A stretch of 59,535 bases of DNA, counting the filler, from Dugesia japonica (lineage: Eukaryota): the NCBI GenBank assembly GCA_001938525.1. It is 5 parts of 5 records of this genome, joined end to end, with 100 filler letters (N's around TTAATTAATTAA, not from the genome) between each part and the next. Parts side by side here need not be neighbours in the genome. Positions count along the whole stretch, not along the records: positions 48,041 to 59,535 come from MQRL01602944.1; 4 more parts are not named here. One strand, given 5' to 3'. The notes below the pieces were generated by a model, which was given only the letters and a program-made list of their open reading frames with translations, searched no databases and was not told the origin of the DNA. The position numbers and the translations under genes were made by a program. Positions 1 through 59,535 of the stretch are shown here, one piece after another (within the stretch, counting starts at the first letter, position 1; each line of letters opens with the position of its first letter).

Positions 1-93
1 TCAATCAATCATTCAATAAATCATTCAATCAATCGCTAAATCAATCAATAAATCAAGCAATAAATCAATCAATAAATCAATCAATAAATCAAT
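1..93. repeat. (TCAA/TAAA)n degenerate microsatellite
   Basis: Tandem tcaa/taaa units at window start. Confidence 0.8.
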
Positions 94-2108
94 ACTTTCA
101 GGTGCTTGCAAAGTGGAAACTCCACAATCATTTGAGCAAGCCATCTGTTGAATTCACCNGCAACGTGATCGATAAGAAAGTCCTCCGCGTGTAACCCCAA
201 AGTTAATTAGAATGTCAATTTGAAATGATGAAGATGTGGAGAAGAAGTTTGTTGGACATTAGGAAGAAAGAAGGCAAAATGAGATCTCTTGAGCAAGTCC
301 TGAACAAACAAAACGAACAAGACAAAATTGAGGTGTCTAAAAGGTGAGTGATTGTCGGGAACCGTTTTAGCAGACCTGATTTGCACGCCATCCAGACAGT
401 AAGTATAAATCTTTTTCACACATGTATTACCGTTACAAAAATATTTATCATTGATTATTTCAGTATTTCAATCCAAATTAACAAACTATTAGTTAAATTT
501 TTAAAATTAATTCAAAACTATTTAAATTTTATTGCAAGCTAATAAAATCAATAAAAAATTTTATCATTATAAAATAGAAAAATTTAATAAATCACAAAAT
601 GTTATCAAAACGATATTGATAGAAAGAAATGAAATTACCTGCAAGAAAGTATTAATTCTACTTTTGATACAAGAGTATTTGCCATTATTAATTATCTAAA
701 ATAATTTAAGAATTTAGAAACGTAAATAAATTCTAAATAAAATTTTATTTAATTTACTCAACTAAAATACACGACAGAAAAAAATTAATATTAAACAACA
801 ATTTGAAAATAAAATTTATGCAACCTCAAAATTTGAAATATTTAAACACTATTTACAAATCTTAAAATAAATTAATAAATTTTGTTTAAGACAAATATTT
901 TGTTTAAAAAATTTTAATGGAAGTGCCTTTAAGTTATTTCATAAAAGAATCGTTTATTTTGAAAGCGAAACTATTAGCATTTTTGATAATTTTTAGGGTA
1001 TGTATTATCTTTATCTGACATTTTCGATGAGTATTTTAGGTAATAAATTACACATTACCTATAAATACAAAACATATAAATGCTAGTTAAGAAAACTCAT
1101 TAAAATTTTTAAATTTATTCAAATGCAAAACTACAAATATTTGTGATAACAAAAATGGACTTACCCTACTATAAAATAAACAACACAAATAATTAATAAA
1201 TGTTGATTTCGTATAACTTAAAAATCTCTAAATTTTGCTTCAAAGTTACAAACATAGTTTTTGTCTTTTTTTCTCGTTTCAATCACTTTTCTATTGGCTG
1301 TCTATTTAAATGTCTCTTGTAAATATACTTCAATCAAATTTCGCATCATCTTCTTCACCCTTATGAATAAAACTTCCAACAATTACTTATACTTTTGTTT
1401 ATCCTAATGTTTTCATCGTATTCTCGTTTTCGTATTGCAATTTATCGTCACTCCTCATCATATGTTGTCCTCACAACTTGTTAAAACATTTCTTACTAAG
1501 TTTCCCAATTTATTTTTAATATCACTCTTGGCCTTCCTTGTAACTTATGCTTCTACATTATGAGCTTGTAAACTTTTACTCTTCCCATTTTCTTTCATTT
1601 TCTGTCTTTCTGAGAATATCCAATTAACTTGTTTGATAGTAATTTATTTCAACCAACTCTTTACTGATGGAACCTTGTTGTCTCGTTTAGATGTACTGAA
1701 TACAACTCTATTTTATTTTATTTTTCTTTTCCGTCTATTAAATTATATCTACAATGCTTCTCAAAAGTCTGTTACATTTTTTAATTGAAACTATAATTTT
1801 TTTGTAAATTAGATTAAATTGTATTTTTGGGGATATACTTGGATTTTAATGTAGACTTGGAATATAAAGTTTGATAATAAAACCTTATATAAAATTTAAG
1901 GTTTGAATAAAAACTAAAAAATTCTTGATGAACTGCTTAAAGGTTTATCACATTTTGAATATATATAGTTATTAAATTACTTACTAAGTGTAAAACATAT
2001 GTATTTTTTTGTAAATTTTCTTAAAATAATAATTAAACAGAAATAAATCAAATTAAATAAATATTAATTTAAAAGATATATCAATCTTTAAAAATTTATT
2101 AATAGATT

Positions 2109-3297
2109 GTCGGAAAGGTTTTGTCGGTTTTTTCAAAATATAAAAAGTTTATTAATAATGAAAGTTTACTAATAATGATTTATTAATAGACAAATTAGTA
2201 ATCGAATGAGTCCCCATCCAAATCAATAATTTTCAATCAGGTTTAAGACAACACGAAGATTACATGGCGATAAAACTCTTTATTTTTTGAATTAAAATAT
2301 TTTTAAATATTCTGTTTCATATAGTCAATATATTGAAACTTTTGCCCTTCAAAAAATGCTCCATTGAACGGAAGAAGTGATAGGTACTTGAGGCTGAGTC
2401 CGGACTGTACCGCAGGTGCTCCTTAACTTCCCAACCAGCATCTTTCATTCATTTCTTCGTCGTATTAGCTGTGTGAGGCTTAGGATTGTCGTTCAACAGA
2501 ATAACTAGGATAGTGTGCTAACTCACTTTTTGATTAAATTTATGCAAATTCCAGTGAATGTTGCTACGACTGTTCCAGAAGTTTATCAGCATTCGCTTTC
2601 CCTTCTGAAAGTCTTTGACTGCAATGGAAGATGGGTTTTGGTCACTTGATATCCATTCATTTTGTCAATGTAGATTACTGAAAGCCACCCATTTTTCATC
2701 AAATGTAACAATATTTTACAATGACAACTGACAATTCTCGTGTTGTTGCAACATCAAGGCGCTTCTGTTTCTGTGCACCCGTCAATTCGTTTGGAATCTC
2801 CTAAGAACTTAGCCCTTTTTGTCAGCTTCATGCCGTATCGTTGAATAATGGCATGCAAATTCATCTGTAAGCATTCGCGTTGTTATTGATGGTTGTTCTT
2901 CAATTTTCTTGTAAATATCTTGATAATTGACCTCCCGCAGACGACTAGACCTTGTAAAATTTGTCAATTGGTCTTTCTTCAAGAAAAGCTTTGAACCAAC
3001 GTTGCACTTTTCATTGTGAAAAAATGCGTTTACCTTACACATTGAAAATTTACGTTCTGCATCAGCATCTTTTAAACCACATTTCAATTGAAAGTGTAGA
3101 AACAAACGAATTTTATCTTTGGACAAGTCCATCTAAAGACAAAGAAATAGAATTTAAATTTTAAAATAATTTTAATTTCATTATTATGAATCTTATTAGC
3201 AATCTATTTAATATGGTGAATAACAAATACATTTTATTATTACGTCATATTTATGTAACCTTTTAAATTTTGAAAAAACCGACAAAACCTTTCCGAC
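2109..3297 (-). mobile_element. mariner (D,D34D-type) DNA transposon, degenerate
   Basis: Perfect 31-bp inverted repeats 2109-2139 / 3267-3297 (gtcggaaaggttttgtcggttttttcaaaat). Minus strand carries a Mos1-like N-terminus (ORF 3132-2809), IVTFDEKWV, LLNDNPKPHTA and YSPD motifs, with stops and frameshifts. Confidence 0.92.
2250..3132 (-). pseudogene. mariner transposase pseudogene
   Basis: MDLSKDKIRLFLHFQLKCG..., IVTFDEKW, HLRYSPDSASSTYHFFRSMEHF; broken reading frame; 3' end approximate. Confidence 0.88.
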
Positions 3298-3399
3298 TAA
3301 TTATTATATATAATTCACAAGCATTTATTTATTCATAAAATGATTTAAGAATTTAAAATTTCGTTGAAAATCCATTATTTTCTAAGACTAACTTTATTC

Positions 3400-3830
3400 A
3401 TTTTGGCATAGATAAAACAACGTTTAAAGGGAAATCTTTAAGTATTTCATGAAACCACACTTTATTGATATTTGCAGCAATTCCTGTTTATTTTTACTTA
3501 CTTTTTCCCAATCTTCGTTTCAGTTCAGTCCATATATTTTCAAAATGATTAATACCTGAAGAATAACCTGGCCGCTTAAGAACTTTTATATTATTTTTCT
3601 TAAAAAATTGTTTCGTTTCGGCTGAAGTATGACATGGTGCTGAATCTTGCTGAAACATTGGATCGACAATTGACTGATCAATCACAGTTTTTAAATGCTT
3701 TTTTCTTAGCACTTCAATGTACTTTTCAGAGTTTATGTAGCCATCACAAATGTATATCCTATCGATGAAATGATAAACATCCCCACACTATCACCGATAA
3801 TAGATGTTTAATAGTTGGCTTAATGAATTT
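3400..3830 (-). pseudogene. Tc1-like (DD34E) transposase C-terminal remnant
   Basis: ORF 3712-3494: FQQDSAPCHTS...KVLKRPGYSSGINHFENIWTELKRRL matches the Tc1 DNAPxH and SPDLNPIENxW motifs; boundaries approximate. Confidence 0.85.
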
Positions 3831-5062
3831 CATTTCATAAAGGTTTGAAAATGGAAATCTTCGAACGTTTTGCATTACCAGTTCAGGATTAATTTATTTT
3901 GTGCATTCATATAAAAAATAAACTCTTTTTTAAAATCTTACATCTTTTTAAACATTTCATTAGCATTTTATTTTTTTCTTTTCTACAGATTTTCAATAAT
4001 TAAAAAGCTTTCATTTTTCTACAAAGGATTTCAAACCACTTTTATGAAGAGTTCTTTGTACTGTTTGTCTGTAAACTTTTTTATCAGTGAATTTATTGAA
4101 TTCATATGCGATTTCACTTGCTAATTTAAATAGATTTTCTGTCAGTCATTTATTTTCTGTGATTCTTCTAAAATTCAATGTTGTATCCTAGTATGACCAG
4201 CATTATAGTCATTCTCTTGATCTTTTAGATCTTTCTGTTTGTTTTATTCGAATCTTTGTGTTTCATGTTTTTATACTCTGGCATAACCTGTTAAAACATT
4301 TTCTGTTTTCTATGTTTCTATAATTTATTCATTAGAGTTAACGTTTCCTTCATATCTTCTGTACTTTCAATCTTCCATAACACTACTTCTTTCTCTATTT
4401 TTTTATTCTCCCTACATATTATCAACATCAATGTCTTTACGTTTTCCTTGGTGAATAAATAATTATCATCTGTTCAAAATGCCTTTTGGTGATTGCATCT
4501 TCGTTTACTTCAGCCCCCATGTGCACTCGCTGAAATTTAAATATTTTTTAAAATTAATTTTTAAACTTATTTAAATTGAAAAATCAGGTAAATTTATCTG
4601 TTTTTAATAGTAATTATTTATTTATCTTTTTTATTTAAAAATTTTCTTTAGATAAACTTTGTTTTATTAATTCAAAATCAATTCTTTTTAAAATTTCGCC
4701 AATCGGTTGACATTAATTAATGTTTATCAACAAATATTTTTATATAAACCATATTCACTTATAATAATAATATTTNAAATATNTTCCTTGATTTCTCTCA
4801 AGTTGATAAAAAATAAATTCTTAAATAATGGCTACCCAAATAAAATTATATCGAAATTACTTTCAAAAGTAAAATAACATTAATAGTAAGAATAATTTTA
4901 ACCAATTTTTATTGGTTAATAATTCTCGAAAATTATCCATCTTCAGAAAAAAAGTTTTTAAAATTCTTTTAAAAATTTTATCCAAAAGATTTTTAAAAAT
5001 AATTGTCATTTTAATTTGTTTCTATTATTATCATTATTTGTCATATTACTGTTTGGCTAGAG

Positions 5063-5419
5063 CAGTGGTCGGCAAAGTGCGGCTCCAGAGCCTCATGTAG
5101 CTCTTTGGTTCCTTAAGTGCGCCTCTGAAACAAATATTCACGGAAGGCGCAATAATTTTTCATTTTAAAAAACACGCAAAAAATTACATCTGTATTTGAT
5201 AAATTAAAATTCTTCTATAAATCGAGAACATGTATTAATTTTTGTTTAACATCGTTCTCATTAATAAGTATTATCAAATGTGAAATTTAGTTTTATTTAG
5301 TGTAATACTTATTTTATGTAATAACATTTTACTAAACAAGCAGATTTGGGTCCCAATTTTTTTTAAATTGTTGCAATGCCCATATTTGGCTCTTTGGCTA
5401 AAAAGTTAGCCGATCATTG
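5063..5419. mobile_element. hAT-type MITE (357 bp)
   Basis: Imperfect TIRs cagtggtcggcaaa / ttagccgatcattg flanked by perfect 8-bp TSD ggctagag (5055-5062, 5420-5427). Confidence 0.88.
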
Positions 5420-7229
5420 GGCTAGAGTAATGTTTCTATTATATGTTAATTTACACATCACTTTTTTTTAATGGAATATTTATCAACCATCAACCATATT
5501 TAAATATAAATTATTTGAGTTTTGTTGTCATTGATTGCATACATTAGTAAAAATGAAATTTGTAATACTAGAAATTTTTTGAAAAGCAACGATCAACATT
5601 GATGTTCTTCTATTTTCATAGATTGTTCAATATTTTGGCTATGCCTTCTTCAGGAATTATTATCAGAAATTCAGTTATTTTAGATATATAGATCAATGGT
5701 TAGAATATTAAAAAAGAAATGGTTCATCACCAAATTATGTAATATTTGATGATATGTGAGTGGCAAATTAAAAATTATATAGAATACCCCACATTATTTA
5801 ATCATAAAACCCAAGTATTATTTTAAAAAAAATATAACAATTCAAAGAAATTTATAATTTTTCCCAAGAAATCTTCATCTCTACTCGACAATTTTTAGAT
5901 TTAGTTAAAGAAATTATTAAATTTTCTTTGAATTAAGATGTTTTGCATTTGTTTGCAGAAAGCAGGCAAGCAGTCCTAACGGGAATATTTACCTTGAGAT
6001 AATAATTGATAATGAATGAATACACATCAATAATTACCTCTTAGCGACTGATTGAATAGGTGTACATTTTGAAATAAGTGAACAAACACAACAAATAAAT
6101 ATTCTCTGGGAAACACAGTTCATCCCATAATCGAATGTCTTCATTTTTTCCACAAAAATAATATCCACATTGACAGCAGAAATATGGCCATTTTTACAGC
6201 GAAACATTTGGATAATTCTCAAACTTTATTTGATAAGAAAAGAATAATTTGGAATAGTTTGATATAATACCAATGATTATTATTCGAATGTTTGTTAACA
6301 TTTACTTGTTCTCACTTACTACTCTAGATTAAACAATGAGATAGAATAATGGAATTGAAACATTCTCCAATTTTTATCTTTCAAATTTTGTGCAAAGGTT
6401 TCCTCGAAAAGTTTCTTTTAAATAGAAATTATGATTCGTATTTTTCAACTATTAACGTTTCTATTTTCTTTATATTTTCACTAGGAAATGTTTCCAAAAT
6501 TCTTGTTAATTCCATGCAGCATGTTTACATTCAATAAGTTACATATAACTGTAGAAATCTAAATATTTTACGATGCCTTCATGAAATTACAAAGGATAGA
6601 ATAGTAGTTAAGATGGCATATTCATAAAAATCTCTTTAAAATATTGTTCTCCTGTAATGATTGGTTAGTAAGAAAACAATAAATTTATTTCATACGAATG
6701 AGAAGTTATAGTGTTCTAATAATTCATGTTTTCAGCATAAATCAATTTTTTTGCTTTTTTTCAATATTTGTATATAAGTTTAAGAGAAAACTCCATGACA
6801 AATCGATTGTTATTAATTTACTGTTAATTTTATTTACATGTATTTTAAATACCTTTACATGACTCTAGTTATGACAATACAGTAAAAATCTAGGCTGGTG
6901 ATAGTAGAGAGATAATAGCGCACTGGAAAATCCTTCTTCCTCCTAATAGGGAAAATGTTTTTCAGGTCGACCTTTTTATTCGTGAAAATTTATTGAAAAC
7001 TTTGAATTTTGACAAATGCACACACACGTGAAAACTAGTAAAGCCAAATTTTACTTGGTAAGAGTAACCCTAGAAATTTTAAAAATAACGAATAATGATT
7101 TAAACCGAAGGATTATATAGGTTTTAAAACCCTTGTGTAAAAAAATTCATACATTAAAGCAAACGATATATTCTTGAACATTCTTATTAAAATTATTTAA
7201 AATTAATTTATGTAAAAATTATTATTGAA

Positions 7230-7720
7230 ATTATTTGATACCCGTCTAAGTTGGAAACAAAGTTTACTGGTATTGTTGTAATTGACTTTTGGATTATTCT
7301 AAGGAAACCTTAAAGCACTAATTTGGATTTTGCGCATTCGGAATGCAAAGGTTAGTCTGGAATGTAAGAATACTTTGTATGCCTTAACTTTCTGCAATCC
7401 TAGTAAGTCTGAGTCAGAAATTTTTGGTAAATCATCAATGACTTATTCTTATTATCTCATAAAGATTTTGGTAGTTTCTGTCTTTGAGAAGAACGTTTAG
7501 ATATTGATAAAATTCTTTTATGAGAAATTTTCTAATTTTCTTATTATTTATAGATATTTTACTGCTGAAGTTGGTTTTAGGTAGTTAAATTTAAGCGTAT
7601 TTATAAGGATGAAATTCAAATTCAATGATTCTTGCAGTTTCTATTCAAATTTATAAAATTTTATGAATTTCTTTAGTATTAATTGCAACGAGAGCAACAT
7701 CATTAGTATATGGTGGTTGT
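7230..7720 (-). pseudogene. non-LTR retrotransposon RT remnant (R2/NeSL/Utopia-like)
   Basis: Minus strand reads YTNDVALVA (degenerate YADD) and SDLLGLQKVKAYKVFLHSRLTFAFR, resembling the thumb motif of RLE-type LINEs; many stops. Confidence 0.6.
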
Positions 7721-8149
7721 CAAATGTGCTTTGATTTTTGATTTTAAGAGCTTGAATTTGATTGGTTGATTTTGTAAATAGTATAAGTGTGTTAAAACAA
7801 TATTCGGGAGAGGGAGAGTGGTATGCTTGGAAAGAGAATTAATTATCAGATTTTTTAAGATTTATTTGAAATTTTTCTACCCGGAGGGTATGACGTCATA
7901 ATCTTTTGAAATCTTTATTTTTAGTAAAAATGCTGTATTTTGCTTAAATTGATGAATTTATTGAAAGTAATGGAATTTTTGAGTATTTGATGTATTTTTG
8001 AGTATTTTTCGAGTATTTTTGAGTGGGAAAGGTGGGTTTTCATATTTTTTGATAAGGGAAGAGGGGAATCTTGTTATCCTTTGGTGGGAAATTTAATTAT
8101 AATAAATTTAAATAAATTTAATTAAATTTTATATTTTTTTTGGGCAGAC

Positions 8150-8370
8150 TTTATATTTGCAAGAGATGGGGGGTGAAGTCTCTATATTTGGCATGAAATG
8201 GGAGGGTCTTTATACTTTACATGAGATAGGGGGAGTCTCTATATTTTGCATGAGATGGGGGGAGTCTATAAATTTACCATGAGATGGGGGAGTCTGTATA
8301 TTTTGCATGGCTAGTCTCTTTATATTGAATGAGATGGGATAGACTTGATATTTCGCAAGGGATGAGGCTG
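8150..8370. repeat. ~28-30-bp tandem repeat (gagatggggggagtct...tatatttgcat)
   Basis: About 7 degenerate copies visible. Confidence 0.75.
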
Positions 8371-8384
8371 TCTAAAATTCATAG

Positions 8385-8625
8385 GCACATGATTTTCATT
8401 GTATGTGTGTTGCATCTGAGTTGCATACCTATTGCATTTATTAAAGAAATCAATAAAAATTCCTAGTCACGTGATTTTCATTATATGTGTGTTGCATCTG
8501 AGTTGCAACTGAGTTGAATTGGTTATAAATTTATTTTAAAAATCAATAAAAATTCCCAGTCACATCATTTTCAGTGTATGTGTGTTGCAATCGTGATGCA
8601 CACCTATTGGATACATACTGCATTC
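8385..8625. repeat. three ~80-90-bp direct repeats (cacatgattttca..tatgtgtgttgca)
   Basis: Copies start near 8387, 8470 and 8561. Confidence 0.7.
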
Positions 8626-9230
8626 ATTAATAAAAAAACTATTTACAATAAGAAACATTTATTACAACAACAATTTTTCTTTTCTTCTTCTCTACTTTTT
8701 CTTCTTCTAGATGGATTTCTATTGGTTCCTGGTTGGTTTCTATTCTTTCTACAACCAATAAAATTATACATTAAGTACATAAATAGAAATTCTTTTAAAT
8801 ATTTCATTATTTTCAAAATGGTAGATATTCGAAATTCATCTCACAAGCAACATGAAATGCTCAATCAGTAAGATATATGCAACAAAGATAATGAAGATTT
8901 TCTACCAAATGCAGGATACAAAGTATTGTCAGTTGTCAATCAAACTTATACACTGAACTATATGGATAATTTAAATTGTTGTATAATAAATAAAGCAGAG
9001 AGAATAAAAGGAGAATACAATCTGGTATTACAAAAGCATGGTAAGGTTTTTGAACTTGATGCGCCAACTGCAGCTATCGAGATTTATAAGGAAGAAAAAG
9101 TGAACATTACCAATAAATTGAACTTGGACATACAATATCAGAGTCCATAGTTAATTAATATAAACAGAACAAATGTTAAAATGCATGCACTGTCCAGTTC
9201 ATTTGGTAAGCAAAGATAGTGTCTACGGTT

Positions 9231-10135
9231 AGTAGATGGATAGTGGCACTCAACCTCTGCACACATGCAGTACCCCCCTCCCGCCCCCCGGGTGTAAAAA
9301 TTTATTACATAACTTTTCCAATGTAAATAGTTTACAGAATTATTTAAATAGTTTACCGAATTATTTAAAATTTTATATTTTCCAGATGTTTTGGTAAGAA
9401 ATTTCCCCGTTAAGGGTAATCTTGATTAATTATTTACTCACATGGGTCAATTTTCTATGATTTGTGGTAATCATTTCCTCATGAATAGTCAATTTGGGTC
9501 AGTTTTGGACAATTTAGTCNATTAATTACTCGGTTCAAGGAATGTTGGTTAACTTAATTCGTCAAATTTAATCCTCGATTATATAAATAAGATTCTGTGT
9601 TAAAAAATCACAAAACTCAGAGTTTAGCGCTCGGAGCGCAGAAATCTACTAACTCAAATTAATTAAATTGAATTTAAATTATTTAATTTTTAAATTTTCT
9701 AGAATTTTCTTGAATTAATTGTTTAAATTTATCAATGTGTTTAATTAATACACACCTGTTCTAAAACTTATATAAAATGAATCTCAAATTCATCATTCAT
9801 TATTTCAAGATCACCCCCCTGCCGACAAAGAAATAATAGAGTAGAGATGATGAGTCATAGGTATGAGTCCTCGTTGACTCGAGACAAAGACGATGAGTCA
9901 TCTGTGAGTCTTCGGTATGACTCATGAAAGGCTAGAACAAGGAAAATGAGCCATAAGTATGACTCATCATTAGTAGGATCAAAGGTGATGACTCATGATG
10001 ATGACTCATCGATGCGTAAGACAAAGCCGATGACTCATGCAAAAAAAATTTTTCTATGTCCATTTTAACAAAGAACAAAAATCATAGATCATGAGTCATA
10101 CTTTCTATCGAAAAATCTTTGAAGTCCATTTAAAC
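9231..10135 (+). mobile_element. putative Polinton-like left terminus with TGA(C/G)TCA array
   Basis: Starts AGTAGAT..GCAC..AAC..GTACCCCC like 55877; dense TGACTCA/TGAGTCA at 9850-10100; shares atttttctatgtc..aacaaaga with 56060-56300. Confidence 0.5.
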
Positions 10136-10616
10136 ANNNNNNNNNNNNNNNNNNNNNNNNNNNNNNNNNNNNNNNNNNNNNNNNNNNNNNNNNNNNNNNN
10201 NNNNNNNNNNNNNNNNNNNNNNNNNNNNNNNNNNNNNNNNNNNNNNNNNNNNNNNNNNNNNNNNNNNNNNNNNNNNNNNNNNNNNNNNNNNNNNNNNNNN
10301 NNNNNNNNNNNNNNNNGTCTGTTTAAGTTAATATTTATTATAAAAAGATAAATACATTAATTTCTTTTAAAGAAATAATACAACAGACCGGATGATAATA
10401 TTATCATTNNNNNNNNNNNNNNNNNNNNNNNNNNNNNNNNNNNNNNNTTAATTTTCTTCATGAATATTGTTCGGACTAAGAGTTCAACATATTCATGTTT
10501 ACTCATTAGTCCATTTTCTAGATCTGATAGGAATTGAATATTGCCAACGGATCCACTATTAATTGTATCTGTCAATATCTGAATTTCTCTTTCTAATTGT
10601 TTCATTTTTTTTGAAG

Positions 10617-10716
10617 NNNNNNNNNNNNNNNNNNNNNNNNNNNNNNNNNNNNNNNNNNNNTTAATTAATTAANNNNNNNNNNNNNNNNNNNNNNNNNNNN
10701 NNNNNNNNNNNNNNNN
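10617..10716. other. artificial contig-joining spacer
   Basis: 44N+TTAATTAATTAA+44N (six-frame stop linker). Confidence 0.97.
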
Positions 10717-10933
10717 AGTTTATAAAATTGAAAAACTAAAATCATACCAAGAATAATTTTGTCAAATAAATTCCAATATTTAAATATTTAATCGATTTAA
10801 TATAAATCGATCGCATAAGATATTTGAGTAATAATTTGTAAAATTCCCTTCAAAAGGAAATCATTGGATTTATTTATTTACTAATGGATAAGTTGAATTT
10901 CAATAAAGTAAATACTATTCATTTAATACTTAC

Positions 10934-11486
10934 ATTGGAAATATCACATGAAGTGATTCTGTCATTAATCGAGACCAAATCGAAATTATAAAATTTTTTC
11001 ACATTTTCTGATAATAAATTGCTTAATGAGCCTTCACCACAACCCATATCAGCTACAATCAAGGATTTGACATGATCCAACGATTTAATTCGCGAACAAA
11101 TCCAATAAATTGGATCTTCAGGCCATTTTTCACGTTGATTTCCAAATCCTTTATGATAAATTTCAAACGCGTTAGGATCGTTTTTGAAAAACTCATATGC
11201 CTCTTTACTTGTCATCAACGATAACTTTTCATTTATAAAGCGGAATCTAAATAATTTTTAACAATTTAAATTTTTACATAAATATTAAATTTACTAACAA
11301 AGATGCATTCATGTCTTTAGATGGTTTCTGTTTGTTCTTTTTAACTAAATTCTTTTCCACATTATTTACATCATTTGTAGAAGTTTTATTGTTATACTTC
11401 TTTTTGTTACGCTTATTTTTGCAATTATTTTTGCTTTTATCATTTTTGTGAAGAATTTTTTCAATAATTGATAAATTAAAAGGCAT
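10934..11486 (-). CDS. RRP8: ribosomal RNA-processing protein 8 (nucleomethylin, SAM methyltransferase), exons 1-2, 3' truncated
   Basis: Exon 1 11486-11299, 52-nt GTTAGT..TAG intron 11298-11247, exon 2 11246-10934 ending at GTAAGT. Spliced product MNASLFRFINEKL..FEIYHKGFGNQREKWPEDP..VADMGCGEG..FDLVS matches RRP8 motifs; remaining exons not seen before the spacer. Confidence 0.9.
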
Positions 11487-12149
11487 TTCGCATAAAAAAC
11501 TTTAATATTAAAACAAATTTACTTTTAAAGTTGAGAATTTACAATTTACAATTATTTACAATTTTAAAATTTTATTAAGAATCGGTAAAAAAAACTATTT
11601 AAAACACAAAAACATTTTGTCAATTTTACTATGTAATAAATAACAAAAATATTATAATCAGCAGAAATTTATATTTTATAAAATAAATGAATTATTTTAA
11701 AAATTGAAAAAATATTTATTATTGATAAAATTTTTTGAGAAAAGAATGTATTTTTCATTCTAAATTATAATAGTTACAATATCCTTGTCATTTATCATAA
11801 TTGAACAATAACTAAATACTTCGAATATTTATTAAATATAAATTATAACGTTAATTCTTATTATTCAAACAACGTTATTTTAAATTTCTATGATTCTCCC
11901 CTCCATCAAAACATTTTCCATCTCTTTAGCTAATCTATTCCCCTGGTTTCCCAACCATTAAGAAACGTGATTCCTGCTTTATACAAACCTCACTATACTA
12001 ATTAATATTTTTAGACATCATTTATTTCACAATTACAACACATGTTTAGTAAGATAATTATACTAGAAATAGCACTGGTTACATATTAAAATGGAATTAG
12101 ATCACTTTCTATTAGCTAAAACTATTAAATAATAATTATTTCTTTATAT

Positions 12150-12452
12150 CACGATATTTAAGAAACTTCTAAGTTTTTCTACATTTCTTTCCAATAGCTG
12201 CCCATTTCCTTTTATACTGTCTTTCATGAATTTTCTCAATCATTCGATAAGGTCCTTCAAATCTGTCTTGACTTTTATTTCTTATTTCTATCTTGATGAG
12301 TACAAAATCGTTCAATTTGAATTTTCTGTTAGTAATCACATCTGAAGTATTTTCTTTAATTCTATCTAAAACGTCTGACTCATACCATTTTTCTCTGCTA
12401 ATTTTCTTTCCAAATACGATCTCAGCTGGGCTCTTTCCAATCGTCTTCTGTT
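12150..12452 (-). pseudogene. Ty3/Gypsy-type integrase C-terminal remnant
   Basis: TIGKSPAEIVFG...RFEGPYRMIEK (GPY/F motif); truncated upstream. Confidence 0.8.
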
Positions 12453-13660
12453 TCCATGGCAACCATATCGAAACCGTGACCAGTACCGTTTCTATGGCAG
12501 CCGAACGAGATATGGATTTTCTGATTTTGGGCCGTAACTAAGGGCAATGGTGCGCGGAAAATGTTATTGCGAAATGTCTATCCAAGATAGCCGTATCTAT
12601 GGCAACCAAAAATTTTTAATAATTTTTTTAGATTTTTGAAAATTTTAAAATATGAGAAAATTAACAAAACTATTTTGAGTCTGATGATAATTTTTTTAAA
12701 TTTTTCTAGAGAATACCGATAAAGATATCACGTTCCAAAGTTTTTGTCCTCGCGTTCTCCTATCTTTTTAGGTGACTTAACGTATATTTTTTTAAGAAAT
12801 TATTTTTTCTAATGAAATATGGATTTTTTCTGACCTAGGTTACCAAGAATGAGATGGTTGGCATGGTAACGTGCAAAGATATTTTTTTATAGATTTTCCT
12901 CCACAATTAACAGAAGTAAAGTTGCGCTGATTGCTGAACTATTTAAACCTTTTGTTCAAGCGACCAGATCACCTGATAATATGTCATAAAAATTTTTTTT
13001 GAATATGTTAAAAATGTTTTTAACAAAACGTTAAAACCATAGATATTCAAGAAAAACAAGGCAATTTTGGTGAGAATGATGAAGGAACATGGATACCTGA
13101 TGATAAAGTAGAAGACGTTATAAGGAGAATACGCCATCTTTTGAGTCATGCTGGAGTATAAAAGGTATCAGCGTACATGAAGCATAATTATAACGCGAAA
13201 CATTTGTAGAGCTAAGTACAAGAGGTTGTTCAAAAATGTGTTGGGGTTTTATCTAAGAGTTGACATAATCTTGGGTAGTTGAACTAATCAAACCTCTCGA
13301 AGAATTTAATCTGGTGTCCCAAAAATTCAGATCTTCGGAATGGAGCCGTTGACTTGAAATATGAGTACAGACTCGCACTCCTTTGGTTCAAGTTCGTTTC
13401 ACATGATACTCGCCTGATTTAAATCCTACTTATTAATCATTAATTTATTCGATTTTCAGTTTTTAACGGTTTTTATCGAATTCTTATTATCAGTCATTTG
13501 AGCCCTAAATCATTTTTAAAAAAATTTCTTTTTTAAATTATGCATATTTAGCTGAGTTCATTTAATTACTACTTTAATATAAAAATCAATACCTTAAGTT
13601 TTAAAGCTATCAAGAACACAAAGTTTTGACAAGTGAAAAATATATTCGATTATCCAAATC
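12453..13660. mobile_element. unclassified repeat/TE remnant with repeated CATGGCAAC-like motifs
   Basis: Abuts the integrase remnant; ccatggcaacc, ctatggcagcc, ctatggcaacc, gcatggtaac at about 12455, 12493, 12597, 12860; no ORF homology. Confidence 0.35.
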
Positions 13661-14029
13661 ATCACTTGTGTTGGGGCGAAACACCCCGAGGAACAATAAT
13701 CCGAGTTAAAAGGGGTCACAAATGACCAGTACCAAATTAAANNNNNNNNNNNNNNNNNNNNNNNNNNNNNNNNNNNNNNNNNNNNNNNNNNNNNNNNNNN
13801 NNNNNNNNNNNNNNNNNNNNNNNNNNNNNNNNNNNNNNNNNNNNNNNNNNNNNNNNNNNNNNCAAATGAAGAAATAAATGCAAGAAAATAATAATTAATT
13901 TAAACGGAAAAATTAATTAAAATTGAGGTAAAATCTATTTTTGGTAAATAATTCCGGTCAGGAAAGTCGGTGAGAATCCGGTGAAGAAAATTCATGAAGA
14001 GAACAGCAAGGGGCAATAGGATTTATCAG

Positions 14030-14290
14030 TAAGAAAAACTTACCATCTTCCAGAGGGTTGGTACAGGGTCCACAAGATCGGAGCAATAGGAGGCCTAAAA
14101 AATAAAAATAATACAAAGAAAAAACCATCACCTGGTTCTCTAAAAATAGTGGCTAATCAGAGTTCTAAAACTCTGAAAAAATTTTGGAATCGTGGCACCA
14201 AATCCAATAAGATCCAATTAATCCAAACTAAAAATAACTGGCCAATGCCAGACAAGTTGGGGTGTTTCAGGAATCGTATAAAAGGACCCC
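14030..14290 (+). promoter_or_regulatory. putative Pol II promoter in left arm of element A
   Basis: CCAAT at 14205, 14214, 14242; TATAAAAG at 14277; block similar to 50065-50305 and the reverse complement of 18181-18370. Confidence 0.55.
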
Positions 14291-14611
14291 CGGTTTTAGC
14301 AGAAAAAACACATTAATTTCAAGTTAATTCAAGTCAATAACGCACAAAAAAAAGAGATAATCAAAACCCTCAACAAATTTCTAATTGTTACGCAGAAGAA
14401 AAAGTTTAACCACAAATTTGTCTATCATCATCGAGAAGTTACGATTATATCAGTTATCGCGCAGCGGTCAATCACTATACCCTAAACAGTAATTTATTAT
14501 TTCAGAATTGCAAATTAACCAACGAATTATTTTGAACAGTTAAAGTNAAAGTTAATTCGGAAAGCCATCACTAAGCTCACAAACGTTAAGGACCAGAATT
14601 AACCGTTGCAG

Positions 14612-14643
14612 AAATCTCCGAAATTTTTATCCCAAAGAAATAA
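14612..14643 (+). other. putative non-coding leader micro-exon (element A)
   Basis: ttaaccgttgcAG|aaatctcc...aaataA|GTaaag; same accgttgcagaaat context as 50580. Confidence 0.45.
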
Positions 14644-14884
14644 GTAAAGTTTAATTTTAATTATGTGTAATGTGAATTATGATTATTATAATAAACAGGT
14701 CGGGTGAACAACTAATTTTCTTTTTTATAAAAAAAATAATAAATATTCTAAAATCAAAAACCTAATCATGAAAAAATTAGGGTATCAAATTGATGGATAA
14801 ATAATATGTTTTTATAAATCATTGATAGTAATTACATAATTGTGATAAGTGTATATTAAAAATAAATTCAAAGCAAAATCTTTT

Positions 14885-15430
14885 TATTTAAAAATAATCG
14901 ACTATTCTATCGGTGACATCAAAGGAAAATTGTTTCACTAACCTCTCAATACATAACACACCGCAGTGAGCAATACCCCCTGTTCCGTTAAGTTGTTTGT
15001 CCACTAGTTTCCGAACGTGTTACAATCTTCTGATATGATAAAAATTCACGAGAATAATTCCACACAGATAATTGTTAAANNNNNNNNNNNNNNNNNNNNN
15101 NNNNNNNATCCACTATGTGGCAGCAGCATGGAAATTCTGAAAGGCACCAGTTGTAAATTGCCAATATCAGTATATAGTTCAAATCTCCGTTGTGTATAGA
15201 CATTAAATAATAGACATCACTCGTTTGCCACCATATTAATTCACGATACAAGATAAGTATGTGATAGTTCTGTTGGCTGTACCGTCGATTCAATCACTGA
15301 TTCATTAATGCAGACTAAATACACTGACACACCTACTTGGAAGATGTACACCCCAGGTGGCAAATTAATATATTATGTCACACTGTTGTCAAGGAGAAAG
15401 TTCGCCAAGTGACAACGACGCGTGTAAATT
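14885..15430 (-). pseudogene. degenerate minus-strand cassette, unknown protein
   Basis: Minus frame NLPPGVYIFQVGVSVYLVCINES...; after the gap KLVDKQLNGTGGIAHCGVLCIERLVKQFSFDVTDRIVDYF* followed by AATAAA; contains stops. Confidence 0.35.
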
Positions 15431-15884
15431 TTAAACTAGATTAAATTTTAATTTTACTAATTTAATTATTTATCTATGGTATCGACCTTGTTAGTGGCAC
15501 TACTATTTATTGTCACTGATAAGATTATTATGATTTTCTATTGCACACAATTTCTGTTACGACAATTATTTTGAGTTATGGCCACTACTATTATTAAGGA
15601 CGTTAATCAAGTTTATTAATCTGTACCCCGTACTAACATTTGTATTATAACGTCACCTCTCATTACCATGTTCATTCTTTTTGACTAACAACCATCTAAT
15701 ATTGGTGTTTTTAATGATTCGTATGGGGAACAGCGGCCCCGGATTGCAAATCTAACCACGTTGCACTCGTTTTGAAAGTAAGGGAAATAACTTCCCCATG
15801 ATATTATCTAACTATACTGGCGATGGCGGTTTTTCGTAATGGACTAAATCGTGGGGATGATTAATAAAATATGTTATTTAGCTC

Positions 15885-16067
15885 ATGCCCAACGAATTGT
15901 ACCGAGTTATGCGAGAGATAAAACAACCAAGAAAAGTTGATCGTCGAAAACAGCTAGTCGCTCATATCCTAACCCGCGGGAAAGTAGAATATCCGGATGA
16001 AACGGACTTGTGCTGTTTTGCCGAGATGTTTCCCATGGACGGGAAGGTAGATATAGACGAGGGGTGA
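15885..16067 (+). CDS. small conserved cassette protein 1 (60 aa), unknown function
   Basis: Acceptor tttAG at 15881, AATAAA 16116; homologous to 54625-54810 (KQL.AH.L.RG..E.PDETDL.CFA.MFP...KVDIDE). Confidence 0.75.
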   Translation: MPNELYRVMREIKQPRKVDRRKQLVAHILTRGKVEYPDETDLCCFAEMFPMDGKVDIDEG

Positions 16068-16205
16068 TTCGTTTCTTTGGTTTCAGGGATTGTCGCGTAT
16101 TTAAGTGTGATCAGCAATAAAGTGACTTATGCTCCACTTTTAACTCACTTATGTCATCTTAATATTATATTATTGAAATTTTACTAGCCTTATCTTAATC
16201 TTAGG

Positions 16206-16562
16206 ATGGATTCGATATGGATACGCGTCGTCGATAGTAGGACCCGGCGACCAATACTCCGTCGTTATTACAATCCACATAACCGGGATGCGGGTATTTT
16301 GACAGATCGGTCAAACTTACCACCGGTCGAATCAATCGTTGGCCGCATTAATGATTTCGGAGAACGGCAAGGATATCAGACATGGACAGGCCCAAATCGC
16401 ACCGTCGCGACCTCGTTTTCATATCAGCCTACCACCCCTCCCCCAGCTCCGGCGATACAAGCTTTCATCGCTAATCTCCTATGGGGAGTCCGGGATCCGA
16501 ATGGGGTAACGGATATTGATAATACCGCCCCCAACTCCGACAATACTATTAATCCATCTTGA
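16206..16562 (+). CDS. small conserved cassette protein 2 (118 aa), unknown function
   Basis: Acceptor ttAG at 16204, AATAAA 16584; homologous to 54937-55349 (MD..W....D.RT.R.I...Y..P..R.AG.L.D; LW..R; N.AP.S). Confidence 0.7.
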   Translation: MDSIWIRVVDSRTRRPILRRYYNPHNRDAGILTDRSNLPPVESIVGRINDFGERQGYQTWTGPNRTVATSFSYQPTTPPPAPAIQAFIANLLWGVRDPNGVTDIDNTAPNSDNTINPS

Positions 16563-16825
16563 TTTTTTGTTGTTTTGTTTAGTAATAAATAAGTGTTTTT
16601 ATTCTCGGCTACTTTCTAACTTTTCGTGTGGTTAAGCGTATTGAGAAGAGGATTTAATATTGATTTTTTTATAGAATTTCCTCGTAAAATCATAAAGTAA
16701 TATTTATACCTAGAGGGTTCTTTTCAATTTTCATTTAATAATATGGGTAATCATACTAATTTTATGTTTCTCGTCTCAGCCAATATCAGACAAAGTGTAA
16801 TACCTTAGATGTACTTTTATTTCAG

Positions 16826-17169
16826 TGCATTCGTCCTTAAATAAATCCCAGGCGCCAAATAAGAAATTACGAGAGGATAGTGAGGATATGGAACTCACTT
16901 GGGATCTTTATAAACTGGTTAAAAGGCGTTGGGAAGCCGAGGCTAAGGTGAAACGATTTCGACGGAAATGTTTGACCTTTAAAGCAGAGATGGATGCCAC
17001 CCAGAATCAAGAGCGGGTGTGGAAGTCTCAGTGGGAGATCTTTACCAACATTATCAAGTCCTATCAAGAACGGGAAAACCAGTTGTTAGATAATATAGTG
17101 AAGTTGAGGGCCGCTATCCCATTGACACCTCTCATGATCGATAAAGGAACCCAAACTGGTCGTTCTTGA
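16826..17169 (+). CDS. basic coiled-coil cassette protein 3 with C-terminal KGTQT motif; ATG probably formed by splicing (A|TG)
   Basis: ttcAG|TGCAT; AATAAA 17198; strong amino-acid similarity to 55537-55839. Confidence 0.72.
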
Positions 17170-17270
17170 GTTATCTTATCCACTTTGTTATTACTCTAAT
17201 AAATAATTAAACTTCTGTTTATTTCTTCAGAATTGGGTTTTGACCACTTAATTATAATTCTTTATTTTAG

Positions 17271-17620
17271 TGCCAAGAATCACCTTCCCAACGAGTTTGA
17301 AAAAGTGCCATAGAATTATGCGCCGCCTACTGGTCAAACGTCATCTAAAACGTAAGGCAGATAGGGCCATCCTCAAGCATCTAGCCAAGCGTGACCAACT
17401 TATAAAAAAGTTAGATTTGGTCGTAAGGATACAAACGGATCTGGCGACCCAAACCAAAGCCCTTGAGGCAGAAAATAAACAAATACTGTTGAGAAAGATA
17501 GAGTTTCTCAAACAGTATATCGCCGACCTCTCCCGTCNGATAAACAACCCCACAACATTGCAATGGGATGATAACGACGATATTGTCGCATTCAACTTCT
17601 CCGTGTCCGACCCAGACTAA
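17271..17620 (+). CDS. basic coiled-coil cassette protein 4; ATG probably formed by splicing
   Basis: ttttAG|TGCCA; open frame of about 116 aa with heptad pattern and acidic tail; AATAAA 17667. Confidence 0.6.
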
Positions 17621-17694
17621 TGGCTAGATCCAGGAGCACTGGATTTACTCTAAACATGTTGCTCTTAATAAAATAATTTTAATCAGAGTTGTAA

Positions 17695-18177
17695 TTTATT
17701 TCTCTTGGATAATAATGGGGCAAAATATTGAACCCACAATTAAAGGTTTATAGGTGCGTACCTTCTATTAAGAGTAAGGTCAACCGCCATAAACTGAAAA
17801 CCTACCACAGGGACGGTAGGGTAAATTCTTGAAAGGGTTCCCCTGAGGGTTGTTTTTTCCCCAGCCACTTTTGCTTGTGACTCAACTCAGGTGGGACCCC
17901 AATACTTGTTATACATAAATTAATAATTAGGAAAAATAACAACACTAACATGATCTGGATACAGATTTGGAGCAAGCACAAGAGCATAACATCCTTCCCA
18001 TTCGTCCAAAAGTGACTCCAAAGTTTCTCCATAATAATGAGTCCTAGTAATCCAATCGGAAATCGTTGCACCATGGATTAACGAGTAAAAATAATCACCT
18101 TTTTTGATAATAGAATTTTTTCCGGTCAAACTCGATATTTGTCTGGTTAAAAGTGTTATTTTTAGTGAAATTTTCAT
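17695..18177 (-). pseudogene. minus-strand unit of element A, unknown (overlapping ORFs 17802-18074 and 17920-18177)
   Basis: Lies immediately downstream of minus-strand TATAAATA; minus-strand AATAAA at 17695-17700 converges with the plus-strand poly(A) signal. Confidence 0.35.
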
Positions 18178-18180
18178 GGG

Positions 18181-18370
18181 TATTTATACCGGTTTCTCTT
18201 CACACCCTCATTCTGTTCATTGGTTATTTGGAGTCGTATGATTTTTCTGACGTTTTCATTGGCTTGAACGTCATATGAGTTCTTTTTATTGGTTGATGTT
18301 TTTAGATTTTGAATCTATTGGACAACCTTCAAACCCTTGTATCATTTTCCTGAGACTCGTAACGATTTTT
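18181..18370 (-). promoter_or_regulatory. putative Pol II promoter in right arm of element A
   Basis: Minus-strand TATAAATA 18188-18181 with four upstream CCAAT; reverse complement aligns with 50065-50120 (aaaatc-ttac..caagg.tttgaag.tt..ccaata). Confidence 0.55.
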
Positions 18371-18978
18371 TAACTTAGATTTTCAAGATCTCTGATTTTT
18401 TCATGACCAGAACTTTTTTAACTGCTAATATTTTCACCATGGGAAGTTGTCGTATTTGGCATTTTTCATGAACTAATTAATTTTCTTTTAAAAAATAATT
18501 TATTTTAAATTGTTCGAATTATTTTATTTAAATNNNNNNNNNNNNNNNNNNNNNNNNNNNNNNNNNNNNNNNNNNNNNNNNNNNNNNNNNNNNNNNNNNN
18601 NNNNNNNNNNNNNNNNNNNNNNNNNNNNNNNNNNNNNNNNNNNNNNNNNNNNNNNNNNNNNNNNNNNNNNNNNNNCATTTTCTTGATTTTGCCCAATGAA
18701 ATAATGGTTATTCATTATCTTTCTTTGTCCTGCTACAACTTCTATTACTACTTTTCTTCTTTGGTCTGTTCTTTTCTGAGTGGTTTCTTGTTGTAAATTT
18801 TGGGTTTTGTTGATTATTTCGTTGGTTTTAAATACCAATCTCGGCTTTCCTTTTAATTATTTCCTTCTTTCACTGAACTATATTCCTCTTAGGTCTGAAT
18901 GCTTCGCTTTCTTTTTTGACGACAATTTTTTAACTTGTCACCATTTTTATTTTCGGTATCCGGTGTTTCACCCCAACA

Positions 18979-19785
18979 GTTGTATAACTTCCCAGAAAGC
19001 TAAAGTGTTGACAACAAAAACGAAAGAAGAAACAAAAAAAACGCAGCCAGCTAAAATATTTGAACTGTGATTTATAGATGTGTGGGGACCACTGTCGGAG
19101 ACAAGAAGTTGATAATAATATTTTCTCGGTATAATATACCAATGTTATAAGTATGTAGCCTTGATAGCAATGACAAAACAAGATGAAGATATCATATGGA
19201 AAGCAATATTGGAGAAGTGGATATTAAAGTTCGGGTGTCGGAGAGAAATTATAGTATATTGTGGAAGAGCATTTAAATCTAAATCAATCAAAATTTTTGC
19301 AGCTGATCATGGAATTACTCTCAGGTTTTTTAGTTCATATCATCATAACACAAATGAGCAAATCAAGAGGCAGTTTAGAACTATGCAGGATATGATTAAT
19401 GCAACTCTTAAAGAAAAGAAAACCTTTGATTGGGCGGATGTATTGCCAGAGATAGAATTTACTTTGAATGCTACAAATTAGAAAACTATCGGAAAAAGCC
19501 CTGTTGAAATCGTATTTGGGAAGAGAATAAGCAGAGAAAAATAGTATGAAACCAATACTTAAAGAGTGCACAAAGAACAAGAGGAAGAAATATTAACCAA
19601 AAGACAATTCGAGATCGGTGATAAGTTCTTAGTAAAAGATGAAACAAGAACCAAAATCGTTATAAAAAACCCTATAATATCAAGAAGAAGATTCATGACA
19701 GACGTAACATCCTGGAAGATAAGAACGGAAAAAGTCTCGAAAGAAATGTAGAGAAGATCAAAAAATTCTTAAAATGAGTGATGCG
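18979..19785 (+). pseudogene. Ty3/Gypsy integrase remnant
   Basis: CITSQKAK (zinc-finger end), FID.CGPL, SSYHHNTNEQIKRQFRT, LPEIEFTLNAT, TIGKSPVEIVFG; several stops. Confidence 0.82.
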
Positions 19786-20606
19786 AGTTGAAATTTTGTG
19801 CTTTGATTGGGAATTATTTTTTTAAAATCTCTTATTTAAAAATTGAAAGTCACAAATTAATCAAGAAATTAAAATAAAGTTTTGTTACGAAAATTATGTG
19901 TAGTTAAAGATTAATCCCAATATATTTTATACAGAAATATTTAAATTTTCAAATTTTTAAAATTAAAAATTTAATATTTAAGTAATGAATGATGTTTTAT
20001 TTTAAAATTTTGTAAAAGTTTTAAATGAAATTTCGATAACAGATAATTATCTTAAAATTTCGAAGTATTTTTAATAAAGTTTGAATTAAAAATTTTAAAT
20101 TTATTAGAAAGTAATTTCCAATTGAAGCATAGNTTTTAATTTGTTTGATTAAACAAATAATGAAGTTTGTAAGTTTTTATTTTGAAATAAATTATTTAGA
20201 GTTGAAATTTGATGTTGATTATCCGAATTCTCAAAACTGATCTAACATTTCCCATTGCCATAATAACGAAATTACGAAATATTAGAACCCATAAATTGAG
20301 AGATGAGTGTATATAAAGTGACTACCAATTCAATAAAATTTACAATAATGTACATCGTTACAAATCTAACTTGATAAAAAATGCTAATTCAAATAAAAGA
20401 TTACCAACAGGAATAAAATTTCACAAATAATAAATACAAATATTATAACAAAATGAACTTTCAATAATGTTTTATCACACACGTAATAGTTAATTTAAAC
20501 TCAAAATTCTACTCCAAGCCTTCAAAAAAAAAATTATCGCCACTGTAAATTATTCCAAAAATTAATAAAATTAAGTTTTTTAAAAATTCAACTTTATTAA
20601 TCTTTT

Positions 20607-21860
20607 CTCACATCCACCCCTTTCAAGAAAATTTTGAATTTTTTCTGTATTTCTCTAAATCTTCTTCCCTCTTCTATCTTGAAATCAGTGACTTTTTTCA
20701 TGTAATTTCTTTACCACAAATTCGCTACAAATTTACTCTTGTTTTTATCTCCTCTTTCTTATTTCACCAAAACCGATTGAAATTTACCTCTTGTATGATT
20801 CTTCTCATTACTTATTCTCTGCTCTTCCAACACTCTTTTGTACCAACATTCCATGCTAATAGATCTGACTAACATAAATTCTACTGGACTCTTTTCGGTT
20901 GGCTTTTGAACCATCGAAAATTCTACCTCTAACAGATATGCCACACAATTAGTTGTACCCATTTTTTTAATCGAAGTATTGATCCATTCTATTATCGTTC
21001 TAAATTGCTTTCTGATCTGTCCTTAAGAATAATGATGACATGAGTTATCGCTTTGTGATCTGTTCTCAATCTAAAATTTTCCCATACAAATAGTGTTTCA
21101 ACTGGATACAGAAATAATTTATCGGATCTAACATTTATTGAGTCTCCTTTCTTGACTATTCTATAAATCATCAAATATGTTCGTCTCAAATCCCAATTTG
21201 ACACCATAAATAAATAATACATACATATTCCTGTCGCTTAAATATCTCTTCCGATTATTTTAATTTTCGAAATGTTTTGTCCGTATCACCCATTCCCATC
21301 TATCGACCTTACTTCAACATCTCTCCAAACTTTGCTGCTATATTATTTATCAACTCCCCATCGTCTTGTTGCTCATTTTTAACAATTTCTCTAGGCAATT
21401 GAAATCCAAAACTATTTTGAAAATCTATTCCCATATATTTTCTACTTCTACCTGTGGCCCACTCGTCAACACAAACAGCCATGCAGTCTCACTGTCAATC
21501 GAGAATCTTTTTTTGTTAATATACACTTTTCCGAAGACCCTATCTTTATTCTCTCATCTCTGCACGCCTTGAAGAGTCTTTTCATACCCGAATGTTTTTT
21601 AAATCTGGCTACGGTCAACTCCTTTCTTGGTAAAGCCCTCCAATTTGAGTATTTGATTTAACTCCACAATCCATTACTTCTTCCCCAAACTGGTCCCCTT
21701 GTGTTAAAATAATTGTATTATTACTATTTTTCTTCGTAGATGTACTCAATTCTCCTCAGATACCCTAAAAATTGATTGAATGTTCTAGTTTTTGATTTAT
21801 GGGAGATCAAACGACTCTAAAACTAACTCTCTTTGGTTTTGATTCCATGATTCTCGCCTT
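20607..21860 (-). pseudogene. Ty3/Gypsy gag-pol remnant with PPT
   Basis: FRLRTDHKAIT (RNase H), KSPVEF (integrase C-terminus), polypurine gaaaggggtgga followed by TG near 20612. Confidence 0.65.
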
Positions 21861-23584
21861 TTTTTGAATTGTGTAGTAAATAACTATGCCTATGATACTC
21901 TATCCCACAAACTTTCTTTTAGGAAGATAATTGTCGAAAATCTAACAAAATAAAAAACTCATCTTTTGACCGAGGATTTTAATTTAATAAAATCTCAAAT
22001 ACGATTAATGGTTAAGTTCAAAAACTTATCTCGCAATAATTGTAATTGTAATACTATTTTTATGTTGCGAAATTTTATTTGATAAATACAAATCAATGGT
22101 TAACAAAGGAATATAATTGAGAACGATGTTAATCATTTTAAAGATTCGTTTCACATACAAGTATCCGCAACCCAAAATTAGCCAGAGAAAATCATTAAAA
22201 ATTCTATAATTGTGCTCCCAAGAACATCTATGGAAATATATTCAAAGAAAACTTGGCCAATAAAATATTATGCCTAATGAAAAATCAGACTTCTTTTGAG
22301 TAACAAAATATTCTATTTTCATGAGTTTAATATTTAATAGTATGGAAGTATTAAACTTTATTACACAATTTCTGTTTAAAAAAAAGTTAAAAATAATCTC
22401 AATTCGGAAGGAAAAAAATTTGTACTTAAAGACAGAAGCATTGTGACCCACGTTAGAAAACTGAGTACCAAGAAGTTAAACATACTCTGTTTGAATATTA
22501 TGAACTCAGACCAAAGAAGAATGTCAAACATTACATAGAATTTATGGTAAAGATGTAATTGATGACTAGATAACAAGCCTCTAAAAAATATAATTAAAAC
22601 AAACCGTAACTTATAAACCATAAATATTCAAAAGATATAATAAAGCGCTGATTTTTTAAACCAAAATAAATTATTATAAAGTTTGAAAAGAAATAATGAA
22701 CGACTTCTTCCTTACAAATCCATTAACAAAATAAACATTTCACAATATAAAAACCTTGCAAATTTTTCATCAACTTCAAGTTTTAATTAATTGTTTAATA
22801 ACTGCTAATATAAACGAAACAGTCATTTTTCGTATTTTAATGTTTAAAAAATTAATTTTCAAAACAAAAGAGTGATAACAAATCATTTCTAATGCACCAA
22901 AAATGTATTTAACTTCACCAAATACGTATTGAGAATGACACGAAAACAAGCTGGTACACATTTGGAAAAAATTATTTGAAAAAAGAAATAACCACATATT
23001 ACACTTTGATAATTATTAAATTTGTAAATTTTAACAACTTCAAAAAGTTAACAACCATGTGCCGATAAAATAATTTATATATAAATATAGTATTGCAATT
23101 TTAAAATCGTTTAATTATAATGCTGTCAAATTTGATGTTTTGGAGGTGACTGAGGCCACTTATTCAACAAATCTTTGTCACCACACCATTTTTCAAGAAA
23201 ATATTTAAAATGAATAACCTGTGTATCACAAAGAGAAAAGTAATTTCGACTATTGAAAAAATAAATTTAATAGAATATGTTGAAAGTATATAAAAGAACC
23301 CATTAAAAATAACAAAAAATATAACAGTAATAAGATTATAACCACCATTAAATGGTCAACATTGCACCAGAATAACAAAATAACAAAAGACGATTTTGGA
23401 AACCATTTCACTGTATGTAATAATTTTCTGAGCTATTTTACATGAAAAATTACTGAAAAAATGGCACGTCACAAAAATCAATATCACAAATTCTAGACAA
23501 TGAGAAAATACAAATAATATAGTAATATAACATTTTCACCATTTTCCATTGAATAATACTAATAATATCAATAAAATAATAACT

Positions 23585-23585
<1 letters not shown>

Positions 23586-23646
<61 letters not shown>

Positions 23647-23746
23647 NNNNNNNNNNNNNNNNNNNNNNNNNNNNNNNNNNNNNNNNNNNNTTAATTAATT
23701 AANNNNNNNNNNNNNNNNNNNNNNNNNNNNNNNNNNNNNNNNNNNN

Positions 23747-23794
<48 letters not shown>
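23586..23794. repeat. (AAT)n / (TTA)n microsatellites either side of spacer
   Basis: Pure trinucleotide runs 23586-23646 and 23747-23794. Confidence 0.9.
23647..23746. other. artificial contig-joining spacer
   Basis: 44N+TTAATTAATTAA+44N. Confidence 0.97.
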
Positions 23795-23795
<1 letters not shown>

Positions 23796-23999
23796 ATCAT
23801 CACTANNNNNNNNNNNNNNNNNNNNNNNNNNNNNNNNNNNNNNNNNNNNNNNNNNNNNNNNNNNNNNNNNNNNNNNNNNNNNNNNNNNNNNNNNNNNNNN
23901 NNNNNNNNNNNNNNNNNNNNNNNNNNNNNNNNNNNNNNNNNNNNNNNNNNNNNNNNNNNNNNNNNNNNNNNNNNNNNNNNNNNNNNNNNNNNNNTAAAA

Positions 24000-24390
24000 T
24001 TAGTTTTTGCACTACCTCAAAGTAAAAAGCATAACAAATATGAATTTTTTAAGAATCGGGAATATGCAAATGATAATATTCAATGATGTTGTAAACGTTA
24101 CCAAAATGATCCAGTTAACTTACCAGTAGAAAGATGGAATCATTATCAAACTGCTTCTAAAGGAGTAGCCAGAGCAGCGAACTACAATTACTTTTAACAT
24201 TCTCCATTATGAACTTTTAAAAAATGAATAGCAAAAGTATATCCAAATGCAACGAACAGCAGTACTACAAAATATATTTGACATACACCAATCTGTACCC
24301 AAAAGATACAAGTTAATGAAACAACAAGTAAAAAATACAATAGATTGATATCCATCGAGTAAAATTTTAGTTTATTTAAGTAATACATAA
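24000..24390 (+). pseudogene. MULE/Mutator-like transposase C-terminal remnant
   Basis: LPVERWNHYQTASKGVAR..N, HSPL.TF and Y..M...V...I..Y...IL.YL resemble MULE C-termini; heavily degraded. Confidence 0.4.
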
Positions 24391-24559
24391 TTAATAAATT
24401 GATATTGTATTATGTATTAAATTTTATTTTATTGTATTCATTTTATTGTATTTATTGCATTGCATTATTAATATATTAAATATATATTCAATTTGACTTA
24501 GTTACTTAATTACTGGTATTAAATGTTGAATAATCATTATTTAATAAATGGATCATGTG

Positions 24560-24961
24560 TAGGGTTTCCATTTTTACCGGTAACGGTATTTACCGGTAAT
24601 TTGAAAATACCAAATTTCTCAAAAACCGGTAATTTACCGGTAAAAATGGGTTTTAACCGATGGTAAATGATATATATATGGATTTAACAAATAAGAAAAC
24701 TTAATTTAAATATTAAAAAAATCAAAATTTTATTTCAAAATCGCCAAAATAATTATTCATAAAGTCTACATTTTATATATCTAACTAAAACAAATTTTTT
24801 AAAATAATTTTATGTTTTTCTAAAACATTTTTTTTGGCTGTATAAAATTTTTAAGTAAAATAATTATGCGGTAATCGGTGATACCGTTTACCGAAAGAAA
24901 ATCAAAATTTCCAGTAAAACCGATAATTACCGTTTACCGTTTACCGAAAATGGAAACCCTA
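24560..24961. mobile_element. hAT (Ac-like) MITE, 402 bp
   Basis: 15-bp TIR tagggtttccatttt / aaaatggaaacccta, perfect 8-bp TSD atcatgtg, many subterminal taccg/cggta motifs. Confidence 0.93.
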
Positions 24962-38639: not shown

Positions 38640-39247
38640 TAAATACCCAATTTCATTTGCATTTCTTTAATAACTTTACTTTGATTTTCAACTAATGATT
38701 TTAATGAAACATCTTCAGATTTATTTTTTACATGTTTATTATTAGAAATTATTTCATGAACTTCATTAACCATATTTTTACTTATTGATATTTCTTCGTC
38801 AGTTAGGATTTCATCATGTGCAGCTTTCTGTTGGAATAAAAATAATTTATTTTATATGGCTTCAAGTTTTATAATTAATTTTTCATATCTTTCTTTTCTT
38901 GATTTTATTACTGATGAATTTATTGTTCCTATAACAGGCAGCACGGAAATTGCACCTGTCAATACTGGGATGCCAATTGTGGCTAATGGAATGCCGATTG
39001 AGGCAATTAGAACGACACCCGCAATTCCAATGCCTGCACTAACAATTATTTGAGTAATTTTAATACTTGAATCAANNNNNNNNNNNNNNNNNNNNNNNNN
39101 NNNNNNNNNNNNNNNNNNNNNNNNNNNNNNNNNNTCATTCTCAAAATCTTTTATTCTTGATAATGATAATTTATTTTTTAAATCTAAAATTGTATAGTTT
39201 TTACTTTCTTCAATATTTGGATATAAACTTTCTGAATACTCACCCAT
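38640..39247 (-). pseudogene. Polinton membrane-type protein (SLYP..hydrophobic hairpin..KA..D..LTDEEI), internal stop
   Basis: ORF 39247-38852 with Gly-rich hydrophobic segment; frame continues after TAA as NKLFLFQQKAAHDEILTDEEIS. Confidence 0.6.
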
Positions 39248-40950
39248 TTTTTATAGGTGAAAAATTAGAATAAAAATCTTTTGCCAATTTTTCATCTTTC
39301 ATAATAATAATATTATCAATGTAAATATTTTTGTTGATATCTATGATTACTCTACCAATTGGTTCTTTTCGTATTATAATTTCTTCACTTGATATAATAA
39401 TTTTAAAGCTAGTATTTTCAGTAAAATTATATTTAAATATTTTCTTAGTATTATCAAGTTGTATCTCAATTTCAAAAGCATCTTTTTGAAAAAATCCTGT
39501 AAATATAAAATAAAATGGGGTAATAATATATCCAGTTAAATAATTAAAATATTTTTTTTCAATATAAAAATATAAAATTTCATTTTTAATTTCACATTTC
39601 CTGCCTCCTTCTCTATAAAATCTAATTGAAAATATCTTACCATCCGGTGGATTTGAAAGTGACATCACTGGAAGTTTATCATTTAATTTTTTATTAATAG
39701 TAATAATAAAAACTATAGTTGCTATATATTTTTGTTGTAATAAATCTTTCATATCAAATGCTGGTAAACAGTTCTTAATTATATGCCCTAAGAATAGAAA
39801 GTATTTCTCCGCAAAGTTTTATTATATTCTTTTAAAAAATCATTAAAAGTTTTAATATAGGTTTTATGAAGAATTGGTTTTATTTTTTCAAATTCTAATA
39901 ATGCTTTAGCTACAGGACCCATTCCACTTTTGATCATGCAATCATGAAATTCATAATTTGGAGGTAAAATTATTTTAATAACTTTTGGAGAAGTAGGTGA
40001 TTCTATTGTTTTGCACATAATAAATCTTAAAGCAAGATCATATTTAAATATTTTCTTAACACCATCAATTTCTATAATAAATTCAAGAGATTTAACTTTT
40101 AAATAATTAAAACCTAAAAATTTAAAATGTAAAAGTTTAGGAAAAGTCCCAAATAGGACAATTTCTAAAGGCTCTTTAATTAAACTTGATGATAATTGAT
40201 ATAGATTTCTTTTAAATTCATAATCAGTTATAAATTTATAAGGCTCACAATATATGCGTCCACTATAGATAAAGTAAAATATTTCATCAATGTGGTTTAT
40301 ATTTCCAGGGAATTTTTCTTTGTTTTTTTTCAATTGATGGAAAATAATTATAAAGTATTTGTTTAAATTTATACAAAGAATGTTCAGATTTATTTTTTCT
40401 AAATTCTTGAATTAAAGTATTAATTTTCTTAATATCAATGTCATGAAGTTCATGTTTTTTTTTCAAATTCTTTAATTAAAGGATCAATTTGCGCCATAAA
40501 AATTTTCAATTTTAAATTCAATTGTTGAGTAGTTAATAAATATTTATCAAAAGTTTTCTTATTTAAAATATTAATTTTCTCGAATAATTCCCCAATTTCT
40601 TTTTTAAATTTAGGGGTGGAAGCCATTTCTTTTATTAATGGAAATTTAGAGAATAAATCACTTTTGTTATGTGGATTAGAGTTTTTATCATCAGGTTTAT
40701 TAGATGTAAAGTTATCAATCTTTAAAAAAAGTTTTTCAATTTTATCTTCTAAGTTTTTAACGTATTTTAAATTAACTGCATCTTTTAAATCTATAGGGTC
40801 ATCTTTTATTTTTAAAGTTGTTATTGAGTCTCCAGTTTCATTAACAAATTTATTTTCATTTTTAGATTCTGATATTCTTATTTTAGAATCAACATGTTTT
40901 ATTAATTCTGAACTATTAACATTAAATAAACTTTCTCCAAATTTGTTCAT
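39240..40950 (-). pseudogene. probable single fibre-like protein split by frameshifts
   Basis: N-terminal DPIDLKDAVNLKYV fibre/stalk-like motif; frames rejoin at A-runs near 40455 and 40325 and again near 39810; duplicated C-terminal domain. Confidence 0.55.
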
Positions 40951-40967
40951 TTTTTATAAATAAATTA

Positions 40968-41100
40968 TGCCCACGCAGTGGGGCTATTAATTCCATAATA
41001 TTAAGATTTAATGTGTCATCCCTAAACGATTTATCGTAATGGAGTGACACACTTAATTACTAACATTTGAGATTTAACAAAGCCCACTTCGTGGGGCTAT
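40968..41100. repeat. Polinton intergenic repeat module, copy 3
   Basis: gcccacgcagtggggc..tgtgtcatccctaaacgatttatcgtaatggagtgacaca..gcccacttcgtggggc. Confidence 0.85.
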
Positions 41101-41149
41101 AATTTATTTATAATTTCAGGGGTCCGACTAAATATTTAATCTTTATAAA

Positions 41150-41619
41150 ATGGAAAATATAATTTATTAGATTTCTTAAAAACTTTTGGAATTAATACAA
41201 CTACAAATTTTGATTTATATTCAATAGCTGATTTTTTAAATTTAGATTTATAGATTTGTATGAAAAATGAGATTGCCGAATGTTTTGAATTAAACTTAAA
41301 AGAATCAAAAAAGGAAGGCAAGCCTTCCTATTATATTTTTAATTATCAAAATTCAAATCAAAAAGGAACTCATTGGGTTTGTTATAGTAATGGATTTTAT
41401 TTTGATTCTTTTGGATTAAAACCTTTAGATGATATTGAAAAAATTACAAAAAAATATAACGAAATTCGGGTTCAACATTTTGGTACAAAAATTTGTGGAA
41501 TTTTATGCATTTATTTTTTATATAAATTGAACGAACGAAGTGAGTTCACTGAGATAATAAATGAAATGAAAAATTTATATGATAAATTAGGAGGCGAAGC
41601 CTCCTTTGTTACTGCCTAA
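41150..41619 (+). pseudogene. adenain-like cysteine protease (maturation protease)
   Basis: GTHWV, YFDSFG, VQHFGTKICGILC; 5' part has a frameshift and stop; intact ORF 41260-41619. Confidence 0.9.
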
Positions 41620-41690
41620 TATTTGGGAATAAATGTGTCAATCCATTACGACAATACATTGTTAAATTAGTCGTCCCGGGGACGACACAT
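41590..41690. repeat. Polinton intergenic repeat module, copy 4 (inverted)
   Basis: ggaggcgaagcctcc..tgtgtcaatccattacga..gtcgtcccggggacgac. Confidence 0.75.
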
Positions 41691-41717
41691 TTTATTATTA
41701 AGAATTAATATTAAAGT

Positions 41718-42377
41718 CTATACTTTCTTAAATGAACGTATTGAAATCATCTCTTGGTTAAAATCAATTGTATTAAAGTTTACATCAACAGCATTAAATC
41801 TTAAACTATCAATGTACTTTGTATTAATTTTAGAATAGATTGGAAATGAAGGTCTTTCAATAATTTTAAATCCAAANNNNNNNNNNNNNNNNNNNNNNNN
41901 NNNNNNNNNNNNNNNNNNNNNNNNNNNNNNNNNNNNAGATTTTACATAATTACCTTTAACGATATTACAAGTTAAATTTATCATATTAATATTTGAGATG
42001 TCAATTTTATTATCTGAATAATATTTTCCTTCACCATAAGATTTTACATTAAATCCTAAAATTTTATGAAAAAAAGATTTATCATTAAAAGTTAATGTGT
42101 TGGTTATTTTCATGTAACATTTTGTTGTTGATGTATCTGCTGAAACTTCTATTCCATATTTTTCTAATCTAGATGATATTTCTTTTATTTCGTAAGCTCC
42201 GGGTTCAATCTTATCTTTAGTATTAAATTTATTATTTTCATTTGTAATGTTAAAAATAATATTGTAACATGTAAAACAAATTAATCCTAATTCATANNNN
42301 NNNNNNNNNNNNNNNNNNNNNNNNNNNNNNAATTTTAAATCTTGTTCTTTACCAACTATTAAGAATTGATGACTCAT
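41718..42377 (-). CDS. Polinton minor capsid protein (penton, single jelly-roll)
   Basis: YELGL, YNIIFNITNENNKF, IEPGAYEIKEI, CNIVKGNY, GFKIIERP..PIY, IDFN. Confidence 0.88.
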   Translation of the reverse strand: MSHQFLIVGKEQDLKXXXXXXXXXXXXYELGLICFTCYNIIFNITNENNKFNTKDKIEPGAYEIKEISSRLEKYGIEVSADTSTTKCYMKITNTLTFNDKSFFHKILGFNVKSYGEGKYYSDNKIDISNINMINLTCNIVKGNYVKSXXXXXXXXXXXXXXXXXXXXFGFKIIERPSFPIYSKINTKYIDSLRFNAVDVNFNTIDFNQEMISIRSFKKV

Positions 42378-42395
42378 TTATTATAATAAAATTAT

Positions 42396-42625
42396 AGCTT
42401 GCGAAGCAAGCTTTGTTAAATCTCAAATCTATAAATAAAATTATGTCCACGTAGTTTTCTTAGTAATTAATGTGTCATTCCCAAAACGATTTATCGTAAT
42501 GGATTGACACACTTAGATCTTAATATTTGGATTTAATAAAACCTGCTACGCAGGCTAAATTTATTAGAATTTGACACACTTAGATTTACATTAGGATTTA
42601 ATAAAGCCTGCTGCGCAGGCTAATT
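42396..42625. repeat. Polinton intergenic repeat module, copy 5 (partly duplicated)
   Basis: agcttgcgaagcaagct..tgtgtcattcccaaaacgatttatcgtaatggattgacaca..cctgctacgcagg..agcctgctgcgcaggct. Confidence 0.85.
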
Positions 42626-42650
42626 TTCAAAAACACCATGCAGGGCGCTA

Positions 42651-43607
42651 TTAATTAGAGAAATATTTATCCTTATATTTATCATAAATTTTATTAGAAA
42701 TTAATCCCATCATCTTTAATTTTTTACAAGTTTTTTTAATATCATTTTCTAAATTATCATGTCCAGATTTTACAGCAGAAATTAATAATGTTAACTTTTC
42801 AAATAAATCTATTGGTCCAAGAGAACTTCCTGTTTTAGGTATTAATAATGATTTTAAATAATTACAATAATCATTATCCTCAGGTGGTTTTATTATTTCA
42901 GTTAAATATAAATTAATTAAATTTTTAGTTTCGTCATCATTTATATTCTCCTTGGTAAAATTTCCTGTAACTATTTTACCGAAATCTTCTGAATAATAGT
43001 GAGTATTATTGTTAACTGAAAAAAATTTATTATTAATATTCTCAAAGAAAATTATTCTCACTTTTGGATTTTTAAATATTAGTGAATGATATTTTTTACC
43101 ACTAGTTTTTGCTGTATATTTATCTTTAACGGGAGCTATTGTTGGTGGTTTTAATTTGTCATAATTAATTTTTAAATCTGGATCAAATGGTTTTGTTTGT
43201 TTAGAATTTAAAAATTTAAGAATTTTTTCATCTAATTCAATTTCTGATTTGGGTTGTGATATTGATTGTTCTGGTTCTAATTCTGCTTGTGGTTGTGATG
43301 TTGATGGTTGTGGTTCTAGTTCTAGATGTGATGTTGTTGGTTGTGGTTCTAATACTTGTGGCTCTAATACTTCTGATTTTGATTTTGATTTTGATTCATG
43401 TTCTGATAGTGATTCATATTTTGGTTCTGATAGTGGTTCTTGTTGAGGTTCTATATCTGTTTCAAAATCTGTTGTTACATCTGCTTCAGTTGCTGGGGCA
43501 GATTTAGTTGCTTTTATATTTCTTTTAGGTTTATCCTTAACAACTACTTTTCTAAATTTCTTTTTTAAATTTAAACAATAATCACTATTAGTTGGAGCTG
43601 GAGTTAT
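42651..43607 (-). pseudogene. PZ-like Polinton protein, 5' truncated
   Basis: C-terminal DLFEKLTLLISAVKSGHD..DI....L...GLIS resembles the conserved Polinton L.ERL.LL....AGN motif; P/E/S-rich repeats. Confidence 0.6.
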
Positions 43608-46600
43608 AAGTATAAAGTAATTTATAATTTCCTTGTCCAACTAATGGATCTAATTGATTATATACAAAATCATACAAAACATATTTCGCATGTTCTAAAA
43701 TTGTAAATCCAATATAAGGAAATTTGTTGTAATATAAATTTGATTTTGTCATATGCATTGCTGCTACATTTGCTTCACATTCATCATTTATTGTAAATAT
43801 TTTACTTGATTTAAATGTTAATTTTGAAGCGAATTTCTGATAATCTTTATCACTGTCAACTATTTCCACATCACATCGATTCCTAATATTTTCTAAAGTT
43901 TTTCCATAATAAGCATTCAACATTAATTTATAAATGTGATCGCCTGATGCATCATGNTTTGCTTTGGCTTCTCTTCTTAAAGCTATTAATTTATAAACAT
44001 ATTCTTTAAACCATGGAGATGTTTTCATTTTAAACTTTTTATGAATCTTTTTTATTTTCATTCCTATTTTAAGATATAAATCTAATGTCGATCCTAATGT
44101 CACATAATTTTTTTTATCAAATTGATTTAGTAATAATTTTATATTTTCTTTTCCTAATTTCCTATTAAATCCTTTTTGATAATTACTTAACATTTCTTCT
44201 TGAATATTTAATCTTTCTGGACATAATGGAAAGTATCTAGTTTTCTCATGAATTTGAACTGGGTATTCTAAATCCACTTCATAAATATAATTCATTGTAT
44301 CTGTTGCTTTTTCATATGTTAAGTCGCCGCTAGGTTCCATTAAATTAGTTATTTCTGTTATTTCTCCTGTTGGAAGTGGCATTGTCATACAAGATGCATA
44401 TAAAGAATTTTCATCAATATATTTTATAAAAGTTTCTTCAAAATAATCATCTGGAACATTTTCTCCTTCACTTATTAATTTAAGTAGATCTTCAAGTTCT
44501 GCTTTATTTATTTGTTTTATAGATAAATCACTATTTGCAAATATTTGTCTTTCACTTAATTCACTTGATACTCCTCCACGAATTCCTTCTTCAATTGTTA
44601 AAAATGTATTATAGGTTTCTGGTTTTGCATATTTAAGTCTCACACCTGAAAAATAATTACCAACTTCCCAAGCATATCCTGGCATTGAATATGAATAACA
44701 AGGATCCAATTTAAAGATTCCATTCATACATTTATTTCTNNNNNNNNNNNNNNNNNNNNNNNNNNNNNNNNNNNNNNNNNNNNNNNNNNNNNNNNNNNNN
44801 NNCCACATATTTTTAAATTGTAAATAATCTATTAAAAATTCATCATGTTGATTGTTGGATATTTCTTTTTGTCTTAATGTATTATAGAAATCTTTTTTAG
44901 TTGGTGTTTTCTTTTTTTTTAATAATTTTTCAACTTCATGAATATCTTTTCCTTTTACATATTCATAGGGAAATAAAGCTTTTTTAGGTTTTAATCTAAA
45001 TGAATTTAAGATTGGATAATTATTTGTTTGAGTTAATAATTCCCCCATTTTTTCTACTGGTGTGAATGGAATTAATCTATTGGAATCAAGGAATCTAATA
45101 TTTCCAAATTGAAATGAAATGTAATTTTCAGAATTATGGGGAATTATTTTTTGTTCTTTTCCTGGGGAATATGTTAATAATTCCTTGAAAAATAAATGAG
45201 TATCGTATCCTGATAAATTATGAAAATAAAATGGAACAAATAAATTATCTCCACAAGATCTATCATTAAAATTACATTCTTTGCAAACCCATCCACGAAA
45301 TCTTCCATTGAAATGATTATGATCAATTACTTCATCTTTAACTTTTTTATCACAATATCTACATTTAATATTTGGATTGAATGCTGGATGATTTGTTCCT
45401 CTATAATATTTTATTAATTTATTATTTTTAATATCATTTATTTTTTCATTCATCTCATCTAAAAACTTAAACATTTCTCGATGAGTATTTTCTCCTGAAA
45501 ACTCATAGTATTTACTTTGTAATAAAAGTGGATAAGAAGATTTCACATAAATTCCTAAAGATAAAGTTTTTTGTTTTTTAGTTTCAGTATCAGTATAAGC
45601 TTCGAAATCTCCACAAATGAAAAATGGAACTTTATTTTTCTGATAATATTTATTGAATTTATAATATTCTTCTTTTGGAAATTTAATATTATTTGGTTTG
45701 TGATTTATACAAAGTTCTTGAGGTTTATTTAAATATTCTTCACTTCGATAACGATTCATGCATCTCACACATAAATGATTTTGATTTCCATTTGTTGCAA
45801 AGAATACATTAACATCTCTACATAAAATATAATGATCTTTGTAAACTAATAAATTACATTTCTTTTCATTTGGATTTGGTTTTGGATTATGATGAGAAAT
45901 ACATAATGGCTCAAGTTTTTTAATGGTGTTTACTCCAAATACATTTACATTCCAATTATTCAAATTTTCAAATTTTTTCACATCACAAATATTTAATGGC
46001 AAATGTAAATCTTCATAATTTAATTCATTTAAATATTGAATATAATTACTCACTCTTGTTGGATTTTGGAAAATATATTTGTGGGCTAAAACTGAATATA
46101 AGAAACATTTACTATCGTGATTTTCAATGTTAATTATCCCCGGTTTTTTAAATGGTAATTTTTGATATGTTGCTCCAACTAATGATTGATATTTATGCAA
46201 TTCAATTTTGTAATCCACAATATTTTCAAATGTCCATCCTGATCCTTCTCTATCAGAATCTTGGATATAATTTTCTAATTTTATTATTGTTGGAATAAGA
46301 ATTAAATTCTTTTTCAACTAATTCATTATTAATCATTTTTGTATATTTACCTTTTACTACCATATTCACAATTATTTGTTTACCAAATTTAAAATATTTT
46401 GTAATAATATCTTGACACTCATTTTTAAATATTTTAATATCTTGAATTTTTTCTGGAATTGTTTGTTCAACTTTTTTTATCATTTCAACTTTGCTTTCTT
46501 TGAAATATTTAATTTCATAATTTTCATACATTGTTAAAATATTACGAATTTCAACAGGATATAAAACTGCTTCATCTTGTGGTAATTCATTCAATCCAAA

Positions 46601-46903
46601 TATATTTAATCTTCGTTTATGTTTTACAGAATTATAATGCGCTCTTGCAAGATTTTGAAATTTAAATTTTTTATTACAAGATACACAATGTAAAGATACA
46701 ATTCTTTCATTGCCGCAATTTGATGAATCTAAATGATTCTGTAAACCACTTTGTGTATTGAAGGATTTATTACATCCATCCTTTGGACATTTAATTCTTG
46801 TTGTTGGAATCACACAAGTTCTTGAATTAACATGACTTGTGTAACCCGCTCTATTTTTAAACACCTTATGACAATGATTGCATTGGGGGGTTAAACTACT
46901 CAT
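43608..46903 (-). pseudogene. polB: protein-primed family B DNA polymerase with N-terminal C2H2 fingers and EndoVII-like insert; C-terminally truncated
   Basis: GSGW, DSKCFLYSVLA, CGDFEA, DHNHFNGRFRGWVCKECN, FHNLSGYDTH, RFLDS, FPYEY, IRGGVS, YIDENSLY, YKLMLNAYYGKT; frameshift near 46300 joins the zinc-finger ORF; ends at LLYT. Confidence 0.95.
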
Positions 46904-47164
46904 TTTCTAGAGGGTTAATTTAATCACACGATTATTTTTTTTATTTTTGGAATTTTTTGATTTAAGATTTATGATTTATTTTTGTATTTTTATTTTTACA
47001 TATTAAATCATATTTTTTAAATAACCACATTCAAGATTTAAGATTTAGATTTTATTTGAGAAAATAATCCAAAAATTATAAGTTAAAAATAATGAAAATT
47101 TATAATTTATTTTCGGAATTATTTTCGCCAGCAAAATACCCATTCCGGATTTGGGAAATTTACA

Positions 47165-47777
47165 TCATCCTCTAAAAATAAAATTCCTCTAAAAATTAAG
47201 ATTTTATTTTTTAGATTTTACATTAGGATTTTACATTAGGATTTTAATGTGACAATTCAAAACTGAAATTTGATGTGACAATTTTAATCTGAAATTTGAT
47301 GTGACAATTCAAAACTGAAATTTGATTTGGCATTTTATTTTTGAGATTTTAATGTGACAATTTAATGTGACATTTTAAAACTGAAATTTGATGTGACTTT
47401 TTAAGGTGACATTTAAAACTGAAATTTGATTTGGCATTTTATTTTTGAGATTTTAATGTGACAATTTATTTTGAGATTTGATTTGGCATTTTGATGTGAC
47501 ATTTTTAATGTGACATTTTATTTTTGAGATTTTAATGAGACATTTCAAAACTGACTCCAATTTCAATATTTCGAGATTTAATATTTAAGATTTGGATTTT
47601 ATTTTATTTTTTAGATTTTATTCCGATATTTTAAATTTAACATTTAACATTTAAGATTTTAATGCGGAATCTGACATTTAGCATTTAAGTGGTACAGTTT
47701 AAAACCGGCTCCAAAATCCTAATATTTCGGGATTCTAGGGTACCCCCATGATGCTAAAAAGTCATTTACCTATTACT
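47165..47777. repeat. Polinton right TIR with subterminal tandem repeats (aatgtgaca, ctgaaatttgat)
   Basis: Short tandem units; terminus and cctctaaaaataaaattcctctaaa match the reverse complement of 57299-58102. Confidence 0.85.
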
Positions 47778-47940
47778 TATATATATATATATATATATAT
47801 GTTGCGTGTATATTTGATTTTCAAGTAAAAAAATTATTAGTAAATTAAAAGCTTCACAAAAAAGTCAAAAAAAATTTTAAATCCGAAAAATTTAAAAATT
47901 GAAAATATTAAAAGTAGCGCGATAATTTAAAACAATTCAA

Positions 47941-48040
47941 NNNNNNNNNNNNNNNNNNNNNNNNNNNNNNNNNNNNNNNNNNNNTTAATTAATTAANNNN
48001 NNNNNNNNNNNNNNNNNNNNNNNNNNNNNNNNNNNNNNNN
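47941..48040. other. artificial contig-joining spacer
   Basis: 44N+TTAATTAATTAA+44N. Confidence 0.97.
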
Positions 48041-50064
48041 ATATCTATTTTCCGATCGAATACTGTGTTTTATTTATACTTTTAGTGGACGAAAATAAAT
48101 TAGTTTGAAAATGTCAAAATTTTTAATTGTCAATTTTCTTTCACTCAATATTTGGTCACTATTACTTATAAATAAAAGTATCAGCATCTTTTAAAGAAAG
48201 TTCATGACTCCATAAAATATTATAAGACAAATATATAGATAATTATATTAATAATTCAATTTTATAAAATCATCTCTATTTAAATGAAATTTTGTCTAAT
48301 TAGTGCTGCATTTACATATCTTCTCAATCAAAATTCACCGTTTAGGATAAATGCGCTTTGGCATTAAATGATTCTTTACTTTGGGTCCAGATTTTCTTTG
48401 TAAAATTTCCTCGTTAGTTTTCCCATCACAAATCTTCTTAATATTATCGTAGACTGTATCATTGGCTATTTCTTTCACGTAATTACCATTATTGTATTAT
48501 TTTTATTGTTAGTATAGCGCGTTTTTTCTTTTTGTTGTTGATGAAACAATTAAATGATCTTCGCTTGGATGTTTATCATATCAATAATAGCTGATATTAG
48601 AAAAAATAATATTTATTATAACAGAAATAATTGATGATTTTAGTGATCGTTTTTATTCATTGCGCTGTTATCTTACAAATTTTGGCTTAATTAAATTTTT
48701 TTAATTAAATAATTAATTTGGTTTTGTGTATTCCTTCGTTTTGTTCTGTTTGTCTGGGTTATGGCTATTTGATTCTTTAGTCTCATGACATGGTTTTCAT
48801 AATAGAGCCTGGACGTCATTCTGTAAAATTTCATAATTAAGATATATTCTCTTTCTCATATTAGGTAATTTTATAATGTGATGGGTTTAACAAATTAAAT
48901 TATTTTACAATATGAACTAACTATTTTTTGTTTTATATAATATTATTTTGAGCTTAAATACCCCCTCCAGATTTGCATTCTGTAAGTGTTCTTTGATTAC
49001 ATTTTACTGCTTTCTTTTTCCACATGATACAACTTTTACTTTTCTCACTATGATCATTTCTACATATTCTGTTACGTCATTCAATTTCTCTTTTTCTGAT
49101 CCATCCATTTTATACACACTCATTTACTATTATTATACTCTACTATTACATTTCGATTTAAGATTATTTACAGATTATTCTCACTGCTCGTTACCACACA
49201 CTTCTTCCGGCCCTTCTCTTAGGGGTACTGGTTCTCACCATAACCTTGGTAAAATATAAGTATTTATCCGCTAATTCCAATGATTCGTGGCTAATTTTGG
49301 GCTTCAGATATTGTATTTTCTTTGCTTTTATACGCAACATTATTATAGTTAATAACACCATTGTTGCTAATATTCCACTGACTCNTCTAATGAGTCTTGT
49401 TGACGATCCTTCATCTGTTTCCGATGTAGTCATTTCCGTAGATGCTTCTTCCAACTGTTTCAAATTCGCTGGTTTGATTTTTTGTTCGTTGGTTTTTACC
49501 ATCTTTTTCATCAACCTATCGATAATATCGTTTCCTTTCCTGATTTAGCACTCTTGTCTGAAATTCAGATTCTCAGTTGACTTTTATTTCCATTTTACAA
49601 TGACTCGTTTCAATTATCTCTCTGTTGGGGTGAAACACCTGATGTTTGAAGAAAATTGAGGCCGAGGACTGAAAACATAAACTAATAAAGAAGGGTGAAT
49701 CAAAAAGTAAGTCCATTAAGAATAAATGGAGTAGAGAATTCGCTGGGCAACAAGTAATTGAAATAACGGGTAACATATAACGAAAACGAAGAAAAATGAG
49801 TATGAAGATCCTCAATGAACAAATGTAACCCCCATCAAAGTATTAATTAGGAAAATTATTAAATTAATATTAAATTACAAGAAAACTGTTATTGGAGAAG
49901 AATTAATTATTGAAGAAATATTAATTAATTTTTTAACGAGAATATAAATTTAAATTAGTCAAAAATCGGTTTTTCCTAAATATCTCGGGATCGGATAATC
50001 ATAAAACTAAGGGACAAGAAAATTTGGAAAGAAAATGATCAGACACAATGAAATTTGGTATGAA

Positions 50065-50310
50065 GAAAATCTTACTACCATCAAGAAGGTTGCTCCAAGG
50101 ATTTGAAGTTTAGGCCAATAATGAACTTGAAAATAAAAATAAAACAAAGGAATGACAATTAGATGACATTCCAAAAATAGCTACCAATAGAAACTTCAAA
50201 AACCCATAAAAAATCTTGAAAATTCACTCCAGAACCAATATAGCACCGTAAAAATAACTACTCAATGTAGAACAAGTCGGGGTGGAAACAGAAATGGTAT
50301 ATATTGCATC
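50065..50310 (+). promoter_or_regulatory. putative Pol II promoter in left arm of element B
   Basis: CCAAT 50115, 50184, 50235; ggggtg..gaaatggTATATAT at 50298; aligns with 14030-14285. Confidence 0.5.
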
Positions 50311-50589
50311 GAAATTTAGACGAAAAACAGTCATTTTTTACAAACTTGTGTCCATACATTATTACGTATCGACCACCTTTTATTATTTTAAAGAAACGTC
50401 GCCACGAGAATACTAACTCAATCAGTCAGCAATTAAAATGTGTAAGATCATCACCTTGGAAAAATTTAATAATCGGAATATATTTTAAATTATAGAGTGA
50501 CATCGTTAGATCATAGCAAGAAGAGGATCGATAGAAATCACAAATAATTAGAACCAGGAAATGGTACTTTAAACTCCTCACCGTTGCAG

Positions 50590-50606
50590 AAATTCAAATT
50601 TACTCA
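50590..50606 (+). other. putative leader micro-exon (element B, plus strand)
   Basis: ctcaccgttgcAG|aaattcaaatttactcA|GTAAGT. Confidence 0.55.
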
Positions 50607-51132
50607 GTAAGTAAACATTCATTTCATATTGATGTGTGTTGAAGGTGGAAAATTATTATTGATAATTATTAATTTGCTTATTTAATATATTATTGATAAA
50701 TGAGTTTTNTTATTATATCATGTTTAGANTCGAATAGAATATATATTAATTTAATAATCAAATTATTATTAATTTTAAATGAAATGCTGTTGTTGGGTTT
50801 TTAGGATTTTTAAATAATTTGAATTTAATATCTGCATGCCTCGACCTCGCTTATTTTCTTAAATGCATAAGTGCGATTTATTTCGTCTAGGGGCATACCT
50901 AAAAACCACAAGCATTTGAGTCACCTCTGTGATATGCCCCTCTTCCCACGAGTTCAGCGCCACTTTGCGGTATCGCGTCTTACGTTTCCTTTTCACGAAC
51001 CCTCATCTCAATCACTCTTAATTACTCAGTATTGATTTTACATAAATCAGGTTTGATAAAATTTAACTGGTCATACATAACCGCGAATAAACACAAAAAA
51101 AATCAATCACGTTGAGAACTATTTATTCGCAT

Positions 51133-51442
51133 CTATTCACATGTATCTAAATCCACCGTGGCATTCCCTTCGCAAGGATCATCCACTGGGTTTCGATACA
51201 ACAACCACAGTGCCCTCAAATTGTTGAACACCATGGCCTTTTGATAATTTCGGCCATCAACCGGTTGGCTTGCTGCAAGGCCAACTCTTTCTCTTTTAAT
51301 TGTTGATATTTGCTACTATGCTTGGTAACCTAACTTTTCAGTTGCAGCACTTCATTTCGTAGCGCCCGACGCTCCTCTTTCCATTTCTTCTGTATGGCTA
51401 GCATTTCTTTCGATGGAGTCTTATTATCTTTTGTCAGATTCA
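51133..51442 (-). pseudogene. coiled-coil cassette (A|TG start), two in-frame stops
   Basis: tttcAG|TGAAT; (M)NLTKDNKTPSKEMLAIQKKWKEERRALRNEVLQLKS*...DLDTCE*; minus-strand AATAAA at 51127-51122. Confidence 0.55.
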
Positions 51443-51942
51443 CTGAAATAATCAAAATAGTTTATTTCAGCATTAATTATTAAACTAAGTAACAGTTGAA
51501 TTATAAATCANNNNNNNNNNNNNNNNNNNNNNNNNNNNNNNNNNNNNNNNNNNNNNNNNNNNNNNNNNNNNNNNNNAAAATAAGAGTCGATTATAATCCA
51601 CAGCATGATTCAAATAAAATTTATTTCACGACTCTTGATTCGAACAAAAAAATTGTCCGATGGTTACCCCGTCTCTTCGTCAATAATCATAACCACAGTT
51701 AACTCGTTATGTTTCAATATGCTCTAATTTGCGCATGCATTTCTCATCTTTATTCTTATTTTTATTTATTTAATTAACAAAACAAATTCTATTTATCTAA
51801 CAATTAAAATTTAAAATCATTCAAAGATTGCCTCTGCAATTATAGTGACATATATATCATTTTAATTTTCCATACTAAAATGTAAACAAAACAGAACAGC
51901 AAAACAACTCTCATCTGAAAACGCTACACATTTTATTTAGTA

Positions 51943-52356
51943 TTATTCACAGGCGATTTCGGGATGGAACCGCTCAGGCTCATCAAATCCCGAATAACCG
52001 CAACTTCCTCTTCTTCTGCTGCGACTCCAGGCTATTTTCTCATCTGCAGCACTCTCTACAGCAGCCCCAGGCAATTGGGTCTCTTCAATGACATCTTTCG
52101 CATCACTCGCCTCGAGGGTCGTCATCAGTCGATCCCATTGCGACGTGAGTAGCTTATTATTCGCCTCGAGTATGGTAACCCGCAAATTGGCTACCTCGAG
52201 ATCCGCCCTCAAATCATCGGCATCTTCTTTCCGAGCTATCTTCTCATCACGGATCATTGTCTGGACCTCCGACCCTTCAATGTAGTAACATCCGTTATTG
52301 TCGATGTATGGCCATATATAGCGTGGTCTTTTCAAATTTCTTCTGCCTTTTGCCAT
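51943..52356 (-). CDS. coiled-coil cassette protein (137 aa), unknown function
   Basis: Acceptor tactAG directly before ATG; GC-richer open frame with heptads LRADLEVANLRVTILEANNKLL; AATAAA just after stop. Confidence 0.7.
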   Translation of the reverse strand: MAKGRRNLKRPRYIWPYIDNNGCYYIEGSEVQTMIRDEKIARKEDADDLRADLEVANLRVTILEANNKLLTSQWDRLMTTLEASDAKDVIEETQLPGAAVESAADEKIAWSRSRRRGSCGYSGFDEPERFHPEIACE

Positions 52357-52424
52357 CTAGTAATTATATTCATATTTATTAATTTACTCTACATACAACA
52401 ACGATTAAAATACAATAAAATTAG

Positions 52425-52582
52425 AATTTTTTAACCTCCCATGATTTACACGATTTCTTCGGCCTACGGCCTGTCATCATTTCCCCCGTCTCATAACGCG
52501 AACTAGAGAAGATACCCGCTGGTAACAGGTATCTTTTCTCGATCCCGCTATCGTCCAACACTATTGGTCATTCCCTACTCAT
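52425..52582 (-). pseudogene. small degenerate cassette
   Basis: MSRE*PIVLDDSGIEKRYLLPAGIFSSSRYETGEMMTGRRPKKSCKSWEVKKF*; GC-richer island. Confidence 0.3.
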
Positions 52583-53116
52583 TAGTAAACCGTTGCATTA
52601 CGATTTATTTTGTACGAAAAATGGTTATTAATAATTAAAACACCTCTATTGATTATAAGAAAATAATCACATAAGATAAACAATAATAAATAAATCAATA
52701 AGAATAATGAATAATGTTTTTTATTATTTATTAAATATTCATATGACTTTGGACAAGGAAAAAAAATGATTTTCTCATTCAAAATATAATAACCCAAACA
52801 ATAATCCCATCAGGGTATAAAAAGAAATTAGCTATAATATTTGTACCCGTTGAAATCTGACAAAACCTAATTTCGCTCTACAATTCGCGGCTTCACCTGC
52901 ACTCCTCTATGCGTGAACGCCATTCGGCGAATTCCTCTGAATCCCCGTGATTTCTCAATTCATATTTTTTAAGCCACATTACGAAATTGTCTCATCCTTA
53001 AATCGTCACCTCATTTTTAATTCAAAAAGAGTCTGGGGCGGCACTCGGACATGATGATTTTATGTCATTTAACAAATTGATTTTAATATAAAATAAATAA
53101 ATGAACAAATATTTAC

Positions 53117-53152
53117 TCGGTGATAGATGTTGATAGAATGTTCTGGAGGCTT
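53117..53152 (-). other. putative leader micro-exon (element B, minus strand)
   Basis: ttttacAG|aagcctccagaac...caccgA|GTaaat upstream of minus-strand cassettes. Confidence 0.4.
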
Positions 53153-54624
53153 CTGTAAAATGGATTTGATGACTTAAAAAATTTCAACTGATTTTCCCAA
53201 AATGTTTTTAAAAATTCTTTAAAATCTTCTGCTCCTGATTTCGATGGCTTAAGAATTTTGATAATTTTTCTAAAAAGGTTTTCACGTAAAATTTTTAAAA
53301 ATTATTCTGTCTATTTTTTCCAAGTAATCTGGTTTTATCATTTTATCGACATCACGACTGGGGAGCTCTCATTACTCGCCCAATCGTCATAGACATGATT
53401 GCTAAAAGTAATCATTTCTCAACTGGGTTTAATGATCACCTATTAAAATTAATCAGCAGAATCTGTAACTTCCTCAACAAATTTCTGTTTAGCATCAGTT
53501 GACACACCACCTACGTATGATAACCCGTACCACGGTGCTCAAGACACCATTTTAATTGTACAAACACTCAAAAATCGATAGACTGAAGGATTAGTAATCG
53601 TGCTTCGCATTAGTGTGTGTTGGTGAGTCGGACACAAGTAACTGACTCAACTCGTCTAGCATTATTTAGCTCTGCATTAGTGATACACTATCTCCACACA
53701 AAATGACTCGCAATTCGATATCAATGGAAATCAATTAATCCGAGGTAATGACAAATGAAATAACTAAACCCCAACATTGAAATCCAGCAAATATGGTTTA
53801 TGTCAGGGAATTATTGAAAATCCACATACCTCCAAATAGGATCTAAATCTGAGCTCTTAACGCTCCTTTCGTTAGACTATTTTATAAATTTGTGGATTTT
53901 ATTAGGAAAATTCTTAAACAGGTCATTAAGCCAAGGGATCTAGAAAGCTAAATTGATACTAGATTATTCAAATTTTCTTTTTGTGGATTAATGATAAGCC
54001 ATTTCAAAAAATATTCTTGATGGTTTTCAATAATCAGATGCAAGCCTGTTTTCTGCCACCATCAACATCAACCGTAGGGCCTCAAGTGTGGACTATTCCT
54101 ACTAAAGTAATAATGTCTAGTTTGGTATCCTTAATTAGTGTTCCTCTTTGCAATTAACAAGGTAATATTCCATTAATTAGTATTGATTTTGTTTTTTGGT
54201 TTAAGTATTATGTAAAACAGAAAATATATTTTGCTTTTTAAAGATTCCATTTTAGTGTAAAACCTACACAGTTATTTAGTTCATAAATTATTGGCACTAC
54301 TCCTTATATAGCTCCGAATGTTACTATTATCATAATTGTTATGATATCATAACAGATTCAGGATTTAGCTTAATAATTTTTTTTTCAGTTTAAATTTTTT
54401 TTATGCATCACAACACAATTTAATCGACACTAGTCGTGTACGTTGACGTGGCATAGTAACCCAAGTTGGTATAGGGTTGCCCAAATACTTTTCGGATCCT
54501 GGATGGACAAGTTCGTTAATACAAAATATTCGGGATAATATGGTTTGATGCATAAATTAAGTTGCTTGTATAAACATGATGATTTTAATATGTCCTTAAT
54601 TGTATTAAGTGACGTTTTTAGATA

Positions 54625-54810
54625 ATGCCAGCCGATCTAATCCGTACCTTAAGATTAATCCGCAAAGAAAGAAAAACGGCCAGGTTAAAACAACTGATTG
54701 CCCATAAGTTATCGCGAGGCCGGATCGAACATCCTGACGAAACTGATTTAAGTTGTTTCGCCAAGATGTTCCCGTTATCATCGAAGGTGGACATCGATGA
54801 GGAGTTATGA
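54625..54810 (+). CDS. cassette protein 1 homologue (61 aa)
   Basis: Acceptor at 54621, AATAAA 54846; homologous to 15885-16067. Confidence 0.75.
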   Translation: MPADLIRTLRLIRKERKTARLKQLIAHKLSRGRIEHPDETDLSCFAKMFPLSSKVDIDEEL

Positions 54811-54936
54811 CCTCTTCAACAATGCAATTTGTTTTATTTGACAGAAATAAATATAAACCTTGTTACAAAAATTTTTTTTATTGATACATAGATTTGTACC
54901 ATAAATTAAATCCAAATTGAGTTTAATATTTACAGA

Positions 54937-55349
54937 ATGGATTTCGTATGGGAAACCCTTCTCGACGTCCGCACAAATAGAATCATATTTAAACTTTATC
55001 AATACCCTTATGATCGGAATGCGGGTGTGTTGCGAGACTACGCTTATATGCCATCATCGACGCTGATAACGTACGAGAGTGGGACGCATTCAAGCGGAAT
55101 GCTTATTATAAGTAGCGAGGCCCCGATCGCACAAGATAAGTGCTTCATCGCGCCACGGTCATCAACCCGTTAACAGGTGAAACCACTGGCGAGTGGAGGG
55201 ATGGCCCAGCATATGTAGTCTTGTCTGCTGCACACTTGCTGCTCAATACTACTTTGCACACCGACCTAAGCAATACGTTGTGGGACTTGCGAAATAGTGC
55301 AAGTGGTGGATCGCTGGAAAATAACGCGCCTTATTCTTCAAATGAATAG
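54937..55349 (+). pseudogene. cassette protein 2 homologue, frameshifted
   Basis: Acceptor tacAG 54935; ORFs 54937-55173 and 55140-55349; AATAAA 55379. Confidence 0.65.
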
Positions 55350-55536
55350 ACTCAGAATTTTGATTTTCACTTAATGTTAATAAATGTGTTGTAATAGTTA
55401 AATCAGTTACTGTCTCCTTGAATCCTTTTCGTATTAGTAAAAATAGTTAAATAGGAAATTTTGAATTCCTTTTCTTAATGGATTTAATTTCTTAATTTAA
55501 ATGTGTTTTAATAGACATAAAAATTTTTCTTTCCAG

Positions 55537-55839
55537 TGCATTCATCAATAAATAGACCGACAGCCCCTACCAAGAAATTAAGGGAGTATAGTAATGATGC
55601 CGAAATCACTCCATCTGCCGAAGCCAAGGTCAGACGGTATAAAAAGAAATGCCCAGCATTTAAAACAGAAGCCAAAGCATCTCATAATCAAGAAAGGGTT
55701 TGGAAATCCCGATAAGAATCTTTCACTGAGATCATCCGGTCCAGCCAAGACCGAAAAAAAACTGGTTGACGATATTTTAAAATTACGGAAGGCCATGCCA
55801 CTCGCACCACCTATGGTGGATAGAGGAGTTCAGACCTAA
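55537..55839 (+). pseudogene. cassette protein 3 homologue (A|TG start), one stop and one frameshift
   Basis: ccAG|TGCAT; (M)HSSINRPTAPTKKLRE..AEAKVRRYKKKC..NQERVWKS..LVDDILKLRKAMPLAPPMVDRGVQT. Confidence 0.75.
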
Positions 55840-55876
55840 CGGCCATGAACTTTGTTCATCGCTTTGATGATAAGTA

Positions 55877-56340
55877 AGTAGATATGAGCGCACCAAACTG
55901 TGGCCCCTTGAGGGGGTACCCCCACGATTTTTTGACACCCCTTTTTAGATTCCGCCCACTTTTTATCTTTTTCTCCGCCCATTTTTTTGGCCACTCCCCC
56001 ATTTTTTCCACGCCCACTTTTCATCTTTTTCTCCGCCCACTTTTTTGCCCGCCCACTTTTTGGTGACTCATTTTTTTCCAAAAAATTTTCTATGTCAAAA
56101 CAAAGAAATTTAGATACCCCCTACCCCCTCCGGCCATTTTGGATTTTTTGTGATGAGTCATACTTTTTTTCGAAAATTTTTCTATGTCAGAACAAAGACA
56201 TTTTACCCCTCCCCCCTCCCCTACCCTTACCCCCTCCGGCCATTTTGGATTTTTGATGACTCATACTTTTTAAGAAAATTTTTCCATGTCAGAACAAAGA
56301 CATACCCCCTCCCCCTCTCACGTAAATACATAACTTTAAA
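55877..56340 (+). mobile_element. putative Polinton-like left terminus (AGTAG...) with CCGCCCA and TGA(C/G)TCA repeats
   Basis: AGTAGATATGAGCGCACC, gggggtaccccc palindrome, about 5 cgccca repeats, three gactca..ttttctatgtc..aacaaaga units; related to 9231-10135. Confidence 0.55.
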
Positions 56341-57474
56341 AATTTTGTTTTAATAAAGAATTTTTTTTGGTTTTAATTTTTTTTATTGTTTTAATATTTT
56401 TTTTTTGGTTTTAGTATTTTTTTTTAATATTATCTTTTATTATTTTTTTTATATAAATATTAATTTTTTTTAAGGTGACATGTTTTTTTTTCTAGGTGTG
56501 TTGAAAAAAAACGTGACTTATCCATGTCTTTGTTAAAATTGCATTCTAACTGCAGGTCTTTGTTAATTTTGCATTCTTTTTTTCCCTACACACACATGAA
56601 ACATCTTAACAAAATTAAGACGAACCAATGATAATATAATATGAATGATNNNNNNNNNNNNNNNNNNNNNNNNNNNNNNNNNNNNNNNNAATTCTCATTT
56701 CATTGTTTTTTTTCGAATTAAAATAAAAATGAATCCGGATCAATTTCAATGGAGGCACGCTGTCGCGGATACCTGCAATGAGCAAGCAGTGGTAACATTA
56801 TTTTTTCTTTTTAAATGCAATTTTTTTTGTTTTTCATTAATATTTTTTATTTTTTTTTTAAATTTTTAAAATTTTTTTTTGTAAAATGTTTTTTTTTATT
56901 AAAAATATTCATTTTTAAATTTTTTGTTTAGTTTCTTTTTATTTGTCAAATTTTTTAAAATTTTGATAAAATACTCAAGAAAACAAAATATCTGGTTACA
57001 TTAAAATTTTTTTTTGAATTTATCAACTAAACTATATATATATAATCACAAACCAAAATTATTGATTTTTTTTTATTTAAATTTTTTTTTGGTAATTTTA
57101 GTTGATTTGAAATTTTTTGTTTTCGGAAAATTATTATTATTATTTTTTTGTATTTAAAAATATTATCGAGTGACACATNNNNNNNNNNNNNNNNNNNNNN
57201 NNNNNNNNNNNNNNNNNNNNNNNNNNNNCATTTCTATATTCTTTTTTTTTGCATTTCGAAATAAAATCGCGTTTAAAAATTTAATTTGATTACATAATAG
57301 TAATAGTGAGATGACTTTTTAGCGACCTGAGGGAACCCTCGGCTTCGCCTCGTCTCCCCCAGTTCACTAAAAGTCATCTCACTATTACTATCATTTATTT
57401 GGGGTTTTTTGATTCGCATTTAATTTACTATAATGAAATATAATTGCGAAATATTCTATTATTATTTAGATTTT

Positions 57475-58068
57475 AGATAAAAATGTGAAAATAAAATGTC
57501 AAAATAAAATGTGAAAATAAAATGTGAAAATAAAATGTGAAAATAAAATGTGAAAATAAAATGTGAAATAAAATGTCAAAATAAAATGTCAAAATAAAAT
57601 GTCAAAATAAAATGTCAAAATAAAATGTCAAAATAAAATGTNNNNNNNNNNNNNNNNNNNNNNNNNNNNNNNNNNNNNNNNNNNNNNNNNNNNNNNNNNN
57701 NNNNNNNNNNNNNNNNNNNNNNNNNNNNNNNNNNNNNNNNNNNNNNAAAATAAAATGTCAAAATAAAATGTCAAAATAAAATGTCAAAATAAAATGTCAA
57801 AATAAAATGTCAAATCCAAATGTCAAAATAAAATGTGAAAATAAAATGTGAAAATAAAATGTGAAATGTAAAATGTCAAATCCAAAATGTCAAAATAAAA
57901 TCCAAACCCCAGACCTCCAATGTAAATACAAAATGTAAAATGTCAAATCCAAATCCAAATCCAAATCCAAATCCAAATCCAAATCCAAAATCCAAAATCC
58001 AAATCCAAAATCCAAAATCCAAAATCCAAATCCAAAATCCAAATCCAAAATCCAAATCCCCAAATGTC
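57475..58068. repeat. (AAAATAAAATGTS)n and (AAATCC)n subterminal tandem arrays
   Basis: 13-bp units followed by 6/7-bp units. Confidence 0.9.
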
Positions 58069-58117
58069 AAGTATTTAGAGGAATTTTTATTTTTTTAGAG
58101 GGAGCATAAATCCTCAT

Positions 58118-58186
58118 AATCTCATGCTAATCTCATGCTAATCTCATGCTAATCTCGTGCTAATCTCATGCTAATCTCATGCTAAT
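58118..58186. repeat. (AATCTCATGCT)n tandem repeat
   Basis: About 6 copies of an 11-bp unit. Confidence 0.85.
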
Positions 58187-58289
58187 AAATTTCATTCTAG
58201 ATGCTAACCAAGTGCTAGTCAAGTGCTATCAAGGTGCTAGTCAAGTGACAACAAAGTGACTATCGTGATGCAAATTTTTTGTTTATAAA

Positions 58290-58885
58290 ATGGCTCTCGA
58301 TTATGAAAAAGATACATGTGAAAATGTTGAAAAAAACTTAAAGTGTGCAAGTGAGTTTGATCCAAATTTATTTTTGAAAGCTGAAAAAATTTGTTTAGTT
58401 TCTAGATACAAAGAAATTAAAATGAGAAATCCTAAAATTAAAGATTACACTGCAGCAAAAGAAATTGGTGTTTCAACTATTGCATTAAATAAATCATTAA
58501 GAGATTTAAATTTAAAACCANNNNNNNNNNNNNNNNNNNNNNNNNNNNNNNNNNNNNNNNNNNNNNNNNNTTAAAACCAGAAAGAAAAAAATATCACAGA
58601 TTAAAATATTTTTATAATGAAAAAACAGATACTTATATTAAGGATCAATATGGAAATTATTTTTATAATGTGAAAACCAAACACTTTGAACTAATCCCAC
58701 CTAAAGAGTTAAAAATGANTTTAACAGAAAAAAGAAATGAAATTAATTCTGAAATTTCTGAAAAACCAAATCCTGAAAAACCAAAATCCAGAAAAAAAAT
58801 TCGTAATTCTGAAATTGGTGGTAAAATTAATCAAGATTTTGAAAATTCTTTTGACAATGCAATTAATAATTTAGGAAATAATTAA
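58290..58885 (+). CDS. Polinton helix-turn-helix-like protein (gap-interrupted)
   Basis: EIKMRNPKIKDYTAAKEIGVSTIALNKSLRDL has an HTH pattern; probably continues through 58670-58885. Confidence 0.5.
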
Positions 58886-58901
58886 ATTTTTTATTAATAA
58901 A

Positions 58902-59535
58902 ATGGAGGGGATTAGAGAGCTTATATTAGAAGATGAAGAATTTAAAAATGATTTATTAAAAAATTATAATTTAATTTTAACTTCNNNNNNNNNNNNNNNN
59001 NNNNNNNNNNNNNNNNNNNNNNNNNNNNNNNNNNNNNNNNNNNNNNNNNNNNNNNNNNNNNNNNNNNNNNNNNNNNNNNNNNNNNNNNNNNNNNNNNNNN
59101 NNNNNNNNNNNNNNNNNNTATAAAACTGAGTTGGAAAAATATAAAGAACATGATATGGAAAAAGTAGAAAATATTATGAAAGAAGAAAAATTCAAAATTC
59201 AAAATAAAAGTTATTATACAATATATTATACAATATATTATACAATACAATATTATACAATACAAAATATTATACAATCGTTTAAAAATTATGATGAATA
59301 GATCCAAACAAATACTTTAAGAAATAGTAAAAATGCCAACAGAAATTTATACAAAAGATTTAGTAAATTTTTTAAATATTACTCAAAAATTAAATTCAAA
59401 AATTAACCACCAAAAAAATATTATTAAGATTTTATCAGTAATTATTTTAACATTAATTTTGCCAATACTTTTATATTCAGTTGAATCACTTGCATATTTT
59501 ATTGACTTGGTTATAAATTTTTTCTATAGAAAATG
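58902..59535 (+). pseudogene. Polinton hypothetical protein, gapped/degenerate
   Basis: ttaataaaATG start as in other Polinton genes; K/E-rich frame; no family recognised. Confidence 0.3.

What the first reader, a model, noticed from the sequence alone, without database searches (positions are those of the whole stretch)
13669..18978. Candidate undescribed gene-cassette mobile element or virus-like segment with TG..CA ends and no transposase
Seen: 17-bp inverted termini TGTTGGGGYGAAACACC at 13669 and 18978, and the same 17-mer opens copy B at 49623. Each terminus is followed by a diverged A-rich spacer and then a conserved block with several CCAAT boxes and a TATA box facing inward. Between the arms are short intronless ORF islands on both strands with convergent poly(A) signals (17667 plus, 17695 minus). 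No transposase, RT, Rep or capsid is recognisable. Known: TGT..ACA ends are typical substrates of retroviral-type integrases (Gypsy LTRs, Ginger), and promoters in both arms occur in MuDR and ambisense densoviruses. Inference: a non-autonomous or segmented integrating element carrying many small effector genes.
Basis: partly seen in the sequence, partly recalled or inferred. Interest (0 to 1): 0.92.

Follow-up and report, generated by a model that had tools for sequence, protein, structure and literature searches.

The report
Inverted-end unit carrying small orphan genes
A 5.3-kb stretch of an AT-rich eukaryotic genome has retrovirus-integrase-type inverted ends, a promoter-like block in each arm and five or six small genes of unknown function. 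It is probably a mobile element that cannot move on its own and belongs to no described family, but it is seen here as one copy interrupted by three assembly gaps.

Summary
The observation largely holds. 13669-13685 and 18962-18978 are a 16/17 inverted repeat, the only GC-rich one in the piece (expected 0.03). It fits the integrase-recognition consensus of Gypsy/retroviral LTR ends and of Ginger transposons (TGTTRNR...YNYAACA). Each arm has an A-rich spacer, then 3-4 CCAAT boxes and a TATAAA facing inward. These are the only two such clusters in the piece (0 of 1000 shuffles give two). Beyond the 17-mer the arms cannot be aligned, so the "conserved block" is shared motif content, not shared sequence.

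Inside lie four tandem plus-strand ORFs, each followed by AATAAA within 21-52 nt, and one minus-strand unit. The two sets of poly(A) signals converge at 17667 and 17695. The ORFs are not simply intronless. ORF3 and ORF4 have no ATG of their own and begin exactly at a pyrimidine-tract AG|TG. An upstream exon ending in A would complete the start codon, and a candidate leader with such a donor follows the left TATA box.

One protein has a single relative among 1.8 billion: 38% identity on a 512-nt metagenome contig with the same gene order and the same AG|TG starts. No transposase, RT, Rep or capsid was found.

Best reading: a non-autonomous, integrase-dependent cargo element. "Effector genes" is unsupported. 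Three gaps separate the ends from the genes, and the target-site duplication is only 3/4.

The parts
13669..13685 (+). Left terminus, TGTTGGGGCGAAACACC; fits TGTTRNR / TGTNR
   Evidence: (I24); consensus from PMC3601003 and PMC2836005
13686..14203 (+). Left arm spacer, A-rich (42% A), non-coding; contains assembly gap 13742-13862
   Evidence: not alignable to the right arm
14204..14282 (+). Left promoter-like block: CCAAT at 14204, 14214 and 14242, a GT/CACCC-like TTGGGGTGTTTCA at 14257-14269, and TATAAA at 14277
14305..14643 (+). Candidate leader exon (inferred). It lies in a 418-nt ATG-free stretch (14245-14663) and ends ..AAATAA|GTAAAG, so its last base is A
   Evidence: ATG-free run p about 0.01 within its contig. 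The transcription start site is inferred from the TATA position, not shown
14644..15881 (+). AT-rich stretch with no supported ORF, proposed leader intron. Contains gap 15080-15107 and two further donor-like sites whose exon would end in A (15256|15257, 15777|15778)
   Evidence: no Pfam match in any open segment
15885..16067 (+). ORF1, 60 aa. ATG lies 3 nt after a weak acceptor-like AG (15880-15881); AATAAA at 16116
16206..16562 (+). ORF2, 118 aa. ATG lies 1 nt after acceptor-like AG (16203-16204); AATAAA at 16584. It is the only ORF with a known relative (P0002)
16826..17169 (+). ORF3, about 114 codons, coiled-coil-like and basic. It has no ATG of its own at the start and opens at ttatttcAG|TG; AATAAA at 17198
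   Evidence: The N-terminus upstream of the first internal ATG is conserved in L008
17271..17620 (+). ORF4, about 116 codons, basic N-terminus and coiled-coil-like. It opens at ttattttAG|TG; AATAAA at 17667. One N at 17538
   Evidence: (not a paralogue of ORF3)
17695..17700 (-). Minus-strand AATAAA, converging on the plus-strand signal at 17667-17672
17802..18074 (-). ORF5b, 90 aa, with two hydrophobic segments. It starts at the first ATG downstream of the start site expected from the right TATA box, and its GC3 of 0.49 matches ORF1-4. It is the likelier minus-strand gene
17920..18177 (-). ORF5a, 85 aa, overlapping ORF5b in another frame. Its ATG lies only 8 nt after the TATAAA, and its GC3 is 0.24. 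Doubtful
18183..18321 (-). Right promoter-like block: TATAAA at 18183-18188, and CCAAT at 18219, 18258, 18288 and 18317
18322..18961 (-). Right arm spacer, T-rich on the plus strand (48% T), non-coding; contains gap 18534-18675
18962..18978 (-). Right terminus, the complement of TGTTGGGGTGAAACACC; on the plus strand it ends ..CCCCAACA, which fits YNYAACA
18981..19751 (+). Neighbour, not part of the unit: remnant of a retroelement-type integrase gene. It lacks its 5' part and has seven internal stops in one frame. It begins 3 nt after the right terminus
   Evidence: rve, E 0.0037; PFV integrase core, 8e-5; count only
12169..12537 (-). Neighbour: C-terminal piece of a related integrase gene in the opposite orientation. 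It is open for 122 codons and cut at its 5' side
   Evidence: (84% identity over 70 nt to 19480-19549)

Best explanation
13669-18978 is one copy of a non-autonomous cargo element whose ends are substrates of a retroviral-type (Gypsy/Ginger-like) DDE integrase supplied from elsewhere.

Shown:
- The 17-nt inverted ends carry the integrase-recognition pattern.
- The two arms are built like the U3 part of an LTR (A-rich, a CCAAT cluster, a TATA box) and point inward.
- Four tandem small plus-strand genes each have their own poly(A) signal.
- One small minus-strand gene lies on the right, and the 3' ends converge.
- The gene composition is unlike that of the host gene nearby.
- One protein has a distant relative with the same neighbour and the same start architecture.

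Inferred:
- The left arm starts a transcript with an AUG-less leader of about 340 nt.
- That leader is spliced alternatively onto the first base or bases of each ORF exon. For ORF3 and ORF4 (and both ORFs of the relative) its last A completes the start codon, A|UG.
- Read-through of the upstream poly(A) sites gives access to the downstream ORFs. This resembles a common-leader unit with several poly(A) sites, as in the adenovirus major late unit.
- The right arm drives a small membrane-type protein (ORF5b).
- Movement would be by integrase acting on the two TGTTG ends.

What the proteins do is unknown. They are short and basic, and two look like coiled coils.
For: - Termini: 16/17 inverted repeat. 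Pattern search finds 2 hits against 0.04 expected. It is the only GC-rich 17-nt inverted repeat, against 0.03 expected. It fits TGTTRNR...YNYAACA and TGTNR.
- Arms: the only two CCAAT(3 or more)+TATAAA clusters in the piece, both facing inward, 608 and 790 nt from the ends.
- Genes: three open frames of 120-124 codons and one of 61 lie in tandem on one strand. AATAAA falls within 60 nt after all four stops in 0 of 2000 shuffles.
- Composition: GC3 is 0.46-0.52 against 0.30 in the host Rrp8 exon.
- Splicing: the only two pyrimidine-tract YAG|TG sites in 14290-17700 open exactly ORF3 and ORF4 in frame. Three of the four plus-strand ORFs start within 1 nt of a strong acceptor-like site, where the chance per site is 0.037. 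A donor-like site whose exon ends in A closes an ATG-free stretch.
- Relative: P0002 has E 1.6e-9 against 1.84 billion proteins and 38% identity by BLASTP, E 1e-18. On its contig L008 the homologue also starts at cAG|TG with no ATG, is followed by AATAAA, and is followed by the start of an ORF3 homologue at ttttAG|TGCATTC. There the alanine, proline, both lysine and the leucine codons differ only at third positions.
- Intact ORFs sit among decayed retroelement debris.
Against: - Only one copy is visible, so mobility is not shown.
- The flanking 4 bp match 3/4 only (CTTG/GTTG, about 8% by chance). Neither the 5-bp nor the 6-bp flanks match.
- The alignable inverted repeat is 17 nt, shorter than in described Ginger families (40-270 nt).
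- No integrase-bearing partner was found.
- Three assembly gaps separate the ends from the promoters and the left promoter from the genes.
- The flanks are nested retroelement debris, so the two 17-mers could be ends of two separate LTR remnants.
- No RNA data exist for the splice model. The ATG-free leader is only modestly unusual (p about 0.01).
- The relative is one 512-nt contig that shows neither ends nor arms.
Confidence: 0.45

Rival explanations
1. A lineage-specific host locus. It would be one transcription unit with a shared leader and several alternative small terminal exons, plus a convergent neighbour gene. It happens to lie between two remnants of LTR-type ends in opposite orientation within a retroelement-rich region, and the 17-mers have nothing to do with the genes.
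For: - Retroelement debris lies on both sides.
- A third TGTTGGGG lies 430 nt to the left, so the motif is not exclusive to the two ends.
- The arms cannot be aligned.
- The TSD is imperfect.
- Conserved gene order in a second organism would also fit orthology.
Against: - The two ends share 16 of 17 bases while everything next to them is unalignable. That is not what two decayed LTR copies look like.
- The CCAAT/TATA blocks lie symmetrically inside the two ends and nowhere else.
- The strand bias flips between the arms.
- ORF composition differs from the host gene.
- No relatives were found in 1.84 billion representative proteins apart from one metagenome fragment.
Confidence: 0.25
2. An integrated copy of a small virus-like or episomal DNA genome. 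A circular molecule with one bidirectional control region, opened within that region, would give inward promoters at both ends and convergent poly(A) sites in the middle. A linear ambisense genome with terminal repeats would look the same. The shared-leader splicing and the overlapping ORFs would be part of its expression strategy.
For: - The size is 5.3 kb.
- The layout is ambisense, with tail-to-tail poly(A) signals 28 nt apart.
- There is a common-leader architecture.
- ORF5a and ORF5b overlap.
- The composition is foreign to the host gene.
- The two ends joined would form a palindrome like an integrase attachment junction (read directly from the sequence).
Against: - No Rep, helicase, polymerase or capsid-like protein in any frame.
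- The ends do not fold better than shuffles (z -1.0 and -1.7), so there are no parvovirus-type hairpins.
- Nothing related in IMG/VR.
- All ORFs have 60-118 codons.
Confidence: 0.15
3. A solo LTR, or one LTR, of a giant Gypsy-type element. One LTR by itself begins TGTTRNR and ends YNYAACA, and LTRs can carry promoters, poly(A) signals and sometimes ORFs.
For: The ends fit the LTR consensus exactly. CCAAT/TATA and AATAAA motifs are present. Gypsy-type integrase remnants lie nearby.
Against: - At 5.3 kb with five or six genes and two opposed promoters, it is unlike described animal LTRs (174-695 nt in the training sets).
- The flanks are not what follows or precedes an LTR. There is no primer-binding site with gag to the right. 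The integrase remnant on the right points away and lacks its 5' part.
- There is no second copy in the piece.
Confidence: 0.05
4. A scaffolding artefact. The four contigs are wrongly joined or oriented, so the apparent symmetry is assembled, not real.
For: Three N gaps lie at exactly the points that link ends to arms and arm to genes.
Against: - Composition is continuous across gaps 1 and 3.
- The right promoter block, ORF1-5 and both converging poly(A) signals are on one contig (15108-18533).
- The mirror-image layout would be an unlikely product of a random misjoin.
- An acceptor-like motif recurs in the same orientation on contigs 2 and 3 (D1).
Confidence: 0.1

Closest known systems
Ginger1 and Ginger2/TDD DNA transposons and their non-autonomous derivatives (Bao, Kapitonov & Jurka 2010, PMC2836005)
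   Same: - Cut-and-paste elements with inverted ends that follow the Gypsy LTR pattern TGTNR...CA.
- They are moved by a Gypsy-like integrase.
- Sizes are 2.6-7 kb, and non-autonomous copies that keep only the ends are known.
- Hosts include AT-rich animals such as Hydra, aphid and Trichinella.
   Different: - Described TIRs are 40-270 nt; here only 17 nt align.
- The Ginger1 TSD is CCGG or CCGT. Ginger2 inserts in RTATAY with a 4-bp TSD. Here the flanks are CTTG/GTTG.
- No integrase lies inside.
- The arms carry LTR-like promoters and a multi-gene cargo, which is not described for Ginger.
LTRs of Gypsy/Metaviridae elements and retroviruses (Benachenhou et al. 2013, PMC3601003)
   Same: The end motifs TGTTRNR...YNYAACA are met exactly. 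Each arm has the order of a U3 region: the terminus, a variable A-rich stretch, CCAAT and TATA, then a transcribed part with AATAAA further on.
   Different: The two arms are inverted, not direct. They are not alignable to each other. There is no gag-pol, and no PBS or PPT was recognised.
MuDR (Mutator) of maize [from my own knowledge]
   Same: There are promoters in both terminal inverted repeats, and two convergently transcribed units meet in the middle.
   Different: MuDR has TIRs of about 200 bp, 9-bp TSDs, and encodes its own transposase (MURA). None of these holds here.
Ambisense densoviruses (Parvoviridae) [from my own knowledge]
   Same: The genome is about 5-6 kb. Promoters lie in or next to inverted terminal repeats and face inward, and the 3' ends of the two transcript sets meet or overlap mid-genome.
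   Different: Densoviruses have long hairpin-forming ITRs, an NS1 helicase and VP capsid genes. None is found here.
Adenovirus major late transcription unit [from my own knowledge; transcriptome papers listed]
   Same: One promoter and a common non-coding leader are spliced onto alternative downstream ORFs, which are grouped by several successive poly(A) sites.
   Different: This is an analogy of expression logic only. There is no sequence, size or gene relationship, and here the leader would also supply the A of the start codon.

Membership tests
Ginger1 / Ginger2 (TDD) DNA transposons | Termini 5'-TGTNR ... CA-3' | tested here: met
   TGTTG at 13669 and ..CAACA at 18978 (definition)
Ginger1 / Ginger2 (TDD) DNA transposons | Terminal inverted repeats of about 40-270 nt (Ginger1) or 50-180 nt (Ginger2) | tested here: not met
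   Only 17 nt are alignable; beyond that, scores are within 1-2.7 sd of shuffles
Ginger1 / Ginger2 (TDD) DNA transposons | 4-bp TSD: CCGG/CCGT (Ginger1), or 4 bp within RTATAY (Ginger2; 5 bp in TDD-4/5) | tested here: not met
   The flanks are CTTG and GTTG, 3/4 identical, and neither target motif is present. GTATAA lies 3 nt to the right of the end but is not duplicated
Ginger1 / Ginger2 (TDD) DNA transposons | Integrase-like transposase (H2C2, DDE) encoded inside, or ends shared with an autonomous copy that has one | tested here: inconclusive
   None inside. The integrase remnants nearby lie outside the ends. A partner copy could not be sought because the source genome is not in any collection reached
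LTR retrotransposon (Gypsy/BEL type), full element | Two direct long terminal repeats | tested here: not met
   Self-BLAST finds no direct repeat. The 17-mer occurs once per strand even with 3 mismatches allowed. The gaps are too short to hide LTRs without visible overlap
LTR retrotransposon (Gypsy/BEL type), full element | gag-pol coding region, PBS and PPT | tested here: not met
   No Pfam match in any internal frame. No tRNA-complementary site was recognised by eye; this was not searched formally
LTR retrotransposon (Gypsy/BEL type), full element | Outer ends TGTTRNR...YNYAACA | tested here: met
   TGTTGGG ... CCCAACA
Solo LTR | One promoter-to-poly(A) polarity and a length typical of LTRs | tested here: not met
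   There are two opposed TATA blocks and converging poly(A) signals. The length is 5310 nt against 174-695 nt for the animal Gypsy LTR training sets
Ambisense densovirus / parvovirus-like genome | Hairpin-forming terminal repeats | tested here: not met
   The terminal 73 nt fold no better than shuffles
Ambisense densovirus / parvovirus-like genome | NS1 (SF3 helicase/nickase) and VP capsid genes | tested here: not met
   No match in Pfam or in the PDB sequence search
Mutator (MuDR-like) | 9-11-bp TSD, TIRs of about 200 bp, MULE transposase | tested here: not met
   The flanks share no 9-bp repeat. The TIR is 17 nt. No transposase domain was found
DIRS-like retroelement | Inverted terminal repeats plus an internal region complementary to the ends, a tyrosine recombinase and RT | tested here: not met
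   No internal copy of the termini within 3 mismatches, and no RT or recombinase. The absence of a clean TSD would fit, but that alone is not diagnostic

The most novel reading that the evidence does not exclude
This is a member of an undescribed class of integrase-dependent elements or satellites.
- It would be a compact ambisense unit with short Gypsy-type inverted ends and two U3-like arms as promoters.
- Its cargo of unrelated small genes would be expressed from one AUG-less leader whose last base completes the start codon at the splice junction.
- The family would be old enough to have members at about 40% protein identity in another organism with the same gene order.
Probability: 0.3. 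Interest if true: 0.8.

Novelty: new variant of a known kind. Interest (0 to 1): 0.58.

Why it matters
If this is a mobile unit, it links two worlds. Its ends and arms look like LTR parts, but they are arranged as in a DNA transposon. Its cargo is a set of small orphan genes with a virus-like expression plan: a shared leader, several poly(A) sites, and a start codon completed by splicing.

It would add to the few known cases (Ginger, GingerRoot, Polinton) where retroviral-type integrases move something other than a retroelement. It would also show that such elements can carry and keep multi-gene cargo across species.

The junction-made start codon is a concrete prediction that existing RNA data from the source organism could settle. 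If instead this is a host locus between LTR scraps, it is still an unusual gene architecture but of modest interest.

Tried and rejected
- Long TIRs or LTRs: self-BLAST, arm alignments and shuffle tests found none. The 178-nt pair I1 is N matched to N.
- Terminal hairpins: not better than shuffles.
- RNA families and tRNAs: nothing, so no hammerhead as in Penelope-like elements and no tRNA-derived part.
- Protein families: Pfam and PHROGs on all ORFs and all open segments of 35 codons or more gave only sub-threshold noise. The PDB sequence search gave nothing for ORF1-5.
- Homologues: ORF2 and ORF5a found nothing in the word-indexed search. The exhaustive search with ORF2 gave one true hit (P0002) and one false one, P0001. 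P0001 is a 2549-aa protein of tandem repeats whose score is summed over 11 weak repeat matches. A profile of ORF2 and P0002 found nothing more.
- Exact look-ups: the window's ORFs are not in the 15-billion-protein collection.
- Other loci: IMG/VR, JGI metagenomes and GTDB genomes are all empty for ORF2, ORF3, ORF4, ORF5a and ORF5b as far as tried. The 17-mer alone gives 7 single hits in IMG/VR, none paired, which I take for chance.
- Structure: AlphaFold2 of ORF2, alone and with P0002, gave pLDDT 48 and 46. That is too poor for a fold search, so none was run.
- ORF3 and ORF4 as paralogues: no alignment.
- The insertion-into-integrase idea: the integrase remnant on the right starts 3 nt after the right end, but the left flank does not continue it. 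I found no similarity there, and 13420-13668 is AT-rich.
- Host identity: not established. All three homologue searches went to the element, and the accession of the relative's sample is in no paper.
- Spliced-leader trans-splicing as the source of the A: set aside from my own knowledge, because the described spliced leaders I recall end in G. This was not tested.
- Slip to report: one search printed stop-to-stop open segments with coordinates for 12400-19900. That range includes the retroelement integrase remnants, so the places of their interruptions can be read from that output. While reading those frames I also noted such places in my working.

Full report
**1. Setting**

The piece (10717-23646) is AT-rich eukaryotic DNA: GC is 17-33% in most 500-nt windows and about 40% between 15.7 and 18.2 kb. 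It is not human-like.

At the left edge lies the 5' part of an Rrp8-type methyltransferase gene on the minus strand (Pfam Methyltransf_8, 1.2e-25). The rest of the flanks is retroelement debris:
- An integrase C-terminal piece at 12169-12537 (-).
- An integrase remnant at 18981-19751 (+). Its core matches foamy-virus integrase chains in the PDB (8e-5) and Pfam rve weakly. It has seven internal stops in one frame (count only).
- The two remnants are in opposite orientation and share 84% identity over 70 nt.

**2. The gaps, tested first**

- The three N runs (121, 28 and 142 N) cut the finding into four contigs: up to 13741, 13863-15079, 15108-18533, and 18676 onward.
- No supported frame crosses a gap. 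The ORFs listed across them are runs of X.
- Composition is A-rich on both sides of gap 1 and T-rich on both sides of gap 3. That agrees with the scaffold but does not prove it.
- Each 17-mer is on a different contig from the promoter block beside it, and the left promoter is on a different contig from the ORFs.
- The right promoter block, all ORFs and both converging poly(A) signals are on a single contig.

**3. The observation**

- The inverted 17-mers are real: 13669-13685 and 18962-18978, 16 of 17. Among all 17-nt inverted repeats with at most one mismatch in the piece, this is the only one with 8 or more G+C, against 0.03 expected.
- The ends read TGTTGGG... and ...CCCAACA. That is the integrase-recognition consensus reported for animal Gypsy and retroviral LTRs, TGTTRNR...YNYAACA (PMC3601003). 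It also fits the TGTNR pattern of Ginger transposons (PMC2836005).
- Beyond the 17-mer the arms cannot be aligned (shuffle tests, z up to 2.7). Self-BLAST finds neither long inverted nor direct repeats.
- What the arms share is layout. Each has an inward-strand A-rich spacer, then a cluster of CCAAT boxes and a TATAAA. The left arm has three boxes at 14204-14242 and TATAAA at 14277 (+). The right arm has four boxes at 18219-18317 and TATAAA at 18183-18188 (-).
- These are the only two such clusters in 12.9 kb. Both face inward. None of 1000 block shuffles gave two.

**4. The genes**

- Between 15.8 and 17.7 kb the plus strand has four tandem open frames: 61, 124, 122 and 120 codons from stop to stop.
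- Each stop is followed by AATAAA within 21-52 nt. This arrangement arose in 0 of 2000 shuffles.
- Their GC3 is 0.46-0.52, against 0.30 for the host methyltransferase exon.
- On the minus strand two frames overlap below the right TATA box: ORF5a (85 aa) and ORF5b (90 aa).
- The ATG of ORF5a lies 8 nt after the TATAAA, so it lies upstream of the transcription start expected some 30 nt from the box. ORF5b starts at the first ATG after that point, has GC3 0.49 like ORF1-4, and has two hydrophobic segments. I take ORF5b as the likelier gene.
- The minus-strand AATAAA (17695) and the last plus-strand AATAAA (17667) converge within 28 nt.

**5. The start architecture**

- ORF3 and ORF4 have no ATG at their start. 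Their frames open exactly at ttatttcAG|TG and ttattttAG|TG.
- These are the only two pyrimidine-tract YAG|TG sites on the plus strand between 14290 and 17700, and they open the two ORFs in frame.
- The ATG of ORF2 lies 1 nt after a similar AG, and that of ORF1 lies 3 nt after a weaker one. The chance per site is about 0.037.
- So each ORF begins at the first bases of an exon. For ORF3 and ORF4, an upstream exon ending in A would complete A|TG.
- After the left TATA box comes a 418-nt ATG-free stretch (p about 0.01 within its contig). It ends at AAATAA|GTAAAG, a donor-like site whose exon ends in A. Two more such sites lie further on.
- This is the basis of the leader model. It is an inference, and no RNA data were available.

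**6. The one relative**

- ORF2 has no hit in the word-indexed search.
- The exhaustive HMMER search of 1.84 billion representatives gave one true relative, P0002: 94 aa, E 1.6e-9, and 38% identity by BLASTP, 1e-18. It is a singleton on a 512-nt ENA metagenome contig.
- The other hit, P0001, is a long protein of tandem repeats whose score is a sum of 11 weak matches. I discount it.
- The contig L008 repeats the architecture:
  - The homologue's frame starts at tttttcAG|TG with no ATG.
  - It ends with a stop followed by AATAAA.
  - About 90 nt later, cattttAG|TGCATTCC opens a frame whose first 16 codons align with the start of the window's ORF3: VHST..APTKKL against VHSS..APNKKL.
  - There the alanine, proline, both lysine and the leucine codons differ only at third positions. 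This shows that the stretch upstream of the first internal ATG of ORF3 is coding.
- Gene order and the junction start are therefore conserved at about 40% protein identity.
- No further relatives were found in the profile search, IMG/VR, JGI metagenomes or GTDB genomes.

**7. What is absent**

- No transposase, integrase, RT, Rep, helicase, polymerase or capsid domain in any ORF or any open segment of 35 codons or more inside the unit.
- No PDB sequence match.
- No Rfam family or tRNA.
- The ends do not fold better than shuffles.
- AlphaFold2 models of ORF2 are too poor (pLDDT 46-48) for a fold search.

**8. Interpretation**

- The best reading is a non-autonomous cargo element whose ends are integrase substrates (confidence 0.45).
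- For it: specific, near-identical ends with unalignable neighbours; a mirror-image promoter layout; intact, compositionally foreign genes among decayed debris; and a conserved gene array elsewhere.
- Against it: a single copy; a 3/4 match of the flanking 4 bp (CTTG/GTTG); a 17-nt TIR shorter than in Ginger; no partner with an enzyme; and the gaps.
- Rivals:
  - A host locus between unrelated LTR scraps (0.25). A third TGTTGGGG at 13239 shows that the motif is not exclusive to the ends.
  - An integrated virus-like or episomal genome (0.15).
  - A solo LTR of a giant element (0.05).
  - A scaffold artefact (0.1; this one is not exclusive of the others).

**9. Comparison with known families**

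- It works most like a non-autonomous Ginger-type element, but it fails two of Ginger's defining features (TIR length and TSD).
- Its arms resemble LTR U3 regions but are inverted.
- Its two-promoter convergent layout recalls MuDR and ambisense densoviruses, but it shares none of their genes or ends.
- Its proposed expression recalls the common-leader, multi-poly(A) logic of the adenovirus major late unit, by analogy only.
- I therefore file it under no family and rate it a new variant of a known kind (integrase-end TIR elements). There is a 0.3 chance that it represents an undescribed class.

**10. Slip**

One search printed open segments with coordinates over a range that includes the retroelement integrase remnants, and I noted interruptions while reading them.

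Noticed in passing
window 10919-11486 (-): This is the 5' part of an Rrp8-type rRNA methyltransferase gene (Pfam Methyltransf_8, 1.2e-25). It has an N/K-rich N-terminus and a GT..AG intron of about 52 nt, read by eye. The gene runs off the left edge of the piece. Its short intron and low GC3 (0.30) describe the host.
   Followed up: partly
window 12169-12537 (-) and 18981-19751 (+): Two remnants of related retroelement integrase genes lie on either side of the unit, pointing away from it. They share 84% identity over 70 nt (12380-12449 against 19480-19549). The right one starts 3 nt after the right terminus and has seven internal stops. The left one is open but cut at its 5' side. Whether this arrangement is chance nesting or related to the unit is unexplained.
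   Followed up: partly
window 13237-13246 (+): A third copy of the terminal 8-mer TGTTGGGG lies 430 nt left of the left end, in the same orientation. It shares the 10-mer TGTGTTGGGG with the left end. Three copies of the 8-mer occurred in 0 of 100 shuffles. Nothing after it resembles the terminus.
   Followed up: partly
window 14257-14269 and 18191-18205: Just upstream of the left TATA box, TTGGGGTGTTTCA repeats the terminal motif TTGGGGTGAAACA with the middle AAA turned into TTT. The right arm has AGGGTGTG at the matching place. This may be a GT/CACCC-type factor site shared by the ends and the promoters.
   Followed up: no
window 13669-13685 and 18962-18978: Each terminus contains a small internal palindrome (GGGGYG AAA CACC). 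A GGT[CG]ACAA motif follows 35-45 nt further in on both arms. The folding energy is not significant.
   Followed up: yes
window 20700-21700 (-): Minus-strand open segments here read by eye like reverse transcriptase / RNase H debris of an LTR element, but Pfam gives no match for the three pieces tried.
   Followed up: partly
window 23552-23646 and 19935-20026: An (AAT)31 microsatellite lies at the right edge of the piece. An AT-rich self-complementary tract lies after the right integrase remnant.
   Followed up: no
L008 434-463 and window 16804-16825: A short non-coding motif, TGTAATAYC, lies about 20-30 nt upstream of the acceptor-like AG. It is conserved between the window and the metagenome contig and may be a branch-point region.
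   Followed up: no

What the first reader, a model, noticed from the sequence alone, without database searches (positions are those of the whole stretch)
14601..17672. Shared leader micro-exon spliced to alternative terminal cassettes, with split start codon A|TG
Seen: each cassette has a pyrimidine-rich AG acceptor 0-3 nt before its start and its own AATAAA. Four cassettes (16826+, 17271+, 55537+, 51442-) begin with TG immediately after AG, and 16826 and 55537 are conserved from that first codon (MHSS). Three candidate micro-exons (14612-14643, 50590-50606, 53152-53117) all end in A before GT. Inference: the leader donates the A of ATG, so one promoter yields many proteins by alternative 3' splice and poly(A) choice, analogous to the adenovirus major late unit. 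Trans-splicing is an alternative explanation.
Basis: partly seen in the sequence, partly recalled or inferred. Interest (0 to 1): 0.9.

Follow-up and report, generated by a model that had tools for sequence, protein, structure and literature searches.

The report
Small gene cassettes with spliced-on start codon
A 2-kb run of four small genes of unknown function each starts right at a splice acceptor, and two of them (plus relatives in an unrelated environmental contig) lack the first base of their start codon, so an upstream spliced exon most likely supplies it.

Summary
At 15880-17672 (+) four co-oriented small ORFs (60, 118, 114, 116 codons) each carry a pyrimidine-rich AG 0-3 nt before the start and AATAAA 22-49 nt after the stop. 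ORF3 and ORF4 read AG|TG. The one relative found (a 512-nt ENA metagenome contig, L001) keeps the gene order ORF2-like then ORF3-like. Both of its cassettes start AG|TG. Its xTG aligns with ORF2's ATG. The conserved N-termini lie upstream of any in-frame ATG and show synonymous changes, so translation must start at the junction codon. The best explanation is a 5' exon ending in A spliced onto each cassette. A better candidate (TATA-like, initiator-like, donor A|GTAAGG; exon 15674-15777) lies on the cassettes' own contig, but I defined that pattern post hoc. Trans-splicing is not excluded, though all spliced leaders in the papers consulted end in G, which would give GUG. No protein has a known family, fold or viral relative. 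The organism is unknown and no RNA data were available.

The parts
15643..15677 (+). Candidate core promoter: TATA-like 15643-15650 and initiator-like TCATTC 15672-15677 (A at 15674)
   Evidence: Read. It is the only TATA + initiator + A|GTRAG combination on either strand of the piece (about 0.07 expected per strand). The pattern was defined after seeing it, so this is inference.
15674..15777 (+). Candidate shared leader exon ending in A before GTAAGG, on the same contig as the cassettes. It contains a 13-codon upstream ORF at 15714-15755.
   Evidence: The donor has one mismatch to GTAAGT. Inference only; no RNA evidence.
15880..16121 (+). Cassette 1: AG 15880-15881, ORF1 15885-16067 (60 aa, own ATG), AATAAA 16116-16121
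   Evidence: Its pyrimidine tract is weaker (0.50) than in the other three cassettes.
16203..16589 (+). Cassette 2: AG 16203-16204, ORF2 16206-16562 (118 aa, own ATG 1 nt after the AG), AATAAA 16584-16589
   Evidence: Homologue P0002: 43% identity, E 1.6e-9. Of 38 identical alignment columns, 23 use different codons, counting the ATG/GTG start column.
16824..17203 (+). Cassette 3: AG 16824-16825 followed directly by TG 16826; ORF3 to 17169 (114 codons counting the junction codon; first in-frame ATG is codon 22); AATAAA 17198-17203
   Evidence: The model is a helical hairpin, pLDDT 69.5.
17269..17672 (+). Cassette 4: AG 17269-17270 followed directly by TG 17271; ORF4 to 17620 (116 codons; first in-frame ATG is codon 16; one unread base at 17538); AATAAA 17667-17672
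14612..14643 (+).
   Evidence: One search confirms the letters. One search shows five better A|GT donors nearby. It lies on a different contig from the cassettes.
15080..15107 (.).
   Evidence: no overlap or shared 10-mer between the flanks. Continuity is not demonstrable. The gap was not filled.
18164..18278 (+). Possible fifth cassette: T-rich tract, AG|TG at 18164-18167, 37-aa hydrophobic ORF to 18278, no AATAAA after it
   Evidence: Weak; listed for completeness.

Best explanation
The segment from about 15640 to 17672 (+) is a compact expression unit of four small, lineage-restricted protein genes. Each is built as a 3'-terminal cassette: a branch-point-like TAA/TAG about 20 nt upstream, a pyrimidine tract, AG, the ORF, then AATAAA.

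A 5' exon whose last base is A is spliced onto the AG of each cassette. For cassettes 1 and 2 the exon only adds a 5' UTR, because their own ATG follows 3 or 1 nt later. For cassettes 3 and 4, and for both cassettes of the relative L001, the exon's final A joins the TG to make the AUG. These proteins can then only be made from the spliced RNA.

The donor exon is most likely a shared leader transcribed from a promoter at the head of the unit. My candidate is exon 15674-15777, downstream of a TATA-like and an initiator-like motif. Choice of acceptor together with the next poly(A) signal would then select which protein is made.

Shown: the signals, their non-random placement, protein-level conservation starting at the junction codon, and conserved gene order in a second organism.

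Inferred: that splicing occurs, that the donated base is A, that the leader is cis and shared, and which exon it is.
For: - Signals and their statistics.
- All six acceptors (four in the window, two in L001) align with an invariant TA about 20 nt upstream plus T..AG.
- L001 keeps the order ORF2-like, AATAAA, about 100 nt, then ORF3-like. Both start AG|TG.
- ORF2's ATG aligns with L001's xTG with no gap up to W5.
- The conserved N-termini lie upstream of any in-frame ATG. In-frame stops lie 4-12 codons upstream of the junction codons with no ATG between. Synonymous changes show constraint at the protein level.
- GC3 is 0.45-0.52 in the four ORFs against spacer GC of 0.22-0.31, which fits real coding sequence.
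- The candidate leader is the only TATA + initiator + A|GTRAG combination in the piece. It sits 104 nt before the first acceptor, on the same strand and the same contig.
- Spliced leaders tabulated in the literature end in G, which would not make AUG (PMC3795323; copepod spliced leaders).
Against: - There are no RNA data of any kind.
- Only one relative was found. It is 512 nt long, and its 75 nt upstream of the first cassette show no leader.
- The candidate leader was recognised post hoc. It carries two upstream AUGs (one 13-codon uORF), which would lower initiation at the junction.
- The genomic junction codon also reads GTG, so GUG initiation, with or without a G-ending spliced leader, is not excluded.
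- The source organism is unknown, so whether it trans-splices is unknown.
- The claim of other copies in the same genome could not be checked.
Confidence: 0.55

Rival explanations
1. The four genes form an operon-like polycistron resolved by spliced-leader trans-splicing. The host's SL RNA, not a local exon, is joined to each AG. The junction codon becomes AUG if that spliced leader ends in A, or GUG if it ends in G like the described ones.
For: - Co-oriented genes, each with a pyrimidine-rich AG within 0-3 nt of the start, as in trans-splicing organisms with very short 5' UTRs.
- The distance from the end of AATAAA to the next acceptor is 83, 236 and 67 nt, and about 93 nt in L001. This resembles nematode-type intercistronic spacing (general knowledge; PMC7668243 for the operon type).
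- The neighbouring RRP8-like gene has introns of about 50 nt in AT-rich DNA, as in several trans-splicing phyla.
Against: - All 30 consensus spliced leaders from seven phyla end in G (TTG, ATG, AAG or GAG; PMC3795323). The copepod spliced-leader-like sequences listed there also end in G. So AUG would not be formed.
- A flatworm-type leader ending in AUG is out of frame. Read that way, the frame stops after 4 sense codons (ORF3) and 9 (ORF4).
- No SL RNA or other Rfam family is present in the piece at E<=1.
- The RRP8-like gene shows no strong acceptor before its ATG.
Confidence: 0.25
2. One reading: the micro-exon 14612-14643 is the shared leader that donates the A.
For: It is bounded by AG and by A|GT and lies upstream on the same strand.
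Against: - Its donor GTAAAG has two mismatches to GTAAGT, and five better A|GT sites lie in the same 3 kb.
- It starts at an acceptor, so it needs a further, unidentified first exon.
- It lies on a different contig across gap 15080-15107, and linkage cannot be shown.
- It lies in A-rich, ORF-free DNA with no likeness to the unit.
Confidence: 0.07
3. There is no splicing. Each small gene has its own promoter, and translation starts at the genomic GTG or, in the window, at the internal ATGs. On this view the AG and the pyrimidine tract are incidental.
For: - The junction codon reads GTG in all four AG|TG cases.
- ORF3 and ORF4 do have internal in-frame ATGs.
Against: - The internal-ATG option fails for L001. 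Its first ATG is codon 38, after the conserved block.
- It also leaves ORF3's conserved codons 2-16 untranslated.
- The GUG context is poor: T at -3 in ORF3, ORF4 and L001.
- The acceptor-like tract is also present before the two cassettes that have a normal ATG. Its placement is far from chance.
- Bacterial-type promoter and terminator scans are at background.
Confidence: 0.1

Closest known systems
Adenovirus major late transcription unit
   Same: The proposed layout matches: one promoter, a 5' leader spliced to alternative downstream bodies, and several poly(A) signals that pair with the choice of acceptor.
   Different: There the leader is non-coding and each body has its own AUG. Here two of four bodies lack the A. 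The unit is about 2 kb with ORFs of 60-118 codons. No protein shows any likeness to a viral protein. This is not a member, only a parallel in layout.
Flatworm spliced leader whose 3'-terminal AUG serves as initiator (described in PMC9851317, which cites the 2006 work)
   Same: A 5' exon added by splicing supplies the start codon for ORFs that lack one.
   Different: The whole AUG is donated, in trans, genome-wide. Here only one base is needed, and an AUG-ending leader would be out of frame.
Nematode-type operons resolved by spliced-leader trans-splicing (PMC7668243)
   Same: Co-oriented genes; AAUAAA, then a spacer of about 70-240 nt, then a pyrimidine-rich AG immediately before the next start codon.
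   Different: The spliced leaders in the papers consulted end in G (PMC3795323), so they would give GUG, not AUG. No SL RNA gene was found in the piece. The organism is unknown.
Accessory co-oriented ORFs of giant retroelements of bdelloid rotifers (Terminons; PMC6431247)
   Same: Several small co-oriented ORFs, some predicted helical or coiled-coil, of unknown function, in AT-rich invertebrate-like DNA.
   Different: No reverse transcriptase, hammerhead ribozyme or telomeric repeat array is present in the piece. The primary paper was not available, so its splicing details could not be compared.

Membership tests
Shared-leader unit with alternative 3' splice and poly(A) choice (adenovirus-late-like layout) | One promoter and leader exon upstream of all bodies | tested here: inconclusive
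   One candidate exists: TATA-like 15643, initiator-like 15672, donor after 15777. It is the only such combination in the piece. It was defined post hoc and has no RNA support.
Shared-leader unit with alternative 3' splice and poly(A) choice (adenovirus-late-like layout) | Several alternative 3' splice sites, each heading an ORF | tested here: met
   At sequence level only: four acceptors 0-3 nt before the starts, three of them in the top 5% for pyrimidine content.
Shared-leader unit with alternative 3' splice and poly(A) choice (adenovirus-late-like layout) | A poly(A) signal after each body | tested here: met
   AATAAA lies 22-49 nt after all four stops, P about 6e-4. This is motif-level evidence only.
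Adenovirus or any known virus (homology) | Proteins related to viral proteins | tested here: not met
   No match in Pfam, PDB sequences, PHROGs or BFVD folds (best E 3.1). IMG/VR scans found nothing.
Spliced-leader trans-spliced operon | Pyrimidine-rich AG acceptor just upstream of each cistron, and a short spacer after the upstream AAUAAA | tested here: met
   spacers of 83, 236 and 67 nt, and about 93 nt in L001.
Spliced-leader trans-spliced operon | An SL RNA in the organism whose leader is found on these mRNAs | not testable with these tools
   The organism is unknown and there are no transcript data. No SL RNA family is present in the piece.
Spliced-leader trans-spliced operon | A leader 3' end able to complete AUG with the TG | tested here: not met
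   Checked against described leaders only: all 30 consensus leaders end in G (PMC3795323). An undescribed leader ending in A is not excluded.
Flatworm-type leader-donated AUG | The leader's terminal AUG is in frame with the ORF after the acceptor | tested here: not met
   The frame that starts at the T after the AG stops after 4 (ORF3), 9 (ORF4) and 8 (L001 ORF2-like) sense codons.
Terminon/Athena giant retroelement | Athena reverse transcriptase, 3' hammerhead ribozyme, adjacent telomeric repeats | tested here: not met
   No RT domain, no ribozyme, and only scattered single hexamers with no arrays. The piece is short, so absence from the whole locus is not shown.

The most novel reading that the evidence does not exclude
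A lineage-restricted, possibly mobile, 2-kb multi-gene unit has its own leader exon ending in A. That exon is spliced to several terminal cassettes and completes their start codons. Translation of these proteins would then depend strictly on splicing. The arrangement has been kept between two organisms whose proteins are only about 40% identical. This would be a virus-like expression strategy in genes with no known viral or cellular relatives. A variant reading is a so far undescribed spliced leader that ends in A.
Probability: 0.4. Interest if true: 0.75.

Novelty: new variant of a known kind. Interest (0 to 1): 0.6.

Why it matters
Start codons completed by a spliced-on exon are known as a whole-AUG donation by flatworm spliced leaders. 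Four full-text searches of the held library for split or leader-completed start codons turned up no natural gene family built around a split A|UG.

If transcripts confirm it, this unit gives a small, tractable example of obligatory coupling between splicing and translation initiation. It would also be a warning for annotation. Gene finders would either miss these genes, call them from GTG as happened for L001, or truncate them at internal ATGs.

It would also define a new orphan gene family of four linked small proteins. ORF3 is predicted to be a helical hairpin, and ORF2 has an arginine-rich N-terminus. Their codon composition differs sharply from the neighbouring host gene, which raises the question of a mobile or foreign origin.

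Tried and rejected
**Homology searches**
- Word-index protein searches with ORF3, ORF2 and the ORF2+P0002 profile found nothing new.
- The exhaustive HMMER search with ORF2 gave one true relative, P0002. It also gave one spurious multi-stretch hit to a 2549-aa immunoglobulin-repeat protein, P0001, which I disregarded.
- Exact look-ups of ORF1, ORF2 and ORF3 found no other contig.
- IMG/VR scans with ORF1-4 and the profile found nothing.
- The JGI metagenome scan with the profile found nothing.

**My mistake**
- My own DNA pattern for the ORF3-family start had 20 N instead of 19, so it was out of register.
- Its five metagenome hits, L002-L006, are chance matches, and the last metagenome scan was wasted.
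- The corrected pattern found nothing in IMG/VR. In prokaryotic genomes it found one chance hit inside a bacterial gene.

**Structure and families**
- The ORF2 model was too poor to use (pLDDT 46.5).
- The ORF3 helical hairpin matched no viral fold.
- Rfam and tRNA scans were empty.
- ORF3 and ORF4 are not paralogues.

**Ideas rejected**
- A large inverted repeat around the unit is only N runs plus a 70-nt match between two integrase remnants.
- The Terminon idea has no RT, ribozyme or telomeric repeats, and the primary paper is not held.
- A bacterial or organellar origin with true GTG starts is not supported, since promoter and terminator scans are at background.

**Not achieved or not done**
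- The organism could not be identified. The RRP8-like gene is cut by the piece edge.
The junction codon was reasoned from coordinates only.

- None was entered into a tool or used as evidence. The statement on leader 3' ends rests on PMC3795323.
- The short generic signal consensuses used in scripts (AATAAA, GTAAGT, TATA, initiator TCAKTY) come from general knowledge.
Full report
**Material**

The usable piece is 10717-23646. It is AT-rich (GC 0.18-0.43 per 500 nt). It is a scaffold of four contigs separated by N runs at 13742-13862, 15080-15107 and 18534-18675, with single unread bases at 14547, 17538 and 20133.

The finding's gap (15080-15107) was tested first.
- The flanks share no overlap and no 10-mer.
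- The only ORFs that cross the gap are short, of ordinary length for this DNA (57-73 codons with the unread stretch counted), and have no homology.
- Continuity therefore cannot be shown.

**The observation**

Four co-oriented ORFs lie in a GC-richer island: 15885-16067 (60 aa), 16206-16562 (118 aa), 16825-17169 (114 codons) and 17270-17620 (116 codons).
- Each is preceded by a T/C-rich tract and AG. The AG lies 3 nt and 1 nt before the ATG for ORF1 and ORF2. For ORF3 and ORF4 it is directly followed by TG (16826, 17271).
- The acceptors of ORF2-4 have 11 of 14 pyrimidines, which is the top 5% of 536 AG sites. Such sites occur at 4.6 per kb.
- AATAAA follows the four stops at 49, 22, 29 and 47 nt. 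The chance of AATAAA within 50 nt of an island position is about 0.16, so about 6e-4 for all four.
- AG is followed by TG at 5.6% of AG sites.
- A scan of both strands for acceptor + start + ORF of at least 40 codons + nearby AATAAA returns only these cassettes.
- Aligned, the acceptor regions share an invariant TA about 20 nt upstream, where a branch point would be expected.
- The described signals are therefore real and not chance.

**Are the ORFs genes, and where does translation start?**

Nothing matched in Pfam, PDB sequences or PHROGs. Word-based protein searches were also empty.

The exhaustive HMMER search with ORF2 found one true relative, P0002 (94 aa, 43% identity, E 1.6e-9). It is encoded on a 512-nt contig of ENA metagenome assembly ERZ27272684 (L001).

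L001 is decisive in three ways.
1. Its ORF2-like gene begins with a T-rich tract, CAG, then TG. The gene caller used the GTG. This codon aligns without gaps with ORF2's ATG.
2. Its first in-frame ATG is codon 38, after the best-conserved block. A stop lies 4 codons upstream of the junction codon. Of the 17 identical residues before codon 38, 9 use different codons. Over the whole alignment, 23 of 38 identical columns use different codons. The N-terminus is therefore under protein-level constraint and can only be translated from the junction codon.
3. After its stop come AATAAA, about 90 nt of spacer, and then another T-rich AG|TG followed by the same first residues as window ORF3. Of codons 2-16, 7 of 15 are identical, 6 of them through synonymous codons. 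These codons lie upstream of ORF3's first ATG (codon 22).

Gene order and the AG|TG junction are thus conserved between two organisms whose proteins are only about 40% identical. In all four AG|TG cases there is an in-frame stop 4-12 codons upstream and no ATG in between.

**Mechanism**

The same acceptor architecture precedes the cassettes that have a normal ATG, so it is a general feature of the unit and not a by-product of a GTG start. The simplest reading is that a 5' exon is spliced to each AG. Because ATG in one species corresponds to xTG in the other, the donated base is most likely A.

Two sources are possible, a local shared leader or a trans-spliced leader.
- The compilation in PMC3795323 states that all consensus leaders of seven phyla end in TTG, ATG, AAG or GAG. 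The copepod leader-like sequences listed there also end in G.
- A G-ending leader would give GUG.
- A flatworm-type AUG-ending leader is out of frame.
- This favours a unit-specific cis leader, or an undescribed leader ending in A.

**Which leader?**

One of these, after 15777 (A|GTAAGG), lies on the cassettes' own contig, 104 nt before the first acceptor and at the start of the GC-richer island. Upstream of it are a TATA-like motif (15643-15650) and an initiator-like TCATTC (15672-15677) at canonical spacing.

This three-part combination occurs once in the whole piece on either strand, against about 0.07 expected per strand. I defined the pattern after seeing the site, so this is a lead, not a test.

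The candidate exon (15674-15777) contains a 13-codon upstream ORF, which is a point against efficient initiation at the junction. I did not build or search any joined leader-plus-cassette sequence.

**What the proteins are**

- Function is unknown.
- ORF3 is predicted as a helical hairpin (helices 13-58 and 63-97, pLDDT 69.5) with no viral fold match.
- The ORF2 model is unusable (pLDDT 46.5). Its N-terminus is arginine-rich.
- ORF3 and ORF4 are not detectably related to each other.
- The ORFs have GC3 of 0.45-0.52. The neighbouring RRP8-like exons have 0.26-0.27 and the integrase remnants 0.30-0.34. The spacers have GC of 0.22-0.31. L001 shows the same contrast.
- This fits either strong codon bias or a mobile or foreign origin. 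There is no positive evidence for a virus.

**Surroundings**

- An RRP8-type methyltransferase gene (PF05148, 1e-25) lies at 10717-11486 (-). It has introns of about 50 nt and is cut by the piece edge.
- Two decayed integrase-like remnants in opposite orientation flank the region. They are 12169-12537 (-) and 19119-19751 (+), with a weak rve match and a 70-nt, 84% inverted match.
- The large inverted repeat is otherwise N against N.
- No tRNA, Rfam family, telomeric array or bacterial-type signal was found.

**Comparison with known systems**

The layout works like a shared-leader, multi-acceptor, multi-poly(A) unit, the adenovirus late unit being the textbook case. It also resembles a trans-spliced operon. 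The donation of start-codon information by a 5' exon resembles the flatworm leader AUG (PMC9851317). It is a member of none of these by any homology test. The split of the codon itself, conserved across species and across several cassettes, is the distinguishing feature.

- One metagenome scan was wasted on a mis-counted pattern.
- They were not used.

**Verdict**

The split-start-codon inference is supported by comparative evidence. The specific micro-exon is not supported. The cis-versus-trans question remains open.

Noticed in passing
window 10717-11486 (-): A host-like RRP8-type methyltransferase gene (PF05148, E 1e-25 for the exon 10919-11218). It has a lysine-rich first exon from ATG 11486 and introns of about 50 nt, and it is cut off by the piece edge. 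Its GC3 (0.26-0.27) is far below that of the cassettes.
   Followed up: partly
window 12169-12537 (-) and 19119-19751 (+): Two decayed integrase-like ORF remnants in opposite orientation on either side of the unit. They have a weak rve match (E 0.004) and a 70-nt, 84% inverted match at 12380-12449 / 19480-19549. They lie on other contigs of the scaffold.
   Followed up: partly
window 18164-18278 (+): Another T-rich AG|TG followed by a 37-aa hydrophobic ORF, about 500 nt after the last cassette but with no AATAAA after it. It could be a fifth, decayed or differently terminated cassette.
   Followed up: no
window 17801-17820: A perfect 8-bp-stem palindrome (4 G-C pairs, 4-nt loop) about 130 nt after the last poly(A) signal, inside a 550-nt stretch (17621-18216, GC 0.36) that belongs to the GC-richer island but has no convincing ORF.
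   Followed up: no
window 15714-15755 (+): A 13-codon upstream ORF with two in-frame ATGs inside the candidate leader exon. It ends 22 nt before the exon's last base.
   Followed up: no
window 20759-21755 (-): Several adjacent 47-88-codon open frames on the minus strand with no Pfam match. They may be further decayed mobile-element coding sequence.
   Followed up: partly
window 13863-14716 (+): Strongly A-rich contig (AT skew up to +0.33) with open frames at 14020-14316 and 14300-14485 that have no family match.
   Followed up: partly
window 23590-23646: An (AAT)n microsatellite runs into the end of the piece.
   Followed up: no
L001 1-75: The 75 nt upstream of the first cassette of the metagenome relative contain ATTAAA at 39 and a TATA-like string, but no donor site and no likeness to window ORF1. 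The contig is too short to show what precedes the cluster.
   Followed up: partly

What the first reader, a model, noticed from the sequence alone, without database searches (positions are those of the whole stretch)
49623..55876. Second diverged copy preserves cassette order and protein sequence but varies in cargo
Seen: cassettes 1-2-3 are collinear with copy A and clearly similar at protein level, while intervening DNA has diverged, which argues for real selected genes. Copy B has a different, larger minus-strand array (about 50830-53050) upstream of the plus-strand array, so each array would lie within the opposite-strand transcription unit. Inference: a modular family with exchangeable cassettes.
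Basis: partly seen in the sequence, partly recalled or inferred. Interest (0 to 1): 0.8.

Follow-up and report, generated by a model that had tools for sequence, protein, structure and literature searches.

The report
Orphan exon-like blocks, cassette claim untestable
The "cassettes" are short GC-richer blocks separated by AT-rich spacers in a draft eukaryote-like scaffold, best read as exons of two back-to-back genes or pseudogenes with no known relatives; nothing here shows exchangeable modules, so the finding is ordinary.

Summary
Only this piece (48041-59535) is visible, so copy A cannot be compared. No second copy exists inside the piece or in any collection searched.

What is there:
- **Plus-strand set.** Three blocks at 54625-55839, 43-47% GC.
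- **Minus-strand set.** Blocks at 51136-52567, 43-49% GC.
- **Spacers.** The blocks are separated by spacers of 16-26% GC. Three of the four spacers are bounded by GT...AG and join in frame.

The two sets point away from each other across 2.06 kb. They do not overlap, so neither lies inside the other's transcription unit.

The evidence for coding is weak:
- Plus-strand ORFs (at most 87 aa) are no longer than chance (P=0.51) or than the antisense ORFs.
- The 137-aa minus ORF is marginal (P=0.07).
- Blocks 2 and 3 each need a change of frame.

No relatives were found by Pfam, PHROGs or NCBIfam on 89 ORF pieces, by three word searches, by one exhaustive HMMER search of 1.84 billion proteins, or by the locus scans.

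The gap at 51511-51576 lies in AT-rich DNA with stops in all six frames beside it. No ORF crosses it.

Best reading: an ordinary intron-bearing, lineage-restricted gene pair or its pseudogenes. Interest is low.

The parts
54625..55839 (+). Plus-strand set ('cassettes 1-2-3'), given as one part. It has three exon-like blocks, 54625-54810, 54936-55349 and 55537-55839, separated by two AT-rich spacers. Read as single exons, blocks 2 and 3 each need one change of frame (2 frame changes, 0 internal stops).
   Evidence: ORF lists. Blocks are 43-47% GC and spacers 22% GC. Spacer 1 is bounded by GT...AG and joins in frame. Spacer 2 ends in a pyrimidine tract plus CAG. No family or relative was found.
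51136..52567 (-). Minus-strand set ('minus array'), given as one part. Its blocks are 52436-52567, 51946-52356 (an intact 137-aa ORF starting with ATG) and 51136-51441. Read as one exon, the lowest block has 1 in-frame stop and 1 frame change. A short GT...AG interval would remove both.
   Evidence: GC is 43-49% in the blocks and 16-26% in the spacers. The single-sequence AF2 model of the 137-aa ORF shows one long confident helix at residues 28-83, with the rest at low confidence. No relatives were found.
51511..51576 (.). Assembly gap inside the AT-rich spacer between minus block A and the lower minus blocks.
   Evidence: stops in all six frames close to both edges, AT-rich flanks, and no significant overlap between the flanks. 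No ORF is interrupted. The join itself is unverified.
52568..54624 (.). 2.06-kb region (31% GC) between the two divergent sets. It has no ORF with a family match.
55880..56330 (.). C/T-rich repeat zone directly after plus block 3, with units of about 100 bp (77% identical) and 16-bp sub-repeats. The finding's right end sits at its start.
   Evidence: (D13, D14).

Best explanation
The piece is draft scaffold from an AT-rich eukaryote-like genome. It is not vertebrate or human, because CpG is not depleted. The 'cassettes' are the exons, and the 'diverged intervening DNA' the introns, of two neighbouring, divergently oriented genes, or unprocessed pseudogenes of such genes. Both are restricted to this lineage.

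A second copy elsewhere with the same plus-strand gene but a different neighbour would then be an ordinary dispersed duplicate whose flank differs, not a system of exchangeable modules.

Shown: block and spacer composition, GT...AG borders, in-frame joins, divergent non-overlapping geometry, and the absence of any known domain or relative.

Inferred: that the blocks are spliced, that they are or were translated, and that the genome is eukaryotic.
For: - **Composition.** There are sharp composition steps: blocks are 43-49% GC and spacers 16-26%.
- **Borders.** Three of four AT-rich spacers begin with GT, end with AG and join the flanking open frames in frame. Acceptors carry pyrimidine tracts plus CAG.
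- **Codon positions.** G and purine are enriched at codon position 1 in every block. This reaches P=0.02 for the 137-aa ORF and is weak for the others.
- **Not bacterial.** Only short ORFs, no tRNA or Rfam family, and no bacterial or phage family.
- **Not human-like.** CpG observed/expected is 1.03-1.08.
- **Structure.** The 137-aa ORF is predicted to contain a long, confident helix.
Against: - Four of the five candidate donors start GTTA, and T at +3 is unusual for spliceosomal introns.
- Many alternative in-frame GT...AG pairs exist (226 on the plus side), so the in-frame joins are weak evidence.
- Plus-strand ORF lengths are at the chance level and are matched by antisense ORFs.
- Blocks 2 and 3 each need a frame change.
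- Not one relative was found among 1.84 billion representative proteins for block 2. The three hits are unrelated tandem-repeat proteins, each repeat scoring about 26 bits.
- AF2 gives pLDDT 43 for block 2's first frame.
- No transcript data were available.
Confidence: 0.5

Rival explanations
1. The GC-richer islands are remains of an old interspersed repeat (a decayed transposable or otherwise multi-copy element), or plain non-coding DNA. The ORFs are chance open stretches in locally GC-richer sequence. Similarity between copies would then be DNA-level repeat similarity, not selection on proteins.
For: - The plus-strand ORFs are no longer than shuffles (P=0.51) or antisense ORFs.
- The frames are broken: 2 frame changes on the plus side, and 1 stop plus 1 frame change on the minus side if unspliced.
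- GC3 is about equal to GC1 in all blocks.
- No relatives were found anywhere.
Against: - No transposase, reverse transcriptase, integrase or capsid-like domain occurs in any of the 89 ORF pieces.
- There are no terminal inverted or long direct repeats around the unit.
- The composition steps coincide with GT...AG borders and in-frame joins.
Confidence: 0.3
2. The unit is part of foreign or virus-derived DNA that has settled in the host genome, such as an endogenous viral region or a symbiotic-virus-like segment. Its genes have no relatives because that group is unsampled.
For: - The blocks are far GC-richer than their surroundings and show no AT bias at third positions.
- All products are orphans.
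- The same scaffold carries, beyond three gaps, a gene-dense block of a quite different composition at 58290-59535.
Against: - No viral hallmark or phage family was found.
- No relative was found in IMG/VR.
- The AT-rich block belongs to a different compositional class from the finding's ORFs. It is linked to them only through scaffold gaps.
Confidence: 0.1
3. One reading: a modular family in which a constant three-cassette plus-strand array is combined with exchangeable minus-strand cargo arrays, each lying within the other strand's transcription unit.
For: This cannot be checked here.
Against: - The two sets do not overlap and are divergent.
- There are no flanking repeats, no recombinase, and no similarity among the blocks.
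- A different neighbour beside a duplicated gene is the usual outcome of dispersed duplication.
Confidence: 0.05

Closest known systems
Taxonomically restricted (orphan) multi-exon genes and their unprocessed pseudogene duplicates in AT-rich eukaryotic genomes
   Same: GC-richer exons lie in AT-rich introns. The spacers are short and bounded by GT...AG, with pyrimidine-rich acceptors. No detectable homologues exist. A duplicated copy keeps exon order while the introns diverge.
   Different: No transcript or orthologue evidence is available. The donors are mostly GTTA, which is unusual. Two blocks need a frame change. ORF lengths do not exceed chance.
Head-to-head (bidirectional) gene pairs
   Same: Two units start 2.27 kb apart (ATG to ATG) and run in opposite directions from a shared intergenic region.
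   Different: A shared promoter usually means a spacing under about 1 kb. Nothing here shows co-regulation.
Decayed interspersed repeats or transposable-element relics
   Same: Reported as multi-copy. The frames are broken and the composition is foreign to the surroundings.
   Different: No terminal repeats and no element-type protein domain were found.
Recombination cassette systems (integron-type arrays, silent-cassette arrays for antigenic variation)
   Different: There is no tandem array of homologous units, no recombination-site repeats and no recombinase. The sequence context is eukaryote-like.

Membership tests
Spliceosomal multi-exon gene | Spacers bounded by GT...AG, with a pyrimidine tract before the AG | tested here: met
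   Three of four AT-rich spacers are bounded in this way. However, four of the five donors start GTTA, which is atypical at +3.
Spliceosomal multi-exon gene | Exons join in one open frame | tested here: inconclusive
   In-frame joins exist at three spacers, but many alternative joins exist as well. Blocks 2 and 3 each hold two frames.
Spliceosomal multi-exon gene | Spliced transcripts | not testable with these tools
   No expression data for the unknown source organism.
Protein-coding sequence under selection | Relatives or paralogues with dN/dS below 1 | not testable with these tools
   Copy A is outside the piece. No relative was found in any search.
Transposable element / interspersed repeat | Terminal inverted or long terminal direct repeats around the unit | tested here: not met
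   Only low-complexity AT-rich pairs and tandem repeats were found.
Transposable element / interspersed repeat | Transposase, reverse transcriptase, integrase or similar domain | tested here: not met
   Pfam on 89 ORF pieces of 38 aa or more gave nothing at E<=0.01 except one chance-level HSP90 match.
Recombination cassette array | Tandem homologous cassettes with flanking recombination repeats and a recombinase | tested here: not met
   There is no similarity among blocks, no flanking repeats and no recombinase domain.
EF-hand calcium-binding proteins (calbindin-like) | Significant match to an EF-hand model, with a helix-loop-helix fold | tested here: not met
   The PDB match to calbindin has a whole-sequence E of 1.8e-4, but it is summed over three repeats. 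The best single stretch scores 14.6 bits with i-E 0.26. No Pfam EF-hand match was found. AF2 places a hairpin and then one long helix there, at low confidence.
Armadillo-repeat proteins | Significant match to an Arm repeat model | tested here: not met
   Matches to designed armadillo proteins are sums over 6-7 identical repeats. The best single stretch scores 11 bits with i-E 4.9. No Pfam Arm match was found.
Endogenous viral region | Viral hallmark genes or relatives in viral collections | tested here: not met
   IMG/VR scans were blank. PHROGs and Pfam were blank.

The most novel reading that the evidence does not exclude
A lineage-specific, multi-copy head-to-head module in which one conserved three-block gene is paired with different divergent partner genes in different copies. 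None of its products has a relative among 1.8 billion representative proteins. This would make it a new mobile or virus-derived gene module that swaps its partner gene.
Probability: 0.07. Interest if true: 0.5.

Novelty: new member of a known kind. Interest (0 to 1): 0.15.

Why it matters
If the blocks are real exons, this is one more lineage-restricted gene pair, or its pseudogene copy, in a draft genome. That is useful for annotating the genome but has no wider consequence.

It would matter only if a survey of the whole assembly showed many copies with a recurrent junction between a constant part and variable partners. Nothing in this piece points that way.

Tried and rejected
- **Ciliate genetic code (TAA/TAG read as sense).** The extended frames look like noise, so this was rejected.
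- **Bacterial, phage or plasmid origin.** There are no long ORFs. PHROGs and NCBIfam found nothing. tblastn against phages and plasmids was blank for the AT-rich ORF.
- **Word searches.** The 137-aa ORF, block 2 and the AT-rich ORF all came back blank. That tool sees only proteins of 0.55-1.75 times the query length.
- **Exhaustive HMMER search on block 2's first frame.** It returned three hits: Calx-beta x7, FlgD_ig x5, and a 4220-aa repeat protein. The three are unrelated to each other and each repeat scores about 26 bits. I rejected them as chance matches inflated by repeats.
- **Locus scans.** Viral contigs x3, metagenome contigs x2 and genome contigs x2 were all blank.
- **Exact look-ups.** Four ORFs are not on record.
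- **Calbindin EF-hand and armadillo-repeat matches in the PDB.** Both are repeat-summed and below significance per stretch. I kept them only as weak leads.
- **AF2 without an alignment.** It was informative only for the long helix of the 137-aa ORF. I ran no fold search, because a lone helix and a pLDDT-43 model give meaningless matches.
- **Joined exons.** I built and searched no joined-exon protein, and strung no frames together.
- **Gaps.** No N gap was filled.
Full report
**Scope**

Only places 48041-59535 hold sequence. I filled no gaps, built no joined-exon protein and strung no frames together.

I do not take the contig for human. It is about 30% GC and CpG is not depleted (observed/expected 1.03-1.08).

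**What the piece looks like**

- It is AT-rich: 17-44% GC in 500-nt windows.
- It carries seven N runs of 40-134 nt plus single Ns, so it is draft scaffold.
- It has only short ORFs.
- There are no tRNA genes and no Rfam family at gathering score.
- Reading TAA/TAG as sense codons (the ciliate code) does not produce sensible long frames.

**The gap (tested first, as asked)**

- Beside 51511-51576 every one of the six frames has a stop. These lie within 23 nt on the left and within 4-123 nt on the right.
- The flanks are 26-33% GC.
- The last 60 nt before the gap and the first 60 nt after it do not overlap beyond chance (P=0.11).
- So no reading frame is interrupted by the gap. Continuity of the two sides can be neither shown nor excluded.
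- The only thing that depends on the join is whether minus block A (51946-52356) belongs with the lower minus blocks (51136-51441).

**The observation**

- A plus-strand set of three blocks exists: 54625-54810, 54936-55349 and 55537-55839.
- A minus-strand set lies upstream of it: 52436-52567, 51946-52356 (an intact 137-aa ORF with ATG) and 51136-51441.
- The blocks are 43-49% GC. The spacers between them are 16-26% GC.
- blastn and tblastx of the piece against itself show no second copy and no similarity among the blocks. They find only tandem repeats further right.
- The two sets are head-to-head. The minus ATG is at 52356 and the plus ATG at 54625, with 2.06 kb of 31% GC DNA between the outermost blocks. 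They do not overlap.

**Is it more than chance?**

| Test | Result |
|---|---|
| Longest plus-strand ORF (87 aa) vs dinucleotide-preserving shuffles of the local island | at expectation, P=0.51 |
| Antisense ORFs in the same island | just as long: 85, 83, 82 aa |
| 137-aa minus ORF vs the same shuffles | marginal, P=0.07 |
| G at codon position 1 over position 2, 137-aa ORF, vs shuffle-derived ORFs of 55 codons or more | P=0.02 |
| Same statistic, five plus-strand pieces | all positive, P=0.06-0.36, none significant alone |

Third-position GC is 0.33-0.50, about equal to first-position GC.

Read as single exons, plus blocks 2 and 3 each hold two overlapping frames, which makes 2 frame changes. 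The lowest minus block holds 1 in-frame stop and 1 frame change. In a draft with single Ns these may be sequencing errors, real decay or, for the minus block, a small intron.

**Exon-intron reading**

- An enumeration of GT...AG pairs that keep frames open shows that three of the four AT-rich spacers start with GT, end with AG and join the flanking frames in frame.
- Their acceptors carry pyrimidine tracts followed by CAG.
- Together with the sharp composition steps, this is the pattern of exons and introns in an AT-rich eukaryote. It explains 'conserved blocks, diverged DNA between them' without any cassette mechanism.
- Caveat: 226 in-frame pairs exist on the plus side alone.
- Caveat: four of the five best donors begin GTTA, and T at +3 is unusual (general knowledge of splice sites).
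- Caveat: block 2's second frame ends in a stop that is not followed by a donor.

**Search for relatives and families**

- Pfam found nothing for the ten main pieces or for 89 stop-to-stop pieces of 38 aa or more from all six frames. The one exception is a single chance-level match.
- NCBIfam and PHROGs likewise found nothing.
- Word searches with the 137-aa ORF and with block 2 were blank. That tool is blind outside 0.55-1.75 times the query length, so I spent the exhaustive HMMER search on block 2's first frame.
- That search found 3 proteins at E<=0.001 among 1.84 billion. They are a Calx-beta x7 protein, a FlgD_ig x5 cell-wall hydrolase and a 4220-aa repeat protein.
- The three are unrelated to one another. 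Each matches through repeated copies of a roughly 48-residue stretch scoring about 26 bits. I read these as chance matches inflated by repeats.
- Scans of IMG/VR, JGI metagenome contigs and GTDB genome contigs found no relative.
- Exact look-ups of four ORFs found nothing on record.

**Solved structures and models**

- The 137-aa ORF matches calbindin (E 1.8e-4). The score is summed over three EF-hands, and the best single stretch is 14.6 bits with i-E 0.26.
- Block 2's second frame matches designed armadillo-repeat proteins (E about 3e-8). This is summed over 6-7 identical repeats, with the best stretch at 11 bits and i-E 4.9.
- Pfam's own EF-hand and Arm models do not match. Both matches are leads at most.
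- AF2 without an alignment gives the 137-aa ORF a low-confidence hairpin at residues 14-27, a confident long helix at 28-83 (pLDDT about 90-96) and a disordered tail.
- Block 2's first frame folds at pLDDT 43, which is uninformative.

**Conclusion**

1. The best-supported reading (about 0.5) is an ordinary pair of divergently oriented, intron-bearing, lineage-restricted genes, or their unprocessed pseudogene copies.
2. The main rival (about 0.3) is that the GC-richer islands are relics of an old repeat or plain non-coding DNA whose ORFs are chance.
3. A foreign or virus-derived origin (about 0.1) is not excluded, but it has no positive evidence.

The decisive evidence is descriptive and lies outside my reach. 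It consists of a copy map and codon-aware comparison across the full assembly, and transcript data.

While weighing I recalled from memory parts of a calbindin sequence and of a consensus armadillo repeat.

Noticed in passing
window 58290-59535: A gene-dense block of a different compositional class. Three same-strand ORFs are spaced 16 and 31 nt apart, each ATG is preceded by TAAA(A), and GC3 is only 0.10-0.12 against GC1 of 0.24-0.34. The dinucleotide signature is distinct, with CpG 0.68 and TpA 0.64. No relatives were found. There is one weak PHROG match (phrog_3093, E 8e-4). The block is linked to the finding only through scaffold gaps, so it is either a foreign or compact element or a mis-scaffolded contig.
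   Followed up: partly
window 58521-58570: The nine bases before this gap are repeated as the first nine bases after it, in the same reading frame.
   Followed up: no
window 57297-57391: A near-perfect 95-nt hairpin with -48.9 kcal/mol and z = -9.3. It has a sub-threshold, both-strand match to the MIR844 model (37 bits against gathering score 70). It looks like a small palindromic (MITE-like) repeat rather than a member of that family.
   Followed up: partly
window 57480-58186: A run of satellites: a 13-nt unit (about 24 copies across a gap), hexamer and heptamer AAATCC-type repeats, and an 11-nt unit x6.
   Followed up: no
window 52497-52533: A 12-bp-stem hairpin inside the uppermost minus-strand block, with z = -3.0 on the minus strand. 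Its function is unknown.
   Followed up: partly
window 49194-49544 (-): A 117-codon open stretch just left of the finding. It has a hydrophobic, membrane-span-like segment and strong purine excess at codon position 1 (0.74). It may be the last exon of a neighbouring gene. No family match was found.
   Followed up: partly
window 55880-56330: C/T-rich tandem repeats directly after plus block 3, in units of about 100 bp at 77% identity with 16-bp sub-repeats.
   Followed up: no
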